A stretch of DNA of 62,594 nt, the filler included, from Rhabdomonas costata (taxonomy: Eukaryota): the NCBI GenBank assembly GCA_019059605.1. It is 33 parts of 33 records of this genome, joined end to end, with 100 filler letters (N's around TTAATTAATTAA, not from the genome) between each part and the next. Parts side by side here need not be neighbours in the genome. Positions count along the whole stretch, not along the records: positions 7,608 to 9,408 come from JAHMHO010008851.1; 32 more parts are not named here. One strand, written 5' to 3'. Both the position numbers and the translations under genes were made by a program. Shown piece by piece: positions 1 through 62,594 of the stretch. The notes below the pieces were generated by a model that saw only the letters and a list, made by a program, of their open reading frames with translations, had not been told where the DNA came from and ran no database searches. The stretch's first letter is position 1. The number at the start of each line of letters is the position of its first letter.

Positions 1-39
1 GTGGGTGTGGGTGTGGGTGTGGGTGTGGGTGTGGGTGTG
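1..39. repeat. (GTGGGT)6 hexamer tandem repeat
   Basis: Directly visible at the contig start. Confidence 0.9.
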
Positions 40-509
40 AAAAGTCGCCATGCCCGCAAGGGCAGGCTGAAGGTGGCAGTGCACGGCAGTGCACGAGCTG
101 CGGAAGGTCAGCTACCCAGAGTACGCGCACAAAGAAGAGCACAAGGCCGTAAAGTCATTGGTCGAGCGGTTGTGCAGTCAGTGTGTCTGTGTGTAGCCGC
201 CTATGATGTATATGGTCTCAAGGTTTGTGAGCAGTAGAAAGATGATCCGCTCCCGATAAATCTGCCAGGAAGCGGGAGAATTTTCGAAACCCGACTGAAG
301 GCAGCAAGCATCACCTCTGCATCACCAGTTCCGCTCAACCACAGTGTTGAGTGTGGGTGTCATCGCGGCACCGTGATAGAAATTATACCATTGTGTCGGG
401 ACGGTTCAGCATCGCACTTGAAACATTGGTCATTATAGTCCCCCGAGTTAGTTCCCGGTTGGGTGTTAATCCGGGGCGCTGCTGCTAGGCTGGGTTGCCT
501 CTTTGCAAG

Positions 510-1420
510 GCGTAGGTGCCGCGGAGGGCGGGGACAGCATCCTCGCCGGGGCGGCGGAGCTGAGCTTCCCGCTGCCCCGCTTGCTGCCCGAGGGTCTGGC
601 CTGGGCGCACTGCTTCATCAATGCAGGCTCGGTGGCCACCCTGCAAGGCAACAACCCTCCTCCCGCTCTGGGTGATGTGCAATGCCAGTGAGGGCTTGGG
701 ACATGCATGTTTCGCGTTGTTTCAGCGAGAGCCCCTTTTGCCACCTCCTTCTGACGTACATGCCCAATCCCCCCCCCGGACTGCAGCACATCCACGGTCG
801 TTTTTTGTCGACCTTCTGAAGCTGTCTTTTTAATGCCGCCTTTTGTCCAAAAAGACTTTTTATGACTTTATAAACTCTCCCTTTTGGTGGAAAATGAGGG
901 TAGAAACTTTCACCCAAAGCGTAGTCAATCGAGCTCGTTGTACGACATCATCGGAGCTTTGCCTGTTTTTTGATTTGGGCTTCTTTTCAGAGCCGTAACA
1001 TTTGTAACATTTAGGAGTGCGTTCACAAGAGGTTCAGTGGGAAGTGCTCATTCCATTTATATAGCGGGCTTCACCGTAAATTGAGAGTTTGCAACCTTCG
1101 AAACTTTACGGACTAAGTTCTCCGGGGTGTAACTAGGCTTATAATTACTCTTTCACACCACACACCTACGCACGCGCGCCAACGCAGGGTGGACCTTGCG
1201 GAAGCAAGTCGCGGAGCTTGTGCAGCAGGCCCGTGCCAGCGTAGGGTTTGGGTTTGTGTTTGGGTACCTCCCTCTGACGGGGCAGCTGGGCCGGCTCGAG
1301 GCCAACCTGTCATTCCCGATCACTCTCACCGGCCGGGTCTACACCGAGCCCCGGAGCGTTTTTGAGCCCCTAAAGGTGGGCCTGACCTGGCAGTCCGACG
1401 GCGCCGCGAAGTTGCTGTGA
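510..1420 (+). CDS. SAM50: Sam50/Omp85-family beta-barrel assembly protein, last two exons (510-671, 1188-1420)
   Basis: Splicing GT-AG intron 672-1187 (phase 1) gives VGAAEGGDSILAGAAELSFPLP...AHCFINAG...RASVGFGFVF...GRLEANLSFPI...LKVGLTWQSD. These are the GGD, ELxFPLP, HxFxxAG, RxSxGxG and RLExN Omp85 C-terminal motifs. The GLxWxS ending resembles kinetoplastid Sam50 as I recall it. Confidence 0.85.
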
Positions 1421-3578
1421 GAGAGACAGAGAAAGCGCTTGTGGTTGTGGGACACAGTTTGGGGAGCAGCTGACGGACCTAGTTCACACAGTATTCGTGC
1501 GTTGTGGCGGTGGCGTCATCCCCATCAAGCCTGCCAGAAGCTCATCTCCGATCAATCGGACAATCAGACTTTGGTTGGTCTTGACCATAATTCGAGGGGA
1601 AAACTTCGAAATTCCGTGTAGCCCGGTGGACGAATGAGACATATGGACAAACGGCGAAGAGTACTCCATCGCTGGGGACTAAGCGTGTGGTGCATTGCCC
1701 CTCTCCAAAACCTCTTAGGGTTTGAAGTCAATTTTCACCACCGCCACGAAAAGCCGTATGACAGATATTAATCCAGTCGCCTTCGCGCAGGACTTATATG
1801 CTCATNNNNNNNNNNNNNNNNNNNNNNNNNNNNNNNNNNNNNNNNNNNNTTAATTAATTAANNNNNNNNNNNNNNNNNNNNNNNNNNNNNNNNNNNNNNN
1901 NNNNNGACAAATCCGACCTAGAGCTGTCCTAAAACCTCCTCAAAGCGGTCCTAAAACCGTCCTAATGTGCAGACTAATGCTCGGTTCCAGCAGAAGGCAT
2001 TTTCTCTGGGGATGGCGGCAAATACTTTTTTCACCCCGTCTCCAATTGGTGCCCCATCGGAGGGTTAGCCCCTGACAAAAATTTTCACAGGACGCCGCCT
2101 TGAGCTGCAACGCTCAAGGCCAAAAAGCGAGAACCAGAACGCGGATCAGAGAGATGGGATCACGCAATGCGGACCAGAGCATTGATGACATCGTTGATCT
2201 CAGCGGCGCCCGCCCCCCCGGACATCGCTCCGGGGTTTTCCTCTTTTCAGAGGAGCGTAAAGCGCAAACCAGTACAGAGCAAGATAGGAAATGGAAAAAC
2301 ACTGGAAGGAGGCCCCCAAAACTATGTTTCCCTTTCAGCTCAGAAATAGAAGAGATGTGCGTGCTTGAATGCGTGGGGAAATGAACTAACCCATGTCAAC
2401 AGCAACAATCTCTGGAACTGCTTCCATCTCCGGACCGGCAGGAAAAGGCCATTGACGGTCGTGGCACATACAACCCGGTTGGATCCGTTCAGGCTCCATC
2501 GGTCCGTTGTTGCCCGCGAAGACGTGGCTCTATCCTGCCAGCGCACCTGGAGTCAGCAAGTGGCTAGCTCACGAGTGTCGTGGGCAGCACTCAAGGGACC
2601 CCTCGAGACCGTATCCCCTCAGCCTGGTTGAGCGTTGCACCCTGCGATGCCCTGGGTATAAAATCCTATAATCCGAATCTCAGTTATGGCGACACACACC
2701 CGCAATCACCTTTCAAGCTGAACCATCCTGATGCTTTGATGAAAATGACGTTCCCGATACGATTGCAAACCACAAAAGAATCACAAAAGAATCACAAAAG
2801 ACCAGAATCTGCTGGCTGCGATCGGGAACCTTCCTGCAATCAGGAACCTTCCTCCTTCACTCCTCAAACGAGCGAACTCAATAAAACACTGCTCACCGAT
2901 GCTTCTCGAAAGCCTTCGTGCGTCGGTAAAGTGTAGTAGCACTGACACGGGCAGGAGGGAGAAGGGGGCGGGGTCACAAGAACACGACCAGAGTCCGACA
3001 CACTGGGCTCTCCAGCAAAAGCCACCTCCCAAGTGAATGTGAACGGCATACACTTTCCGCTGGGGAGCACCGGCAGAGCGGCGCAGATGGTCTCCCCCAT
3101 AGAGACCTGGAAGTGCGAAGCGACAGAAAGGGCGAAAGGGCTGATATTTTGATTCCGCACTCAATCGATAAGACCAATCATTTTATGCGTTAAGCCGAAT
3201 CATTGCAAAACTTTTTTTTATAAAACCACAGGCATAAACCAGACCAGCGTTGGTTCTTGTCTGGCGAAGCCGCTCATCGGCCCCGGCCGACTACTCCCAT
3301 CGTCGAAGGCACCTCCACCCTCCCGAACAGCCGGGCCTGGCGCCCGATCTCGCGGAACATGGCCTGCACCTGTTGGACCATACCCCCACCCCACGCACAA
3401 GGAATGACATGTACAAACAGCGTAAAACGAATATTTCTAGGATTTTGACCGACGACCCACGATTCAGATCTATATAAATAAAGTAGTCTTGTTTATCTCT
3501 CTCTCTTTGAGTGAGGAATGTGGAAATGAGTGGTGGCGCAGGAGCTCGGGTCCCGCTAGAGCCGGATCCTTGATGATG

Positions 3579-3614
3579 ACACACACACACACACACTCTC
3601 TCTCTCTCTCTCTC
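3579..3614. repeat. Compound microsatellite (AC)n(TC)n
   Basis: Directly visible. Other CA/GT/TC/AG microsatellites lie at about 16697-16720, 16922-16943, 17269-17293, 22659-22679, 44942-44960, 45907-45938 and 60656-60690. Confidence 0.9.
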
Positions 3615-4504
3615 GTTTGTGATAACCTTTCTCCGGGTCCGCCAACTGAAGAATGACTCAGTCCCAATTCTCAATGTCCTTTTCCTCAAAGAACAGTTTC
3701 CCAAAANNNNNNNNNNNNNNNNNNNNNNNNNNNNNNNNNNNNNNNNNNNNTTAATTAATTAANNNNNNNNNNNNNNNNNNNNNNNNNNNNNNNNNNNNNN
3801 NNNNNNTTGTGTTTTTCCATTCCATTTGCAAGAATGAACGCGAGAGCAGAGTGGAATGGAAAAAAACGGCACAGATACATGCTCGCTGAGGCAGAAGTGG
3901 GAACGAAAGCGGCACTGGTGTAAACAATTGAGCGTAACCGTAACCGTGACCGTAACCGCCATATACACGAAGGTGAAGTGGGGGATAAGTAAGGAGGGGA
4001 AATTGGAGAATAGGGAACAGAGCGAGAAGAGCAGGCGGAAATGGAACAATGGCGCAGCGGCGGTCGTCAGCGAGACACTCAAGGTGCACTTTGTAACTTG
4101 ATCTGGATCCCGGACCCTCTTACGTAGGCGTAGAACCGGTTATGTAAATCGTCGTGGCGTTTGGATTCTTATGCATTTCTGCGGCAGTGAGGGATTAATA
4201 TGGAAGCCCCAAGACTTGCGTTATTGCAATGGTTTGCTTCGGTGAGATTACAGGGGTGAGTGCAGGCAAGTGACACCGAGACCCTGATTCGAAAAGTTCA
4301 CTTGGCTTGTTCTACTTGGGGCTGATGGGTTAGGGTTCGACTTAGACCCAGAGTTGTGGACGACACCTTCAGGTTTGACGCTGCCATTTTTTCGACCTCA
4401 CGCCCAGCAGGGGCGATCTTTTGTTCGGCAGTGTTTTTCCTTTGCAGTGCTCTATACAGCAACCCTCTGTTAGTTTTGTCCAGTGAGCTTGCTTGCAGCG
4501 GAAA

Positions 4505-5093
4505 ATGTGTTCGTGGCGCATTCTCTTGAGTTGTGTGGTCGCCGCATCGCTGCTCTTCGCTTCCGTAGTCGAGGCCTTGACGGTGATGTCCGGGCTCTTC
4601 TACTACCATGACTGCTGCCTTACGTTGTGCACGTCGGGATTTTGCACTGCCATGGAGCTGCAGCGTTACCATCCTTTCTGTACCAACCAGACCTGCTTCG
4701 ATGCAATGCATAAGAGCCCTAAACTCTTCACGAACGTCTTCAAGACTGCGGTTGACCAAGTGTGTTCCGCGCACGCCACGGCCGGGGCCAACCCCCATGC
4801 ATGCGAACGGTTTGATATGGTTGTCTCGGACGAACTACACTATGATTCGATGTCCTGGACAAAGCCTGCGTTCCAGAAGGTTGCCCCTTCACCCCAATGG
4901 ATATACCAAGGTCACCATCGGTCCCATGCTGCGTCGGCGTTCTACGGATCGCCTTTCAACTCCGCTCTCGCACTTGCCGTCGACGGTATCACAGTCGTCA
5001 CCTACTATGCAAGCCGGATTCAAGGTTTACGAGAACTCAGGCGGGCGCCCAAAGCTCATAATCCCGTGGCTGCCTGGTCTTTCTGCATCTTAG
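4505..5093 (+). CDS. Carbamoyltransferase (NodU/CmcH/TobZ family) N-terminal Kae1-like domain with signal peptide; first exon
   Basis: ATG at 4505; hydrophobic leader MCSWRILLSCVVAASLLFASVVEA; YYHDCCLTL..MELQRY (HD...ExxR); HHRSHAASAFYGSPFNSALALAVDG, the family HxxxH...DG signature. Likely donor G|GTGTGC after 5093. Confidence 0.8.
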
Positions 5094-5351
5094 GTGTGCA
5101 TGCTTTTGTTTACGGCCCTGATCGTTATGATATGTGTTCCGTTCTCCCTTTGTCTAGTTGTATCCAAGTTGGAATTGACGGTGTCTACTCCTCTCCTTTC
5201 TTCACTGAGCCCATTCAGTTACCAAAAATCCACAGCTACCCTTGCTGTGCTGAGAGTGGATTGTTAAGTCGACGACATTTTTTAAAAGGAAGAGGAGGTC
5301 TATGGAGTACTTCTCTGCATAATAGGGGAGCCGGGCGAGTTTGCACCTCAA

Positions 5352-5600
5352 GTGCAATGAGCGCTTTTCGGAATGCTTGCGAAATCGTTCACTCGTTCAG
5401 TTATAATCTCAGAAATTGTCATATCTTCCGAAACAATAGTACAAATAGTGGTCTAGGGCATCCTTTTGAAGAGTCATCAAGTCCAACGGATGTCTATTGG
5501 CGACTATTTGTACTATTGTTTCGGAAGATATGACAATTTCTGAGATTACAACTGAACGAGTGAACGATTTCGCAAGCATTCCGAAAAGCGCTCATTGCAC
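5352..5600. repeat. Long inverted repeat (98-bp arms, 1 mismatch, 53-nt spacer) at contig end
   Basis: 5352-5449 is the reverse complement of 5503-5600. Confidence 0.9.
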
Positions 5601-6137
5601 CAAAACCNNNNNNNNNNNNNNNNNNNNNNNNNNNNNNNNNNNNNNNNNNNNTTAATTAATTAANNNNNNNNNNNNNNNNNNNNNNNNNNNNNNNNNNNNN
5701 NNNNNNNTATTTGCTCATTTCGTTCCAAAAAAAAAACGCATATCCGTTTCGCACAATGCACCCGTCTGAGGTTTAATGTCTTTTGTGAATATCTAATGTA
5801 ATTTTGTATAAAGTTTAAAATATTTTGCTGGGGTTGTGAGTGCGGTTCCTACAGATGGGTGCAGTGCTCGCTTTTTGTTTGTAATATTGCTGAGCCAGTT
5901 CAGCTTTCCCACAGCCCCCACCCTCATTACTCCTGCTGAGCTGCAGCAAGGGCAGATGGAACTTGATGGTCCATCGCACCAGAGCAGAGTAGAATCTCCC
6001 ATTGAGCCGATGATTGCCGTTAAAAGTTGGACGCGGGCGTCCGTATGGATTCTCGGAGAATCACTTCATTTTGTGTCGTTGCGGTGTTACAAAGCTAACC
6101 AGAATCGCCTTCCATCTGCGGGGACTTGCTCTCTCAG

Positions 6138-6874
6138 ATTGCGATGGTGATGATGATGGCCGTGGGGCTGGCGGCCTCGGCGGCTGCCGTGAAGACGTTC
6201 TCCGAGGAGCGACCCATGTTCTGGAGAGAGGCCTCCGCGGGGCACAACAGGCTGGCGTACTTCCTGGGCAACACCTGGGCCACCGTGTACCGCTTCAGCC
6301 TAGCCGCGCTGCACTTCGCCACGGTGTACTACGTCATGGCCACCCCGATGATTGCCTTCAAGAGAGTACTGGCGATTGTCCTGCTGACCTTCTTCGCGGT
6401 TTATGGGCAGGTTCACGGAAATCGCTTTCTGTGGAACATGCGTCTCTTTCCTCATCTCTCCGTTTTCCTCCCGTTGTTTTGTTTGAGTCTGCTCCAGGTC
6501 GGAAGCGACAGAGATGATGGAAGGACATCTGCCCCTGCTTATCCCAATTTCTCAACAGAATTTAGAGGAGAAATCGGAGGAACCCCACACGAAGTGTTTG
6601 CGCGGGTTCCACGGCTATGTTTTTGAATTACTTGTGCACCAGCTGCGCCCCGTCAACGACACACACGTTGGCCTGTTTTCGTTCCATCATATGCTAATCG
6701 TCTCCGCGTCTGTGTATAGTGTAGGGCTTCCGGTTTGCACTCTCTACCCCTGTGCTGCAGGCCTGCTTCCTGTCAATGTTCGTGCGCCGCGAGGACGCCC
6801 CATTGCTGGCCGTGGTGATCTCCCTGTTCGCGGCGGTGTTCAACGGCTACATCATCAGCCTCCCAGACCCTTTG
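6138..6874 (+). CDS. ABCG (White-type) transporter, ABC2 membrane-domain exons (6138-6410, 6761-6874)
   Basis: KTFSEERPMFWREASAGHNRLAYFLG matches the ABCG FxxE(R/K)xxFxRExxxGxxxxxAYF motif, followed by TM helices. Phase-0 GT-AG intron. Confidence 0.88.
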
Positions 6875-7923
6875 GTCCTCCGAAACATATTTGAACGCGA
6901 TGGCACAACTTTTCCAAAAGCAAACAAAATACAGGCACACTCTGAACAGGTTGCCCAAAAACCTAGCAGCCGCACTCCTTGGTCGGGTTCAGGGGGGTGG
7001 GGAGGTAACAGTTACCATTGGTACCAGAAAACAGAGTTTTTTTTTGGACGGCACTGCTTCACCACTGTTCAGTGGAAGGTCCACCTGCAAACATCAAATA
7101 GCAAACAGCAAACAGCACACACACAGAACAAAATGGAGAGAGGTGGTACAAAAAATGAGTGCGGATCTCTGACTAAGTTTTGTTACATTAACTTGCAAAG
7201 AGGTAATGAAATGACTTTATTTCAGTGTAGGGGGGTAGGTGAAGTGGTAGGGGGGGGGGTAGGTAACTGTGCCAGTGCTCTGGAGATATCCTCTGGAATA
7301 TGGATGGTGGAGTGGTGAGCAATATTTTTGGGACTGAGGGCAGGGACCCGACGGAGACCAGTCCGCGGCGCGGTCAGAGCGGGCGGCTCGGGCAGGAACA
7401 TGACCTGGGGGGCCTTCAAGGCCTTTTTAAAAAGATTCTTCTCCAATGGGAAAATTGCCAACAAGGACCGTTGCCCCCCCCCCAGCTAAACTTGTTCACC
7501 ACCCCACNNNNNNNNNNNNNNNNNNNNNNNNNNNNNNNNNNNNNNNNNNNNTTAATTAATTAANNNNNNNNNNNNNNNNNNNNNNNNNNNNNNNNNNNNN
7601 NNNNNNNTTCTCTTACAGATGTGCTGTCGGGTGAATCCAGGACCAGGACCACTTCTGTTTGGAGATAGATGAGCTCGATTCCCACATGGGGAATGGGGAG
7701 TGGCACCGCAGATCAAAGCGGAGCCAGGCAGACGGGAACATGCCCAGCGATCTGCAGAGCTTAAAAAGGGTGGTGGAACCCCGACGCAAGAAGTGATAAG
7801 CGCAAGAGGGACTGTGGGAGGTGATTGAATGCGGAGAAAATCAATCAGATTACCGTCAACAACAAGATTCCGCTCCATGAAGCATAAAAAGTAGGGAAAG
7901 CGCAACCGCGCGCTTTTTGCCAA

Positions 7924-9376
7924 ATGGTAAAGCAGCGAATTACTTCGGGTATTCTTTTTGCAAAGTACATTCCAGTAAGTATTCAGTACATATTATGATA
8001 AAGTCTTTTCATGTGAGAGGATGAAATTCTCACATTGGGCTTCGCATCGCAGTTCACATTTCTCCCCTCTTCTTCTCTCTCAAGGCTGTGCAACTCACGA
8101 TGTCTCAGATTCAGAGCCAGGGAGAATAGCACCAGCTCTAGCATTGGCAAATGATCCGGCAGTCATTTATGATTTCCAGCGGGCTGGCATCGTAATCCTT
8201 ATGGTCGTTACGTTAGAGTCCTCTAGGGACGTCGCTTGATTCCTCCCACTCAATGATGCAGTAATCAATCATCGGCTCTGGTTTCAAACTTACGGCAGGT
8301 ACGATTCCCAGGCGCCAGCAAAAGGAAGGTAGTAATGCAGAGGGAAGAAGAGAGAAGGAAGGTAATGCAGACCTCTGTGTCGTGCGGCTTTGAGTTGGCA
8401 GCTGTGATACCGTACGGCGTGCTTGAGCATTTGGTCAGCTTGTGCCCAGCTCCGGGAGTACAGCGGGAGAAAACGGAGTACAAGGGTCACACTCAGTTGA
8501 AAAATAGACTTGGAGAATTTGTGTGCGAAACCCAGAAACCCCAGATTTGCGCTTGCTTTGTGCTGTGAATGCAGCTCCTTTGCTCTCGTCTCAGTTGACA
8601 TCAGTTTCATTGTCGCTGAAATCCGAAAAAGATGCGTGGGTTTGCGTTTGGCCAACTTGTACGATGTAACACCAAAAGTTTATCTTCTGAAGTTTGCGAA
8701 GCCCGACTGCAAGGAATGCCTTTGTTTCAAACCCTCCGCTTTGCCTTTTTGCTATTTGTTCTTCCTACTTGGACGGTGGTGTTGCCACAGGAGCTCATTG
8801 TTGTTGAGTCGGGAGTTCGCGTTCACCTCACCGCTTACGCCAGAAGTAAACCCTCGGTGCCTTCTTCCTTCACCATCAAGCTTCGCAAACATCTTCGCAC
8901 GTGGCGACTCGAAGGAGTAGAGCAGTTGGGATTCGATCGAATAGTCGATTTCACCTTCGGAATGTGTGTTTTGGCAGCTGGCTTTTGTGGCTTTTGAGCG
9001 TCAGCGTTGCACTTCGTGTGCTTTGGTCTCATCTCTTTCATTAAAGTGGAGAAACAGCTCATCATCTGATTTTGGAATTCTACGCGAAGGGAAACATCAT
9101 TCTCACCGACAGCAATTATACGATAATTTCCATTCTGCGAACTTACAAGCAGGTGCAGGCAGGTTTTTGTTTTCCCTCATTTTCTGCATTTCTCAAGCAG
9201 CATATTCGTGCATGAATACGCGTCGCTTCAGGATGAAGGCGCTAAATACGCTGTCAAAGAGCATTACCCGGTAGAGGCCGTTGTTCCGCGATGTCCTCTC
9301 GACCGAAGTCGGCTCAGCTCGCTCTTGTCTCCACCTGAAACTACGACTCTGAAGCAGTTGCTTAATAGCAACCTCG
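7924..9376 (+). CDS. NEMF: NEMF/Rqc2 ribosome quality-control factor, N-terminal five exons (7924-7948, 8595-8713, 8791-8963, 9047-9152, 9232-9376)
   Basis: Spliced: MVKQRITSVDISFIVAEIRKRCVGLRLANLYDVTPKVYLLKFAKPDCKELIVVESGVRVHLT...[56 protein letters not shown]...ILRTY. This is the NFACT-N domain with DR and ExxxxGNIILTD motifs. Exon phases are consistent; intron 2 is non-canonical. Confidence 0.93.
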
Positions 9377-9532
9377 GTGCGTCACTGGTTATATTTTCCA
9401 AAACCCCCNNNNNNNNNNNNNNNNNNNNNNNNNNNNNNNNNNNNNNNNNNNNTTAATTAATTAANNNNNNNNNNNNNNNNNNNNNNNNNNNNNNNNNNNN
9501 NNNNNNNNGTTTTTTTTGGATTGCTGTCGCAG

Positions 9533-10127
9533 GCTTGAAGCGTACCTCAAGACGTGTTCTGCGAGATTGCCTGTCGTGCTGCCAAGCCTCCTGCTTGTCT
9601 CTGGGAAGATTAAGGTGTGTTTGGACCTTGCCCTCTGCCTTGTGGCCCTGACCTGTGCCGGATTATCTCAGATTCTCCGATCACAGACTGAATTTTACAG
9701 CTCTTTCCTTGTTAAAGTTTTTTTTATACCTTTATCTGAACGTGCCGGGGTTCTGGTAGCCCGTGGGGGGCAGCTGTAATATGATTCAAGCAGACTTGCG
9801 TAGTGCTAAAAGGAAGCAGAGATGCCTTTTTCGGAATCGCGATTAAGCCAGAAACATTTCTCGTATGCACAGCCAGTTTGTGCGGGAATGGCTAAGGCGG
9901 AGTTAATTTTTGAGCGTTCGCGTGGCCCAATACTGAAAATGTTTACTATTGGGCTGTTCCCCAGTCCCATTTTACCCCTGTGTGTGCACACACAGAGCCG
10001 GCAGGGAAAGGCCTCCTCGGCAGTGCGATGCTTTCGCAGCGCCCTTCATGAGGCGACCCGCCTGGACCTTCCCCATTACGCGGTGCAGGCACGAGCGCTT
10101 CTCGGCTCGACAGGGGGGCCAAGCTGA
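9533..10127 (+). CDS. Putative C-terminal helical/TPR-like exons (9533-9614, 9996-10127) of an unknown protein
   Basis: GT-AG, phase-consistent. GKIKSRQGKASSAVRCFRSALHEATRLDLPHYAVQARALL resembles TPR-like tails of sAC/STAND-type proteins. Weak. Confidence 0.4.
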
Positions 10128-11767
10128 CCCACCAAAACAGCAGCCCTTTCCATATCCCAGTGTCATGCCCTGCTCTTTTTTCGTCTGCTTCCCCTTCACG
10201 CCTTTTCATGTGCTTTTTTTTTCACTCATTCGTGTACGTGCGAGCGGTCTGGACCTGTGAGAATGGGATGATCCATGGCGGTCGCACAGAGGAGACATTG
10301 CCCACGTATGTTTTTTCCACTTTTTTTGGCTCCTGCTCTCTCATCGGTGTGAGCTTTTTCCGGATTGGGAGAGCGCCTGGGCCTTCTCGCCCTCATTCCA
10401 AACCTCCTCCACCCATCCCATTCCTTCCCATCCCAATCCCAATCCCATCTATCTCAATCTTTGCATGATGCTCTGCCTTGTGTGTGGTCGGAAGACGCCC
10501 CTGCTTCCCGAGTCGGCATACTCTAAGGAGTTGGGGGAAGAAATGTGGTCGTCTTCCCTCAGTCACATTTTTACGCATCCTATCCCTTCCTTTGCCCGTT
10601 GTATTGCGTTGTATGTCTGTCTCTCGACGGTAAGCACACCTTCGTTGGACTTCTCTAGCCCACGACGTGCAAGGAGAGGGGCAGTTGGCCAATGACGTCT
10701 CGCAGCGCCTCCTCCTCGTGAAAGATCTTTCAGACACCAGAGGGAAACGATTTGGTGAGCGTGCCAGCCTGCCTTTCTCCTTTTCTATGTCCTCATGTCA
10801 GTACCTTTTTTCTCCTTTGTGCATTGTTGTGGGGTGCATCCTGTGTGGCGGTGTGAATATCACTGCTCCGACGCTACGCTGGAGTGTGCCCCGCTAATGG
10901 TGCATCGTTTTGCCTGGCATTTACTCGGGTGAAGTTTGCCGATGAAAAGAATTCTCCCAAAAGGGCTCCCTCCTCGGTACACCAAGCAAAGGGTCGCTCT
11001 TCGGTCCGAAGAGCGGGCCCAAAGGAAGTTTTGGGGGGGCAAGTACAAGTTGTAACACCGTGACCTTTCGAAAGCCAAAAAAGCACCAGTATTCATTGTG
11101 CAAAGAAAATGTGCAAGGAAGGCGGGCGCAAGCGCCAAGGTGCGATAACCAGAAAAACACACGAGAGCACCACAAAAAGGACATGGAAGGCGGCAATCGG
11201 AATACAAGCATAAAAGTTCTAGACATAAAGAGGCACATTGTGGGGGAAAACAGGCAAATCCCGCAAGCGTGGCCGGCACAGCGCGCAGGGCTGCAGCAAA
11301 ACAACACANNNNNNNNNNNNNNNNNNNNNNNNNNNNNNNNNNNNNNNNNNNNTTAATTAATTAANNNNNNNNNNNNNNNNNNNNNNNNNNNNNNNNNNNN
11401 NNNNNNNNCGGTTAGGACCACACAGATCAGTACAGGAGATGGCCGAGTTGTCCGTGACTCAGAATACAGTCCCTTATACATGTGCTCCAAGGGGGTTGGT
11501 CGGTCAAGAGTGACAGAAATTGTTCGCGAACACAAGGGGTACGTGAATATGAGTCTGGGTCCAAAAAAAACCAACACAGGCTCACTTTACCGGTACGACT
11601 GTGGTGGCGATATATCGGGTGTGAAATTTTCGATTGCACGCGGTAACAAATATTCATTTGCATGCTGAGCAGATCCACGGGACGCGACTTCTCACCAGAC
11701 CCAAAAGGAGTGGGCACATTTAAACAGGCTTTCAATAAGAGCCTACGCCAGCAAAAGGGGTGAAGAC

Positions 11768-12984
11768 CTCGTCATCCGTCTCGGCACCCATGGGGGTCAT
11801 CGGCAACGTGGGGTCCCACACTGCCTTCCCTCCGGCAGCGTCACCTAAAAGAGACAGTCAGGTGTGCCCGTCAGCAGCTACGACACCCCTGTGCACCACA
11901 CGCAGCGGGTCTCACCATTGCGAATCCAAACAAAAAAGAGAGCGTTGACAGGAAAAATGGGAAAGCATCATAAAGAAAAAGCCCAAAGTTGGATGAACTC
12001 ACAGGAAAGATATCCGGTTTCAGCACGCTGCGCAGCACAAAGCCGCCTAAAAGAAAAAAGAAAAGAAAAAACCACGATGAGTTCCGCACCGCACGCACGA
12101 TGCATGTGCGAGGGATGACGTATGCAGTGCAGCTGAAAGAAACGCGATGCGGCGAATGTATCAGCATACAAGCCCACGCCCACCACCGTCAACGACTTAA
12201 AACATACACCCGAGGCAACCACACACACTGAGAGGTCACAGTCAGTTTTGCGACAGGTGCGCAGGTACACACAAACCATGGCCGTCCAGCTCCAATCGGA
12301 ATGCCTGCACAGCAACCCTCATCTGCGCAGCGTGGCTTCGGGACGGCCGCAGCACCCGCCGAAACACGGGCACCTCAGACACGGGGACGTGCTTCCACGG
12401 AGGGACCTGTGTGTTCAGCGAAGGAAATGGGACGCCTCACGCACCCACAGCCAGCTGAGTTATGCAACATTCCAAAGTGTGAAGCAGCGGGACAAGAGAG
12501 CCCCGCCTCCTCACAGTGCACAGCGAAGTTGCTCAGAGCAGGTGTGTGCTCCACGTCGCGGGGCCGGTGTACGCTGGGTGGCGCGGGCTGCTGTCTACGG
12601 GTGATGGATCCATGCCAACAGAACATTCACAGGGGAAAGTGAGATGGAGAATGTGCGGGGGGTGGGGCGCAGAATTCCAGGGCAAGGCGTGGGTGTTTGC
12701 AAATTTGTCCCCGGGAAGTTGAATAGGGGGGATCACTCCAAATTCTTTTCCAATGTGGACGGGGTTGCGAAGGAAGGTTCTTTTTTCTTTTTCTCGTTTT
12801 TTGGAGGGGAGTCGCCTCGCCCGGGGATGGAGCAAGGAGAGGAAGGGCATCGGGAGGGAGTTGGAAACACCAGAATGGCTTCCCCGAGGTCCAGGGAGAC
12901 CTCTGCGACCTTCACGCGGCAGCCCTTGTGCTGGGGGTGGGTCTCCTCGACCCCGAGCCCGAGCAGCCGCCGTGAGGGCGTCCC
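11768..12984 (-). CDS. Hypothetical protein, three internal exons (12984-12901, 12406-12277, 11844-11768)
   Basis: GC-rich segments bounded by AG/GT with consistent phases 0/1 and no stops. No family recognised. Confidence 0.35.
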
Positions 12985-13308
12985 CTTAGCGTCAAATTTC
13001 ATCCAAGCTGTGTGGCGGTGCGAGAGAGGAACCGTCTGTAAAGGAAATGCTACAACCATCGCTTGCCAGGGAATGATGTGATCGCGGACCACCGAGTTCA
13101 GACAGGAGATTCCAACGAAGGAAGCGAAGGAAAAATTTTGTCAGAGACCCCACCACCACAACTATTCAGCGGGCCGTAGCCCAGTGGCACTTCCCCTCAC
13201 ACACACCCNNNNNNNNNNNNNNNNNNNNNNNNNNNNNNNNNNNNNNNNNNNNTTAATTAATTAANNNNNNNNNNNNNNNNNNNNNNNNNNNNNNNNNNNN
13301 NNNNNNNN

Positions 13309-13622
13309 TCCTCCGTGAACGTCCCCAGCATCGCGGCCAGGGGAATCAGAGACATGAACGACAGCCCGAACACCGTGGTGGGGGAGGCCTCCATCGCCAC
13401 CGCCACCACGGCTAGGGGCACGGCCAGCAGGAGAATGTTGAGGAAGCTTTCTGAGACTACCTTCCACAAGTCGCTGGTCAGGCCCTCGGAGGTCGGACGG
13501 CGAGGGCTCGCATGGGGCGCAAAAGGGACCGCCAGCCCACTCCCCGAAACCGACTTGAAGAGAATGGCATGAGGGGTGCCGACGCCCGACCGGCGGGCCT
13601 CCGGGGAAGAGGGGAGTTCCAT
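13309..13622 (-). CDS. Ca2+/H+ exchanger (CAX family), N-terminus, truncated by contig end
   Basis: SFLNILLLAVPLAVVAV...TVFGLSFMSLIPLAAMLGTFTE matches CAX TM1-TM2 (LNxLLxxxP...IPLAxxLGxxTE). Confidence 0.85.
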
Positions 13623-16006
13623 TCTTTCTTGTTGTGCTTTCGGCTCACCAACCGATGTCAAGAAAACCAAGAAAAGCAAAGGAAGATCGGAAAAACACTC
13701 TGAAATATTTGAAAGCGACACACAGCTACAGACACACAGAGGAACACTGGTCGTGAGGCACAAAGGAAGCGGACGCAGCCGACACCATGTAGCAGTAGAC
13801 GGCCGCTTCTCCTGCAGCTTAGAAACAACCAACACAAGGTCACCGCCGTCATCACCACCACCCTTGCTACCATCACCATAGACACCTGGTACGCAACAAA
13901 AGGGTCATATACACAAACTGGAGCAAACCCCAGACTCGAGAGGCAGAGGAAATGGTGGACTAACCACCAAAAAACAAAGTCATCACCCCAGCGCCGATCC
14001 ATCACAGAGAGAAGCACCATTCTTGTAAAAACACAACCCCCTCTCGTCCCGAAGTGGAACCGAGAGGTATACTTAAAGGCCTTGGACTTGGGAGTTCGCC
14101 CACTGAAAAATTTCGGGGTCATGCCTTTGTCTGAACAATGAAAATTGCCAAAATCACCTGCCGCGCGACAATCGTCACTGGTTATCCCAAATCCGCGATC
14201 CCAAATGGTGCTGCACAGAGGCACCTCAGCATTTCTCAAAGGGACAAAAGTCGCACGAAAGAAGTGGAGGTGTGGCTGGAAAGCGAGACGACTGGACGGA
14301 CACCAACCAAAAAACGTACAGGCACAGATCGCAACAAGACGAGTGGATGGAAAAGAGCTGTCCTCGCTCATCGGTGGTGACAGTCCTTTCCAAGTGAGCC
14401 GACTCGCTGGAAGAAACAAAGCAAGGTCATAAAAACTATTGTGCCTCGGTGCTTGGGGGAATGTGAATGGGAAAGCACACGCACACACACGCACAGACAT
14501 GGCTCTCTTTATAAGCCGCAAATACACACACACACACACACACTCCTGCTTGATAAGCGCGGAAAGCTCCACTCGGACAGCTCCACTGAGGGGGCCACAC
14601 CGAAGGAAGCTAGTCCAGCCACCCCGAATGAACCTACAGGCCAGCACGTACGGTTCTCCCCTTTTTAACCAATGCTTCCGCATTTCGCATACCATACAGA
14701 CGGCACCAGTTCCGAGTGGAGCGCGGCACCCTGTGCGACAACCGTTCTTTTCCTCATTAAACATATTTGCCAGGTGACATACTCAGCGGTCTGTTCAGGT
14801 CTCAACTGAACCAGAGTCTAACCTCGGAACTCGTGTTGTGGTGACGGGTTGGGTCTAAGCGACCAGGCACACCACACACAGGTGTGTATATCGGTGTATT
14901 AGCACCGAATCTGCTTTGTGAGGTGTACTATGCGGTGTGGCATGTGCATCCCCAATGTGTGCATGGGAGTTTACTCAAATAAGGCAGCGTCCTCCGCTGA
15001 CCTCCCGCTGCATCATCTATTCATGGGGCCGGGGCCGTGTGAGCACACCCTTGTGCGACGATTTGCACGATTGTAAGCGTTTGCGGGCAACCCCCCAGGA
15101 AGAGGGACNNNNNNNNNNNNNNNNNNNNNNNNNNNNNNNNNNNNNNNNNNNNTTAATTAATTAANNNNNNNNNNNNNNNNNNNNNNNNNNNNNNNNNNNN
15201 NNNNNNNNGTGTTGGTGTGTTTGGGTTTGGGTGGACGAATGGGAATTTTGTTTTTGCTTTCTGTTTTTTTTTTCATCCAGTGAGATGCGGCGCCTGAAGA
15301 CAAGGACACCCACCTGTATATACGGCATCCCGTACGGTTGCAACTGCAGCAGAAGCATCAACACCTTTCGCAAAGATCACCCACCCACCTTGAGGGCAAC
15401 TAAAGTTAGAACGAAGATACTCCGCCCCAAATGACCTTAAAAGTGTGTTGGAATTTTGCGACGATTTATTCGATGTCACAGAAGTCAAGAAGACTACACT
15501 AGTATGGCCTGGGTGGACGGCTGAGGAAACGCTGTCTGTGTACTCCTCCAATTCCCACTACAAACTTTCGCTAATGCAAAAAAATAGTTGGCAAGCGTAT
15601 TGAAATGACATGAGCGGAGCTATTTTGTATGTACGGTTTGGCAGCCATCATAAGGAAGCTCATTGAGTCTTGCGCCAACGTTGCAACGGTGGACCCGGAG
15701 AGGCAAGGATATCGGATAACAGCATCTGCGCTGGTGGTGCGCTGGGATAGGATGAGATTAGGTCATTTGTAGGTGCGGATAGCTCAGCGGGGTTTTTATG
15801 CATATAACAAGCTTCCCGAAACGGTCTGTGGCCAGTCCTTGGGGGTGAAGGTGCTCGGTCAATTTGTCCGCCCATACCGAAGCCCATACAGAAAAGTGCC
15901 ATCAAATCACGCATGGCTGAAACGTGTAGTGATAAATAAAAAAAATTGAGTCTTTTGTTTGTTCATTCTTTGAGTTTCCACTCTCTACTGTCTCCGCTTA
16001 ACTGAG

Positions 16007-16238
16007 AGATGGACCTATGGCACAGTTCAGCAAGCCCGCCCACCCCCACCCCCTCTTAGGAGTGACGGCAGACCACTCCCCTGAGGTTCGTCTGCGGTGC
16101 CTTCATGTTGGGATGCAGCAGGTGCTCACCAAGCCTGTTACGCGGGCCACCCTGCACGCCTCCCTCTTGGGCCTCCTGGGGCTCTCCCCGCAGCCAGTGG
16201 ACTGTCCCTCCCATGACACCGGGGATTCACCCCCGTGA
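16007..16238 (+). CDS. Response-regulator receiver domain, terminal exon (hybrid histidine kinase-like)
   Basis: PLLGVTADHSPEVRLRCLHVGMQQVLTKPV matches the receiver PIxxxTA...CLxxGMxxxxxKP motif, followed by a stop. Start is approximate. Confidence 0.75.
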
Positions 16239-17399
16239 ACGCTAGCTACCCCCGTGGAGTTTTTCGGGTTGGGGTGTTGGTACACAACCAGTAGGGAGGT
16301 TCCCGCCGTCCACGTTAGTGATGGAGGGGCCTTCGATTTTTGATGACGAGGTGTTGTACATTGCATCTGTACGATGGCTTGAATTCTGGTTTAGTCAACT
16401 CAGCATATAAATAGCTTTGGATAAGCTTCTGCCGTGGTGTGTGTGGGTGTGGAGCTGTGGGGGTACGTGTGTGTGCACGCGTTTGTTCCAATACGAAGCG
16501 TTCAGAAATAGCATATGTAGGCAACAAAGTAAGGAATGCGTGCATTCGGTATTTTTGGTTTCTGGAGAGAGCTGGCCTGTTGGAAGTACAGGCAGGTGGT
16601 GGTTTTGCCCCCTGCTTTTGCCTTTTTTTTTGAACGTTTTTTGTGGTTCTAGTTTCTATCTGTCCAATTTTCCACCATTGTGTGGGTTTGGGTGCGTGTG
16701 TGTGTGTGTGTGTGCGTGTGCGTCTGTTTTTCAAACACCATTGGTCCTTGAAAACTGTTGTGTGCGTGCATGTGTGGGAGGTCCGCTTCTGCCTGTGTCG
16801 TACCTTGGTTTCTGTGGTCCGTGCATCCTTTTCCTAGGAGCTTGTCTCCACTGATGTGGCGGGCTTCACACAATCGCACTTCATCCACCAGTCACACCAA
16901 TCCTTCCTCACCTCTCCCAAGACACACACACACACACACACACTGATACACAGATTCACTCCCTCCCTCCCTCCCTCATTCATTAACTACACAACACCNN
17001 NNNNNNNNNNNNNNNNNNNNNNNNNNNNNNNNNNNNNNNNNNTTAATTAATTAANNNNNNNNNNNNNNNNNNNNNNNNNNNNNNNNNNNNNNNNNNNNTT
17101 GTTGTTGGAGGGAGTGTGAGGATTTGTGTGAGGATGCAAGGGTGTTATCATGGCTGCTGATGTTCCTGTTTCTACGCGTATGTTGAATGGCTGGTGGTGT
17201 CAGAGGATGTCAGGATGGGGTGTAGGATGTGTGTTTCTGTCTCAAGGGCTGTATCCTGGTGTGTATTCTGTGTGTGTGTGTGTGTGTGTGTGTATTCCTG
17301 ACGGCTGTATTCTGGTTGCATGTTGGATGTTGGATGTTGGGGTGTTGAGGGGGTTAAAGGGTGTAAGGTGAGGTGAAGGAAGGGTGAAGGTTGATGTGT

Positions 17400-17790
17400 G
17401 TATTCCTACCAGCTTTCATGCTCTTGAGGGATTCCTCTTCTACTCCGCTTCGCTGCTGCGTGACCTTGAGGGGTTTATGCTCTACTCCGGTCATGCCTCG
17501 TACCTTTTTGCCTCCTACTACGCGATGCCCTTACGACCATCGCTACGTACCCTTCACCTTAACCTGTATTGGTGGTTCCTGCACGGCTACGCCAGGACGG
17601 AGCATGACCGTAAGCACCTTATGGTGGTGTAGGACATGCGTAGTGACACGTATAGAAGAAGATGTCTTGATACCCCATGCCTCCCTCACTGCGTTCGTGA
17701 ACCATGGGTCCCCTTAACGCTTCGTCGCTACGCTCCTCGCTTAGTTTACCAGGTCGTCACTCGCTACGCTCGTTCCTCCTTCTTTACTCT
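17400..17790 (+). repeat. Dispersed repeat family member (homologous to segments of contig 34200-35998)
   Basis: 17739-17780 matches 34678-34719 at 35/42 nt. CATGACCGTAAGCA is exact at 17603-17616 and 35491-35504. TCGCTACGCTC recurs. Confidence 0.6.
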
Positions 17791-18373
17791 GTCGTCGTCG
17801 CTAACCCCCCCCCCCCAACGTTTTGCGTTGCGGGAGCGGATAAGACCGTCCTCGACGGGTTCCCTCCCTTCTCAAAAGCAAACTGGCCGGAGGCTCGCGC
17901 TCTACAGGCTACTACCCCACACACCAAACCCAATCTCCTTGGTGTAATTTAATGGGCTTGCTCCGCGAGGAGATGAAAAAAGATATAAAAAAGCGACCCG
18001 TTGGAGACACCCTTTGATTCAGAATGCCACGCGAGGCGGGAACTGGCAGAAACTGCGGGTGTCAGGAGAGTTGTGAGAGTGGAAACGAAGTCTTTGAAAA
18101 GAGTTGGGAAGAAGAGCAATGAGGGCAAATCAGTAACAATGGTCGTTGATTTTTTTCACACGGACGATCCAATGAAAAGAATCACGTTGATGGATAAACA
18201 AAAAATCAAACAAGTCGTGGAGGTAGGTGAAAGTGAAAGAAATGAGGCAGTGTGGTGGCGGGCAGGGCCGATTCAAAACTAGGAAAACACTGTAGACGTG
18301 CGGTAAACGCTTACCTTTCTGCGAGGTTGGGTTTGACATACTTCTAGTTGGCGCTTTCGAACACCTGGCTACT

Positions 18374-18592
18374 ATGGTGAAAAGAATTGGGAAGTACGAA
18401 CTTGGGAAAACACTTGGAAAGGGAACCTTTTCCAAAGTAAAATACGCCGTTAATGTGGAGACGAATCAGGCTTATGCCATCAAGATCATTGATAAGGCTC
18501 AGCTGGCAAAGGAGCACATGGAGGATCAGCTCAAGAGAGAAATTGCCATCATGAAGCACTTAAAGCACGACAACATCGTTCGAATGATTGAG
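18374..18592 (+). CDS. CIPK/SNF1-related (CAMK group) Ser/Thr kinase, first exon
   Basis: MVKRIGKYELGKTLGKGTFSKVKYA...AIKIIDK...MEDQLKREIAIMKHLKHDNIV contains the Gly loop, AIK lysine and alphaC Glu. Donor AG|GTGTTT after 18592. Confidence 0.92.
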
Positions 18593-19748
18593 GTGTTTGA
18601 TTGTTTGTTTTTGGTGTCCCCTCCTTTTAGTCTCTCTCTTTCCTGAATGAATCCTCACCCTCAGCTCACGAGTGACACTTGAGTGCGCTTGATTCCAATT
18701 CATCATCAGAAATGGGGATGGGACACTTACTTCGGCCCAATACCTCGCCCTATTCGCTGGGTGACCCTTTGGGCCCTTTGGGGGCCTCTAGCTTTTCCCT
18801 TCCCTTCACACAGGCTTGCAAGGGCCCTTTTTGGCCCTTTGCAGGCCTGCATAATGATAAGAGAAAGAACCGTAAGTTAACACACCGTCCACCCACCACA
18901 NNNNNNNNNNNNNNNNNNNNNNNNNNNNNNNNNNNNNNNNNNNNTTAATTAATTAANNNNNNNNNNNNNNNNNNNNNNNNNNNNNNNNNNNNNNNNNNNN
19001 GTGGGGGGGTTCCTGAAAATGGCTTGGTGTACCTTGCACTTCAGAGTGAGAGATGGACAAGTTGAAGCAGCTTTTTCACAAGTGGCGGTCGGCGGAGTTG
19101 GGTCGCGTACGCAATCTTGAAAACACCAAGGCCGCCAGTGAGCTTTTTCGGGCAACATTTTCAACTCGCTTCCGACCCGAAAGAAAGGGCTAGGTATGTA
19201 TGGTTGGTATGGACCAAGCTGGTGGTGGCATCAGCCTTCGCACAGATAATGGGGTCGGCGTTGCATAAGTTGATACTTTAATCCACTTTTTGTCTTTTTT
19301 ATTTTTGCTTTTTTTATATTAGCGAACCCGACCTGCCGTTCCGGTGGCAACTTTTCATGCCCTGCGGGTTTCTCTGCCAGCAGTGCAGTCTTGTGCGCCT
19401 CGCTTTCCTGCAGCCAAGCCGAATGCTGCAGTGCCGGTACGCCCTCTTGATTGTTCCAGAAAAATGGGTTGCTATTGTGGTCATCGGCACCGACAGATGG
19501 CGTGATCATCAGCCCATCATCGGCCCATCATCGTAAGCGCTGAAAAGCAAATCCATCGTTGGGCACCGACTTCGGTCGCATGTGCACATTGCTCGCCTAC
19601 CACAGACTTCTCATCACGAACCTTTGCAGCAAGATAGTGGTGCATGAAGGTGCATGAAGGTCGGTGGTAATGGTGGTGGCAGCATTGGCCGTTTTGATAG
19701 CGAAATGAACACTTCGGAACCGTTCTCTTCCTTTTTTTCAAACCCCAG

Positions 19749-20281
19749 TGAGCTCGAGCGGGGGGCTTTTCTGGTGGGTCTACATCACCATCATCCCGGG
19801 CACCCCTTATCTGCTGTGGCACTTGATTGTCACCGCGCTGGGCGTTGCATGCGTTGCTGTGTGCCTGTGTTGTTGCTGCTGCCGCTGCTGCCGCGGATGG
19901 TTCTTCCGCATCTGCTGCGAAGGCTGTAAATGTGGCCGAGTCCACCCGGGCCCAGCACCGGGTTTTTGCGTAAGAGTCTCTCTCATTCCTCTCTGCAGTC
20001 TCTCCACTCTTTGGTCTTCCTCATTCCTCCGTTTCTCGTTTTGGAGGCTTTCTCACGTCTTATGCCTTTCAGAGAAGACCTGGTGTCTGCATTGTTGCCT
20101 GCTTGTTGTGCACTGAAGGAATCTGCTCATTTCTTCTTGTTCTCAGCGAGGGCTCAAACAGTTGGAATGCCTTTTGGGCGGGGTTTTGGATTGACACCTA
20201 TGTTCATTTTAGTCAATTTGGGCTGTTTTTCAGCTCCTTCGCCGCCGGATCCTCCTCCTCAACAACCCGAGCCCAAGCCCG
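19749..20281 (+). CDS. Single-pass membrane protein with juxtamembrane cysteine string; two exons (approximate)
   Basis: LLWHLIVTALGVACVAVCLCCCCCRCCRGW (TM plus Cys string), then a Pro-rich exon PSPPDPPPQQPEPKP after tttcag. The donor position is ambiguous. Confidence 0.5.
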
Positions 20282-21054
20282 GTGTGCCGCTTCGCAGGAA
20301 AATCGCGCATGCAAGTCGTGGTGGTTGTGCCCCATCTGCCCGAACACGGAAACCTTTGTTTGCATTGCTTGGCTGTGATAAACTGTAGCTTGATGGCAGT
20401 GTTGTGCGGTGCTGTACCTCTGTGGTGAGGTCCCGTTTTTTTTTTCGAAACATAGACAGGTGACAGGGGCACTGGCTGTGATGTGAGCTGCCCCAATTTT
20501 TTTGCTATGCAATTTCTATCTTCTTTTTGCTTTGGGTGTGGAAAGTCGTCGTTTCCGTTCCATGTGTATTTACAGTTGCAGAGCCAAAACCAGCACCGGT
20601 GGTCCATCGGAAGCTTCGAATCCCGCCTTCCCGACCCGCAGGTATGGAATCATCTATTCCATGCTATTGCGTCTGATGCCTCATTCCATCTCCCCTTAAT
20701 TGTAATTTTCGGCCAATTAGGGTTGGTGGCAGGGAGATGAGGTCTTGCGCGACCCCTGGGTGGTAGTGGTTTTTGTCATTGTTTTGTTACCCCACCCCCC
20801 NNNNNNNNNNNNNNNNNNNNNNNNNNNNNNNNNNNNNNNNNNNNTTAATTAATTAANNNNNNNNNNNNNNNNNNNNNNNNNNNNNNNNNNNNNNNNNNNN
20901 TTTTTGGGGGAGCACATGAACATTTTTGAGTCTCTTTTCAAGCCATTTTTATGGAGTGGAATGGAGTTTAATGGAATGGACATTTGAACATTTCACCTGA
21001 CGTGCTTCCACTATCCAACCGCGAAACGGCCTCTGGATGTTTTTTTGCCTGAAG

Positions 21055-22478
21055 GTGGCTGTGTTCCTTCGGGAGTTGCTACTTCCCTGCGAGCCCAGCA
21101 ATGCCCGCGTTGCGGTCAGCCTGGAGCGCAGCCCCCTGCTCGTGATGGCCATCCTCGGGATTGTGAAGAGTGGGGCGGCGTACGTCCCGATCGACCCGAG
21201 CTACCCCAAGGAGCGGGTGCAGTTCATGCTGTCGGACTGCCAGGCCGCGGTCGTGCTGGTGCAGCGCAGCACTCAGGCACCAATGGAGGCCTGCGTGGGA
21301 TCCCAGGACACCCGCTTGCTTTGCCTAGACGAAGAGTGGGACAAGGTTTCCCTCCCCTCGCTGACTTTGCCTTTTGCATGGGCTTTCCATGGTTGTGGTG
21401 CAGTTGGCGGGTGCTATTGCTCAACCACCTTTTCGGACGTTTAACTTCATTCACATGGCCTTTGTCTTGCGATTGTATGTGAACCAGATCACTGCCTTCT
21501 TTTACAAAAGCGGTTTTATGAGCCTGTGTGCTTGAAAAATCTAATGCAGGCTTCCGAACACTACTTGCGGAGGCTGCGGTCAATATGCTTCTGGCTGAAA
21601 GATCATAGCAGCAAGGCGAGGTAGTGGTGGGATAAGGACTCAGTGCTGGTGACACGCAGGACCGCCAAAAGACACGAATAAACACGAGGAAGAGGAAAGC
21701 AGGAGAAAAGGTTGACAAAAGTTGACTTGAGAGGTCCCCCCCCCCAGGACACTAGCAGGTTCGTCAGAATTCGTGCAACTATATTCAAAGACAGGAAAAC
21801 GCGGGCCAACAAACCCGCGGCCCGAGGCCCAAGGCCGCGGTGCACTGTGGGGTATGGGTGGGACAAGTCTTTGTAACGGAGTGAAAATAACGTACTGCAC
21901 AGCAAAACCGGGTGCCCATCCATGGTAGTTGCATAGTACAGGGACTACCCACCTCAGTCAGCAACGCGTGTGGAACTTCAGCGAGGACCGAACCAAAATG
22001 GTCACGCCAACGTTCAAAATGAAAATATATTTCGCTTTGTACGTAAGCAAAAGGAAACTACAACAAGAAACACGAGGACAACAAAGTCAAGTGCATGGGG
22101 ATAGGCATGTGAAGAGAGCGTGTGAAACTGCCCCTGTTTTCATTTTTTGGACGCCCCTCCCCCGCGCTCCAGGTGCTGGAGTGCAGTGAGACCCTCCCGT
22201 TGATTCCCTCCTCTGCGGAGTCGCTGTTCTACGTGATCTACACCTCGGGCTCCACAGGGCGCCCCAAGGGGGTGGCCCTGCCGCACCGTGCCCTCACCAA
22301 CTTGGTGCGGTGGCAGCTCGATGAGCTCCGGGACGGCGTGGAGGGCTCCCGCCGCCCCCCGACCACGGTGCAGTTCCAGCCTGTTATCTTCGACGTGCAC
22401 GCCCAGGAGATCTTCGGGACGCTCTGCGAAGGGGGCACCCTGGTGCTGATGCCCGAGGAGCTGCGGTGGGATCCTGTG
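21055..22478 (+). CDS. NRPS adenylation domain, two exons (21055-21345, 22173-22478)
   Basis: Core motifs A2 ([20 protein letters not shown]), A3 ([15 protein letters not shown]) and A4 (FDV) are present. An 827-nt phase-0 GT-AG intron lies between the exons. Confidence 0.93.
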
Positions 22479-22906
22479 GTGCGCTGCAGTGGGCGGGACT
22501 GTTTTCCAGTGACCATGAGAAATAGTAGAAGGTTTTCTCGAAGCCCCAGCATCCTATGTACCGTGCGTTTGTTCCCAAAGAGAGGTGCACGTGTGCGATA
22601 TGTTTTTTGGTATCGCTGGGCCCCCTTACAGTGAAGACTCGCGTGTTTCTGACGAGGAAGAGAGAGAGAGAGAGAGAGGGGGCCCAGCGACACCAAAAAN
22701 NNNNNNNNNNNNNNNNNNNNNNNNNNNNNNNNNNNNNNNNNNNTTAATTAATTAANNNNNNNNNNNNNNNNNNNNNNNNNNNNNNNNNNNNNNNNNNNNG
22801 TGGTGTGGTTCTGACTTGTTGTGAGCTTGGTTATCAACGAAATGTAGTTCCTTCCGGCGGAAACTAACTGCGGGAGTGAGGATGAACCTGCCGTCCTTGC
22901 TCGCAG

Positions 22907-23206
22907 GTTTTAGAAGAGGTGTCCTCGCCTGGGCTGGGTGGTGTCCTGGACGGCGGCGGAGGTGGACCGGGGGGTGGCTTTCTTAAGCTCAAGGTGAGGA
23001 AGGCCAAGCGAACCCGAGCCCCTGCGGCGGACTCTGAGGATGGCAGGCCTGCCAAGACGGTGGCCACCGCAGCCGGGCCGAAGGGATCCGTGAAAGCAGT
23101 GCCACAGCTCGGCGGTAAAGCCCCGGTAACCGCAACGAAGCCCTCGGGCAGCACTGCTAATCCCTTTGGGCTGTCTTACGACAGTGGCGGGAGTGACAAT
23201 GGATAG
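22907..23206 (+). CDS. Terminal exon of a low-complexity basic protein
   Basis: cag| acceptor and open frame ending PFGLSYDSGGSDNG*. Similar GLxYxSxxD tails occur in several nuclear/splicing factors; no specific assignment. Confidence 0.45.
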   Translation, partial: VLEEVSSPGLGGVLDGGGGGPGGGFLKLKVRKAKRTRAPAADSEDGRPAKTVATAAGPKGSVKAVPQLGGKAPVTATKPSGSTANPFGLSYDSGGSDNG

Positions 23207-26200
23207 AGGTGAGAGTGTTCTCAGACTGTACCTGACACACCCGTGTTTTTTGTTTCTGTGGAATCTCGACCTGACGAGGGGATCAAGGATCTGAGTACGC
23301 CCAACGTAGCACAGCGCTCGTTGTGCCCCCACCCATATCCACCCATTTAACCATACACCGAAACTGCGCGGCAGTTTTCAACAGCTACCGATTTTCACTG
23401 TTGATCTGCTGCCCGAGCTTCAAAAGACAAGGCTGCTCCGGACAATTGCGCAATAAAGGCACTGAGACGTTCTAACCCTTGGACAGTATTTCTCTTCGTC
23501 GCTGTTGGTCCAGGGCTCGCTTCGGCATTGGCAGCCAAACACTCGCACGTGCACACAGACATAGACGTACTTCTCAAGAGTTGCGCAAGAGCCTTCTCAG
23601 TCATCACTGGTTTCCTGTGGTTCTGGTTCTGTCTATGTATTCCTCCCCGACACCCACACCCTCGGTTACAGCGCCTGAACGACATCCTGGATAGGTGGGC
23701 AAACTCCAGGATCGAGCGGCCGCTGCCCAGGTGGTGGCCGAAACGCCGAAAACTCCATTTTCAGGGTCAGCAGAAAGCCAGCATTCACAGCCAATGTTCT
23801 GTGCTGAAGAAGGACTGGACACTGTGATTTACCATTCCCGGGAACCCACTCGTTGGCCATATACCAGTAAAGTGAACATCGTATCTTCGTATTGGCGGGT
23901 GCCAACTTCCTCCCTTCCCCTCAGACTCTCTTTTCTTTCGTGGTTTTATTGCTGCGGGGCAATCCGTGCATCTCAGCGCTGCCCTTCTCTGTACAATGTG
24001 GTAAAGAATGCGTCCAGTGGTTGTCTTTGGGGTGGGCTTCCGGCATGCCTGCGAGCTGGCCCGGTGGTCGGCCTGCACCGCGAAGGCCGTGAACTGGGAC
24101 TCCGGGCTTCATCTTCCGGTGGCCTTCTGTGTAAGTTATGGCCCGGCTTCGCCATCCGTACCATCATCCGCATCAGCGGCAGCACTTCCATCCTTCATGC
24201 ACCCCACATTCTATACTCGGTGCAGACTCAGGGGCCGTGGGGGGGGGGGCAGCTACCATTGGTACCTGTTAGAAGTGGTAGCGGCTTACCTTTGCCCACA
24301 CAATTAACAACAATAAAAACTCCTCCCTACATCCTTGAAATTCTCCTTGCCTCTTTGGGCATGCCCGGGGCTGTCCTCCCAAATCTATCAGACTCGTCCG
24401 CCAAAGCTGAGCAGCACAGCACTCAGTAGCCAGCAGAGTAGTTGGAGTGGTCATTCCTGTTTCCCTTCAGGTGCACAGGTAGTGTAAACAAAAGAATTCC
24501 CAAATACCAGTGGTCACCAGTCACTTTCGGTCACCACTAGAAAGCGCTTCTAAGGAGGAGGGGTGCCTGATTTGGGGACCTGTGCCCCAACCAACAAAAN
24601 NNNNNNNNNNNNNNNNNNNNNNNNNNNNNNNNNNNNNNNNNNNTTAATTAATTAANNNNNNNNNNNNNNNNNNNNNNNNNNNNNNNNNNNNNNNNNNNNG
24701 TGGTTGGGGAACTATCCCGGGATGCCGGACGTGGGCTCTTACGCGTGGACGACGCGCCGCTGGGCAACACAAGCCCGCTTTTTTCGTAACTTGCAACCTG
24801 CAAATGTGGCCAGTATTTTGAGGCTTTCGAGTCATCGGCCATAGTGCAAAGAAACGTCTCGTGCCTGGAAAACTCCATATGGCACCGAGTTGCGAGATGC
24901 AGCGTTCACTCCGGTGGGCGTCTCGTGTTTGTTTCCTGTATCCAGGATTGATAATGGTGAATGGTACACTGAAAGTATGTGGTGTGTAAAATGGCACTTT
25001 GACAAAAGACCCGAAAATTTGTTTCTTCCTGAACGATCTACAATCGTTCTCACAACCAATAAACCTACCGCAAAACCACCATTTTAGAAGATACAGCACA
25101 CACGATCCATCGGAACCGAAAAAAATTTCATACCACTCACCTTTGGAAAGCACACCGTCCATGCCATGTTAAATTCGTGCGCATCATACGTTCCATAAAT
25201 CAAAACATGGTCAATCAGTTCCAGATACCGTAGAAAATATTTTAGCTTGTAGGAGTGCAAGTGGCCGTTGACACCTACTTTAGTGTGTAGGTGTTTCCGA
25301 TACAATGCCAGCACAGATGTTTTTCAGAGGTATAGTGACCCCATTCCTGCCGTGATGATCTACACATTTTTCTACAAATATCAGCCCTTGGTTTACTGGA
25401 GAGCAGTGCAGTTCAAATTTTTTTGCATAGACACCATCTATATAATCCACACAATACAGGAAGCCGATGTTTGCCGCAGGGTCGGAAGGCTTATTTTGAC
25501 TGCTTGTGACACAGCATAAGATGCACCAATACTCCGGCCACACCACCGCGCACATCTCAAACATCTTAGTTCAGTCCGCGGGATCATCTGAATGCAAGTG
25601 TAAAACAGACAACGTGCTGGCAAAAACACCAGTCCCAAAAGTCTCAACCAACATTAAATGCTACTGGCAGGTGACATCAACAGCAGTATATTGCGCATCA
25701 AGTGACAACCCAAAATGTTTCGAATTATCCTTTACAAAATAATCCACAGCGAAATTCATCACATATGATGTCAGCAAATCACCAGTGGATTATATAATAC
25801 CACTGAAGATAAAATGATTGAGTGATGCGGCCTTGCAAGAGCAACCAGCGTGGCTGTCCCTGCAATGGAAAAGCAGTAGTGCCCACTGACCTCTAAATTG
25901 AGGTCCCACTATGCGCCTATGGTTGTTTATCAACGCGTAACGTCTATGGCTGTAACTCTACACAGCACCTTTGTAGCTGGAGTATTCTATAAAGACTACC
26001 GAGTTAATATCAACTGTTTCATATTGAATCACTTAAACAAAGACCTTAACGCTATATATAGGTTACAAAGTTAATGAATTTATACTATATCTATAGAAGA
26101 CAACGTGGCGCAGCACCTCCTTTAAAATATTTCAACAATAGAAGTAATTTAGGAAACTTACAATGACCTGCGAGAAAGAAAACGCTTTTGATTCACCGAT

Positions 26201-26599
26201 GCGTTGGGCTCATACAATTAATTTCCAGTGCAAATGTTATTGACACTGAAGTAGGCAGTTCTTAGGAGAAAACTCGTGCCATATTTGGTAAAAGAATCTC
26301 AAGTTCAGTTTCAAGCATATCATCAAATGAAGAACCATAAGAAGGCTCAGGATCTCAAAGATATAGAATCAATTGCTTTAAGGTAGCTAAATTTAAGTAA
26401 AAAACGCAAAAAAAAAACTGTCCCCACTTCAGGTTCAAGAAGTATGGGCTGAGCTCTGTGCCTACGATGGTGTCGTTGTTGATGGCGACCCCAACAAACN
26501 NNNNNNNNNNNNNNNNNNNNNNNNNNNNNNNNNNNNNNNNNNNTTAATTAATTAANNNNNNNNNNNNNNNNNNNNNNNNNNNNNNNNNNNNNNNNNNNN

Positions 26600-28405
26600 G
26601 GGTTTGACTGTCCGCAAGGACATGTTGTTGTGCTCCTTGAGTTTGCCTGCTGCTGCAGTGGCAGAGTCCGGAAGAGTCCGTGGGGTATTCGTCCGGCCCT
26701 GGCTTGCCGCTGACACCAAGGCGATTGGCCCCCCTGGGTTTACGTTGACTCCCCACCGCATTGTGTGGGCCCAGGTCGCTCGTTTGAGTGACTTGGTGTT
26801 TCAGGCCCTTTAAGATGCCAACGTGGCCTTCTCTGGGCTGGTGTGCGGATTCTGGCAGCGGCTGACCTGACCCCTTTGCGGCTGTGCCTGGAAACGTCGT
26901 TGGCAGGCCGTGTTCGCACTCGTCCGAACGACCAGCGGCGGACTCTTCTAAGGGTCTCTGGCATACCTCCTGCCCTGTTGGGCAAACTTCCTCTTGTTAT
27001 CGCCCGCCTGGACCCTGATCTTCGCGTCGTGGCCTCTCGTGTTCTGCGCACCAGCTTCGCTGCGCTGGTCGCTGACTTCACCGTTGAAGGCAAGCCTCTC
27101 CAAGGAGATACTTGGCGCATCTGTGGCCTGGGTTCACAACCTATCGTGGTGAAACGCCGGATCTGGCAGCAGGCCCCTCGGCCGCAGGCTGTGCATCCGT
27201 CCCCTTCTTCGCCTGTTCCGGCTCCGCGCAAGAGAACCACGTGGTCCTCGGTGGTTCGCGGTGTCCCCCGAGCCAGTCAGCACGTTTTTTCCTCGCCCCC
27301 AACCGCCGAGGCCATGGAAACGTCAGAACCCTCGGCGGTTCCCACTATCGGAGAGGCCGCGGTCCTCTCCGAGGACGCTGAGATTCCTCTCCGTCGTTCT
27401 CTTCAGCGGCGTGGAGTGCCTGCGGGTGCCCCTTCCTCTTCCTCCTCCATTGGAAAACCACCAAAGCAAGATCGCGTAAAGAAGGCATCGCCGCCTACTT
27501 CTCCGCACCGGCTCACAAAACTGCTAATTGCGCCACTCTTTCTGAGGATTCTGGCGACTTCAACGGGACGGTGGCTCCAGATCTTGATCACAGCTCCGGG
27601 CTCGGCCCTGTGTGCCCTCTTCTGACCCAGCTTCTGGGACCAGGTGGACACTTTGTGGAACTGCAGCTTGCCGTCTCTCCCGAGGAGTGGGCTATCACCT
27701 TCACGATTTCCCATCACTCCTCGCTTGTAACCTCTCGTTGCGACATGGCCTTGTGCAATCTGGCGGTTCTGGTGTTATTAAAACGTGTCCGGGTGGCTTC
27801 GCACATCATGGAAGGCGGTCTCTCTCCTCTGGTTGTTGAGTTTCGCCACTCCTCGGTATGGAGCTTGTACTGGATGGCGCCGCGTGCGCGGCTCCATGAC
27901 CTCTTGACTTCTTGCAGCTCCTATCTTTGGGGCTCCGCGGAATGGCAGGCGCTGCTGGATCTTTGGGTCATTTCGGCAGCCTATCGTACTCTCGTGTCCA
28001 CTGGTCCTATTGTGTCTGCACAGCAGATCTCTGGCCACATCCAAGCAGCTCTGGATGCTCTTATTCAGCTCGGCGGCGGATGGACTTCTCGGCGTCCAGC
28101 CAGTAGCCTTGCCTATGAGTCCCAGGAGATTCGCAGCACTCGGGCGTCCCTGAATGCTATCGGCCAGGGCTTGTCTGTCCTTCGCCGCGAGATGGGTGTG
28201 GGTCACCTCTCCATCGGCTCTTTCTCGAGACCCTTTCTCAAATGCCTCTCGCAATTACGTCGCCTCGGCCTTGACCCTCCCTCGACTTCGCGAGCAACTC
28301 TACTGCCGTGGCTAAAGTCCACCCTTATTGCGCTGAAGCGGCGCCTTGCCACCGCGATGCGTGCGATGCGTGAAGAGCGCCAGCAGCGTTGGAAAACCAA
28401 CACCC
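26600..28405 (+). mobile_element. Degenerate non-LTR retrotransposon-like ORF remnant
   Basis: Intron-free coding-like sequence fills the whole contig in three frames joined by an in-frame stop and frameshifts. It has a TWSSVVRG motif, a Ser/Pro linker and the basic helix ALKRRLATAMRAMREERQQRWK typical of pre-RT regions. RT motifs are not reached. Confidence 0.45.
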
Positions 28406-28550
28406 NNNNNNNNNNNNNNNNNNNNNNNNNNNNNNNNNNNNNNNNNNNNTTAATTAATTAANNNNNNNNNNNNNNNNNNNNNNNNNNNNNNNNNNNNNNN
28501 NNNNNGTGTTGGTGTGTTTGGGGGTGTTGGGGTGTGTTTGGTGGGTGTTG

Positions 28551-29448
28551 TACACCGCGCGCAGGTCATTGATGCCCAGCTTGCTGCGGATGTGCTGCAC
28601 GATCAGGTCGATCGCCATGTCGTTGTACCGCATCCCCCTTGTTTTTTTTTGGATGCGCTTCCCTGGCCAATGGAGTGCTTATCCCTATCCAACGGCCATG
28701 TCCAGTTCCAAGTTAAAACGCACCCCCCCCCCCAAAAAAAAAGGGCACACCGGACCACCAGACCGGTGCAGAAACGCGAGCGCCCGACCAGAAAGAAATG
28801 GCTGAGTCAAGAAAAGCGCTCAACATGGGAACAAACTATGTGAATATTACACTAACTCGTCCACGGTTGGTATACTAAATAAAAGCAGAACTGATGCATC
28901 CTGCAGTCCATGCAATTCTTCTCGGTTTGAACTCTTTAAGCGCCCACACCTCGGTCCTAATCTCATTCACCAGTCACGGCCAGCGCGATCCAAGTTAACC
29001 CCCCGCCCCCAATCTATCCTCACAAATAAGTGTACGTGTGTGTGGGCGTGTGTATGTGTGTGTGCGTGTGTGTGGTGTGTCTGCGTGGGCGGGGTGACAT
29101 CCTTTGGCGAAGTTGACCAGGGGAATGTTTTTATGTGCCCCTCACAAATGCAGCAGGCCAGAAATCCAAGAAACGTGATACCTTGTGCTACCCGAAAGAG
29201 TCAATCAATGAGAGCAACAGAAACCCTGTTCCACGCATAGCAGTACTTGCACTGTGAGACGCTGCTCCATTTTCTCGGGCATTTCTTCACACATAGCGGA
29301 TACACAACCACACACAAACAGACCAAGGGATGATGACGTCCGCGTATTTCCGGCTGGGGGAGACGTAGCGGTCGAACGAGGGCTTCACAAAGCTGGTGTA
29401 CTGGTGCAGGATTCCCGCCACGTCACGCCCGCGCTCCGCCGTGTCCCT
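28551..29448 (-). CDS. Uridine kinase (UK/UKL type), exons 29448-29324 and 28637-28551 (truncated)
   Basis: [71 protein letters not shown] contains the uridine kinase RDxxERGR...VKPxF...P..KYADVIIP and AIDLIVQHI motifs. Confidence 0.92.
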
Positions 29449-31259
29449 CTGTGAAAGGGACGTGCACACCACTATTAGGCGCGAAGTTCTGTTGCTAGAG
29501 TTGGCTTCTTTTTCGTATGGGGGGGGGGGTAGTGCTTTCTGGTGCTGTTTAGACAAAAGTATGCATTATACGTGCACACACGCAAGCAACAGAGAAAGAC
29601 TGGGGAACACGAATTAGGTAGATTGCGGATTGCGTACGATGAACATGGGTATAAACGTAAAAGCATCCTTCCATTTGTACCAAAGGTCAGCAAAGAAGAC
29701 ATTGCACCACCTTAGCTGTGGTCCGTCCAATACATCCACTCTGTTCAGATACCGTGGTTTCAATGAGTATCCTCACTCTAACATTTAGATACCTTCACAC
29801 ACAGTTCTAAATAAAATAAAGTTCAAAATAAAATAGGCAAAAGACTCAAAAAATTTTTCAGAGCCGTTTCGCCCACGTATCGTGGAGTACGAATCAAAGC
29901 CTTTCAGCAGCATTAAATGCATTTACCGTCCTCCAAACGTCTGGATAAATTACACAGACTCTGCCTTGGACTGCGCTGGAAAGGCCCCCATATTGGCTCG
30001 ACTGGGATGCAATCAAATGAATGAAGCAGCGTATGAAGTTCAGCACGCAGCACGTTTTTGGGACATGGGAATTTTTTTTACCGCCACTATCCTGTGTCAT
30101 ATGTGAGCATACCGCATACTGGGTTTCGAACTTTAGGGGATTCCGCACCAAGTTATGATGATGCCCTCTGGCATTATCACATTATCAAAGCGATTCTTAT
30201 GGGCCATATGCCATGTCAATAGCGAAGGACATCCGCATGTTGGGAAAACAGTGGTATCCCAGCAACGGTGAGCTGAAAGTGGCGGTTTTGAATCCAAAAC
30301 AACNNNNNNNNNNNNNNNNNNNNNNNNNNNNNNNNNNNNNNNNNNNNTTAATTAATTAANNNNNNNNNNNNNNNNNNNNNNNNNNNNNNNNNNNNNNNNN
30401 NNNGGGGGGGGAGGGGGGTATCAGACATCAGACGAAAAGCAGTTGGATATCGAGACATCCGAAATGGGTGCCCTTTTTCCCCGTGATTTCGTACTTATTT
30501 TTGACGGACAGAGAGTAGAAAACATTAAAGTTCAAATCAGCAGTGAATGAAAAATGGAACAGAGCGAATGTCCCTCGCATACACGCGCGCTGTCTATGGG
30601 TGCTCGCATGATGAGCCTTATAGCACTGTTCGGAGCGGTGTTGATTTTTGACGACAGGTGCGGATTCTGTGACTGGCGGCTTTTGTTGAAGGGTATGTAA
30701 TATCCGGGTTGGAACCCAGTCATGTTCTGTGGTGCAGTTCTGAGCTTACGAGCTTACGGTGAGACGTACTTTGGTGCAATGGAAGTTGGGTGGGGGGGAG
30801 TGGTACCTGTTAACCCTGGTACCCTCGGTGCCAGTGGTACCAATTTTCACTATGGGAGCATATTTCAAAAAAGTTGTTAAGGCCTCCCCAGGTCACGTCC
30901 CCGTCCCAGCCGCCCGCTTTGGCCACGGCGCGGACTTCGCCCCTAAACTAATGCTGTCCTACTCGTCGGCCCATATCGCAGCCATTGGCGAGCCCTTAGC
31001 AAGCAGTAGTTTTCAGCTGCTAAGCAAAAACAGCTATCCAGGGGGCATTGGCAAAGCTAACCTAACCCGTTTAAACAAAAAAACTCATTTCGAAAGTGCT
31101 GACACATTCTACGCGACCGTTAGTGTTTTATTGAGCAGAAAATTTATGAGAGAGAGTTTTCTGACACCACTTCCCCCACCAAACTTCCATTGGGTCCGTA
31201 CTTTACTACATACACGACGAGAAGTTTCTTAGGATGGCGGGGAAGAACGAGCTCCGCGC

Positions 31260-32160
31260 TCCCCTGCCGTCGCGAAAAGCCCCGGAAGGAGGGCGTCAGA
31301 GTTGCTGACGCTTTCAGGAGAGAATTCCAAAGGGCGATAGCCCGCTGTGAAGCGGAGACCATTACAGAGCAAAGAGAAAAGATGGGTGGGAATGAGGGGT
31401 GCGTGCCTGCTTCATGGAGAGTGGGGAGAGAACGACCAGACTGTGTGCCCTCTGAGAAGCCCGCAGAAGGGACGCGAACTGCGCATCGTCCAGAGCTGTG
31501 AGAATGTATGTGTGACCAAAAGCAATCGCACAATGGGTAAAAGCCAAGGCCGCGAAAAACAACTGAATGTCGATGACAGGATCTCAAACTTAGGGGATGA
31601 TGTGCTCTGATTTTTGGGATAAGTCGAATTTTTGGAACGTGGGACAGCTGCTCATTTGAACTTCTGAGTTGTTACGGGTATATTGCCCGAGCACTATAGA
31701 AGTGGGAGGTGGAAAATTGTACCAAAAAGCGACCACTTAGACTAACATGGGAGTTGTACGATAATTTTTCTCTCATTGTAAACCATGTCAGCACAATTGC
31801 TTCTTGTGAATCTGAAGCAACCGCGATAGCTCTCCTTTTGTGGAGATACCGATGTTTTCTAGACATGCGGGTGACCACAGATTTAGTTTTTCGTCTGCTT
31901 CCCACGTTTTACATGCCACAAGTCATATTATAAGAGCAGCATAGTATGTGTGTGGGGGTCATACCAGGGTGGCACTCCATCGCTCCCTCGGGTAGTGGCC
32001 GTGTCGTGGCTGTGGTGAGGTGCAGTGGTACCGCTGCGGCCAGCCCTCGGCACACCCCGCGCAGTGCTGTGGGAGCCCCGGCGAGCTCCAGCACCACCAT
32101 CCACAAGTCCCACGGCAGCACTCGCAGCAGAGTGCGGGGCCGGGCAGGCGGGGATTGCTC
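31260..32160 (-). CDS. F-box-like protein fragment (exons about 32160-31965, 31495-31407, 31344-about 31260)
   Basis: LPWDLWMVVLELAGAPTALRGVCRGL resembles an F-box (LPxExxxxIxxxL...VCR). Exon phases fit if intron 31406-31345 is GC-AG. Confidence 0.45.
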
Positions 32161-32338
32161 AATGTGTGGGGAGAGGTGGGTGCCGCTCTCCCCACCACAN
32201 NNNNNNNNNNNNNNNNNNNNNNNNNNNNNNNNNNNNNNNNNNNTTAATTAATTAANNNNNNNNNNNNNNNNNNNNNNNNNNNNNNNNNNNNNNNNNNNNC
32301 TTTGTCTCACACGAGCACATGGACGCACGCGCGCACAG

Positions 32339-33265
32339 CTACGCGGAGGTTACAAATGATATCCTGCTGTGGGACGCCGGCACCCAGGTCAGCCAGCCCT
32401 ACTTCGCAAACATGCAGCTGGGGCAGCAGTCCAGCCAGCCAGGTGCTTGTTCTGTGTTGTTTTTTGGAGGACTAGGGAAGTTTCCATAACAATTGCATCT
32501 GAGAACCCGGGGGGCCCGAACGACCGTTGTGAAAATACTGGTAATATTTCTTGCTTTTGCGTCGGTGTGTGTGTGTGTGTGTGATCACCCTGCAACATCA
32601 GATAAAACATCCTCCCCGCGAAAGGATGTCAATCCATCCACACAAATCAGTATGTGCGTGATCCAGAAAAAGGTTTCAATCTTTTTGGAGACCTCAATAG
32701 AGACCGCCTTGGTGGGTTACTCACCTTGCCTTTTTTTTAACCCGTTCTGTTACGGCTGATTCGTTTTTAACAAGCTCGCAGTGATTAAGCGAGCTTTCAA
32801 GAAAGGTAAATTAAGCCCCCGATTAATAAACGAACCTTAATTCATTTCATCCTTGGAACGTAATGATGACGGACTTCAATCAGAATAAGGATAAATGCAC
32901 ATCCGAATTTTGCGAAAAGGGCGGGTACGACGCAGGGCGAGCAACTCCCCCCCCCTCGTGAAATCTACTTTCGCCCACCTCTCTCCTTCTCTGCTGCTCC
33001 CCTGTTTGCATTGCTGCCTGTTTACCTTGCTTGTGCTTCTCTGTTCGCGGGGTGGATTTCTCAGAATCCCAGCATCCTTTTGTATTCATGCGTGCTGAGC
33101 TTTTCTCTTTTTCCAGGAGGCCCTGTCCCGGGAACGACAGTTTTCTCTGCTGTACAACGAGTCAGCAGCAGTGAGTTCCTGCCGAGCTCGCCCAACCTGC
33201 CTCCCAATATGCCCTACCCGTTCCCCAACGCTACGATGAGGGTGTGGGTTCGTCCTGGGCTGCAG
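32339..33265 (+). CDS. Spondin_N (bacterial-type spondin) domain, exons 32339-32442 and 33117-33265
   Basis: Spliced (phase 1): YAEVTNDILLWDAGTQVSQP...SAVQRVS...PYPFPNATMRVWVRP. It has the spondin LWDAGT signature and a YPxxxxxxRVxxxP end as in prokaryotic spondin domains. Confidence 0.65.
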
Positions 33266-34579
33266 GTTTGTTTCATCACGCACGCACTCACGCACACACA
33301 TAAACACACACCACGGGAGGAGCGGGACCAGACCGAGGAGATGGGCTGGAAATCCTATGGAATGAAAATACTCCAAATCGGAAAACCAATCTTTGGTGGC
33401 TTGTTTGGCGAAAGGAAGGAAAGAGCGTTTTCCAGAGAAAAGCACAAGTATGGTTCCGAAGATATGGACAAATAAGAAGAGCGAGGAACAGGTTGATTCA
33501 AGTATCCCAGGAAGGGATACAGGGGTGGGAAGAGCATTGAATGGATACAACATACTGCTGTCAGACATAGTTAATTAACGAGCAGTTGACAAGCAATCAA
33601 CAACATACGCAAACCCCCCCTCGGCAGCGGCAGGTGCCTCCGCCGGAAGGGAACTGCTGGTGCTGCGTGGTAGTGACACAAGAAATGTGCTGTTGTTAAA
33701 GAGCGAACTGTTAAATATTGATGCAACTTGTTCTTTGTTCAGTTCCACTGTGGAAGTGTTGACAAGTGTTGACTGGCTTGCACTGGTTTCCTCCCAGGTG
33801 AGCTGTGACGCCATATAACTGGCAGAGACACTGGGTAGTCCTTGAGCTTGATTGTCTGCTTTGGCTGGACTTGCTGCTTTTTGCAAGGGAAAACGCTGTC
33901 CAGTCATACGTAGCACCGTTTTTTTGCAAGGGACAGTGGGAGAAGCATCCTCGGGCTCTGGTTTTTGTTAAGGCTTCGCGACGGATTGGAGACCATGTTT
34001 GCGGGTTCCTTTCATTCTCACTCCACTCTCAAGCACTCACACTCTTGTTTTTGTCCAGGACTATGTGGTCCACCACGCTCACAGGGGTTCACAAAAAAAN
34101 NNNNNNNNNNNNNNNNNNNNNNNNNNNNNNNNNNNNNNNNNNNTTAATTAATTAANNNNNNNNNNNNNNNNNNNNNNNNNNNNNNNNNNNNNNNNNNNNG
34201 TTGTGGTGTTGTGGTGTAATTTGTATCATGACATTCCTGGATGTGTTGGTGTTGGAATCCATCACTAGTGTTGTTGCTGTGGAGCGAGGGCCATCCTAAG
34301 GTGGACGGAGCTACATGGCGATGCCTGATGGTGATGGCTTTAATGCCAATACCACGATGTGGCAATCCAACTCTAAGGCTCCAGAATTTGAGGGCATGAA
34401 AACAAAATATAAGACCAAATGCTGAAGTGTAGTCCCCAGATGGCCGAAGCTTTCCTTTCTTCAATGTGTGAGAGTAACCACCTTGTGGCGGTGAAACGAG
34501 CAGAGAGATGGAGGGACTGAGCGACTAGAAAAAGGACAGACATTGATGAAGAAAGAATACCCTTGATTTAGGTAGTATT

Positions 34580-35510
34580 ATCATCGCTACGCTCAGATTC
34601 CCCTCCCTCCTACAATTCTCATTCACTACGGTCATGGTGCCACTCTTTATCGCTGCGTCCTAGCTACGCTCGTCCATGCTCAGTTTACCAGGTCTCCACT
34701 CCATCAGCTCGTTCCTCCTCGCTGCTCTCGCATCTTGGTAAAGCTCGGTAAAGTAACGGCTAAGATGCTACCAAATGCAGAGAAATACCACAAAATGTGA
34801 TGATGATGATTTTCCTACTACGGATAGCTATGATTGTAATGGATCTAACTATGATGTAACCGAGATGCCGATGCTAGAATACCAATACCTACCGCAGGTG
34901 CATTCTACTCCGTATGCGCAACTACCTGACTGCATGTTTCGTGAAGACCTTTAACCAAATGTGTAAAGAGTACCAAAGTTGAGTGAGATTTACACTCAGA
35001 ACACACACATCCCCTCTGATGACATTGGAGTGGACCAATCATCACACATTGTACCCTTAGGCAATGACGTGATGCTACGCCTTGATGCCATGACATGATG
35101 CCATCGATGTGGCACTACTCCCACCAATACCCATCATGTAAATGCCCACACCCAACCTCAAGACTTATCATGACTTCTCAGTGGTTACACATTGGCCCAG
35201 ATGCGATGCTGGACATACCGCTGTATCTTCATCTCCTCCACTCCCCGTTCCATGCATCGTACTTAACTCACCCAAAGCACTCCACACTTCCCATTCGAAG
35301 TAAGCGGATTAAACGCACCAAGCACAACACATATACCCCAATGTTACATCGGTGCCATGGGTGTGCAGGCAGTGGTTTATTTGTGATGCTACAGGTCCTG
35401 CCACATGCCAGCGTGTCCTTACGGCACACCTGCCTGTCCTACAACTGCTTTGGTTCCAACGACGTTGTGGGGAAGCACGAGGTGTGGAACCATGACCGTA
35501 AGCATGGCTA
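34580..35510 (+). repeat. Dispersed repeat family member (homologous to 17400-17790)
   Basis: Shares the 42-nt block, the 14-nt exact match, GCTACGCTC motifs and HASYL/HDRKH peptides with contig 10. Confidence 0.55.
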
Positions 35511-36104
35511 CATGGGGATTCTAAGACGCTAGCTGAGGTCATACGAGTGTGGTCAACATTGGCCGCGCCACCTACAAGCTCAGACTCGGATTTTTTGAAG
35601 CAGATGCCATACCCTTAGAATTAATCCTAAGTTATCTAACAGGTCCACATTGAATCCGCACGTGTGCTCGTTGAATAGCATGCTAGGAGCGATTCGTTCA
35701 TGTCAGCATTACCTGGGTGCCATTACTAGGCCATTGGTATAATAAAGTAATAAAGTATTTCTTCTTTCCATTCGTATGACCTTTTGTTCAATGCGCGTAA
35801 ACCCGAACTATATCAGGAAATGCCGACGGACGTCCCGAACCCCGGGGGCAGAGACCCAAGCGAACACCGAAATCCAAACCCCGAGGCAAAAACCTACGCA
35901 AGAATTCCGGCGGAGAAACAGACTATCTTGTCTCAATTACCCACTACGCTGTTTTCATTCCCGAAACTGCCGGCTTCATTCTGAGAACCACACCACAANN
36001 NNNNNNNNNNNNNNNNNNNNNNNNNNNNNNNNNNNNNNNNNNTTAATTAATTAANNNNNNNNNNNNNNNNNNNNNNNNNNNNNNNNNNNNNNNNNNNNGT
36101 GGGT

Positions 36105-36264
36105 GTGGTGAACAGAAGAAAACTTGGAAAACATCGATGCAATTTTCGGCCTTCCCAAGGCTTCCGTGATGCATTGTTTTCCGCATTTTCACTTTTCATC
36201 ATGAGCGCCACAATCAATTAACTTCCATTTACCTCTTTTTTCCAAGTTTTCTTCTGTTCATCAC
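36105..36264. repeat. Inverted repeat (27-bp arms, 1 mismatch) at contig start
   Basis: 36105-36131 versus 36238-36264. Confidence 0.85.
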
Positions 36265-38334
36265 AGCCACTTATATCGTCGACAGTTTCCTGTCACCAAT
36301 TATTATCTTCAGTTTCTGGAATCCCAATCTGTTGAGCAGAGGTTTTCTTTGATCTTCATTTGAAGGAATGAAGATTTATTTTCGCTTCCGACCTTCTGGG
36401 TGCCATTATTGTCATTATGTCTGGCCAAGTCAATGTCTTTTCTACTGTCAATTTTATCAGTTAAAAGTTTTCCTAACCTCAAGCTTCTTCTTCTCAACTT
36501 CTTGTTCCACTTAAAAGTTTTCCTTGACTGCTATGATGTAACCAGACAATCATGTGGCAGCGTTTTTGACGTTTTTGAAGTACACAAGATTCCGCAAAGT
36601 TGTCGTTGCGACTAATGTAGCAGAAGAGTCTCGATAAAGGAGGACATTATGTATGTGGTCGACTCGTGATACTACAATAAATCAAAAATAACTTCAATAA
36701 AAATGCAGTGGCCTCCTGGGCTCCTAAACCACACTGCTGGCACCACAATATGTGCAATTCACGGGCGTACACCATGGTTTTTGTGGCTGTTTCTATTTTT
36801 CGGTGAAATGGTGCTGAAATGATGCCCATTATGCAACCTCATTCCGTGATGTTCCAGAAGCTAACAATTACTTTCACCCACACGCACAAACGTACCAGCG
36901 CCGCGCACCGATTTGCTATGGCACGGATGTTGTTCGCCTACTCTCCATTATTTGAAGTCGGTGTTGCTGCCAAAAACCGCTGCAGAAAATCATTCTCAAA
37001 GGAGAGATGAAAAAGCAGAGGATGTGATATGTCCCGTTTGATGTCAAAGTAGGATGTGAAAACAGGAATCAAACGTTATTCTTATAAAACATTTGAAAAT
37101 GCTTGCAATACCAAAGGCAAGGACGATGAGGACGCTGAGTATGAGCATTATGTATTGTTTCTTCAAGTATCTCCAATCATCCCCACAAAATGCGGACATG
37201 TTCGGTATATTTCTTCCGCACAGCTTCCGTACCCCGGAGTACAGAGACCCTCTACGACCACCAGCCAAGTGGTCTGTTTTGATTTGTGCCTCCAGAAGTT
37301 TGCTAGCACATTTTGTTTCTGCACTGCGAAACGAAAGGAAGGCGTTGGGAACGGCATCTTGTATTGTATTGTGGGCATAAAATGTTATCACTGCACAATA
37401 ATAGGATTCCTAACAAACTGGAATTAAAGTATGTATCCAGGTGACAAAAAACAGCACTACTAATCCATTTTGCGAATACAAAGGCATTTAGTGGTACTTA
37501 ACACAGTTTACCATACCCCCATGCCCTAAAATACACACCACTCAGAATGTGTTTTCATCCAACGTTTACCGCTCCGCTTAACGTTTAGTCGTTTAGTCCC
37601 CGCAATATAATTGCTTTTAATCCATTTTACCCACCACCCCATATAAAATACAATTGTCCCTTTAGGAAGGTGAGGTTTTAATTCACGACCATAACGTACT
37701 CATATATAGTCGGAACGTTTTCATGCAGTGTTTTGCGGAACAGTCGGAGGAGAGATCACGCCACAATTAGCGCTCTTTTTGGTGTATTTTAGTACGTGGT
37801 GTTGACTCATTATACTCGATAACACAGTCAATTACACGGACATTGAATCCTCTTCTTTTCATATGCAACCATGTGAATTTCCATGCAAAACACCACANNN
37901 NNNNNNNNNNNNNNNNNNNNNNNNNNNNNNNNNNNNNNNNNTTAATTAATTAANNNNNNNNNNNNNNNNNNNNNNNNNNNNNNNNNNNNNNNNNNNNGTG
38001 TTTAGTGGGGGGGGGTCGCGTATTGCACAATGCGGATAAGAAAAGGAAAAGAGTTCAAGAAAATTCCTGAAACGCAGACTTCGCTGAACAAGGAAAGGGG
38101 GCTGCGTGGAAAAAAACGGAAAGGTGCGTGTGTGCACCTGTGCACATATGTTGAAAGCAAGAAGGGGTCGAGAGAGGTTCAAAGTGGAGTCCTCCTTGTG
38201 GGAGTAGGCATGCCCATTTTAGGGATAACACTTGTCGCAGCAAGAGACAGAGAGAGACGCACACACACACACACTTACACAAATATAGTACAACAGCGTA
38301 GTTAAGTTCCCGAGCACCAGCACCCAAAATCTCG

Positions 38335-38384
38335 CTAAATCTAAACCTAAACCTAAACCTAAACAAAAACCTAAACCTAACCCT
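38335..38384. repeat. Telomere-like (CTAAAC)n degenerate tract ending CCTAACCCT
   Basis: Directly visible; the reverse complement is TTTAGG/TTAGGG-like. Confidence 0.75.
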
Positions 38385-38822
38385 CAGATTCACCAGTCAG
38401 GGAGTTCGGAAGCCCACAGGCTTAAACCGCCCGCGTCAGCGGAGTAGCCCTGCACATATATGGCAAACCACACGGCAAAGAACATCTCTTCCTGCCCAAA
38501 CACATGACAGAACATGGGCAGAGAAGAAAAAATCTGGAACTGGCCAAAAAAGAGGAAGAACCCGAAGATGCATTGGGAGCGATCCTTTGTTTTGGGAATG
38601 TGAGAAAAAAGGGGTGGGCAGGTCCCAGGAAAAGAGGGGGAGGAGAAAAGGTGCGCCGCTAGCTCATCGACGCAGCCCTGGAGAAGATGACGATGATGAC
38701 TGAAGACCTAAGACTTCAGAAACGTGAATCTGTTGGGAAAAACAAAAGGGAGCAATGGGGGCGGAGGAAGGGGAAAAATACTGGAGGAAACTCAACACTA
38801 CAAAAGTACAAAATCGGTGGGG

Positions 38823-39767
38823 TCACGTGGGGACCCAAGAATGGAGTGGGGCGATGGAAGCCGCTTGGGGGCATGGTAGCTGTGATTCAGGGTCCTCCGA
38901 TACCGAGGGGGCCATTAACGGCATGCTTGGGGACATCACGACTCCCTGGGGGGTGGGCACGGTATGCTCTTGGCGCAGCAGCCACCCCATCACCACGTCC
39001 TGCAAAAGGCCCCGGGGCACAGGCTTGTGTAACAAGGCGTTGATCCCGGCCTGCGGCCCGAAAGGCAACCGCACTTTGCACACGCGAAACCATAAAATTT
39101 ATAGTAACGCTGTGGTTGTGGTTACGGGTTAGAGCAGTGGGACCGCAATACTACTTCAGGTTTTATTCTTTGACTTAGGGACAGTTAGGGACAGTGACAC
39201 TTAGGGTCAGGGAAATGTAACTAACAGAGGCAATCAGTGTATGACCCCACCTCCGAGCCCGAATATTTGCTCGGAATTGAACCAGTTACGCAACAGCTAG
39301 TTCTAAACAGCTGACTCAATCCTATCTTGGGCTCCACCGCACTCGCAATAAAAAAACCGAATTCTGGGTGCGGCTCGGAAAGCAGCAAAGATGGTTTCAA
39401 CGAATCCACCAAAAATGGCAAGGCACGATGTGGGAACCCCTGCCTCCCCCTCCTCCTCCCCGATCAATATACAGATGCTGCTCACACATTAACAAACAAG
39501 CGGTGCCCTAAAAGAGCTCCCGGTGCCTGGTGACCCCACAGACCTGTGCGCACAGCTCCGCCGCGTCCTGCTCCGCTGCCCCAGACAGACCGATGATCAC
39601 AGGCCCCTCCGAAGATCTGTGGTGGTGGCACCCCATGGAGGGCTCCGCGACGATGCCGCGCAGCTTGCGGGACAGCTCAAAGCCGTCCCCGTCGCCCAAA
39701 TTGAGGTCCGTCAGCACCAACTGGATGCCCGGAGAATTCACAAACAGCTCCAAGGCTTCCGTCAGGC
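38823..39767 (-). CDS. Response-regulator receiver domain, last two exons (39767-39544, 39050-38823)
   Basis: IQLVLTDLNLGDGDGFELSRKLR (phospho-acceptor Asp), PVIIGLSG and, after the GT-AG intron, AGINALLHKPV (conserved KP), then a stop. Confidence 0.85.
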
Positions 39768-40358
39768 CTGTGTTGTTTCGAACCATCCATTAACTTNNNN
39801 NNNNNNNNNNNNNNNNNNNNNNNNNNNNNNNNNNNNNNNNTTAATTAATTAANNNNNNNNNNNNNNNNNNNNNNNNNNNNNNNNNNNNNNNNNNNNTCGA
39901 AATCATTATTCATGTGCTGCATCCTTGGGTTGGATCTTGGAGCAGGTCTGGTCGTTTTTCCCTGGCTGAGCGCACACAACTTGAGCTGACTCGGCCATGT
40001 CAGTATTCCCCTCAGCACTGGAACAACGCGAAGATTTGAAGTCTGTTATAAAAAAACAACCAAGTGGCAAACCCCCGCTGAGAGTGAATGGGCCAGTAGC
40101 ATTTCTGCATATTTTATATCCCAATCCTGCTTCGTTCTGGCGCTCGCTAACACTCAGCAGTCACGAATTTCGTTCGCAATAAAATATACACCGATTTACC
40201 ATAAATAAAGCAGACTCTCTATCTTCTCTCAGCAAAATCACGGGAACCGGAAAGGCTGTGCTGTTTCTCGCGTTGTTCTTTTGCGAGCAGTGTGGTGAAT
40301 ATCCCCCTCATTTGCAGTGCAACTGCGTGGTGGTGTTTCCCTGTTTGAACCTTCTGAG

Positions 40359-41234
40359 GTGAGCCGGTGAACATTCTAACCCACTGCAATGCGGGGTGGC
40401 TGGCCTTCGTGGACTACGGCACCGCCACGGCGCCGATCTACGCGGCACATGACCGGGGTATTGCTGTTCACGTGTGGGTCGATGAGACACGTCCCAGGAA
40501 TCAGGTCAGGGCCCTTCGGGAAGCCTTCTTCATCTTCTCCTTCGTCTCGTGGGTTGTTTTACTTGCCACTTGCCGTAGATCTACTAACGTTCCCGCACTA
40601 GCTTGTGAAAGGCAAGAAGGGCCTCAAAAAGAGTCTCGAAAAGACAATTGCTCTTCTGGGGGAGCGATCCAACGCGACCGATTCACGGCTTTCTTCCCGT
40701 GTGATGTAGGTGCAACACGATATTTCTGCTTTTCCGTTGCGCTTTACTTCTTGCAACTGCAAAATAAGGCCATTCGTGAACGGACCCCTTCCTCAATCAT
40801 CCGAGGCCTCACTGGAAGTGAGGAAATGAGAGTGAGGGTTTGTATGCCCACCAGGAGTCCCCACTGGTACCAGAGTGGCTTGCTTTGTGGCTTGCTTTTG
40901 TAGAAGAGAAAGAGAGTACACCATCCGCATGGCAGTGTGACCGGGGGTAGGGTGCCAAGCTCACTGCGTGGGAGCTGCTGCAGCACGGCGTGCCCCACAC
41001 TGTGATTGCCGATAACACCGGAGGTCATCTAATGCAGCACCAGATGGTGGACATGGTGATCACGGGCACCGACCGTACCACCAGGGCGGGGGATGTGGCA
41101 AACAAGATCGGGACGTATCTGAAGGCCCTCGCAGCCTTCGACAACCAGGTGCCGTTCTATGTGGCGCTGCCCTCGACCACCTTTGACTGGAACCTGCGCG
41201 AGGGAAAGGACATTCCCATTGAACAGCGCGGCAG
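40359..41234 (+). CDS. mtnA: Methylthioribose-1-phosphate isomerase, exons 40359-40504 and 40951-41234
   Basis: [23 protein letters not shown]...[18 protein letters not shown]...[11 protein letters not shown]...GTDR...[10 protein letters not shown]...[12 protein letters not shown]...IPIEQR covers all the MtnA motifs. GT-AG intron. Confidence 0.95.
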
Positions 41235-41846
41235 GTTCGCGGGTGTACGGCATAGAAGAAAGTGGAGGAAGGGGCCGAGAGCGGGGTTGCGTTAGCGCGT
41301 GGTGTATGTGTGCAGGAATTTCTGGAAGCCATGCATCCTGCACAATTCGACGATCGCAATACTGCACAGGGAAAAAGAATCCATCTCGTTGGAATGTGTT
41401 TGTGGGGACAGGGATGGAAAGTGGAGACGAAGGAAAGAAGAATAGAAAGCGGAGATATGTGTTCTACGGGGAAGTGGTTTATATTCTGGTTTTCGAGTCT
41501 TTCCCAGGAAACACACACATACACACACATACGCACACAGCGACACAGTGACACGGTGGGTTCAAGCTGTTTGTACTCTGTGCGTGAACTCTCCTAGTCA
41601 CGGGTAACTGACTTCCGACAGGGATCGGAGCCAGAGCTGGAAAACCTGAGCTGGACTAGTCGGTTGGGGCCCATTCCTGACGGGAAGGCAGCACTNNNNN
41701 NNNNNNNNNNNNNNNNNNNNNNNNNNNNNNNNNNNNNNNTTAATTAATTAANNNNNNNNNNNNNNNNNNNNNNNNNNNNNNNNNNNNNNNNNNNNGTGGG
41801 GGGTGTGCCGCAGAAGCTTGTCCTACTCCACTTCGTTGCCGTTCAG

Positions 41847-43373
41847 GTCGCTGGTTTTTCACCTTTCGATCCTCGGGATTCCTCGGCAGCATCACCACGA
41901 CAATTGCGTTGTCCCTTCTCGCCGCTTTTATTGCCGCGGCCCTTCTGGTCACCTTCTTTGTGATCACCTGGCGGTCCTTCCTGGAGATCAAGCTTCTGCG
42001 GCACAATCCCTCACGCGTGGTCCGTCGCACTTTTCCGACCGTTTCAAAGTTTTCTGTTGAAAGCTTGAAAGCTAACCATTTGTCTGCACCTGATCTTCAC
42101 AGGAGATTTACACAGATCCCTTGACCAATGACAAGACTTTGATGGTGAACGGGGAGCCCTTCGTAGTTCGGGGCATCAACTACAGCCCTGTGGGAAAGGG
42201 CCAGGAGGCGACGTCCTCACCCTTCGGGGACTACATGACAACAGGCTACAGGTTTCTTGGCACTCGCGTCGGATCTCTGTGGGTTGAAGAGCACTGGCAT
42301 CATCCCTTTGGCCCAAAGGATTTCTTTTTGGCGCATCGGCTTGACCACATATTGCAGGCCAATAGTGATGTGATAGTTTTGCTGTAGCAATCCCTGTTGG
42401 GCATTCCCTTCTTTGTGTTTGCTTGCATCGGCTGTTCATCCACGCTTTTTATTTCGCTCCTCCATGTTCTGCGCTGGTGCCCCGTAAACAGGTACAGCTT
42501 CGAGCCCCAGCTGAAGGTGATAAGCAGGCTCTTCAACACCATTCGTATCTACAACATGGCCGCCGACGTCGACCACACCCCCTTTCTGGATGTCTGTCAC
42601 GCCTATGGACTGAAGGTCCCTATCTCTTGCGGGGTTCATTTTTTTCTTCTCGGCTCACTCAAGATGTCAGACACCCAACGGATCTTTGTGCTAGTTTTTC
42701 GGCCCTATTGCGCAAACTCGCATCCCTTCATATGCGCAACACCTGTTCGCATTGTGCTCATTTTCAGAAAAGAAAATCCGTCATCTACAACATATGACTA
42801 ACACTCCTTCACGGGCGAAGTGAAGGGGGTGGGGGGCTGATTCACTGTCCCCGTAGTCATGTACATGAACCTGCCGCTGTTGCTGACAATGATTTGGCGC
42901 ACGGTGTGTGCGGGGTAGCGGTGTGGGTTGACTGACGGTGGGGTTCAGGTGATCATTACGTTCTGGATGGACTCGGTGAACTACCCCAACCTGGACCTCT
43001 CCCCAGAGAGCGCGATGGTGAACTTTCGGCACTTGGTGCGGACCTACAAGGGACACCCGGCGCTGCTGATGTGGTGTGCCAGAACACCAGCATTGCATTA
43101 TTGCGAAGGAAGTGAATCTGGCGCTGCTATCGTTGCGAAAAGTTTCATATTCACACCATGAATGTGTTCGCGCACGCAGGGCACTGGGCAACGAGCCGAA
43201 CAACGGCAACAACGAGCAGAGCTTCGCGACGATCATGCCGCAGTTCTTTCGCTTCGTGAACAAAGCGGCGACGATCCGCGACGAGGAGGAGGCCATCCCG
43301 TTGTACTACCCCCACCCCATCACTGTCCCCATGGCCGACGCTACTAAGATCGGGAACATCATATCAACCTACG
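41847..43373 (+). CDS. Membrane-anchored clan GH-A glycoside hydrolase (GH2/GH72/GH158-like TIM barrel), exons 41847-42019, 42103-42251, 42492-42615, 42949-43073, 43180-43373
   Basis: TM helix, then LMVNGEPFVVRGINYSP...FNTIRIY...DHTPFLDVCHAYGLKVI...YKGHPALLMWALGNEP (NE acid/base). All introns are GT-AG and phase-consistent. Confidence 0.82.
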
Positions 43374-43700
43374 GTTGTGCATGCCCGTTCTCTCTTTTCA
43401 GTGCAAGAGCAGCTTGGTTTTATGTCCTTGCAAACTCGCTGTAAACTTCGAGCATGTGTTTCAATAGCGTGATATTGCCTGAGGTATGTCTGACCAAGGG
43501 AAGACAATGACAAATCTGAGCCAAGCCAAATTTTCAAAATCTAAAAAGAATACACGCATAAACACACCAGGATACCACCCTTGAACCCCCAAAGNNNNNN
43601 NNNNNNNNNNNNNNNNNNNNNNNNNNNNNNNNNNNNNNTTAATTAATTAANNNNNNNNNNNNNNNNNNNNNNNNNNNNNNNNNNNNNNNNNNNNGTGGGT

Positions 43701-43976
43701 TGGGTTCAACACGCACTCGCATAGAGGGAGGGGACATCCCAAGAGAGGCCGGAGTCAAGCCAAATGGACGTGTGCTGAAATCTGCACATAGGTTCTGAAA
43801 AGGTCTTATGAAAAGGACGCTTCGGAAACGGTTTCGATTGGAACAAGGTCGTATATATTGTGTGAGATTATACCCGCGGACCTCATGGGAGTCACAAAAA
43901 ACACAAGCAAATTCCGACACCCAAAAGGCTAGTGCGCCCTATGCCCTTCCCTCTATGCGAGTGCGTGTTGAACCCA
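43701..43976. repeat. Inverted repeat (29 bp perfect) bracketing 218 nt; MITE-like or fold-back chimera
   Basis: 43701-43729 is the reverse complement of 43948-43976. Confidence 0.8.
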
Positions 43977-44271
43977 TCTCAGGTGTACCTCATCATCTGC
44001 CAGCACAGCGTTTCCCCTTGAAACACGTTCGCAACGAGCCGTGTTCCCCGATTAACGTCATCTACAACACTAAGGTCAGCAACACTACCTGATTCATGTG
44101 GTGCCTCTCCTTTATGGGCAGGAAACCAAGGCTTAGGAATAAGCACCCAGCTATTTTGGGAGACGTGTTCCCTCCGTTTCCTCACAGCTCTTCACTCAGG
44201 TACCCACCGTGAGGCATTCTCCAAGAAGCAGAACCTCCGCACCTCTCTTCACGGTCTTGCACGATCCATAC

Positions 44272-45364
44272 CAGGTGGCTCTGGTAGAAGAAGTATTTCT
44301 TGTTCTCCCCAGGGAAGAGCATTTTCCGAAGAAGGTCATCCATGGCTTCCTTGCCCTGCCTCTCCTCAGGAACTCCGTTGTTACCTTTTCAGGAGAGGAC
44401 CAGGAAGTAACAAAGAGAGTGCCAAACTTGTTCCACCGCTCTCCCACTTGCGCAGTGCCGGGAATCAAAAAGAACTCTCCCGATGCACCGATATTAAAAT
44501 AGTCGTCTTCAATAAGCCAACCTCAAGGGCTCTCTTCAACTGAGCGGTCAGGTGAATGAGGGTGCATACGCCGTTATACGGTCATAAATCGAAAATGTTT
44601 TTCGGGTTTTTGGGGGACTTCCATGTCGATTATTATTGTTGATGAGAGCTCATTTCTTGCGGGGCTCCAGCTAACAACTAAGACAGGATTATTTTAGAGG
44701 CCGCGGCGCGGCGGGGGGGTTACCTTCGATCCTATGCGATGCACGATGCACGTCAAGGCGAAGCGTGTACGCTGGTGTGTTCGGGGGTCGGGCCCCTGGT
44801 TACGTTTCTTCCTTCACCGTATATCATCAAAAATGGACCGGATACTAATCTGTCTGCTAAGTCTGCGCAAACTGACAGAGGGAAAGAGTGGGAGAACGAA
44901 GTCAGGAGCGCAGAAGACGCACAGCATGGCATGACTTCATGCACACACACACACACACACCAAACGCTGTCCGATGCTGAAATCCGCCATCCACCCAAAT
45001 CTAAATGAAAAAAAGAAAACACAAACCCTTGCACACTTGCGCAGAGTAAGCGCGGTGATTTTACGAAGACAAACATGGAGTGAAAATTTCAATCCTCCAG
45101 CAATCACATCGATGCCATGGAATTAACGAAATCAGTCCATGCGGTAGCTGACGGCTGGTGAGACTTCTTTGGGCCCTCCTCGCTGCTTGAAGCCGATGCT
45201 CCCAGCGCCCGACCAAAAAGCCCCCGGCGTAGCCTTACCTCGATCCGGTCTCCTCCCGGCTTGGAAGAGAGGGAGATCCCGCAAACGCTGTGGTTGGTGT
45301 TGTCCACCAGCTGCTCCCCCAGCAGCAGAAAGCACGTCTGAGTCCAGAGCTTGAACCGGAAGTC
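44272..45364 (-). CDS. eIF4E-family cap-binding protein, exons 45364-45239, 45000-44961, 44384-44272
   Basis: Spliced: LWTQTCFLLLGEQL...VCGISLSSKPGGDRIE|IWVDG...KMLFPGENKKYFFYQSHL contains the eIF4E W..LxxIGE, CGxxxS, RIxIW and YxSH motifs. Confidence 0.85.
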
Positions 45365-45903
45365 CTGGAAAAGGGTGCGCAAGGGCGTCACATATCACTC
45401 CTTCACTGACAGAGACACGAAAGCGAAACCCAAGGCACACACTCGAACCCATGAAATCCTCGACTCGGAGACACGAACCCAGAACCCAAAACANNNNNNN
45501 NNNNNNNNNNNNNNNNNNNNNNNNNNNNNNNNNNNNNTTAATTAATTAANNNNNNNNNNNNNNNNNNNNNNNNNNNNNNNNNNNNNNNNNNNNTTGTTTT
45601 TGTCGAAATTCATGGGGTCCGTGTCAATGTGCATGGGGAAATTATGGCAAGATCATGGATTATGTAATGATAGGTTAGTTTATGGATCTTCAACACAACC
45701 TTTTCCTCCCATTCAGGACGGAATTTGAAAGTAAGGAAAATGGGCTTCCAACCGTACAATTGCTTCATAGTGCATGGGAAAATGGGCTTATAGGCTGCCG
45801 GCCTGGGACCATCCCAAAGTCAGGTTGCCGTTGTATTCACCGATCCTCGGGCACGAAAACAAAAACTCGGAACTCCCGACTGCGCTGTGCTGAAGCACTG
45901 AAG

Positions 45904-45941
<38 letters not shown>

Positions 45942-46989
45942 CTATGAGTTGCCCGCCTCCCTTCCTGGGTCTTTCAAGGTAGGTGTGCGTACGCAGCGTG
46001 TGGTGTCCAGTCCACTGTTATGCCATATTCTGTAGTAGTTGTTCTTTCGTCTCGTTCAAGCGTGCACGCGAGGCGAGAAAAAGAACAAAAGGGAACGTCA
46101 GCAGTGAAACAAACCTGCACATGACAGCAATGTAGCAAAGCGTCACGTGCGGCCGGTTTTTTCCTTCAATTCAAGAACACAATACACCGAGGTAACCCCT
46201 TCCCGCACCCAACCGCCTTACAAGGACTTGCTACTACTCACGGTCACTGCCTCAGGGCGGGAGTGTCTACTACTCACAGCCCCGACCTTTCTGCCCATTG
46301 TTTTGCTGACGGAGCTGCAGCACCACTGTGATTCCGGTGAATAGGATCCCTCATTTAATTCACTAACTCACGAGCCCATCATTGCAAAGGTTAATTCCCC
46401 GTTCGATGGGAACGCTGCTCGACAGAGTAAATGCGGCGGCACCTGTGCGGTCACTTTGAGGGAAACCGGCGGCTTCCCGTCCTCAGCTGCCAAGTCAGAC
46501 GAAGTGCAGGTTGGACTCGTAACAAGGCTGAGACTGGGCACTCGAGGGGTGGGCTGGCGGAGCAGCTTTTTCATCGAAGTGCTGGCCAAACGCCACGCCA
46601 GCAATTATACAGGAATGCAAAACAAGTTAGTGCTTCTCGCATTTTGCCACTGTCTGGCATCACTCTCAAGGCAAAGAAATTTCCTCCTCTTCCATTTTTG
46701 CAAAGTAAGACGAAATCTAATTTGAACTGCATCCTTTAGCCTTTCCCAAACCTTCTGTTGAAGAACGTGTCCTTCCGGGTGAAAGGGATACCAATATAAT
46801 GGAGGAGAAAAACTCAAGCTCCGCTAACAAAAGCAACCTTCAGGAGGCCAAAACGAAACGTTGATAAGATGAGCGCCTGGAATGACAAAAAATCGTAGTG
46901 GCGCTCACGAGTCGAAAAGTATGCTCCTTCCGGCCAAAGGCAAACCGCCTTCCTCCAAGCGTCGATTGAGGTTGCATTTCTATTCCGAC

Positions 46990-47079
46990 CCACTGCAAAC
47001 GCAACTTTTCCAGTGTCGTATTGTCCCGAAGAAAATCATGGACGGCTCGCCCCATGTCAACGAGGGGCAGGCTTGGTGT
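46990..47079 (-). CDS. Possible RI-like/NLRC3-type leucine-rich repeat exon
   Basis: AVHDFLRDNTTLEKLRLQW resembles LxxNxTLxxLxL; bounded by tag| and |GT. Single unit only. Confidence 0.3.
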
Positions 47080-47598
47080 CTATCAGTCCACCCAGCACAA
47101 GACTGGTCATGAACGGAGACCTTCGATTGCATTCGTACATACAAATTCAGATTCAACGTCATCTTTAAGCGCGCACAAACGCACACGCAAACTTACACAC
47201 ACCCGGTCCAGCTTGGCAGGGTCACAGTTCTGCGCAGCGGCGGGTCAGGAGTATCATCAGGGCAGTCTTGTATATCCTGCATGCCCACCAGTGGTGCAAT
47301 CCTCATTGTTAAAGGTGCAGGTCTCCTTGACCCCCTCAACATTTGGCTATTTTAAGCAGCCCGCAGTCTTCCACGTTCCTCGGAAATGCAGCTTCTNNNN
47401 NNNNNNNNNNNNNNNNNNNNNNNNNNNNNNNNNNNNNNNNTTAATTAATTAANNNNNNNNNNNNNNNNNNNNNNNNNNNNNNNNNNNNNNNNNNNNGGGG
47501 GGTGGGGGCACAGACAATTACACGCACACATCAGGCCATAGTCGAGTAGTACACTCATGCGTTGTGAAGTGACGGGCTCAACCTAAAAAAAAAGGCCA

Positions 47599-47630
47599 CC
47601 TAAGAGCCCAAGCGCCTAAGAGCCCAAGCG
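47599..47630. repeat. 16-bp perfect tandem duplication (CCTAAGAGCCCAAGCG)x2
   Basis: Directly visible. Confidence 0.85.
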
Positions 47631-47896
47631 GAACTGTGCGTTTTTCCTTATTACTGCACTTGGGACATCGCCTTGCGTTGTTTTCCCGTTTTCTAACGAA
47701 AGCAACGTTTTCCTCAGTCGGATTCCCCGACATTCGCGCTTAATCACCAACCTCGTTTTATACATCAAAGATTTTCCGGAGATCTGTCCTTCGGTTCTAT
47801 TGTGTGGGGTCTAAGCAGGCATTCATTCTAGCGACAGCCTGAAAACAGGAAGTGAGAGGTTCGACAGGTGGGACAGGTGTGACGCCCATCCCATGC

Positions 47897-47977
47897 CTCC
47901 AAGAAGTGCAGGGCACCACTCTGCTCCAGGTACTGCTCAGGCGGCAAACCTTCGAGGTCCACACCCTCACCAGTCAT
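47897..47977 (-). CDS. First exon of a protein with RIIa/DPY30-like dimerization-docking N-terminus
   Basis: MTGEGVDLEGLPPEQYLEQSGALHFLE resembles YLxxxGxxxxL D/D domains. Putative GC donor GAG|GCATGG. Confidence 0.4.
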
Positions 47978-50407
47978 TGTAATTGTGCTCCAAGTAAAAC
48001 ATTCTCGTACGGCTGTTATTTCGTGTTTAGAGCAGCACAAAGAACATAGAGAAAGCAAACGAGAATGTGGGATGCAAACGACCCAAATCTTCAACCTTCA
48101 TATCCACAAAACGGAAAGCAATTGCGCACAAAGGAGGCGTCCCTTGGTGTTGCTACCCTATTTCAGTAATAACAGTGTCATGAGTGCAGACATCGGCGTG
48201 AACGGTGTCTCTCTTTCACCTAAAAGCTTCGCGTGGGCCACGCCCACCTCAAATGGATGCGTAACTGTGTGGCCAGCTACAGTTTGGGGAAGGCGGAAGG
48301 TTTAGACCTTCAGGACTTCGAAGGAAGAGATGCTACCAACGAGAAATACAGATAACGTCGCAAGGGTGGACAACGGCGCAGAGGTTGTACAGGCACTGGT
48401 CAGCGATGTGTGAGACCAGGGAGTGAAACCTGGTGGTGTGTACCTTAAACGAGGGCGCGAGGGCACCCGCTTCCCAAACAAGGCTCTCCCCGCCCCCTCC
48501 ACTCAACGTACAAGAGCATACGTGTGGTAGGGATGGTGAAACCAGAGGAAATGGCATCATCAGAGAGAGATGTCAGTCGCTGATGCCACCATCAAAGCAG
48601 TGGTGCACGACTGCTGCAAAGCCGAAGAAATAGAAGGAAGCGCGCTGGGACCGAGGGGGGGGGCATTCACGCACCCAGAGTACCAAGAACTAGCTGGGTT
48701 ACATTTGGGTCCAAACCAAACAAAATGCAGTATAGGTCGTGACTTATGCCCTCCACTGGCACCCTCCACATGATAAAGCTGCACTACGGGTTTCCGGAAA
48801 TACCGCTCCCAAGAAGCCGGAAGAGGTTGGCCAAAAAGAAAACGGGTTCTGACCCATGCATCTTCTCAGGAGCGTGCGTCCAACAGATTGCTCCACTCCC
48901 TATGTGCCCATGTTCATCGGCACAACCCCACCTGAGATACACTTGGACAGCGTGTAAAGGGGCGCGCACTTTTTGGTCTTAAGCTGAGGTGAAAATACTT
49001 TAACCCCATCGTGCTCTAGAACTGTCTTGAACTTTCTGACACCATAATATGCGGGTACATTGCGGCCGAAAAAAAACCTTGTCTGAACCCGTAGTGCAGA
49101 CACCACTGTTTTTCGACGTACGCTGGATTGCTTCTTTATTCGACTTCAAAGCAGCCCTCGGTTGCAGAAGAGGGGAAAGGGGTAGGATCCTTTTTTACCT
49201 CACTGAAAGCCGAAACCCATTCAAAATGATCACTCTCATCAACCAAAACAAAAGGGCAAAGCGAGGTAACAGCAAGCAGAGGACACCCAAAAACCNNNNN
49301 NNNNNNNNNNNNNNNNNNNNNNNNNNNNNNNNNNNNNNNTTAATTAATTAANNNNNNNNNNNNNNNNNNNNNNNNNNNNNNNNNNNNNNNNNNNNTTTTG
49401 GTGTTGTCCCCAGGTCCTCCGCAGGTGAAGTAGGCAAGACCAAAAGCCGAAAATGGGGACAGCACCCGCCAAAAACAAAAGTCGTCATTCGAAGGAAGCA
49501 CCGCCAGAGAGCGTGCAACAGCAACGGAAGCGAGTGAGAGAGGCAGGGAACGTGAGAGACCAGCAGCCGAGGGACAGGGAGCCAGATAAGGGTCGGGGAA
49601 AGATGGCCGCGGGGATCAAGTATGGAGCATGGAGTATGAAGAGGCCGACAGCAGGAAAGCAGCCGAAAGAAGGCGGAAGACGAGCACGTGTGCCCCAGAA
49701 GTGCGATGGCACGGGATAGCATGCAATTTCCAACGGTGTCGCTTTGTGCACTCGCGAACGTGCGAAGAGATGGACCCAGTGCGCAGATGTACAAGCGGAC
49801 CATCGAGCATCGCAAGATATCAGAGCCCCTATGTTACCACCAACGGGAATCGACAGTAGTCGCAGACGTACCAGGGCAAGGAGTCAGTGAGGCAACCCCG
49901 AGGTACCGGCGGTTCAGAGGGCAGGAATAGCCCGCAACGCAACTATAGAGCGATGTGCTGGCAGGGCAACGTACCGGTGCTTGGGTGCGGGGTCCAATTC
50001 AATCCCACACCAAAGAACACGACGGTAATGAAAATGCAAATGAAGCTCATCGTGATGAATGAATGAATGAAAGTTTCCTCGTAATGCACCCCTGCCCGTT
50101 GGTAACGTCAAATTCCAGCTTGTTCTACTTCATTGCTAGCAGCACCGTGGAGATTTGCTGTGCCACCACGCTGGTCTATCTGATTGAAACCTCGGCTGAG
50201 TTGTTGTTGTAGTATTCAGCATAGCTTCCTCCGGTCTGTCCTCGCCATTAACTGGAGCGGCCTTCTCCTTCAGTGGCAGTGTTTTTTCTTAATGGTCACT
50301 CTTGGCGTGCCCTCAATCGCCCTCGTAAGCGCTGTACGTCAGAGGGATGGGATTCCGCGCAGAGCGGTGCAGCAGCTTCTTCTTGGGTATCTTGCTTGCC
50401 CATTCAG

Positions 50408-50968
50408 GTGAGAAGCCCGCACTGGCCAAAGAGAAGTCGAGTGAGTCGACAACCCCAAAGCCAACCGGTTCCTCCACCAGCCCGACTTCGTCCTCCTCCG
50501 TAACCGCGGGGAAATCTGTCCCTGCAGAACCCCGCTCCACTCGGCCCAGCTCCGGCTCTGAGGGGACCAGACGCAAGCCGGGCTCAACCTCCGAGACAGG
50601 CACGTCTTCTCGAAGGACTATTCCCGAGTCTGGCGAGCGGGGGTCATTGGGGATTGCACCGGATGAGCCCGCCCCGCCGGAGAGACGCCGCCACCACCAT
50701 CATCGGCATCACCACGGCCACAAACAGAGTGAAAATTCTGGCAGTGAGGTTTGCTTGGGTTGCGGTTTTGCCCTCTTTTGCGCTCAGCCATGGCGCCCAT
50801 TCTTTTTTGTTCCGATGCTGCTAGCCACCCACGTCACTGTTTTTTTTTACCAAAGCAACCAACCAAACCGGCCTCATTTCCTTTTTCTTCAAACAAAGGT
50901 TCAATCTGTCTTCCTTCATTCCTCTCTTTCCCACCAATGCAAACCAGACTGCGGCGCGGGCGGATTGA
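50408..50968 (+). CDS. Ser/Thr- and His-rich low-complexity C-terminal exons (50408-50748, 50948-50968)
   Basis: AG/GT-bounded and phase-consistent, ending TAARAD*. Contains RRRHHHHRHHHGH. Family unknown. Confidence 0.5.
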
Positions 50969-51810
50969 GTGGCTGAGGTGGCCACTGAAAAGAAATCAGC
51001 GGCATCAAAGAAGCACCGTTGGGCACTTGATAGGTCCACGTGCAAACAGCAAACAGCAAACAACACGTACGGAACAAGAAAGAGATGAGAAGCCGGAAGG
51101 TACGCAAACGGGTAGAGAGCTCAAACTGTGGGAAAGCACACTCCTGGAGAGTGTAAGAGTGAGGAGTAACTGGGAGGGGGACTGAACCAAACCCNNNNNN
51201 NNNNNNNNNNNNNNNNNNNNNNNNNNNNNNNNNNNNNNTTAATTAATTAANNNNNNNNNNNNNNNNNNNNNNNNNNNNNNNNNNNNNNNNNNNNGTGTGG
51301 GTGGGGGGAGGCTCATCACTTGCCAGGGAAGCTGCTTACTCACGCTCAGCAACAGCTACGGGAGGGAAGGTGGACGTCTGACTTTATTTACTACACTGAG
51401 GTATTGTTTTGGTGCCTTTTCTCAGTTTTGCTTTGTCTTTTGTTGTTTACCTATTGCTGGCAATGCAATCGGCGATTCGTTCATGGTCTCCATGTTCACT
51501 TCTCTTCCGCTTTTTTGGTGCCGAATGTATGTCAGCTTGAGCGAGGACTGCAGAAGTGTAGTATTTGGCACCCGTGGGAAGCCGCGTTTATCGTAATACT
51601 GGAAGCCATAAAGAAGCTCTGTTTTAGACATGCGCATTGGCATTTTATGAACTCTTGCTTGGGGTGTGTAAGCGTGTCAATTAAGTCCTGAGGACGTTTT
51701 GCGACGTCTAGTCAAGACCTCCCTTCGCTGGAGGTCTTCTTCATGCATATGCAGTTGCGCGTCTTTCCACCATGTGTGTACAAAGGCGGATCACCTGCTT
51801 TACATGTCAG

Positions 51811-52786
51811 CGGTGGACGAGGTGTTCCCCTTCCTGGACTCAGGGATGTATCTCGTGCCCTATCGGTTCAGCCTTTGGTACCGCAGGCACAACCCCTGGG
51901 GCAGGGGCTCAGGCTCCGGCAGGTCCAGGGTACTGCACCGCGGGGTGGACTTCGCGGGGCAGCGGTACCAGGCGCTCTGCCTGTGCACCGGTGACATTGT
52001 GGTGAAAACGGTTACCTCCGCCCACTTGAGTAACGCAAGCAGTGATGGATTCGCCCGGCTTTTACCCCGGGCGGGGCAGTGCACAGCGTGAGTGGTGTAC
52101 GGATTTTGGCAAATGCATTCTGTCGACTTGTGAGTGAGAGTTGGTCCCTGCTTGAGGGGCTTGAAGTCCAGAATAAGATAATTATGGACAATCTGTGGCG
52201 CGCCGCAGGGGTCCTTCCAGTGCTCCTGTTGCTTCTGAAGCGTTTTCGTTTTCGGCAAAAGCGGAGCTTCTTTCAAGAATTGATTCAGGGATGTCGATAC
52301 GAGGTGCTTTATGAGCGTTGTCCATGGTTAAGATTTATTTGTCCGTGTAAAAATAGGTTTTACTTCGTTGGTGGGTAGGAATTCCCAAGGTGGAAGGAAC
52401 CTGTGGACGGTGCCTCCGCCACCAGCTCACACAGCATCTTCCGCCTCAGTGTTGTATACGTCACCTCTTCTGTAAACCTTACCGCTTCGTGCACGCCTTC
52501 TTCACACACGATCAGCAGCGCCTCTCCTTTTTGTGTTTCTCAACTACTCACTCCCTACTCGCGTGGCTCTCACTTTCCACCGGTGCCTCTCTATTCCCCT
52601 TGAGGGTGAAGTTCCCATTTTCAAAAGAGCAAAATGCGGGCTGCCTTCCGTGCCATCAAGGTGGAGCTCCGCCGCAGCACCCAGTGGATCACTCTGAACA
52701 CCCCGGAGAACTTCAACGCGGTCACCGACCTGAGCATCAATGAGCTGCGGATGGCCTTCAAAACCCTCGACCTCAACACCACCAAG
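51811..52786 (+). CDS. Hypothetical protein with probable EF-hand start; exons 51811-52010, 52289-52326, 52390-52488, 52630-52786
   Basis: Four phase-consistent exons with high GC3. The end ELRMAFKTLDLN resembles the EF-hand entry helix. The last donor would be GC. Confidence 0.55.
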
Positions 52787-52980
52787 GCAGCAACGCAAAC
52801 CTGCCCTCCACAAACCTGCCCAATTGCAGCGCACACTTTTTCATATACTTTTCCAGTTGTTACTACTGTGATTAAAACCACCCATCCTTACAGCTGCAAC
52901 AGAGGCAAGCCGCTAACCGGCCACGGTTCTCGCTTTCATACGGTCGCGTGCCGAACTGCGCGGGTGGTTTTTGTAGCTGC

Positions 52981-53087
52981 GTGGCCATCGGTCCCAGCGA
53001 ACAGCTTGCCACCTCAACCAGAAGTGCAACCGTAACGTTTGCACTTCTGGTTGAGGTGGCAAGCTGTTCGCTGGGACCGATGGCCAC
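52981..53087. repeat. Perfect hairpin (49-bp arms, 9-nt loop) at contig end
   Basis: 52981-53029 is the reverse complement of 53039-53087. Confidence 0.92.
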
Positions 53088-55098
53088 CACACCNNNNNNN
53101 NNNNNNNNNNNNNNNNNNNNNNNNNNNNNNNNNNNNNTTAATTAATTAANNNNNNNNNNNNNNNNNNNNNNNNNNNNNNNNNNNNNNNNNNNNTGGTGTC
53201 GGGTTCTTCTCCGGCACCACCAATGCAAAAACTAAATTTGAAACACAGGCCAGCGAACAGCACCAAAACCCAATCAGGCCCACCACAACACCACGTTGAC
53301 ACGCAACCCAAACGTGGAAGCACAAATCATAGCAAGCAAACACAACAGAAAAACGAAGACAGGTTAAGCGGAATGAAAGAACCCGACACAGAACAAACCC
53401 AGACCACCAGATACAACGCACACGCCCACACAGGCACCAATTTCAGAACGCGCTTTTCTCGATATGGTTCTGTCTTCCGGTGCTCTGGATTCATCTTGTG
53501 CGCGTGTGATGTAGGGGGTGTTTCGCTCTTGGTGATCGCGAATTGGGGTAGAGGATCTGGCGTAGTATGTGGTTAGGTGGGTTGGTGTTCGGCCTTTTTT
53601 GGATGGGTCCTGCGCTTTCGGTACCCGTTTGTCCGGTCTTCGATACCCATATTTCTTTGCTATCCTGGTGTCCTTCCGGTTTATGTGTAGTTTCGTGCTT
53701 CTGTGGTTGTGGGGTGGGTTTGTGTGGGGTCCTTTGTTTTCCCGGGTTCCGGGTTCTGTTGTGCTTGGTTTTAGTGAACCAAAAAACCTGAACCCAGATA
53801 AGTAGCCACACACTCAAAACAACGGTCCGTCATATCCATATAAGAAGCAAAACCAAGCCACGGTACTACCGTCATGTCCAGAGAAGCGAACTCAAGAGAA
53901 GCGGTTGTATACTGCGCATATTACCTACGCGTTTAACCCATTACCTTGAATTCATACTCCGCATTGGATGGCTCATCTACGCATTGTCCACCAAATGCTA
54001 GGGATGGCTAAACAGAATACACGCAAGGATATCGCTGCTTTTAGGAAAGGCTTTCGAAGAAAAAATACACAAGCAAAATAAACATCAGCCACTGTTTTCC
54101 GCATTGCTTGTGTGTTTCCATCTCAGTGGTTTAAAAGAAAGCTCACCACCACTTTGATGGCCATAGCCAGTTCCTAGTCGTACATATTGAGCGATTCCAT
54201 TTAGTAGGACATTCATGGCTATGATTTTATGGCTCCGTACAATGTGCGATTTTCCTCGGTAACATTCTGGATGTATCTGCTAATTTTCAAGCATCCGAAT
54301 GCTTTGAATTTTGAGTGCGTATGTATTTGCTGAAAGGAAATTCCACGAAAATGCAGCTTTCATGGCGATCATGCGTACTCGGGATTATTAATTGCTCTTT
54401 TGTGATGCTGTTGTACCCTGATGCCTGATGAAGTGCAAAAACAAACAATCAATTGGATAACAGTCAAAACGTCAGATGTAGCGCTTCATCAAAACGTTGC
54501 CCTCCAAATATGAACTCAAAATGATATTAAATTCAACAAGTAAAAGATTTGAAATAAAGTGGATTTCCAGTTGTTTCTAGCAACGAGCGGTTATGGTGCA
54601 CAAAATGCATTGTATGCGGGAAAGGTTACTGGACCCTGAGGTTGTTTGTCTTGGAAATTTCTTCCGACCACAATTTCTGGCAATGAAAATGTGGTTCTAT
54701 GTCAACAAAATTGCAAGCGCGTAACCGTAATCAATACCACTAGTGAATGTTGGATCCAATTAAAATCTAAACTAGACTGATGTTTTTCATCTCTCTTTCC
54801 AACAAACATATGTTCTTTTCGTTGACTCGTGTCAGTGACTTTTTTGACCTCTCCGATGGCGGACCACAACACCTTTTTGCAGCACATTTTCTCTGCACTG
54901 GCGTGTGAAATGGCAGCGCCAACTTCAGGCAGAAAGATTCCAACAGTTCAGCGGAGAGCGGGGAACGCGGTCTAACACATGCACCCAACACCNNNNNNNN
55001 NNNNNNNNNNNNNNNNNNNNNNNNNNNNNNNNNNNNTTAATTAATTAANNNNNNNNNNNNNNNNNNNNNNNNNNNNNNNNNNNNNNNNNNNNGTGGGT

Positions 55099-55160
55099 TT
55101 TTACCGACCGCCGAAATTGTCAACGGGCACTGCGTCTTCCAATTTCGGCGGTCGGTAAAA
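55099..55160. repeat. Hairpin (21-bp perfect arms, 20-nt loop) at contig start
   Basis: TTTTACCGACCGCCGAAATTG ... CAATTTCGGCGGTCGGTAAAA. Confidence 0.88.
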
Positions 55161-56298
55161 CCAAAATCAAAATAGAGCGATGGAGGAGAATTGAACCACA
55201 AAGCCGTGGTTCAGTTCTGGGTTGGGGCAAACGCCCTTCCCGCGGAAAACCCGCGAACCGAAAGCGCCGCCGGGGACCCGGCACTTCGCATAGCGAACGA
55301 CGCGGAAACGCAGCCATCCTAGAAGAGGCCGCTGGGTAGTCGGAAGATGGGGGGAACGACCCGCAAACAAAACCAAGGTGGCAACTAGCGGGTAACGAGA
55401 GAGATCCCTTTCATCCCTTGGTTTGGGAGAAATCAAAGGACAACTTTGGCGAATTTTAGGCCCCCGCTTACCTGGGCGGGGTAGGCTGGTGTCGTGCAAT
55501 GCCCGGATCCCGTCGGATGAGATGGCGGGAAATAATGGACGCAGAATAGCACATACCGAACCCAAATTTTGGTGGAAGGAAAACCATGCCAGCGGAAATC
55601 CCGCAAGCATTGCGCGCACCGCCGCGTAGGGCACCCCGCGAGCACCGGGCAGCTGTACAGTGGCCTCGCCTGGCTCGTCAAGCTGCTCATCGCGGCATGC
55701 TCCACGCAACACTCGCGGGAAGAGGGGGCGGCAAGAGCAGGTCCATGCATTCGGACCGGCGGGAGGCACGAGGGCAGTGAGGAAGGAAGGGACATTGAAA
55801 TTGGCAACAATGACAAAAATGACAAAGGGGCCCGCCCCGAGGCGGCCCCCACCCGATCGCAGGGATCAAAACATGATTGCTCCAGTACTGGTATTGTTCC
55901 ATTTCGTCGGTGTTAAATTGGCGTAATGGAAGGGGCGCGCACAGAAGCGAAGTTGTCTGCCAACCGTTTGCAGTCACGGAAACCTTCAGTGAGGGCAACA
56001 CCTGCACATCAGGCTGAACCCGGTGAACCCATTTTCGCGCTGTAGTGTAGGTGTGGTATAAGAGGCGGATCGCGCATTAACTGACTTATACCTTATCGAA
56101 TGAGCACACAACCATCGTAAAGGTAAGAATGCCGGCACGTCAAGATTCAGCCAAACCCTTGGATCAACTTCGCAGCAAAGGGGCGCACTTCAATTTGCAG
56201 TACCACAGATAATACCACACACAAGCAATGTAACGAGCGATTATACCAAAGTCATCCCACCGGCTGCCGGCAGGCGAAGTGTCTCAGAGGAAAAGGCT

Positions 56299-56484
56299 CT
56301 AAAACCCAGGCATCCCAAGCTCCTTCCGCAGCCGCTCATAGGTGACCCAGAAGATAAACTGCCACGGTCCAAGCCGGGCCCATCCCGGTAGAAACCCGGA
56401 GAACATCTTCAGCGGCCCTTCGTGGGTAAGAATATGCTTCAAGCAGCTCAACTGCGAGGAATGGCCTCCAGACATCATCCGAGT
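56299..56484 (-). CDS. Mitochondrial carrier (UCP4/uncoupling-protein-like), terminal exon
   Basis: TRMM...CLKHILTHEGPLKMFSGFLPGWARLGPWQFIFWVTYERLRK*. The third SLC25 repeat ending RLGPWQxxFWVxYE is typical of UCP4-like carriers. Confidence 0.9.
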   Translation of the reverse strand, partial: TRMMSGGHSSQLSCLKHILTHEGPLKMFSGFLPGWARLGPWQFIFWVTYERLRKELGMPGF

Positions 56485-59400
56485 CTGCAACCCCACCACC
56501 CCATAAGTCGACGCACTTAGGGTTGAGTTCTTGCCAAACAGCCCGCAAAGCATCCTCGCTACAGTAGATAAGGTAGCATGCAAGCGGATTCCCAAATGCA
56601 TCCACCCGCTATCGCACAAGGTAAACAAACAAAGGAGCTGATGAACGGGGGAGCACTTAAAATATATGCCCACATGCTGGGGAGGAAGGAGCGTATTTCC
56701 GCGCAATTGTTGGAGTTTTCTCACCTAACTCACGGCGAAATAACACAATCGCACAGCCAAGAGAGGTGACGGCAAAAGATGAAAATCGTTGCGGGCACAC
56801 CGGCGTGCAGGTGGGCGGACGGTGTGCCAGCCTACAGTTCTTTCTCTTAACAAAGCCCAAGCCCGATGTAAAGCCAGCGCAAAACCAAACCNNNNNNNNN
56901 NNNNNNNNNNNNNNNNNNNNNNNNNNNNNNNNNNNTTAATTAATTAANNNNNNNNNNNNNNNNNNNNNNNNNNNNNNNNNNNNNNNNNNNNGTGTTTGCA
57001 AACCCACTCTAAGCAGAAGTTGCAAACAGATGCAAATAAACTTAACCGGACAGATATCACAAGGCAGTTCAAGGGTCATCTGCGTACGTCGGAAGTCACG
57101 TTCGACGCCCTTTCTATAACTGCTGCTGGGAAGAAGAAGATCAGTCGGTCAGTTCCAAACATGGGAAGCGGTGTGCATTTCGTCATTGCTGATCAATTAC
57201 CGAGGGACTCAACCCAGAGACTGGATCTCTTATACTTGAAGAGGTTTCCGGAGGCACTCGAAGTGTCGCGTGGGTGGCTATGATTTAAATATCTTAATTG
57301 CGTTTCTGATCTACAGCGGTGCGCTGTTCCGCGGTAATCAGTTCATGCTGTCCCCGATTCGGGAACGTTTGATCAAAACGGGGCAAGAAGTCAGAGTTGC
57401 GCCCGCAAGAGGACAAGGCACATACCGCAGGAAGCAAGCAGGCGTGCTCCGATAGTTTCTTCAGCAGTTTCGGCGCTTCCTGTTTCGTAGAAAAGGGCAA
57501 AACCACCAAAGACAGAGCATCAAAAATCAAACCGAAAGCTTGAGTTGTTCATAATACCGGGAGGGAAGGAACGCGCTTGCATAACCCCATCTTCACCTTC
57601 ACAGTCAAAGAAGAAAGCAAGAGAATCCAGCCGCACTTTCCCCGTGATATTACTGTGTCGTATGTGGGGTTGCCACCGTGCAGTCCGTGAAGTCCGTGTC
57701 ATGATTTTTTCCATGATATTTCCCCATGATATTTGCCCATAATTTCCCAGCACTCAGGCATGTTCCTCAATCCTCATTCCAACCAAACCAAAGGAAAAAG
57801 TGTGGTTGCATACAGCTGGAGTATAACCACAATTAAACTTGGCAACTCCCTCTCGGTTCTAATTTCAACGCACGAAGAATGAAATGAGGAATTTTGTAAT
57901 TTAAAACGAAGTGCAAACGCAGGGACCTGTGACAGTGCGAGGTGCACTGAACTTTGAAGCACGAAAGAGTGAAAATGTGGTTCTTCTAAACCTTAACAGA
58001 TCAAATTTCGCATATCATTTTCGTTATAGTTCGTAATTGCAGTCCGAGAATTTTGACGAATTTGCGAAGGACAAGGATGCTGGTACCAGGGTTGGCGTAC
58101 GCCCTTGGAAAGAGTTGCTTTGTGTAACTAGATTTTTGTTTGGGTTTTCCCCTTGGTTCCCTCCCGACATCGAAACTTGCCATACCGTTTTTTGTCGATC
58201 TTTTCCCAAGTACTGCACACAATGACAGTGCCATAGGACCCCCCGTGCGAGCACCCAGGCTGCGCGCGTCTTGACGATGACATCTTTTCTTTTCTTCCCC
58301 TTTTCACCCGCTCCTCCGTCTTTTCCTTTCGCGCACAACATATACAGTCATATACAAACTTATGTGCTGTCCCAGTCACTCAAACCAAAAGTGCGGGTGT
58401 ATTTATCTTCTTGCTATCACCGTGTGCACTGTTTGTCCTCCTCGCCAACCAGTGCAATTTATTGAGTTGCCTTTTTCACGATCCTGAACTTGTGCGATGA
58501 TTCTCAACTTCGTATGAAAAAAATTTCGTTTGTTGGTTTGTGGTTTTGAATGCAAGCTGTTACAAGGTCACTTTGGAGGGTGGTGGGACGCTAATTTTTG
58601 AAACCTCATGATCTCGGAGAACAAAGATTGCCAGATGGATCAAGTGTGCCTCTTCATTTTTATGATTTGTGCTCTTATGCGACCCTCATGATTTAAAATT
58701 TCTCATCAAGAGAGCAGAACCAGGAGGGAGGGAGGGAGGGACGCAGAATTTACCTCTGGGTTTCGCTTCACATGAATCGACCCACCACCCNNNNNNNNNN
58801 NNNNNNNNNNNNNNNNNNNNNNNNNNNNNNNNNNTTAATTAATTAANNNNNNNNNNNNNNNNNNNNNNNNNNNNNNNNNNNNNNNNNNNNCTCCCCACCC
58901 CCCGCAACAGTCGAGGCGTGATACGGTGCACTGTGTCGGGCGTACAGCGCGCTAGCTTTGCCTACCTGGCTGTTGGAGCGGACCGCGCGCCATTGGGCAC
59001 ATGTGCTCGCCACTGCAAGAGTTGCGAAACCCCTTTCCCCTGTCTCACCCGGCCTCCTCTTCCTAAATCCGAGTTTTCCCTTTTCATCTCCCGTGTCGGG
59101 CTCTTTTTCTACTTTCTGGTGAAAATGGAAGTGGGCCACTACGATGATGATTGGACCGTGTGCAGTCCGAGAGGTAGCTTCGGAGCCCACACTACCGTGG
59201 GGCGAAATGTGTGTGTGTGTGTGTGGCAGCTATTGGGTGCTGAACGAACTGGGGAGGGAGCTAATGATGCCCAGAGGAGGATCATAACCTAAATTGATGG
59301 CATCAAGGACACAGTGTTTAGATTTTCACGGTTATCGCCCTCTAGCTTCCTGAGCGACCTGAGCGCAAGACGTAGCTCAGGCCTTCGATAACACCACTGC

Positions 59401-59833
59401 CATCCGTGATTAACAGCCAAACACGTTACTATCCCCATCAACCAGTGTTAGACGGCTACGGGTCTTGCTTTGGGGAACCTCCGTGGGTTGTGGGTGCGGC
59501 CCCTCGTCTACTCCCAGCTTTTGTTTTAGCTCAAGCTTTTGTGTTAGGCTTTTCGGTTGTGAAGTGAGAGCTTATAGTTTCGCGGAAAAAGAAAGAGAAT
59601 ATCCAACGCCGAAATAGGCCAGCGTTGGAAAGTCACCCTAAAAAACCATATTGGAATTCCGTGCACAATAATCTGTGTGTTACTTGCGCTACATTGATTT
59701 TTTTGGGTAAACTTACTTGCAAGACAGCGCCCCCCCCCTCCCCAAGACTCCTCTTTCCGCTGCAGTGCTCACCTCCAACACAATCGATTCACAAAGTCCC
59801 AAATACAGGCACTGTCCCGAAGCGCGCGGAGAC

Positions 59834-60053
59834 CTTGGGTGGTGATGTAGGCCTCAGACAGGAACTCGGCGAGCAGCACCGCTCTGATGGAGACCTTATC
59901 CAAGCAAACGGAGTATTGCAGGTTGTCCACGACTTGTCCCAGCAGCTTCGTCGTGGTGAGCTGGCGGAGCTCCGTGGTACGCACCATGCCGTTGTACCCC
60001 ACCTGCTCCACGATGTCCACCACCATCCGACCCGTGGCGTACTGGCTGGTCAG
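59834..60053 (-). CDS. Internal exon of an unknown protein
   Basis: cag|...|GT bounded, 73 codons with very high GC3 (LTSQYATGRMVVDIVEQVGYNG...). Family not recognised. Confidence 0.55.
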
Positions 60054-60652
60054 CTGAGAGATAGAGGGACGAGGAAAGATCATCATGGAAACCAGTTGGC
60101 AAAGAAACATTTATAACAGTACAGAATGCCCATGTCCAATGCGCTTCTGCAGAACACAGCACATGCAGATGGCAGGGGTGGGGGTGAGAAAACAACACCA
60201 GGAAACCAGTTTTCTTGCAGAAAAACTCTCGACATCATCGTATGACGCGCCTCCCTTCGCTACGCTTTCTCTCCCTCTTCTCATCCTTCTTTGCTCTTTG
60301 CTCACGTCTATATGTGCTACTGTGTACCTCCAGCACGGCTTTTACACACCAATCGGCATGGTAGCCCCTTGAGGATGGCCTCAACGGCTGGTTATTGGTG
60401 CCGTTCTCCTTGTCCACTGGCTTTCCGCTCACTTCCTCAGACCATTATCCAGTTTTCCAGTCATTCAGAAATTCACTTAAATCCACACACACATACACTT
60501 GGTGCACTTGGCGAGGATTAACTTTTTCTGGAGAGGACTCAGGTCCAAAATCCCCCCTTGGGCTCCCACCTTTCTATGGGGTATGGGCCCATGGTACCTT
60601 GTCCCGCTGTCTTGCCACGTAGGGTTGGCTTACCCCATCTGACCCCGATCCG

Positions 60653-60691
<39 letters not shown>

Positions 60692-60840
60692 ACACCNNNN
60701 NNNNNNNNNNNNNNNNNNNNNNNNNNNNNNNNNNNNNNNNTTAATTAATTAANNNNNNNNNNNNNNNNNNNNNNNNNNNNNNNNNNNNNNNNNNNNGGGG
60801 GGAGCTCTCTGGAGTGTTCCAGGCCACAATGATGCGGGAC

Positions 60841-60978
60841 CTGGAGCACTCCAGAGAGCTCCTCCACCGAGGAAACCGCGGCCTGGTTCAGGGTGGTCCA
60901 CAGGCCTCCCGTGAAGGCCCCAGTGAAGGCCAGCACGGTGACGGCAAAGCATATCCAGAGTGGCAGGGTGCAAAGCAT
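60841..60978 (-). CDS. First exon of a membrane sensor-like protein (N-terminal TM helix)
   Basis: MLCTLPLWICFAVTVLAFTGAFTGGLWTTLNQAAVSSVEELSGVLQ|GT: a TM helix followed by SVxxL, as in Cache-domain receptor cyclases/kinases (inference). Confidence 0.5.
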
Positions 60979-62229
60979 TCCAGCGGGAATGGTAAAAACG
61001 AATGCAAGCTGAGAAGAAAACCGGGGCAATACTGCCGTGCGGTGACGTTAGCTGTAGGTTTTCGCTTCTGAGTATCGGCATAGGGCGGGCAATATCGTTG
61101 CAACGGAGTTAATGTAAATATACGAAAACGATGGCCGAAAGTGCGAACAAGCGCGTCCTGACTTTGAGACCACGCGCGGTAGCGAGGACTGCGACTCACA
61201 TATATGCTACAGTGGCCGTCACACAAGCCGAAGCAACACAGTGACGCGCTTTTCCCGACTTCAACACGATGTCTACTTCGTTTTAAAGAAAAAATAAGAC
61301 AACTTTACTGCCGCTTTATCCCCGTTCTTCGCGGTCCTTTGGGGGTCCCGAACATTGAATATTTTTCGTGAAGGTATTGTGGTTCGAAATATGGCGGACT
61401 CACCCAGACATCTGAAAAACATCGGTAAATTGAAAAAAAGGAAACGGAACATTACGGCGCTTTGAACGTAAAAGAATAAAATTTACAGTTGAGGTTTACA
61501 CCGGAAGACATTTTATTATCTACTCTCTGCTAGCCCAAAACCTGACTTTTCGGTAACACGTTTCTCATCTCTCCCTCTTGAGGTGACACGGGCAATATTG
61601 TCCCCTCAGTTTCAAAAGTGAGAACTGAGAGATTTTGTCCAAAAGAGACCGTTTCGGACTAAAAAGAAAAAGAAAAAAAAGAAAACTTTTTTAACCGAAA
61701 TGAGACATCTGTTCCCGCATTTGTTTCACGTGCTTCCTGATTGGATGTCAAGAATTCTCACTTCTGATGTGAAGCGAACCGTATATAAATCGTCGATTTT
61801 TGTAAAGGAGCTTTTTCCGTTAGCTAGTTCACCCCCCCCCCATAACCTGGGGGGCTGAACTGAAGGATACGGAGACTTGAAGGGGGAAGATGGTAGCTGT
61901 AACATTGCAGCAGAGCATTCACAGCAAACGTACAAACTGAGGGTGACCAGTCTAAAGTTAAATCGCTCAGGCACACCATGCAAATCATCACAACCACCAC
62001 CAGACCTTTCCACCGCATGGTTCATGCAGACACACATTCGGAAGGCATCACGCGCAACATCCGCGTGTGCACACATGTGCGATTGTATGTAAGTGGTTGT
62101 ATATGTTTTCTTTTACAACAGCCACGGGATTTGAGGACTCTGCCCCCCCCCCCTCATTTCTATCAAAGGAAGCCAACTTTCCCTACCCACGCAGGAAACA
62201 CAGCAGACGAGTACAGAGCCCTGCAGTCC

Positions 62230-62453
62230 TTAGGCTGAGGCTGAGAACTCGGGGGTCTCGTATGGGAGGCCGTAGCGGGACCGGAACACAGGGTTCAGGA
62301 CCCTCAGGATATCTCGCGCTTGCTCTGCGGCACCTCCCTGGGAAGCTGTGGGATGAGCCCACTGGTCGCTGCCGCCACCACCGCCACCGCCACCATAGGA
62401 CGACGATAGTGTCGCAGAGGCCTTTTGGGAGCTGCCGAAGGGGGGGGGACGCC
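62230..62453 (-). CDS. Possible terminal exon of an unknown protein
   Basis: cag| acceptor and a GC-rich open frame with a poly-Gly tract, ending at a stop. Confidence 0.35.
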
Positions 62454-62594
62454 CTGGCAACGCAGTTGCTCCTTTCCCCCATTACTCCAGTACAATGCTG
62501 AGCAGTGGGAGCAGCCAGCCCGTTATTCGCAAATAAATAAATGAAATATCACCACAACTACTATTTCGCTCATCGCCTGGCTCAACACCACAAC

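Follow-up and report, generated by a model that had tools for sequence, protein, structure and literature searches.

Spliceosomal introns that begin with GA and end with AG occur in large numbers in Oikopleura dioica and Eurytemora affinis, and human FGFR genes have them too (PMC7072748). The conventional introns of E. gracilis have the 5' consensus GUGUG (PMC11170887), and the nonconventional introns carry a genetically defined signature, 5'-N3CDG...CH'GN5-6^R (here and below, carets mark splice borders), in which single substitutions abolish splicing (PMC12501133). The published euglenid 'intermediate' introns combine a GT or GC 5' end with CAG/CTG-type pairing (PMC4770533). For Rhabdomonas costata itself, seven putative nonconventional introns have been put forward, of which all seven start with GC and have G as the first letter after them, and five have CC at the end; their complementary stretches, as printed, are long and G+C-rich (PMC8219788, Table S6). 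A GA-AG class in euglenids is not described in the literature that we searched: it goes unmentioned in the R. costata paper's main text (PMC8219788), GA-AG is named 0 times in the paper on diplonemid splice sites, a full-text search returned no relevant paper linking GA-AG with Euglena, and the papers on GA-AG introns that were found include none on euglenids.

The intron analyzed here lies in a gene of R. costata (assembly GCA_019059605.1), in a window of 62,594 nucleotides that consists of 33 short contigs joined by linkers; the contig in question spans positions 7608-9408. A Pfam scan took in 250 open reading frames of at least 85 amino acids, out of 724 of at least 50 amino acids in the window. 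The gene matches PF05833 (NFACT_N; E 8.4e-11, in exon 3), and its product is identical to E. gracilis NEMF (P0001) at 124 of 188 residues (66%, with one gap); the relatives of this protein in the databases carry PF05833, PF05670 and PF11923, and the closest NEMF matches are euglenid proteins. A dinoflagellate origin, which GA donors with a G next to the AG might suggest, was rejected in view of these matches and of the 100% match to EukProt RCo022308 elsewhere in the window. Both the assignment of the gene to NEMF and the euglenid host, as proposed in an earlier sequence-only reading of this DNA, are thus supported.

All features of the gene are on the plus strand and were placed from the sequence and the gene model, with additional tblastn evidence where given. 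Exon 1 (7924-7948), identified by a scan for ATG, encodes MVKQRITS and contributes the first base of the codon that follows; it joins position 8595 in phase across intron 1 (7949-8594; 646 nt, GT-AG, G^GTATTC...CTCGTCTCAG^T), and the resulting model aligns with P0001 from residue 1. This arrangement also explains why ATG 8569 is out of frame, which might otherwise suggest that the 5' end of the gene carries a frameshift or was misassembled. Exon 2 (8595-8713; tblastn against P0001-P0004) ends in VDISFIVAEIRKRCVGLRLANLYDVTPKVYLLKFAKPDCK and is followed by the 77-nt intron under study, placed here as GA-AG (8714-8790). Exon 3 (8791-8963; tblastn) reads ELIVVESGVRVH...DFTFG plus two bases, and intron 3 (8964-9046; 83 nt, GT-AG, AAT^GTGTGT...ATTAAAG^T) begins in a GTGTGT run at 8964-8969, in which, of the three GTs, only that at 8964 is in frame with the AG at 9045-9046. 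Then come exon 4 (9047-9152; 35 protein letters, 66-85% identity by tblastn), intron 4 (9153-9231; 79 nt, GT-AG, CAG^GTGCAG...GCTTCAG^G; placed with the help of tblastn), exon 5 (9232-9376; DEGAKYAVKEHYPVE...LKQLLNSNL; tblastn) and the start of intron 5 (9377-9408; G^GTGCGT), which ends at the contig edge. The remaining four donors of the gene are all GT, in agreement with the earlier description. The five-exon model comprises 189 codons with 0 stops and follows E. gracilis NEMF collinearly from the first residue on.

The need for a 77-nt intron follows from the two conserved blocks that flank it. With the four euglenid NEMF proteins P0001-P0004 as queries, tblastn placed ...KFAKPDCK(E) at 8585/8591-8716 (57-76% identity) and (E)LIVVESG...DFTFG at 8788/8797-8961 (65-75% identity). 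These blocks lie in different frames, and joining them requires the removal of 77 nt (2 mod 3), which is what the sequence-only reading had claimed in calling this removal obligatory and not a multiple of 3. The border letters are AAG at 8711-8713, GA at 8714-8715, AG at 8789-8790 and GAG at 8791-8793. Because AGGA occurs as a direct repeat at 8712-8715 and again at 8789-8792, the intron can slide, as had been noted, through five registers that are equivalent at the nucleotide level and start at 8712-8716, including both the GA...AG register 8714-8790 and the AG...AC register 8712-8788 singled out earlier; a sixth register, 8717-8793 (TG-AG), is equivalent at the protein level. The ends of the six registers are AG-AC, GG-CA, GA-AG, AA-GG, AT-GA and TG-AG, none of which is GT/GC-AG (0/6).

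Canonical introns at other positions fare worse. Within 8640-8870, there are 47 stop-free in-frame candidates, 40 of the GT/GC-AG type and 7 that match the N3-CDG/CHG-N5-6 code of Euglena, and none yields a gap-free NEMF protein, consistent with the claim that no GT or GC donor preserves the conserved sequence. The companion claim, that the GC donor at 8696, which deletes AKPDCK, is the only one in frame, does not hold: a second GC donor, at 8738, defines a 53-nt intron and inserts ECLCFKPS, and the in-frame donors GT 8678, GT 8666 and GC 8651 would, with AG 8790, produce larger deletions. Actual use of a GC-AG pair, either GC 8738-AG 8790 (53 nt, with gain of ECLCFKPS) or GC 8696-AG 8790 (95 nt, with loss of AKPDCK), appears very improbable, even though both introns are in frame and free of stops, 634 of the 11,418 rows of the table published for R. 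costata are GC-AG, and the NEMF loop tolerates insertions, the NxYD-to-ESG spacing being 26 or more residues in 20 of 95 homologs and exactly 29 in 3. Against all four euglenid homologs, removal of the 77 nt gave the best alignment scores (423/410/405/377), above those for the GC 8738 donor (+8 amino acids; 405/392/387/359) and the GC 8696 donor (-6 amino acids; 386/377/365/342). Among the 95 homologs in which both motifs were found, out of 153 examined, the spacing of 21 residues that results from the 77-nt removal is the modal one (50/95), whereas the spacing of 15 produced by the GC 8696 donor occurs in 0/95 and the spacing of 29 in 3/95. Moreover, neither donor, in its context TCC^GCTTTG or TTT^GCGAAG, has the G+5 typical of E. 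gracilis GC-AG introns (PMC11170887), the ECLCFKPS insert is rich in Cys and Phe as opposed to the Gly/Ser/Glu-rich insertions of the homologs, and the 24 nt encoding it are intron-like in composition. Hence, removal of exactly 77 nt is needed for a protein of homolog length, and a canonical pair that would achieve it is absent. An intron fitting the Euglena code at 8704-8795 (N3-CTG...CAG-N5) was considered as well and rejected: although in frame, it removes DCKEL, has a pyrimidine after it and gains no helix extension.

In the register 8714-8790, all border positions except +2 are conventional (AAG^G.AUGC, CAG^G). G+1, U+4 and G+5 match the E. gracilis GUGUG consensus, the acceptor CAG^G conforms to YAG, and both the exon side and positions +3 to +5 of the donor are consensus-like, E. 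gracilis being the source of the consensus. The intron also resembles the other short introns of the same gene, with a length of 77 nt and a T fraction of 0.40 as compared to 83 nt (0.42) and 79 nt (0.37) for the GT-AG introns. The further donors in the window read GTATTC, GTGTGT, GTGCAG, GTGCGT, GTCAGG and GTTCGC; outside the NEMF contig, intron borders were examined in the MTR-1-P isomerase gene of the window. The dinucleotide at the 5' end is GA (8714-8715) rather than GT or GC, and we therefore file this intron as a GA-AG variant and not as a canonical U2-type member. Our preferred interpretation, for which the chances are evenly balanced, is that 8714-8790 is a short intron of the U2-spliceosomal type in R. 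costata NEMF, with GA in place of GT as its first dinucleotide. Under this model, U1 and U6 would recognize AAG^GAAUGC in spite of the mismatch at +2, with the consensus-like surroundings (AG before, A after, U+4, G+5) aiding recognition of the GA donor; the branch point would be located within the pyrimidine-rich tract of ~8740-8768 or downstream of it; and splicing to the CAG^G acceptor at 8790 would connect ...GACTGCAAG with GAGCTCATT... (K^E). In U2-type introns, U at +2 is almost invariant, so that a true GA would require a tolerant spliceosome. U12-type introns have a 5' RTATCCTT box; no such box is present here, the 5' end reading GAATGCCTTTG in every register, and a U12-type intron was rejected on these grounds. 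An Rfam scan of the whole window gave 0 matches, and accordingly the window contains no snRNA or SL RNA by this measure.

The comparison with the GA-AG spliceosomal introns described elsewhere (PMC7072748) yields both likenesses and differences. Shared are the GA at the 5' end, the AG at the 3' end, the AG before the GA and the A after it, and the remaining positions of the NEMF intron are U2-type-like; unlike those introns, the NEMF case is read from genomic sequence and comes with no accompanying U1 variant that would explain it. No R. costata transcriptome-derived NEMF covering the junction turned up among proteins of 98-2000 aa (best match, 75% identity), among those of 30-97 aa (0 candidates) or in a library of 1.84 billion representative proteins (best match, 75% identity). 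We infer that the mRNA is spliced at 8713^8791, that the A at 8715 is true and that the spliceosome is the agent.

A single T-to-A change at position 8715 would explain everything. If this base is wrong or a minority variant and the true letter is T, the intron would be an ordinary GTATGC...CAG intron, and the GA would be a product of the whole-genome amplification, of low coverage or of the assembly. We regard such an origin as improbable. The R. costata draft does derive from amplified DNA, with an estimated coverage of 10-20x and an N50 of 1,194 bp, only 43.5% of the RNA reads could be mapped to it, and intron 1 of NEMF starts with GTATTC, near the GTATGC expected here. However, the NEMF contig displays no other signs of error, with 189 codons and neither a stop nor a frameshift; another contig of the window contains an exon pair whose 143 residues are 100% identical to a transcriptome-derived protein (EukProt RCo022308); and a random error would have to strike one base with one particular substitution. 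Furthermore, among the 26 published R. costata cases of non-canonical introns that are supported by RNA reads and annotated by BLAST, 5 are GA-AG, as against 0 or 1 for each other single-letter GT-AG variant, unlike what would be expected from uniform base errors; none of these 5 is among the 7 accepted by the authors as nonconventional (PMC8219788, Table S6). Taken together, these observations argue, by inference, against a base error.

In the published R. costata transcript-to-genome table, GA-AG ranks third, behind GT-AG and GC-AG, with 90 of the 11,418 rows (43 GAAG and 47 CTTC). The ten other single-letter variants of GT-AG counted, with GC-AG treated as canonical, have ~23-69 rows each, and the published GA-AG count is therefore confounded; such near-canonical rows probably reflect the preference of the aligner for near-canonical registers. 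Read support for the 1,164 non-canonical calls is found in only 105 of the contigs that hold them.

A change from GT to GA is a classic form of splice-site loss, so that a pseudogene or dead allele, with a mutated donor and no productive splicing, has to be weighed too. We find this scarcely credible given that the 189 stop-free codons are collinear with E. gracilis NEMF, at 66% identity and with a single gap, and that the gene's remaining four donors and three acceptors are all intact.

A feature that a plain conventional intron does not predict is the potential stem in the register 8712-8788, which is rarer than chance by pair count. From +4 onward, the putative 5' arm (8715-8727, AAUGCCUUUGUUU) can pair with the putative 3' arm (8771-8783, GGACGGUGGUGUU), read backward from -6, forming 12 of 13 pairs, of which six are G-U, exactly as had been counted from the sequence, and the energy of this 13-mer duplex is -7.7 kcal/mol. 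The +4/-6 geometry is indeed the one published for euglenid nonconventional introns (PMC4770533). Only in this register do +4, +5 and +6 face -6, -7 and -8 as A:U, A:U and U:G, and other registers and spacings reach at most 8 of 13 pairs. At least 12 of 13 pairs were obtained in 29 of 20,000 dinucleotide shuffles (in any of 12 combinations of register and spacing; P ~0.0015), and 0.34% of within-arm permutations did as well, although the stem length of 13 was chosen post hoc, which makes these P values optimistic; by duplex energy, the corresponding figure is 2.7%. The terminal helix is included in both the minimum free energy (MFE) and the centroid structures of 8712-8788. Nevertheless, the comparison of the fold with shuffled controls, suggested in the sequence-only reading as a check, showed no excess stability: the MFE is -10.7 kcal/mol (z +1.04), and 170 of 200 shuffles are at least as stable. 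The duplex between the 25-nt ends (25x25 nt) is equalled by 13% of shuffles, and two GT-AG introns of the window pair their terminal 10 nt more strongly (-5.2 and -6.4) than this one does (-2.3 kcal/mol). The stem is unusual by pair count but not by folding energy.

These findings bear on the proposal that the intron is nonconventional or intermediate, in which case the helix between 8715-8727 and 8771-8783 would join the ends and structure-guided machinery would excise 8712-8788, or else the helix would compensate for a weak GA donor. We consider this a minority reading, with a small though appreciable chance of being correct. Besides the rare pair count at precisely the published geometry in a single register, and the helix in the predicted structures, the NEMF intron has in common with Euglena nonconventional introns the euglenid host, borders that are non-GT/GC (in all six registers here), the ability to slide along a short direct repeat, the pairing from +4/-6 and a purine that opens the downstream exon (PMC12501133, PMC4770533, PMC11170887). 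Such introns typically have short direct repeats at their borders (PMC12501133), and 8712-8788 shows three of the four border letters seen in most of them, a purine start (A), a pyrimidine end (C) and a following purine (A), but not the fourth, a pyrimidine at the end of the upstream exon (PMC4770533).

However, the positions of the genetically defined Euglena signature do not conform. Positions +4 to +6 and -8 to -6 read AAU and GUU, not CDG and CHG, and no register fits (the +4 to +6 triplets of the six are AAT, ATG, TGC, GCC, CCT and CTT), although this code may not fully transfer to Rhabdomonas. Unlike the described Euglena nonconventional introns (PMC12501133, PMC4770533, PMC11170887), the NEMF intron is devoid of the C..G/C..G trinucleotides; its helix is weak and rich in G-U; its folding energy is no better than that of shuffles; its upstream exon ends in a purine (A), where a pyrimidine is usual (49/55; PMC4770533); and its AG acceptor and flanks look conventional. 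With the seven putative nonconventional introns of R. costata (PMC8219788, Table S6), it shares non-canonical borders and the same or a closely related organism, but not the GC start, which is found in 7/7 of those and in 0/6 registers here (the starts being AG, GG, GA, AA, AT and TG). One conventional end (AG) and end-to-end pairing make it similar to the euglenid 'intermediate' introns; of their GT/GC 5' end and CAG/CTG-type pairing, the NEMF intron has neither (PMC4770533). The case for a nonconventional intron is accordingly weak, and the intermediate variant of the earlier proposal is kept as a minority reading. That GA-AG represents a genuine third class of introns in Rhabdomonas, and perhaps in euglenids, with the NEMF intron being a conventional intron in transition, its donor no longer of U1-grade identity, that is rescued by the +4/-6 helix, seems to us improbable.

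As a single case read from genomic letters, from a lineage in which non-canonical introns are already known, the NEMF intron would be a modest addition. If the A at 8715 is true and the mRNA is spliced at the junction proposed here, the euglenid spliceosome, or partner machinery, tolerates GA donors. This would bear on the reading of the ~90 GA-AG rows of the table published for R. costata and on whether conventional introns and nonconventional ones are interconvertible in euglenids. For gene prediction in these organisms, it would imply that models restricted to GT/GC-AG break NEMF at this point. Should the transitional reading be true, the NEMF intron would provide a snapshot of the conversion between two types of euglenid introns.

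The sequence around the intron agrees with its description in the sequence-only reading: GAC TGC AAG (8705–8713) is followed by GAATGCC, and GCCACAG, ending at 8790, by GAG CTC ATT. In tblastn searches with four euglenid NEMF proteins (P0001–P0004), the stretch ending in KFAKPDCK(E) mapped to 8585/8591–8716, whereas (E)LIVVESG...DFTFG mapped to 8788/8797–8961, in a different frame. AGGA stands at both borders, as had been noted, so that five registers of a 77-nt intron, starting at 8712 to 8716, yield identical mRNA; a sixth (8717–8793) leaves the protein unchanged, and GT/GC-AG ends are absent from all six. Full enumeration of in-frame, stop-free candidate introns within 8640–8870 produced 47 (40 with GT/GC-AG ends, 7 that conform to the nonconventional code of Euglena), and a gap-free NEMF protein resulted from none of them, in line with the earlier claim that no GT or GC donor preserves it. 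The GC at 8696 indeed deletes AKPDCK, but it is not the sole in-frame GC donor, as had been proposed: the acceptor at 8790 can also be joined in frame to GC 8738 (53 nt, adding ECLCFKPS), GT 8678, GT 8666 and GC 8651. Removal of 77 nt gave the best alignment scores against all four homologs (423/410/405/377), compared to 405/392/387/359 for the option that adds eight residues and 386/377/365/342 for the one that loses six. Furthermore, of the 153 NEMF homologs examined, 95 allowed both the NxYD and the ESGxRxH motif to be placed, and the spacing of the two was 21 residues, the value given by the 77-nt removal, in 50 of these; it was 20 in one, 22–24 in 24 and at least 26 in 20, with the spacing of 15 that results from the six-residue loss found in none and that of 29 from the eight-residue gain in three. 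As far as homology can tell, 77 nt would be the correct removal, as the sequence-only reading required.

The best matches to this gene were EG_transcript_3854, GGOE01014608 and an EukProt Trinity transcript, with 71–75% identity across exon 3; the first two presumably belong to the Euglena gracilis and E. longa transcriptomes, respectively. Our model consists of five plus-strand exons, at 7924–7948, 8595–8713, 8791–8963 (with a Pfam NFACT_N match, E 8.4e-11), 9047–9152 and 9232–9376, which together comprise 189 stop-free codons; their product is collinear with the NEMF of E. gracilis, starting at its residue 1, with identity at 124 of 188 residues and a single gap. Exon 1, absent from the earlier account, starts with the ATG at 7924, encodes MVKQRITS and ends at G/GTATTC; the 646-nt GT-AG intron that follows (7949–8594) ends in phase with it, at the acceptor CTCGTCTCAG/TT (8594/8595). 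A 5' frameshift between an ATG at 8569 and exon 2 was considered and rejected, because exon 1 and this intron remove it, and the contig is therefore without sign of indel errors. A dead allele and a GC-AG alternative that carries an indel appear very unlikely even when taken together. The other introns are GT-AG, as previously stated: the complete ones are 646, 83 and 79 nt long, and the fifth, truncated by the contig end, starts with GT. At the exon 3/4 junction (8962–9046), the GT-AG choice 8964–9046 yields FG-I-GET, at a position where euglenid homologs have R or Q, and a non-canonical AT...AA register (8962–9044) would yield S; the canonical register was adopted.

The window joins 33 contigs of 1,790–1,806 bases with linkers of 44 N, TTAATTAATTAA and 44 N (for example, 9409–9508), and genes on either side of a linker have no physical linkage; the NEMF intron lies in the contig at 7608–9408. 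The R. costata draft, with which the window is consistent, consists of SPAdes contigs (N50 1,194 bp, 10–20x coverage), with proteins predicted from the transcriptome, and was indeed obtained from whole-genome-amplified DNA, as had been guessed (PMC8219788). Amplification and modest coverage are compatible with a T-to-A miscall at base 8715, in which case the true intron would be an ordinary GTATGC...CAG. However, the NEMF contig is clean apart from this position, 143 residues encoded by another contig agree exactly with the transcriptome, and the error would need one particular base and one particular change. Moreover, the read-supported published cases include five GA-AG introns compared to 0–1 for each other one-letter variant of GT-AG, a pattern not expected from uniform errors, although this argument is indirect, as such support verifies the junctions and not the intronic base (PMC8219788). 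We consider a miscall rather improbable.

The 143 residues belong to a methylthioribose-1-phosphate isomerase gene (40358–41234; exons 40358–40504 and 40951–41232, with a 446-nt GT-AG intron at 40505–40950) and are 100% identical to eukprot:RCo022308, the prefix of which we take to denote Rhabdomonas costata. This identity and the euglenid top matches of NEMF support the euglenid host named in the sequence-only reading. Because the next-best relatives of the isomerase are bacterial or metagenomic proteins (70–86% identity), this may be a bacterial-type gene carrying spliceosomal introns. The window also contains Pfam matches to an AMP-binding enzyme in two exons (21001–21441 and 22113–22631, plus strand, with a gap of ~28 profile positions), an ABC-2 transporter (6099–6623, plus), a protein kinase (18296–18643, plus), PRK/uridine kinase (29290–29565, minus), eIF4E (weak; 45107–45394, minus), a mitochondrial carrier (56302–56724, minus) and carbamoyltransferase N (weak; 4487–5530, plus).

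Nonconventional introns are common in Euglena: their share is 71.8% for E. agilis (PMC12501133), and in E. gracilis they number 16,151 out of 28,337 (PMC11170887). Genetic analysis has defined their signature as 5'-N3CDG...CH'GN5-6/R with pairing past the motif, and splicing is abolished by single CAG or CTG substitutions or a 1-nt change in the 5' spacer (PMC12501133). Under the comparative rules, positions +4 to +6 pair with −8 to −6, the intron starts with a purine and ends with a pyrimidine, the downstream exon starts with a purine and the upstream exon ends with a pyrimidine (PMC4770533). R. costata has mostly conventional introns, with GT-AG borders in 29 of 29 complete introns of six marker genes; transcript mapping gave 11,418 intron rows, of which 9,461 are GT-AG, 634 GC-AG and 1,164 have other borders, with read support in only 105 contigs with such borders (PMC8219788). 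Hand inspection of 26 cases with BLAST-annotated genes left seven putative nonconventional introns, all of which begin with GC and have a G directly after the intron, five ending in CC, with long, G+C-rich complementary stretches in the printed table (PMC8219788, Table S6).

A nonconventional or intermediate NEMF intron had been proposed from a stem in register 8712–8788, and we recovered this stem, with 12 of 13 positions paired from +4/−6, six of them G-U; the next-best register or spacing reached 8 of 13. The geometry agrees with published nonconventional pairing, a direct repeat is present at the borders, and this register has the noted purine start, pyrimidine end and downstream purine. 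Such pairing is rare, being reached in 29 of 20,000 dinucleotide shuffles of 8712–8793 (any of 12 register/spacing combinations) and in 0.34% of within-arm permutations. Nevertheless, although the +4/−6 geometry stands, the defining motif does not: the triplets at +4 to +6 and −8 to −6 are AAU and GUU, and CDG/CHG occurs in no register. Furthermore, none of the six registers starts with GC, and the upstream exon ends with a purine. The stem length of 13 nt was picked post hoc, the whole-intron fold (−10.7 kcal/mol, z +1.04) was equalled or bettered in 170 of 200 shuffles, and 2.7% of permutations and 13% of shuffles, respectively, matched the 13-mer helix (−7.7 kcal/mol) and the best 25x25-nt end duplex (−12.6 kcal/mol). 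The terminal-10-plus-U7 test of Gao et al. places most nonconventional introns between −10 and −2 kcal/mol and gives a score of 0 for 35% of GT-AG introns (PMC11170887); for the NEMF intron it yielded −2.3 when the favourable register was used and 0.0 with GA-AG borders, compared to 0.0, −5.2 and −6.4 for three GT-AG introns of the window. The end-to-end stem is real by pair count but weak as structure, and we regard a structure-assisted, nonconventional or intermediate intron as unlikely.

In register 8714–8790, the borders are AAG/GAAUGC...CCACAG/G, and the sole deviation from a normal donor is at +2. G+1, U+4 and G+5 agree with the E. gracilis conventional donor consensus GUGUG (PMC11170887), and, as in the GA-AG introns of Oikopleura and Eurytemora, AG precedes the GA and A follows it (PMC7072748). 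The length and T content (77 nt, 0.40) are close to those of the adjoining short introns (83 nt, 0.42; 79 nt, 0.37). In the R. costata table, GA-AG ranks third after GT-AG and GC-AG, with 90 of 11,418 rows (43 GAAG and 47 CTTC), and it accounts for five of the 26 read-supported annotated cases (four GAAG, one CTTC), none of them among the seven accepted as nonconventional (PMC8219788). These counts are confounded: one-letter variants of GT-AG other than GA-AG are numerous too, with approximately 69 rows for GT-GG, 61 for GT-TG, 59 for GT-CG, 53 for GT-AA, 46 for TT-AG, 45 each for GG-AG and GT-AT, 40 for AT-AG, 38 for CT-AG and 23 for GT-AC (file-wide term counts in the supplement, halved), so that GA-AG leads the next class by a factor of 1.3 only (PMC8219788). 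About half of the 1,164 rows are such variants, ~23–90 per class (PMC8219788, Tables S2/S3), which points to aligner bias toward near-canonical registers rather than many distinct intron classes; the aligner probably slides ambiguous borders in that direction.

The main text of the R. costata paper does not mention GA-AG, and we found no discussion of its use by euglenids in the literature, although the rows are present in the published supplement (PMC8219788). GA-AG introns are already on record, as a rare kind, from other eukaryotes, and euglenid introns with noncanonical borders are likewise known. The most likely reading, to which we give about an even chance, is that the NEMF intron is a short intron of the conventional type, with a GA donor, that is removed by the spliceosome.
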